Part shown: positions 1-14,703 of the stretch, piece by piece
How the letters are laid out: each line of letters opens with the position of its first letter
How positions within the stretch are numbered: the stretch's first letter is position 1
Source of the DNA: PVC group bacterium
GTDB taxonomy: Bacteria; GCA-001730085; JADFSZ01
Reading direction: 5' to 3'
DNA length: 14,703 nt
Assembly: GCA_022560555.1 (NCBI GenBank)
Contig: JADFSZ010000019.1
Span: forward strand, 1 to 14,703
Notes under the pieces: generated by a model
Database searches by the model: none
The model's input: only the letters and a program-made list of their open reading frames with translations
Told to the model about the DNA's origin: nothing
Program-made: the position numbers and the translations under genes

Positions 1-1080
1 TTACAATCCATTTTGGCAAACCGAACGAAGGTTTTTAGTATTATTAGAGAGGAACTAACCGCCATTCGTGACAAATACGGGGACGCCCGGCGCACGCAGA
101 TTATTGCTGATGTTGAAGAATTGGATATTGAGGATCTTATCGCGGACGAAGATATGGTTATTACCATCACAAACTCGGGTTATATCAAACGTCTTCCCCC
201 CAGCACCTACCGGCAGCAGCATCGTGGGGGTAAAGGCGTCACGGGAATGACCACCAAAGAAGATGACTTTGTGAAACATATTTTTATTGCTTCCACACAT
301 GATTATCTTCTTGTGTTTACTGAAGAGGGCATGATGTTTTGGCTTAAGGTTCATGATATTCCCGAAGCCGGGCGGGTGGCCAAAGGAAAATCTGTGGTGA
401 ATATTCTTCAGCTGAAAGATACGCAGCGAATTGCCGCGATCATACAAACAAAAGATTTTGATCCGGACCATTTTCTTATCATGGCGACCGAAAACGGTAT
501 TGTTAAAAAAACATCTTTGGACGCATTCAAAAACCCTCGAAAGAACGGCATCATCGCTATGGGAGTTAAGCAAGGGGACCGGCTCATCAAAGTCAAAATG
601 TCCACGGGGAAAAACAAAATTATTCTTGGAACCTTTGACGGAAAATCATTGTGTTTTAAGGAAGAGAATGTGAGAAATATGGGACGTACAGCAAGCGGCG
701 TAACCGGAATGCGGATGAGCAAAGGGGACAAAATCGTCGGGATGGAAGTTCTGGAGGAAGGGGCCACCATCTTAACTGTATGCGAAAATGGACACGGCAA
801 GCGAACGGATTTTAAGGAATATCGTGTCCAAGGGAGGGGAGGCAAAGGCATCATTAACATCAAGACCACGGCGAGAAACGGCAAAGTGGTCGGATTTATG
901 GGCGTCTCAGACCATCACGATGTTATTGTCAGCACCCTCAAAGGTATGATTGTGCGCATGAGCATCAAAGATTTAAGGACAATCGGACGAAACACACAAG
1001 GGGTTAGGCTCGTATCTCTCAAGAATGGAGACAAAGTTGTTTCTGTTGCGAGGATTGACAAAAGGAGTGAAGAAGGGTAA
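1..1080 (+). CDS. gyrA: DNA gyrase subunit A, C-terminal part (5' end lies outside the window)
   Basis: The reading frame is open from nt 1 with no start codon; the TTG at 13 is only the ORF caller's start. The translation shows the GyrA C-terminal beta-pinwheel domain, with a GyrA-box-like QQHRGGKGVTG and repeated blade motifs (ITNSGYIKR, LLVFTEEGMMF, LIMATENGIVKK, ILTVCENGHGKR, VIVSTLKGMIVR). Stop TAA at 1078-1080. Confidence 0.95.
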   Translation, partial: LQSILANRTKVFSIIREELTAIRDKYGDARRTQIIADVEELDIEDLIADEDMVITITNSGYIKRLPPSTYRQQHRGGKGVTGMTTKEDDFVKHIFIASTHDYLLVFTEEGMMFWLKVHDIPEAGRVAKGKSVVNILQLKDTQRIAAIIQTKDFDPDHFLIMATENGIVKKTSLDAFKNPRKNGIIAMGVKQGDRLIKVKMSTGKNKIILGTFDGKSLCFKEENVRNMGRTASGVTGMRMSKGDKIVGMEVLEEGATILTVCENGHGKRTDFKEYRVQGRGGKGIINIKTTARNGKVVGFMGVSDHHDVIVSTLKGMIVRMSIKDLRTIGRNTQGVRLVSLKNGDKVVSVARIDKRSEEG

Positions 1081-1106
1081 AACACCAAAGAAGGAGCGAA
1101 AGGACG

Positions 1107-1511
1107 ATGGGGTTCCAAAAAAAAAGGGCACGAAGAGGATTTACTCTTATAGAAATTCTTATTGCTCTTTCCATTCTTGCTATAGGTCTTATTGGGATAT
1201 TTTCTCTTTTTCCCGTCGGAATGGACGCTCAACAGAAAAGCGAAGTGTACACTCTGGCCGCGAACCTGGCGAGCAAATGGGTTTCAACATATCAGGCCTT
1301 CGGGTGGAGGGAAGGGTATAGCGTGTCTGGAGGGGAAGAGGATTGGCAAACGGACGATGATTACGATGGACTGGAGTTTAAAAGAATTTTTTCTGACGGA
1401 ATTGATACGACCGATTCAAGTGACATTATCAAAATAAAAGTCCAGTATTATAATCGCGGCAAAGCAACCGAGCTGTACTTTGGCGATTATTATATACAGT
1501 CGTATGATTGA
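1107..1511 (+). CDS. Prepilin-type N-terminal cleavage/methylation domain protein (type IV pilin / T2SS pseudopilin-like), 134 aa
   Basis: The N-terminus MGFQKKRARRG|FTLIEILIALSILAIGLIGIF has a basic leader, G-1/F+1/E+5 prepilin peptidase motif and a hydrophobic helix. AAGGAG at 1091-1096 precedes ATG 1107. The gene starts 26 nt after the gyrA stop, so co-transcription is likely. Confidence 0.8.
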   Translation: MGFQKKRARRGFTLIEILIALSILAIGLIGIFSLFPVGMDAQQKSEVYTLAANLASKWVSTYQAFGWREGYSVSGGEEDWQTDDDYDGLEFKRIFSDGIDTTDSSDIIKIKVQYYNRGKATELYFGDYYIQSYD

Positions 1512-1538
1512 TTTCACTCATTGTCCTGTATTTGAGAC

Positions 1539-3386
1539 CTAGCGAAGCCGAGACCTCAAAAGAGAAAGCGCTTTTTGTTTATCCCCGCTCTTAGCAAATA
1601 ACACTCCCAAATTAAAATAAGCTCTTGGATCTTCGTATACCGACAGGAATCGCTGAAGATACTCTTTGCCTTGATTCATGCGGTTAAGATCAATCGAAAG
1701 CGACGCGATTTGAAAAAGAGCCTCGCGATAATAAGGGTCTATGGCCAATGCTTGTTGATACGCTTGATACGCTAAAGGGTAATTTCGGGTTTTGCGATAA
1801 CATTCTCCCAAAAGATAGTATCTTTCCTTCCTTACGCGTCTGTCTAACGCCTGTTGGGTGTGTTGGATCGCTTGGGCATAATCTTCCAAGTAAAAGAAGG
1901 CTTCTCCAAGACGAAAATCCAATTCGGACCTTTTAGGATCCAGGGATTGCGCGAAAGTGTATCGGAGAACGGCTTGGGAATAATCTCGTTCCTTCATGGA
2001 AGCGAAAGCCTTTTTGTAAGCCATATCCGCCGCGAAAGGTTTGGCACACCAAATCACCAAAAAGACCAGCAAAAGGCTCCCGGCTTCAACCATAAGCATT
2101 TTTGTGCTAGAAGCACGTTGTCCCCAAGAGATACGAACGACTCGAGCATTAAACTGGCTTGCAAGCATGCCGGCCATGGCAAAAAAAGGAACACTCGTGG
2201 CCGTCAAACGAAAAGGAAAGTGGCCAAGCGAATACAAGCTAACAGCCCCTAAGCCTGCGAGGATCCCTAGCGTGAGCGATTTATGGCGATCGTTTTGATG
2301 ACGAATCAACAGAAAAACCTTCTGGCAATAGCATAAAACCAGGACGAAAAAAACAATCACTCCGACCAAACCCCACTCCACCAGCGACTCTAAAACATCA
2401 CTTTCGACATGCGGATGAAACCAGTCGACAGAAACCACCCCCGGGGAAGAAGCGGTGGTTGTTAAAACATGGCCTTTGGCCCCGGAGTATAAAGCCGAAA
2501 AGCCCCCCAATCCATGGCCCCAAAGAGGCGATAAACAAAACAAATAAAAAGCCATCTTGAAATAAAGGCTTCTTTGTCCAAAAGAAAATTGTTTGTGGAC
2601 GAGCCCCCCAAGATCATTTATGAAAAAGGCAAAGAAAAACAGGACCCCTCCCATGAGAACGGCGAGAAAAAACTTGTGAGAATAAATCCGGCGGGGGCAA
2701 ACAAAAGCCGTCAGGATGATGGCCAACGAAAGAACCGTCCCGGAAAATGATCGCGTTAGAAAAATCGTACATAATATGAGTACCGACAGAAACATATAAA
2801 ACGTGCTTTTGCGTGAACAATTTGGCGCATTCGTTGTATGAAATAAAGACAAGGGAAAAACTAAAAGAAGAAAACCTGAGAGAAACTGGCGGTTGCCCAG
2901 AGTCGAGAAGACGTGGTTTGGATTGGCATGAGGGCGCCAGGCAAGCACATCCCAGCCCAAGAATTGGGACCACCCCAATAGACAAACGAAAAAAGAGCCC
3001 AATAATAGAGCACGCGTTAAAAAAGATATGTCCCTAACATCTTTTGTGATTTTTGAAAAGAGAAAGAAAACAAAAAAGCAGATCAAGATGTGACGAAAAG
3101 CCCACAAGCCTTCATAGTTGTTTGGGGAGAAAACAACTCTAATCGCAAAATAACCTAAAAATAGGCATATGAAAACATCAAAAAGGTTGATGCGGATAGA
3201 AAATGTTCCTTTTTTAACGAAATTCAAGAAAAGGAAAAAAGCAAATATAATTAAATACAATTCCGTCATGATGTGTTTAGGCAGCAAAAAAGAATCTTGG
3301 CTGAACGGGGTCATAAAAAGAGGCACAAGGACAAGAAGACCGGACAAGAAAAGGAGTTTTTTTGATACAGGGACACATGGAATCAT
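1539..3386 (-). CDS. Polytopic membrane protein of the O-antigen ligase/polymerase (Wzy_C) type with a C-terminal TPR domain, 615 aa
   Basis: The first ~440 aa are highly hydrophobic and multi-helical. They include a Wzy_C-like loop (GHGLGGFSALY ... WFHPHVESDVLESLVEWGLVGVIVFF, compare the H.HN.yL..l.E.G..G signature). The last ~170 aa are TPR-like repeats (DYSQAVLRYTFAQSLDP, DYAQAIQHTQQAL, NYPLAYQAYQQALAIDPYYREAL). Confidence 0.8.
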   Translation of the reverse strand: MIPCVPVSKKLLFLSGLLVLVPLFMTPFSQDSFLLPKHIMTELYLIIFAFFLFLNFVKKGTFSIRINLFDVFICLFLGYFAIRVVFSPNNYEGLWAFRHILICFFVFFLFSKITKDVRDISFLTRALLLGSFFVCLLGWSQFLGWDVLAWRPHANPNHVFSTLGNRQFLSGFLLLVFPLSLFHTTNAPNCSRKSTFYMFLSVLILCTIFLTRSFSGTVLSLAIILTAFVCPRRIYSHKFFLAVLMGGVLFFFAFFINDLGGLVHKQFSFGQRSLYFKMAFYLFCLSPLWGHGLGGFSALYSGAKGHVLTTTASSPGVVSVDWFHPHVESDVLESLVEWGLVGVIVFFVLVLCYCQKVFLLIRHQNDRHKSLTLGILAGLGAVSLYSLGHFPFRLTATSVPFFAMAGMLASQFNARVVRISWGQRASSTKMLMVEAGSLLLVFLVIWCAKPFAADMAYKKAFASMKERDYSQAVLRYTFAQSLDPKRSELDFRLGEAFFYLEDYAQAIQHTQQALDRRVRKERYYLLGECYRKTRNYPLAYQAYQQALAIDPYYREALFQIASLSIDLNRMNQGKEYLQRFLSVYEDPRAYFNLGVLFAKSGDKQKALSLLRSRLR

Positions 3387-3392
3387 GGTATA

Positions 3393-3420
3393 AAGATACA
3401 GAAATTTGTGGTATTGTCAA
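3393..3420 (-). promoter_or_regulatory. Candidate sigma70-type promoter for the Wzy_C/TPR gene; the transcript may be leaderless
   Basis: The minus strand reads TTGACA (3420-3415), a 16-nt spacer, then TATCTT (3398-3393). The ATG at 3386 lies 7 nt beyond the -10 element, and no Shine-Dalgarno sequence precedes it. This is a motif match only. Confidence 0.3.
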
Positions 3421-3567
3421 TGGGAAGGTCAGATTCTCCATAATCTTTGATTCTGAAAAATCTGACACAAGATATTTTGGGTTCCAGATATGGGGAGGCC
3501 AGATTTCCCATAATCTTCGATTCTGAAAAATCTGACACAAGATATTTTGGGTTCCAGATATGGGGAG
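3420..3567. repeat. Direct tandem repeat, period 70 bp, about 2.1 copies
   Basis: Segment 3420-3497 aligns with 3490-3567 at an offset of exactly 70, with 5 mismatches (3425, 3429, 3436, 3437, 3448 against their +70 partners). A degenerate partial copy may lie at about 3393-3419. The repeat sits in the 207-bp divergent intergenic region between the Wzy_C/TPR gene and dcd. Confidence 0.9.
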
Positions 3568-3593
3568 ACGAAACCGCGAACGTGAGGAAAAAT

Positions 3594-4139
3594 ATGATTT
3601 TATCGGATAAAAAGCTCAAGCAAATGATTCGCGAAAAAGAGCTTGTCATTGAACCTTTAGGGGAAAATTCTATTCAGGCGGCATCGATTGATTGCCGGCT
3701 CGGAAATCATTTTTTAGCCGTCGAAGACAAAGACAGGGACATATTAACGCTGGATCAGGAAATCTTGTATCGGGACATTCATGGAGAAGAGAGTATTATC
3801 CCGGCGCATTCCTTTCTTTTGGCAACAACGCTAGAATATATAAAACTGCCCAATCATGTTACGGCCTTTGTAGAAGGGAGAAGTTCGATTGGGCGTATGG
3901 GGCTTTTTATACAAAACGCGGGATGGGTAGATCCGGGGTTTGAAGGGAAGATCACGCTTGAACTTTACAACGCGAATTCGTTGCCGATCAAATTACAATC
4001 GGGAAGAAGGATATGTCAGCTGGTGTTTTGTGAACTGGACCAGCCGGCCGAATTTCCTTATCGGGGAAAATACCAGAAGCAAGATCAAGCCATCGGAAGC
4101 CGTATCTATAAGGATGTCGAAATTCAGGGCTCTGTTTAA
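3594..4139 (+). CDS. dcd: dCTP deaminase (dUTPase-superfamily trimer), 181 aa
   Basis: MILSDKKLKQMI...IEPL...IQAASIDCRLG...VEGRSSIGRMGLFIQNAGWVDPGFEGKITLELYN...GRRICQLVF matches the Dcd family pattern. The start is taken at ATG 3594 (residue 50 of the track ORF) because GAGG at 3584-3587 precedes it. The upstream 49 codons merely read through the tandem repeat. Confidence 0.92.
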   Translation: MILSDKKLKQMIREKELVIEPLGENSIQAASIDCRLGNHFLAVEDKDRDILTLDQEILYRDIHGEESIIPAHSFLLATTLEYIKLPNHVTAFVEGRSSIGRMGLFIQNAGWVDPGFEGKITLELYNANSLPIKLQSGRRICQLVFCELDQPAEFPYRGKYQKQDQAIGSRIYKDVEIQGSV

Positions 4140-4184
4140 AACGAGCTGCTTGGCTCAGGCTTGCCGTTCAGACTAAAAAAAGTT

Positions 4185-5261
4185 TCAAAGGGTTGACGAT
4201 GAATGGCGTCTTTGAAGAAAGAGAAAATCAACCAGCACAGAAGCAATCATGGCTTCGACTACGGGAACTACGCGCGGACACAAGCAGGGATCGTGCCGCC
4301 CTTTCACTTCGATCGTCTCTGTTTTAAGACGGGTGTTAACCGTAACTTGTTTTTGCGCAATAGACGAGGGGGGTTTGGTTACTACGCGCATGACAAGGTC
4401 TTCCCCGTTGGAAATCCCTCCCGCAATTCCTCCGGCATGATTCGTTTTTGTGCGGATTTTATTGTTTTTGACAACCATTAAGTCATTCGACTCTGAGCCC
4501 TTTTGGTGCTGACTTGCGAATCCCGATCCGAATTCGACGCCTTTGATGGTTCCGATAGACAGAAGGGCGTATCCCAGGCGAGCTTCAAGCTTGTCAAAAA
4601 CAGGTTCCCCTAGGCCCGGGGGACAACCTTTCACAACGGCTTCAACAATTCCCCCAACGGAATCCCGCTCTTTACGGGCCGATTCAATCGCTTCAATCAT
4701 AAGTTTTGCTTGATCATTATCCGGAGAACGGACCATGTTTTGCTCGATATGATCAAAATTGATTTGCTTGGCGTAAATACCGGCTACAGCCAGCGTGTAG
4801 GCTGTTATGCGGATTCCTTTTTCTAAAAGAATTTTTTTCGCGATGGCACCGGCGGCGACGCGGCAAGCTGTTTCACGGCCCGAGGAACGCCCCCCTCCCC
4901 GATAATCACGGACGCCGTACTTGGCAAAATACGTGTAATCGGCGTGTCCCGGACGAAAAACATCTTTAATGTTGGAATAATCCTTGGGACGTGTGTCTGT
5001 ATTGCGGATCAATAAAGCGATAGGGGTCCCGGTTGTCACTCCTTCAAAAACACCGGAAAGAATTTCAACTTGGTCAGCTTCTTTTCTTTGTGTCGTGATC
5101 GAGCTTTGTCCCGGGCGCCTGCGATCCAAATCTTTTTGTATATCCTCTGCTTTTAAGGACAATCGCGCAGGAACCCCATCCACGATGACACCAATAGCGG
5201 GACCATGACTTTCCCCAAAAGTTGTAAAACGAAATAATTCTCCAAAAGTATTGCCGGACAT
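4185..5261 (-). CDS. aroC: Chorismate synthase, 358 aa
   Basis: Shows the family N-terminus MSGNTFGELFRFTTFGESHGPAIGVIVDGVPA plus RRRPGQS, RPGHADYTY and RSSGRETA motifs. GGAG lies 7 nt upstream of the ATG. Confidence 0.97.
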   Translation of the reverse strand: MSGNTFGELFRFTTFGESHGPAIGVIVDGVPARLSLKAEDIQKDLDRRRPGQSSITTQRKEADQVEILSGVFEGVTTGTPIALLIRNTDTRPKDYSNIKDVFRPGHADYTYFAKYGVRDYRGGGRSSGRETACRVAAGAIAKKILLEKGIRITAYTLAVAGIYAKQINFDHIEQNMVRSPDNDQAKLMIEAIESARKERDSVGGIVEAVVKGCPPGLGEPVFDKLEARLGYALLSIGTIKGVEFGSGFASQHQKGSESNDLMVVKNNKIRTKTNHAGGIAGGISNGEDLVMRVVTKPPSSIAQKQVTVNTRLKTETIEVKGRHDPCLCPRVVPVVEAMIASVLVDFLFLQRRHSSSTL

Positions 5262-5277
5262 GATTTCTCCGAAATTA

Positions 5278-5441
5278 GGTCACAAGGACACAGGTCACAA
5301 GTACACAAGTAAATACAATAAATGAGTTTAACAATAAACTACAGAGAACCATAGATTATCACTTGTGAAGAGTTGCGTCAATAACTCTCATTGAAGTTGG
5401 TTTTGATTTTTCTTGTGACTTGTGTGTTTGTGACTTGTGTC
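5278..5441. repeat. Inverted arrays of CACAAG-type motifs flanking an AT-rich core
   Basis: The left arm 5278-5309 is GGTCACAAG GACACAG GTCACAAG TACACAAG. The right arm 5412-5441 is CTTGTGA CTTGTGTGT TTGTGA CTTGTGTC, the same motif inverted. Segment 5287-5309 matches the reverse complement of 5419-5441 at 20 of 23 positions. A further TCACTTGTGA palindrome lies at about 5359-5368 in the core. Confidence 0.8.
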
Positions 5442-6506
5442 TTACGTAATCATACCGCAGCCGAGACAGTTTTCCCCGTCATAAAAGACGGCAAATTGCC
5501 CGCTAGCAATCCCGGCATCTTCGGCCTGAAGACTCACCTCATAAACAGAATTGTCGATTTTGTGAATACGTCCCGGAATTAAATTTTCTCCATGGCGGAT
5601 TTTAATAAAAAGATCTTGATTGTCAAAGGGAGCATCCGAAATCCAACTGGGACTATGGATTTTAAAAGCGTTTCTTTTGCGAGTATGAAGAGTATCAAAA
5701 TGAGATACGTATACGACATTTTCTTCAATATTCTTTTTGACAACATACCAAGGTCCTCCCGATAAACCCAAGCCATGACGTTGACCAATCGTATGATACC
5801 AATAACCCCGATGGGAACCGAGTTTTTCCGAGCTTGTGATGTCCACAATATCCCCGGGCTGTTCTCCTAAGTGAAACCGGACGAACTCATTAAATTTAAT
5901 GTTACCCAAAAAACAAATGCCTTGGCTGTCTTTTCGGTTTTTTGTGGGCAGCCCGGTTTGTTGGGCGTACGCGCGAACATCTTTTTTACGGATACTTCCG
6001 ATGGGAAACAAGGCGCGGCGGAGTTGCGCTTGATTCAAATGCGACAAAAAATATGTTTGGTCCTTGATGGGATCTTTGGCGCGAAGCAATTGATAACATG
6101 AACCTTTATCATGAATTCGGGCATAATGGCCCGTAGCCACTTTCTCGAAATCATCAGGAATTTTTTCTAAAAACGCGCCAAACTTGATTCGCGCGTTACA
6201 AAAGATGTCGGGACTAGGCGTGCGGCCTTCCTTTAATTCCCGGATGGTGTAGCTAACCACGCGATCAAGATATTCTGTCTGCAAAGAAACAATATGAAGA
6301 GGAATCTGAAGTTGATCACATACTTTATGGGCATAATCAAGATCTTCCTGCCAAGGGCATTCCCCGATATGCTGCAGCTCATCTTCAAGCCAGATTTTAA
6401 TGTAAAAAGCCTCCAAAACGTGTCCCTCAGCTTTAAGAAGTGACGCCGCAACGGAACTATCAACACCGCCGGATAAGAGAATCGCAATTTTGAGATGCTG
6501 GGACAT
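5442..6506 (-). CDS. mnmA: tRNA-specific 2-thiouridylase (s2U34 synthesis), 354 aa
   Basis: Has the PP-loop IAILLSGGVDSSVAA, the family body (GHYARI, DQTYFL, KDSQGICFLG) and the C-terminal beta-barrel region. The start is moved to ATG 6506. The track's GTG at 6512 overlaps the GGAG (6516-6513 on the minus strand) that serves as RBS for the ATG. Confidence 0.94.
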   Translation of the reverse strand: MSQHLKIAILLSGGVDSSVAASLLKAEGHVLEAFYIKIWLEDELQHIGECPWQEDLDYAHKVCDQLQIPLHIVSLQTEYLDRVVSYTIRELKEGRTPSPDIFCNARIKFGAFLEKIPDDFEKVATGHYARIHDKGSCYQLLRAKDPIKDQTYFLSHLNQAQLRRALFPIGSIRKKDVRAYAQQTGLPTKNRKDSQGICFLGNIKFNEFVRFHLGEQPGDIVDITSSEKLGSHRGYWYHTIGQRHGLGLSGGPWYVVKKNIEENVVYVSHFDTLHTRKRNAFKIHSPSWISDAPFDNQDLFIKIRHGENLIPGRIHKIDNSVYEVSLQAEDAGIASGQFAVFYDGENCLGCGMIT

Positions 6507-6521
6507 GAACACTCCGAACCA

Positions 6522-7940
6522 TTATGATGGGTTTTGAAGAAATCCGGCAGGTAGAAGGGAGTCGACTTCTCCCTCAAGGGAAAGAGAAAGAGATTTTGTT
6601 ACCCGCACGAGAGCAAATGAGCCGATCAAGCTTTTGTCCGATGAGGCAATACGAATCGGGATACGCCCTTCCGTTTTACCCATCAAAAAACCTTTTTTAC
6701 GCCCCTCAGCTTCAATAAGAACAGGGAGGATTTTCCCGGCCTGTTTTTCGTTTTGTGCCGATGCGACACGCATGAGATCCGTTGTTAAAATCCGAAAACG
6801 GGATTTTTTTGTGTTCGCGCTCACCGTATCCTCCCAGCGGGCACTCACCGCTCCCGGACGAGGGGAGTATTGAGCAATATACGCCATATGAAACTGAAAT
6901 TGATCCATAGCTTGGCGTGTACCTAAGAAGTGCTCTTCCTCTTCGTCGGGGAATCCGACAATAATGTCTGTAAACAAAGTGGCTAAGGGTAAAATTTCAC
7001 GGACCCACCGGACAATATTTTCATAATGATTGATGGTATAAGAGCGATTCATTTTCTTTAAGATCCTATCATCTCCCGATTGAAGCGGTAGATGGATGTT
7101 GTTTGCTAAGCAGGGATATTTAGCCATGGTTTCCAAAACGTCCCGCGTCATGTCGCGTGGGTGAGGACTTGTGAAATAAACCCAAAAATCTTTTTTGGAC
7201 GCAGTTCCGATTTTACCGATGTCTTCCATAAGATCTTTAAAAAAATACGCGTCCTCTTTTTTGTCATGTCCGTACGAATTAACATTTTGTCCGAGAAGCG
7301 TTATGGATTTATATCCTTTTTCAACAAGACGTCCCACCTCATTTAAAATATCCTTAGAGCCCCGGGAAATTTCTCGTCCGCGTGTGTAAGGCACTGCACA
7401 AAAGGTGCAAAATTTGTCACAGCCGTTTTGGATGGGAACAAAGGCCTGAAAAGGCGAAGAGTATTTGGGCTGAATATCCCAAAAGTGCGTATCAAAATCT
7501 GTACGGATGCCGGCTCTTTTTCGGGAAATACCGCGAATAGGCGTCACCATACCGTACTGATCAAAAATGTCGGGTAAACGGGGAAGATCATCAATCTTAA
7601 ATAAAAGGTCGAATAGTTTTAAGAATTTTTTTTCATCCGCGGGAAGAATACAGCCGGAAACAAATGTGATCAGGCTTCTCTTGTCTTTCCACTTGTTCCA
7701 TTGATGAATCCGACCGTACACGCGATCGATCGCTTTTTGACGGACCGAACAAGAAACAACGCCTAAGAGGTCCGCTTCATCTTCATGGCTTGTAGGCTCG
7801 TAGCCCATGTCTTCCAGCACGGAGGTGATTCTCTCGGTGTCCGATGAATTCATCTGACAGCCCAAAGGCAAGATAAAATACCTAAGAGGCCGTGTGCGGT
7901 TTAAGCTTTGTTTATTTTGATCAATGTGTGCTAGGATCAT
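6522..7940 (-). CDS. miaB: tRNA-i6A37 methylthiotransferase (radical SAM MTTase), 472 aa
   Basis: The N-terminal UPF0004 domain carries the MiaB-type GCQMN motif (YFILPLGCQMNSSDTE). The radical-SAM cluster motif is GCDKFCTFCAVPYTRG, and there is a C-terminal TRAM-like segment. The stop lies 15 nt upstream of the mnmA start, so an operon is likely. Confidence 0.9.
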   Translation of the reverse strand: MILAHIDQNKQSLNRTRPLRYFILPLGCQMNSSDTERITSVLEDMGYEPTSHEDEADLLGVVSCSVRQKAIDRVYGRIHQWNKWKDKRSLITFVSGCILPADEKKFLKLFDLLFKIDDLPRLPDIFDQYGMVTPIRGISRKRAGIRTDFDTHFWDIQPKYSSPFQAFVPIQNGCDKFCTFCAVPYTRGREISRGSKDILNEVGRLVEKGYKSITLLGQNVNSYGHDKKEDAYFFKDLMEDIGKIGTASKKDFWVYFTSPHPRDMTRDVLETMAKYPCLANNIHLPLQSGDDRILKKMNRSYTINHYENIVRWVREILPLATLFTDIIVGFPDEEEEHFLGTRQAMDQFQFHMAYIAQYSPRPGAVSARWEDTVSANTKKSRFRILTTDLMRVASAQNEKQAGKILPVLIEAEGRKKGFLMGKTEGRIPIRIASSDKSLIGSFALVRVTKSLSLSLEGEVDSLLPAGFLQNPS

Positions 7941-8039
7941 CCGAATAGGATACTCTATTTACGGATTTGAAGTCAACTTAAAAGGAAGACTTTCTCAGAC
8001 CCGTTAAAATCGCAACTCTTTTATTGTAAATTGTTTATA

Positions 8040-9152
8040 ATGATTTCAAAGCCAAGTCAATCTTCTCCCGATGTGATCATTCTCGGCGCGGGTATCATCG
8101 GTTGCAGTATCGCACGGGAACTTGCAAAGCAAGGAGCCCTTGTTCGGATTTATGAGCGTCATTCGGAGGTCGCCGCGGAAGTGACCGGGGCTTCCATTGG
8201 GGTTTTGTCTTACAGCCCAAGCCTAAATCGGCCTAAAGCCTGGCATAAACTGGCAAGCTCATCCATCCAACAGCACCGAGCTCTCATGCAAGAATTTTCC
8301 CGGGAAACCGATACGGGTCCCATGTGGCATTGGATTGGCAGACTCAATGTGAGCTTGAATGAAAAAAGCACAAAAAAGCTGGAAAAGAGATTTCAGGTCG
8401 AAAAGGAAAATAATTTTGCTTCCGAGTGGATGGACCCAAAGGCCCTCAAAGAACACGGACACGCCTTAACGCATAAAATCCAAGGAGGTATTTTTTATAG
8501 CGATCACGGATGGGTAGATCCAAAAAACCTGACGATAGCGATAGAACAATCGGCCGCAAAACACGGGGCCAGGTTTTTTTATCAGCAATGTGTGGAAAAG
8601 ATTTTAGTAGAGCGGCACACGGCCGTAGGCATACGCGTCGGAAAAGAAAAGATTACCGCCGGGCATGTGGTTATTGCCGCGGGAGCCTGGAGTGCCGGAC
8701 TTGATCCCGAGCTTGAGTGCGGGGTGGCTCCTATCAAAGGACAAGCGATACACATTCACGAACACAAGGAGCAGCTACAACACATTGTCTTTGGAAACGG
8801 GGTCTATCTTGTACCCTGCCGGGGAGGCCTCACGGTGGGTGCGACACATGAGCACGTCGGATTTAATAATGATGTTACTTTGAAAGCCACAACACATTTA
8901 CTCAATCGTGCGAAAGAACTTTGCCCTCAGCTTGCCTCTGTCGAGGCGAAGGATGTGAGTGCTTGGTCGGGACTACGGCCGGGGACGCAAAATCGTGTTC
9001 CATGGATAGGCCCTTCCGGGAAGATAAAACATCTTTGGTGGGCAACGGGACATTATACGCATGGGATTTTGCTGGCTCCCATAACGGCGAAAATTATTTC
9101 AGATGGGATTGTTTTTCGAAAGGAAACGGATCTTTATACGACACTGTCTTAA
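8040..9152 (+). CDS. FAD-dependent oxidoreductase of the DAO family, glycine oxidase (ThiO)-like, 370 aa
   Basis: Has the dinucleotide-binding DVIILGAGIIGCSIARELAKQG...ER and ThiO-like blocks (VVIAAGAWS, PIKGQ, YLVPCRGGLTVGAT, WSGLRPGT..RVPWIG, ATGHYTHGILLAPITA). The start could be TTG 8031 or ATG 8040; neither has a clear RBS. Confidence 0.85.
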   Translation: MISKPSQSSPDVIILGAGIIGCSIARELAKQGALVRIYERHSEVAAEVTGASIGVLSYSPSLNRPKAWHKLASSSIQQHRALMQEFSRETDTGPMWHWIGRLNVSLNEKSTKKLEKRFQVEKENNFASEWMDPKALKEHGHALTHKIQGGIFYSDHGWVDPKNLTIAIEQSAAKHGARFFYQQCVEKILVERHTAVGIRVGKEKITAGHVVIAAGAWSAGLDPELECGVAPIKGQAIHIHEHKEQLQHIVFGNGVYLVPCRGGLTVGATHEHVGFNNDVTLKATTHLLNRAKELCPQLASVEAKDVSAWSGLRPGTQNRVPWIGPSGKIKHLWWATGHYTHGILLAPITAKIISDGIVFRKETDLYTTLS

Positions 9153-9160
9153 GGAAACAT

Positions 9161-9189
9161 TTGATATTTTTAAAATTATTTAATATAAT
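9161..9189 (+). promoter_or_regulatory. Near-consensus sigma70-type promoter upstream of the DUF2203-like gene
   Basis: TTGATA (9161-9166), a 17-nt spacer, then TATAAT (9184-9189). GGAGAGG follows at 9204-9210 and the ATG at 9223. This is a motif match only, in an AT-rich spacer. Confidence 0.45.
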
Positions 9190-9222
9190 TAGGGTACAAT
9201 ATTGGAGAGGTATACTCATAAT

Positions 9223-9594
9223 ATGACAATGAAAAATTTTACACCAGCCGAAGCCAATAACACTCTGCCTCTTGTTAAAGAGATCGTAAAAGATATTTTG
9301 AACAAGGCGAAAGAATGCCGCATTTCTCCCGACTCATGTCGGGACGTTCAAGAGGAAATTCTCTCGCTGATCAAAGAACTGGAAGACATCGGCTGCACCT
9401 ATAAAGATTGGAATTTTGATGTTGGTCTTGTGGACTTTCCCTCCTCCGATCTTAACGGCAAGGACATTTTGCTCTGCTGGCGCAGTGATGAAGAGATTGT
9501 TAGCTGGTATCATGGCCTCGAAAATGGATATTCCGGCCGAAAACCTATTCCAAGCGAATGGCTTGAAGAATTGTCCTCCCAGAAAAAAAACTAA
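9223..9594 (+). CDS. DUF2203-like small protein, 123 aa, function unknown
   Basis: [20 protein letters not shown] ... [18 protein letters not shown]...[32 protein letters not shown] resembles my recollection of the DUF2203 pattern (FTleEAn.lLP ... GLVDFP ... LCW..gE..I.yWH....GfaGR.Pi). The start could be 9223, 9229 or the TTG at 9202. Confidence 0.65.
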
Positions 9595-11486
9595 ACCACA
9601 CTTTTTTGTTCATTTTTTAGATAAATGTAAAGCACCGAGATGTCGGCCGGAGTAACTCCGGATATGCGGCTGGCTTGGCCGATGGAGCGAGGTTGGATGC
9701 GTGTCAGTTTTTCTTTAGCTTCACGGCAGAGGGATGTCATGGCGGAATAGTCAAAATCTTCCGGAATGATAATGGATTCGATATTTTTCAGCTTAGTCAC
9801 AAAAGCCTGCTCACGGTGAAGATACCCTTCATATTTAATTTCTGCCTCCAGTTGATCCAAGAGATATTCCCTTTTAGTTAGCTGCTGAACATACTCAAAC
9901 TGATGGGGCTCAATGTAAGGCATAAGCTGACTCAATTTAATTTGAGGCCTTCGGCAAAGTTTCGCGACGCTTTCGGATGAATCAATCGGGCTGATTTTCA
10001 GACGATTCAAAAAAGGATTGATCTTTGCGGATGAAATAAAAACCTTTTTTAACAATTGAAAACTGTCCTTCAAAATTTGTTCTCGTTCTTTCATATTGTC
10101 TAGGGTCTCCTGGTCGATGAGACCCAGCTGGTGCCCATGAGGCATGAGACGCCGGTCCGCGTTATCTTGCCTGAGAAGGATGCGGTGTTCCGCGCGGGAC
10201 GTAAACATACGATAAGGTTCATCCGTTGATTTGTTGATGAGATCATCAATCAGGACTCCGATATACGCTTCATTCCGTTTTATCAAAAAAGGATTTCTCT
10301 TCTGGACTTGGCACGCGGCATTGATACCGGCCACAAGCCCTTGAGCGGCCGCTTCCTCATATCCGGATGTGCCATTAATTTGCCCGGCTAAATAGAGGCC
10401 ATCAACCGCTTTTGTTTCGAGTGTGTATTTGATTTGGTATGGCGGAAAAAAATCATATTCAACGGCATAACCGGGCCGTACAATTTCGGCATCTTCAAGA
10501 CCGCGAATAGTATGAATGGCCTCGATTTGTATCGTGGCTGGTAAAGAGGATGAAAATCCGTTCAGATAAATCAAATCCGTTTGCAGCCCTTCGGGCTCAA
10601 GAAAAAGCTGGTGCCGCTCTCTATCTTGAAAGCGCACAATCTTGTCTTCAATCGATGGACAATACCGGGGGCCAATGCCTTTGATTCTGCCTGTGAACAT
10701 GGGAGATTCCCCAAAGCCAGTCTTTAATATGTCATGCGTTTTAGGATTTGTATATGTGATGTGACAGGCGATTTGAGGCTGATACGGAAATTCCTGCAAG
10801 GGGGTTTGAAACGAAAAAGGGGAAGGCCTTTCGTCTCCGGGTTGTGCTTCAAGCTGGCTCCAATGAATGGTATCTTTTTTGAGACGGGCCGGGGTTCCTG
10901 TTTTTAAACGCCCGGTTACAAGACCCTGCTTTCTGAGGGATTCCGACAATCCTGTGGCCGGTTTTTCCCCCACACGTCCTCCGGGTTGAGAGTTCAATCC
11001 TGTGAACATGACGGCGTTCAAAAATGTTCCGGACGCGATGATGAGGGCTTGACAATATATTTCATCTCCGTCGGATGTTTTCACGCCGATCATTTTTTTG
11101 TTTTCGATGAGGGCTTCAATAACTGAGATGGTAAGGACGGTAATGTTCGGAGTTGAGCCGACGAGATTTTGGGCCTCCGTTTGATAAAGATCCCGATCTG
11201 ACTGGCAGCGCGGAGACCAAACGGCAGGTCCTTTCGAGGTGTTAAGCATGCGAAACTGAATCCCTGTTTTATCCGCAAGCCGGCCCATGACACCGCCGAG
11301 AGCGTCAATCTCTCTGACCAAATGTCCCTTCGCTGTACCCCCGATCGCGGGATTACAGCTCATACGCCCGATAGCGTTAGGGTCCATCGTGGCTAAACCC
11401 ACCTCGCATCCCATGCGTGCCGCGGCACACGCGGCTTCAATCCCGGCATGTCCGCCGCCGATTACAATAATATCAAAACGTTTCAT
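9591..11486 (-). CDS. mnmG: tRNA uridine 5-carboxymethylaminomethyl modification enzyme, FAD-binding subunit, 631 aa
   Basis: [42 protein letters not shown] and the C-terminal GidA-associated region all match, and the length is typical of MnmG/GidA. Confidence 0.97.
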
Positions 11487-11548
11487 GTTGTTCTTTTCGT
11501 CATTTGGATTTCGGGCTTTGGAATTCCAGGAATTTTTTAAGTTCCGGG

Positions 11549-12907
11549 TTATTTCCCGATGCAGAATTTTGAAAAAATGTTATTTAACACATCATCCGTT
11601 GTTACGATACCAATAATCTCATCCAACTCTTGAATGGCCTCGCGTAAATCCATAGCGATAAATTCCTGGCTTAATTGTTCCTCGAGAGATTGGCGCGCTC
11701 GCTCGAGACATGTTTTTGATTTTTCAAGAGCGTGAAAATGCCGAATATTGGTGACCACAATGCTTTTTTCTGTGTAGGGATGTATCGAGATAGCCCGTGA
11801 TTTCAATATTTCTAACAATTCATTCATCCCGTCTCCTGTGAGAGCAGAAACGTCGATGTCCCGCGCAGAATCACACTCCAGCTTGAGGTCGACTTTGTTC
11901 ATGACACGAATCATTCGGATTTCATCGGTTAAATCTTGAACATGATGATAAAGTTCTTCGGAAAAACCCGACTGAGCGTCAAAAAGAAACAAAACAAGAT
12001 CCGCGTCCCGAATCGCTTGATTACTGCGGGTGATCCCTTCTTCTTCGATCAAGTCTTGAGCTTGTCTGATACCGGCAGTATCAGACAGATGAAAAAGAAG
12101 CCCTCCATATTGCAGTTCTTCTTGAATAGTATCCCGTGTTGTCCCGGGGATATCGCTCACAATAGCGCGGTTTTCTTTAAGAAAATAATTCAGAAGTGAT
12201 GATTTTCCGGTATTGGGCAGGCCAACAAGCGCAACATGAATACCTTCTTTCATGACGCGTCCGAAAGCATAACTGTCACACATGGTTCGAATCTCATCCA
12301 GGATACCTGAGATTTTCACATCCATTTCTTTGGGACTTGTAAAAGAGATGTCTTCTTCAACGAAATCCAACTCAAGCTCTAAAAGAGAAGCCATGTGAAT
12401 CAAAGCTTCCCGAAAAGAGTTGACTCTCTTGGAAAGAAATCCGTTCAATTGATTTCGGGCGCCCTTAAGGGAAGCCTCGGTGCGTGATGTGATGATGTCT
12501 TGCACCGCCTCGGCCTGTGTGAGATCCATACGGCCGTTAAGATAAGCTCTCTTTGTGAATTCTCCGGGCTCGGCCAAACGCGTGCCGTTCTTTACTAATT
12601 TTGAAAGAATCTTTTGAGTGATAAGGGGATTACCGTGGGTTGTTATTTCAACGGAATTTTCTCCGGTGAAAGAATGCGGGCGATGAAAAACAGACACCAT
12701 GACATCATCAATCAGGGATTGGTTGTCTTCAAAAATTTTTCCATAGTGAATCGTGTGTGTAGGAGATTTTTTAAGAGATGTTTTTCCGGAAAAGATATTG
12801 TCTACGCATTCAATGGCCCTGTTGCCGCTCACACGGATGATAGCCAAGGCCCCTACACCTCCCGGTGTGGCGATCGCAGCTATAGTGTCTTCAAGAGAAA
12901 TTTTCAT
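11549..12907 (-). CDS. mnmE: tRNA modification GTPase, 452 aa
   Basis: The N-terminal [22 protein letters not shown] matches. G-domain motifs are present: [12 protein letters not shown] (G1), GTTRD (G2), DTAGIR (G3) and NKVD (G4). The protein ends with the hallmark CIGK tetrapeptide. It lies upstream of mnmG in the same orientation. Confidence 0.97.
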
Positions 12908-12939
12908 TGAAAATCTGTTTCATGAGTGATCCCGCAGGA

Positions 12940-13368
12940 TTATTTGGCTTTTTTAGATGAACATTTGCATCCGTGGCAGGATTTGATTTCTTCTGTTTTT
13001 AAAGCGAGATTAATAAGACCCTCAATCGTTGTCGTGCCTGATGTTTCATATTTCACGTTCTCAATGGCGAACACATCCGACTTTTTTCCGCGTCCCATCC
13101 CCAGAAAAACCCCAAGACACACCTGAATCGAATAGAGGTGTTTACAGAGCAAAAATTCCGAGATGGGATCTAGTTGATCCAGATCGGGGACATAGTCCTC
13201 AACAACCGCATTCATCAATTCCTGAACCGGTTTTCCTTTGATATACGGCAAAAGCTCCCGGCCGCCCACGCTTTTACCGCACGACTTCTTCGTCAGAATA
13301 AAGTCTTGAAGCATTTCATCTGAATCAAGTGTAAGCTCAATAATTTCAGTAACATCAGAACACGGCAT
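12940..13368 (-). CDS. Hypothetical Cys-containing protein, 142 aa, with weak IscU/NifU-N-like resemblance
   Basis: GGGAG lies about 7 nt upstream of the ATG, and an in-frame stop 10 codons upstream rules out a longer form. Three Cys (C3, C30, C75) and KGKPVQE align by eye with the IscU pattern PACGD...GCG...KGKSLDEA...HC. The canonical ~35-aa N-terminus is absent, and a C-terminal extension ends in CHGCKC. The function call is tentative. Confidence 0.5.
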   Translation of the reverse strand: MPCSDVTEIIELTLDSDEMLQDFILTKKSCGKSVGGRELLPYIKGKPVQELMNAVVEDYVPDLDQLDPISEFLLCKHLYSIQVCLGVFLGMGRGKKSDVFAIENVKYETSGTTTIEGLINLALKTEEIKSCHGCKCSSKKAK

Positions 13369-13479
13369 GTCAAGCTCCCATGTGTGTGAATATGGTTAAC
13401 AAATCAAAAGATACGTACCATATAGTGTATCATATGAGCAGGGTAGAGACAAGGGCGGACCCTTAGTCAATAAAGGAAA

Positions 13480-14478
13480 TCAGTCTAAAGGGCTTTTAAC
13501 GCCGTGCCCGCCTTTATTTAAAACATGTGTATAGATCATCGTTGTCGAGACATCACTATGCCCCAACAGTTCTTGAACCGTGCGGATATCATATCCGTTT
13601 TCCAGTAAATGTGTTGCGAATGAATGACGAAAAGTGTGACAGCTACCGGGTTTAATAATGCCGGCATCTTTAATGGCTTGCTTGACTGTTTTATGCAACG
13701 ACGCTTCTGAAAAGTGATGTCGACGGACAATATCGGTTCGAGGATCAATTGAGCGGTTTTTTGCGGGGAAAACATATTGCCATCCTAATTCCTTATCCGC
13801 ATGCGGATATTTCCGAGATAAAGCATGGGGAATATAAACTGAGCCATATCCTTGTTTAAGGTCGTTATTGTGCAGTTCTTTGACGTTCAAGAGATGTTTT
13901 TTTAATGGGTTGATAACAGTTTCCGGCAGGATGGTAACACGGTCTTTATTACCTTTCCCGTTCCGGACCGTGATTTGCTTGTAATCGAAATCAATATCTT
14001 TTACACGTAGTCTCAGACAATCCATTAGCCGAAGACCTGCGCCATATAATAGGCTCACCATAATCCATTTTTCATCGCGAAGCTTAGAAAGGATCTTTTG
14101 AGCTTCTATCTTAGAAAATACTATTGGTAGTCGTTTAGGACGCTTTGCCTTTTCAATATTTGTAAACATCCCTAGATCTTTTTTTATAACATTTTTATAA
14201 AGAAACACAATGGCAGAGAGCGCCTGGTTTTGGGTTGATGCAGATACCTTGTTTTTTGTCGCGAGACTGCTAAGGAAAGACGAAACTTCACTTTCGCCCA
14301 TATCTCTTGGGTGGCGCTTATTATGAAATAAAATATATCGTTTTATCCAGCCGGTATAAGCTTCTTCGGTACGGATGCTGAAATGTTTTGTGCGGATAAC
14401 TTGCGTAACCATGTCTAAGAGTTTTGGCTTGTGAGCGTTAGTGGGATTTGGTACAATAAATGGAACTTGAGTATTCAT
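13480..14478 (-). CDS. intI: Integron integrase (IntI-type tyrosine recombinase), 332 aa
   Basis: The N-terminal core-binding region matches ([37 protein letters not shown]). Catalytic residues are present: R in [15 protein letters not shown]-x-x-R in [12 protein letters not shown], and Y in TTMIYTHV. The IntI-specific insertion [37 protein letters not shown] is also present. GGAG lies 8 nt upstream of ATG 14478. Confidence 0.9.
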
Positions 14479-14630
14479 ATCTATTTCTCCAGTATCGGAT
14501 AGTTACAGAAAACCTATATTTTTAGTACTGGTTGTGAAAATCAGAATATACATAACTCTAACAAATTAAGATAATAAGTCAATAATTATTTTAAATCTGG
14601 TCCTAAATAGAAATTTAATTATATATTTTA

Positions 14631-14652
14631 GTACAACTAATCATTGTTAGAC
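14631..14652 (+). other. Candidate attI simple site (L box GTACAAC, 8-nt spacer, R box GTTAGAC)
   Basis: GTTAGAC at 14646-14652 is the only GTTRRRY match I found between intI and the window end. It lies 168 nt upstream of the divergent intI start. GTACAAC at 14631-14637 matches the reverse complement of the R box (GTCTAAC) at 5 of 7 positions. A single 7-mer of this degeneracy could occur by chance in 225 nt. Confidence 0.35.
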
Positions 14653-14703
14653 GCCTTTTGGGAAATAGGGGAAAAGCAAAACTGAAATACACCGCGTAGG
14701 TGT

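Follow-up and report, generated by a model that had tools for sequence, protein, structure and literature searches.

A probable chromosomal integron platform at the contig end of an uncultured 'PVC group' bacterium

The end of the stretch of DNA analysed here is very probably a chromosomal integron platform in an uncultured 'PVC group' bacterium, with the first cassette starting at position 14647. The window, as we call the whole stretch, is an entire NCBI record (14703 bp), and its right end lies 51 nt past the core of the attI site; the best inference from the sequence is that a cassette array continues off the window. An earlier note on this DNA had proposed a platform whose cassettes begin at about 14646 and run off the window. 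That proposal was upheld by the match of the integrase to the NCBIfam model TIGR02249, by a break in the homology of five sequences at G/TTAGRY, and by a cassette array in a related contig, L084.

If the platform works by the integron mechanism as established (PMC2095811, PMC4889954), IntI would bind attI in its double-stranded form, and the attC of a circular cassette as a folded bottom strand. Exchange of one strand at G/TT would insert the cassette directly right of 14646, where a promoter (Pc) within the intI/attI region would drive its gene, and cassettes would be excised by recombination between attC sites. Judging from L084, the array of this lineage would consist of short genes of unknown function between very similar attC sites.

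The integrase gene lies on the same contig as several core genes (a gyrA fragment, aroC, mnmA, mnmG and mnmE), along with a dCTP deaminase-like gene, a radical-SAM methylthiotransferase and an FAD oxidoreductase. It is read on the minus strand, and 225 nt of AT-rich DNA separate it from the window end. The genes considered here are as follows.

9591-11486: mnmG
11549-12907: mnmE
12940-13368, minus strand: gene for a 142-aa ORFan beside intI, between mnmE and intI
13480-14478, minus strand: intI, integron integrase gene, 332 aa, intact (matches to TIGR02249, Pfam and 2a3v)
13714-13824, minus strand: IntI-specific additional segment (ALSRKYPH...RRHH), codons 219-255, from a gapless alignment to VchIntIA

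Transposase genes, Tn402-type tni genes, plasmid genes and terminal repeats are all absent from the 14.7-kb window, in which Rfam and tRNA scans likewise gave no hit. The 142-aa ORFan had no Pfam or NCBIfam match and formed a single cluster among 5.8 billion proteins. The MnmG of the host had no relative above 65% identity besides the 100%-identical MnmG of the same NCBI record, which indicates that the host lineage is poorly sampled.

By its sequence, the 332-aa protein is an integron-type tyrosine recombinase and not a class 1 IntI; its activity in recombination is predicted. The comparison of IntI and Xer profile models that the earlier note had put forward as a check gave a score of 468.7 bits against TIGR02249 'integron integrase' (cut-off 265), far over the threshold, and scores far below the cut-offs of the Xer models (XerD 149.4 bits, cut-off 329.6; XerC 149.4 bits, cut-off 335.15). 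The score against the class-1-type equivalog NF011946 was 337.5 bits, under its cut-off of 435. The best match among solved structures was VchIntIA of Vibrio cholerae (PDB 2a3v; 3e-95), continuous over residues 23-331. In this alignment the R-K-H-R-H-Y set of catalytic residues that had been reported for the ORF was recovered in full, with R150, K175, H281, R284, H307 and Y316 opposite R135, K160, H267, R270, H293 and Y302, the catalytic residues of VchIntIA.

The 37 residues that the note had quoted as an extra IntI-type segment are residues 219-255, and they too aligned with VchIntIA, the W(FRWHY/LGWQY), the conserved P and the RRHH all being matched. The alignments of XerA and XerD to IntI fell into two pieces that skipped residues 197-251, a region in which the 2a3v alignment was continuous. 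In VchIntIA the extra segment contacts extrahelical attC bases, and the window IntI aligns with it there. Exact look-ups of the IntI and MnmE of the window gave no match. A near-identical member of the IntI cluster, on a contig of 14703 bp, already bears the NCBI name 'integron integrase [PVC group bacterium]'. Beyond the small clade to which the window IntI belongs, the best protein matches were 63-68% identical and all annotated as integron integrase (from Candidatus Brocadia, KSB1, Desulfosarcina, Acidobacteria and others), and in a search of genome contigs every relative was at 64% identity or less.

IntI matched two Pfam domains, PF13495 (Phage_int_SAM_4) and PF00589 (Phage_integrase), and the latter by itself would permit a lone recombinase of the XerC/D-like or phage type, unconnected with cassette capture. 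We give this reading next to no credence. It is refuted by the profile scores, by the presence of the IntI-specific segment, and by the cassette array that adjoins the 92.5%-identical copy of the platform in L084; in addition, a relaxed attI pattern had no match in a viral contig collection.

Relatives of the platform were collected by a protein search (IntI 98-99% identical) and from further members of the same 90% cluster. The contigs fetched were L081, L082, L083, L084, L085 and L211, all metagenomic. Over the intI-attI module, the nucleotide sequence of the window was 98.8% identical to that of L085, 97.7% to L211, 97.5% to L081, 96.9% to both L082 and L083, and 92.5% to L084 (the last over 13484-14654). 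The features to which these contigs were compared at the right end of the window are listed below.

14479-14646: intI-attI intergenic region, AT-rich, holding the intI leader, candidate promoters and attI
Complement of 14487-14490, minus strand: GGAG, ribosome-binding site of intI, within the intI leader
14631-14640, plus strand: candidate left arm of the attI simple site, either GTACAAC (14631-14637) or CTAA (14637-14640)
14646-14652, plus strand: attI core site GTTAGAC, with the probable crossover between G14646 and T14647 (five-way alignment)
14647-14703, plus strand: first 57 nt of the presumed first cassette (TTAGAC plus 51 nt), cut by the contig end

The earlier note had described a single GTTRRRY core, GTTAGAC at 14646-14652, in a 225-nt AT-rich region upstream of and divergent from intI, and this was found as described: the region (14479-14703) has 28% GC, compared with 44% for the window, and GTTAGAC is its sole plus-strand GTTRRRY. 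The intergenic region was conserved among the six related contigs, with a more variable middle (11 of 20 columns variable at 14560-14579, compared with 2-5 of 20 near both ends). A GTTRRRY was also present in 26% of dinucleotide shuffles of the 225 nt. Because they occur at chance level in shuffles, GTTAGAC, the sequence GTACAAC and the direct repeat considered below carry no weight alone.

What placed the crossover was a comparison of the window with L081, L083, L084 and L085. All five sequences were conserved up to ...ACTAAT(C/T)ATTG, continued with TTAGRY (in the forms TTAGAC, TTAGAT, TTAGAC, TTAGAC and TTAGGT), and then ran into unrelated DNA. Pairwise identity was 75-95% in the 60 nt left of G/TT and 25-43% in the 51 nt after TTAGRY. 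As the homology breaks exactly at G/TTAG, we infer that the attI boundary and crossover lie between 14646 and 14647 of GTTAGAC, a position mapped by natural variation. The pattern is as would be expected from different cassettes inserted at the G/TT of attI, the variable TTAGRY end coming with the cassette. The 7-9 nt shared at the junction would be too short to account for it by an assembly artefact. An exact 27-nt attI pattern had no match in the metagenome contigs, since L084, the sole JGI relative, departs from it at a single base.

The left arm of the simple site is less sharply defined. The GTACAAC at 14631-14637, 8 nt ahead of GTTAGAC, had been named as the L box by the earlier note; the motif is indeed there at that spacing, but it reads GTATGAC in L085 and so is not invariant. 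The adjoining ACTAAT was invariant in all sequences reaching that point, and an alternative candidate for the left arm is CTAA at 14637-14640, which with the core would give CTAA-N6-TTAG. The same region contains repeats and promoter-like sequences, as follows.

14520-14528 (extended, 14515-14528), plus strand: first copy of the direct repeat, TTTTAGTAC, located within the intI leader at 42-50 nt before the intI start codon
14626-14634 (extended, 14620-14634), plus strand: second copy of the direct repeat, TTTTAGTAC, to the left of the core at a distance of 12 nt
14429-14457, plus strand: candidate Pc in the 5' end of intI, TTGTGA-17-TACAAT with a TG extension (consensus scan only)
14547-14575 and 14558-14586, plus strand: other, weak Pc candidates (consensus scan only)
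14555-14582, minus strand: candidate intI promoter, TTGACT-16-TAGAGT with a TG extension (consensus scan only)

By consensus match, the best promoter candidate directed toward the cassettes was that at 14429-14457, inside the 5' end of intI. The -35 hexamer of the candidate intI promoter was not conserved in L081 and L082. We also considered the palindrome CTGGTTGTGAAAATCAG (14528-14544), which was rejected as a LexA-type operator since its spacing is one base off the E. coli LexA box and its palindromic positions vary among relatives.

The earlier note had likened a direct repeat in this region to the accessory sites of attI1. A direct repeat is present, but it is exact only over the 9 nt of TTTTAGTAC, the extra TATAT aligning only with a 1-nt indel, and its first copy ends at 14528 and not at 14527. 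The proposed resemblance fared worse. In this reading TATAT(T)TTTAGTAC at 14515 and 14620 would be accessory IntI-binding repeats like DR1/DR2 of attI1, with GTACAAC as the L box. Both copies are present and largely conserved in the six contigs, the repeat unit includes TTAG, like the right arm TTAGAC, and core-site-like direct repeats do exist in attI1 (PMC3146285). Nevertheless, when the 225 nt were shuffled with dinucleotides preserved, 21% of the trials gave an exact direct repeat of at least 9 nt. The two copies are 106 nt apart, whereas attI1 has a total length of 65 bp, and repeats of this kind are missing from most environmental attI sites (PMC3146285). Copy 2 reads TTTTAGTAT in L085. 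The conservation of copy 1 is uninformative because it falls in the intI leader, a stretch that is conserved throughout. As for GTACAAC, apart from the change in L085, its 8-nt spacer would put the AAC/GTT cleavage points 10 bp apart, compared with the overlap of 6-8 bp usual for tyrosine recombinases (PMC2095811). We therefore consider it unlikely that these elements correspond to the accessory repeats and L box of attI1.

To the right of the crossover, the window contains 57 nt (14647-14703), that is TTAGAC plus 51 nt, in agreement with the statement of the earlier note that only 51 nt of the presumed first cassette are visible past the core. These 57 nt resembled neither the first cassettes of the relatives nor any of 211 fetched loci. 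All three plus-strand frames contain stops and the stretch has no usable start codon; all three minus-strand frames are open, and there is a terminator-like hairpin on the minus strand at 14703-14689. For these reasons the first cassette may have a long leader or lie in reverse orientation. No attC was found within the window, where searches for the attC motif with up to 3 mismatches gave chance-level matches only. The assembly most likely stops here because the cassette at this point differs between strains in the sample.

These observations bear on the question of whether the platform is empty (In0), with intI and attI present, no cassette, and chromosomal backbone in the 57 nt. The visible sequence has neither an attC nor an ORF start, and under the rule of IntegronFinder, by which an intI without a recognisable attC is In0 (PMC4889954), this contig alone would be classed so. 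However, an ancestral backbone should recur in the relatives, yet all five right-hand sequences differ. The contig also ends 51 nt past the core, where a break would be expected if the junction varies among strains, and the sequence starts with TTAGAC-GC, like the cassette starts of L083 and L084. An empty platform is thus very unlikely in our judgement, and we continue to read the 57 nt as the beginning of a first cassette.

In L081, L083, L084 and L085, an ORF directed away from intI begins 14-26 nt past the core, in most cases preceded by a GGAG-like ribosome-binding site. The longest view of what follows came from L084, a JGI contig of 13.3 kb, of which 6.2 kb lie on the attI side. At least 10 short ORFs occupy this side; every one of them is on the opposite strand from intI, and none had a firm Pfam match (there was one weak DZR match). 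No resistance genes were seen in the cassettes of the relatives. Between the ORFs of L084 lie repeats of the form GYCTAACCACTCGCT...GGATGTTAGRY, and CTAACCACTCGCT occurs in 8 copies in this contig, on one strand and only on the array side of intI. Five complete attC sites could be aligned among the 8 motif matches. The attC sites are about 95 nt or about 170 nt long, three carrying an insertion of ~80 nt, apart from which they are near-identical.

The 94-nt and 98-nt attC sites form imperfect hairpins in which R'' pairs with R' and L'' with L', the latter pairing including a bulged base, while the spacer stays unpaired, and in both the bottom strand is the more stable (-14.1 vs -9.9 and -18.9 vs -16.4 kcal/mol, bottom vs top strand). 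The attI-proximal cassette is a 94%-identical copy of one deeper in the array. A transposase gene of the IS110 family (DEDD) lies inside one attC of L084, near the R' end, and a second attC is cut at the same position by the contig end; an IS21-family element, whose limits were not recognisable, is present in the array of L081, where it may interrupt either an attC or the cassette ORF. Together, the features of L084 indicated that the integron of this lineage has real attC cassettes. This evidence comes from a 92.5%-identical platform in another chromosomal context, as no attC was found in L081, L083 or L085 before the contig end or the IS21-family element. A search with a 15-nt attC motif over metagenome contigs returned at least 120 stretches, nearly all of them single matches and seemingly random.

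The earlier note had further suggested a sedentary chromosomal integron, and this label received a mixed answer. The platform does sit beside mnmE and mnmG with no mobility genes, and L082 keeps the order intI-142aa-mnmE-mnmG at 96.9% identity; on the other hand, at least four different downstream neighbours occur in close relatives. The gene for the 142-aa ORFan accompanies intI in L082, L085 and L206-L208, and also in L083, which has its start only; beside the intI of L081, L084 and L211 it is missing. In the latter three contigs homology to the window stops 0-10 nt from the intI stop codon. Beyond this point L081 has a gene for 162 aa, 12 nt (3755-3766) past the end of the shared homology, L084 has genes for 94 aa and 148 aa and then the same 162-aa gene as L081, and L211 has a gene for 105 aa. 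L085 retains the 142-aa gene, which is followed by an unrelated gene. Because the DNA 3' of intI differs in this way among close relatives, and homology breaks at the stop codon, the label 'sedentary' is doubtful. The variable 3' side suggests that the platform may have been rearranged or replaced.

These data led us to weigh the proposal that the platform is not sedentary and that the intI-attI module (13484-14652) is exchangeable or has recently moved, perhaps through transfer, or replacement by recombination, between related genomes, and is not fixed beside mnmE. The abrupt end of homology beside the intI stop codon in contigs that are otherwise 97.5% (L081), 97.7% (L211) and 92.5% (L084) identical would fit this, as would the four types of neighbour (142aa-mnmE; the 142-aa gene with an unrelated gene in L085; the 162-aa gene in L081 and L084; the 105-aa gene in L211). 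In addition, the 162-aa flank is 97.2% identical between L081 and L084, whereas their intI genes are only 91.6% identical, and L084 carries a 35-nt copy of the L211-type 3' end of intI, 660 nt downstream of its own intI. The IS21-family and IS110-family elements in the arrays point the same way. Against it stand the lack of transposase, tni and plasmid genes and of terminal repeats in the window, the arrangement in L082, where intI has diverged to the same degree as the core genes (96.9% overall), and the homogeneity of the L084 attC sites, which is typical of sedentary chromosomal arrays (PMC4889954). Moreover, short metagenomic contigs cannot separate transfer from local rearrangement. We regard a recently moved or exchanged module as possible but doubtful.

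A narrower form of this idea is that the 1.17-kb intI-attI module is a discrete exchangeable unit. It draws on the sharp breaks at both the attI G/TT and the intI stop codon, the at least four neighbours, and the 35-nt leftover. The last codons of intI read TTAGAC, TTAGAT or TTGGAT (GTTAGAT in L081), and such a unit would fit replacement or relocation of the platform, possibly through the action of IntI at a secondary site ending intI. We speculate along these lines only tentatively, and consider this version quite improbable.

Of the known systems, the chromosomal integron of Vibrio cholerae (VchIntIA / IntI4) offers a close parallel, with the same full-length integrase alignment and with intI and cassettes that are divergent in both. 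Like the VCR-type array of V. cholerae, the array of L084 comprises many cassettes of unknown function and near-identical attC sites. By contrast, the integrase is only distantly similar to that of V. cholerae, the host belongs to another lineage (a 'PVC group' MAG), and the attC consensus differs (GYCTAACCACTCGCT...GTTAGRY, ~95 nt, with long variants of ~170 nt in L084). The chromosomal position also varies among close relatives here, and in the window no array is visible.

The class 1 platform (IntI1) shares the module of intI and a divergent attI ending in GTTRRRY, with crossover at G/TT, and the promoter-like candidate inside the 5' end of intI faces the cassettes, as Pc does in intI1. It differs in that the NF011946 cut-off is not reached by the window IntI and in that the window has neither supported equivalents of DR1/DR2 nor a Tn402 backbone. 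The nearest non-self IntI proteins belong to environmental chromosomal integrons, none being more than 68% identical outside the own clade. The element within the attC of L084 recalls the IS1111-attC group of the IS110 family, as it likewise lies inside attC near R'.

The platform represents a well-known system of gene capture in an ordinary form, with its cargo beyond the contig end. Integrons have already been reported in Planctomycetes and Verrucomicrobia (PMC4889954). As the gene was already annotated, integrons are known in PVC phyla, and the cargo is not visible, the understanding of integrons is unchanged by it. The variability on the 3' side of intI is the only aspect possibly relevant to specialists on the movement of chromosomal platforms. 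What the analysis adds is a defined attI, with a crossover mapped by natural variation, in a poorly sampled uncultured lineage, and through L084 a matching attC family for that lineage. The five different first cassettes apparently present behind near-identical platforms would be direct, population-level evidence that this integron is active in nature.

Near-identical intI (integron integrase) genes lost homology to one another within 0-10 nt of the stop codon when the window (13480-13490) was compared with the related metagenomic contigs L081 (3750-3770), L084 (7255-7270) and L211 (1125-1150), and four different downstream neighbours were found beyond the stop. The last codons of intI were TTAGAC, TTAGAT or TTGGAT, with GTTAGAT in L081. 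By sequence these terminal codons look core-site-like, a resemblance that could also reflect simply the coding of Leu-Asp. In L084, a 35-nt stretch (7896-7930) located downstream of the intact intI, at a distance of 660 nt, matched an L211-type intI 3' end plus 7 nt of its flank with 97% identity, and resembles a leftover from an earlier platform.

In the window, the downstream neighbour of intI is the following gene.

Window 12940-13368, minus strand: 142-aa ORFan gene beside intI, with no match in Pfam or NCBIfam

Its product fell in a single cluster of 9 members among the 5.8 billion proteins searched. The ORF was tied to intI in 7 related contigs and was missing from the L081, L084 and L211 contexts. 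The intergenic DNA between it and the intI stop (window 13369-13482, minus strand), which had no Rfam match, was predicted to fold far more stably than shuffled sequences (-13.6 kcal/mol, z = -3.7), with part of this fold being a hairpin directly 3' of the stop. Further along lies a tRNA-modification gene cluster (window 5442-12907) comprising mnmA, a radical-SAM methylthiotransferase (UPF0004 and TRAM domains), a DAO-family FAD oxidoreductase, mnmG and mnmE.

In L206, a 1.4-kb contig, intI was broken at a point equal to window 14072 (L206:1-210 compared), with unrelated, more GC-rich DNA in place of the intI 5' half, attI and the cassettes. By eye, the replacing DNA looks like a tryptophanase-type gene, and L206 is chimeric or else represents a deletion variant.

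The window's own first cassette may be reverse-oriented. All three minus-strand frames of window 14647-14703 are open, and the last bases of the contig (14689-14703) hold, on the minus strand, a terminator-like hairpin (ACACC-TACGC-GGTGT) with a T-rich run after it.

The first cassette of L081 contains a 54-aa ORF, and inside this ORF, or directly after it, lies an insertion sequence.

L081:134-2440: IS21-family element, istA/istB

Two copies of the repeat AATTGTCGYTGA near L081:2385-2425 may be its terminal repeats.

In L084, the attI-proximal cassette (5858-6096, 58-aa ORF) has a second, 94% identical copy about 4 kb further into the array (1808-2046). In three L084 attC sites (4769-4931, 2039-2216 and 1650-1824), GCTTA of the L'' box is directly followed by an insert of about 80 nt, which brings these sites to a total length of 163-178 nt. 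Another attC of this relative, outside the window, is interrupted between ...GGCTTAGCTGCTAT and ...GTATGTTAGAT by a transposase gene.

L084:2650-4215: IS110-family transposase gene, DEDD_Tnp_IS110 and Transposase_20 domains

The contig end (L084:1) breaks off at the same GCTGCTAT in a different attC, which suggests a second IS copy. In its placement within an attC, the L084 IS110-family gene resembles the IS1111-attC group of attC-targeting insertion sequences.
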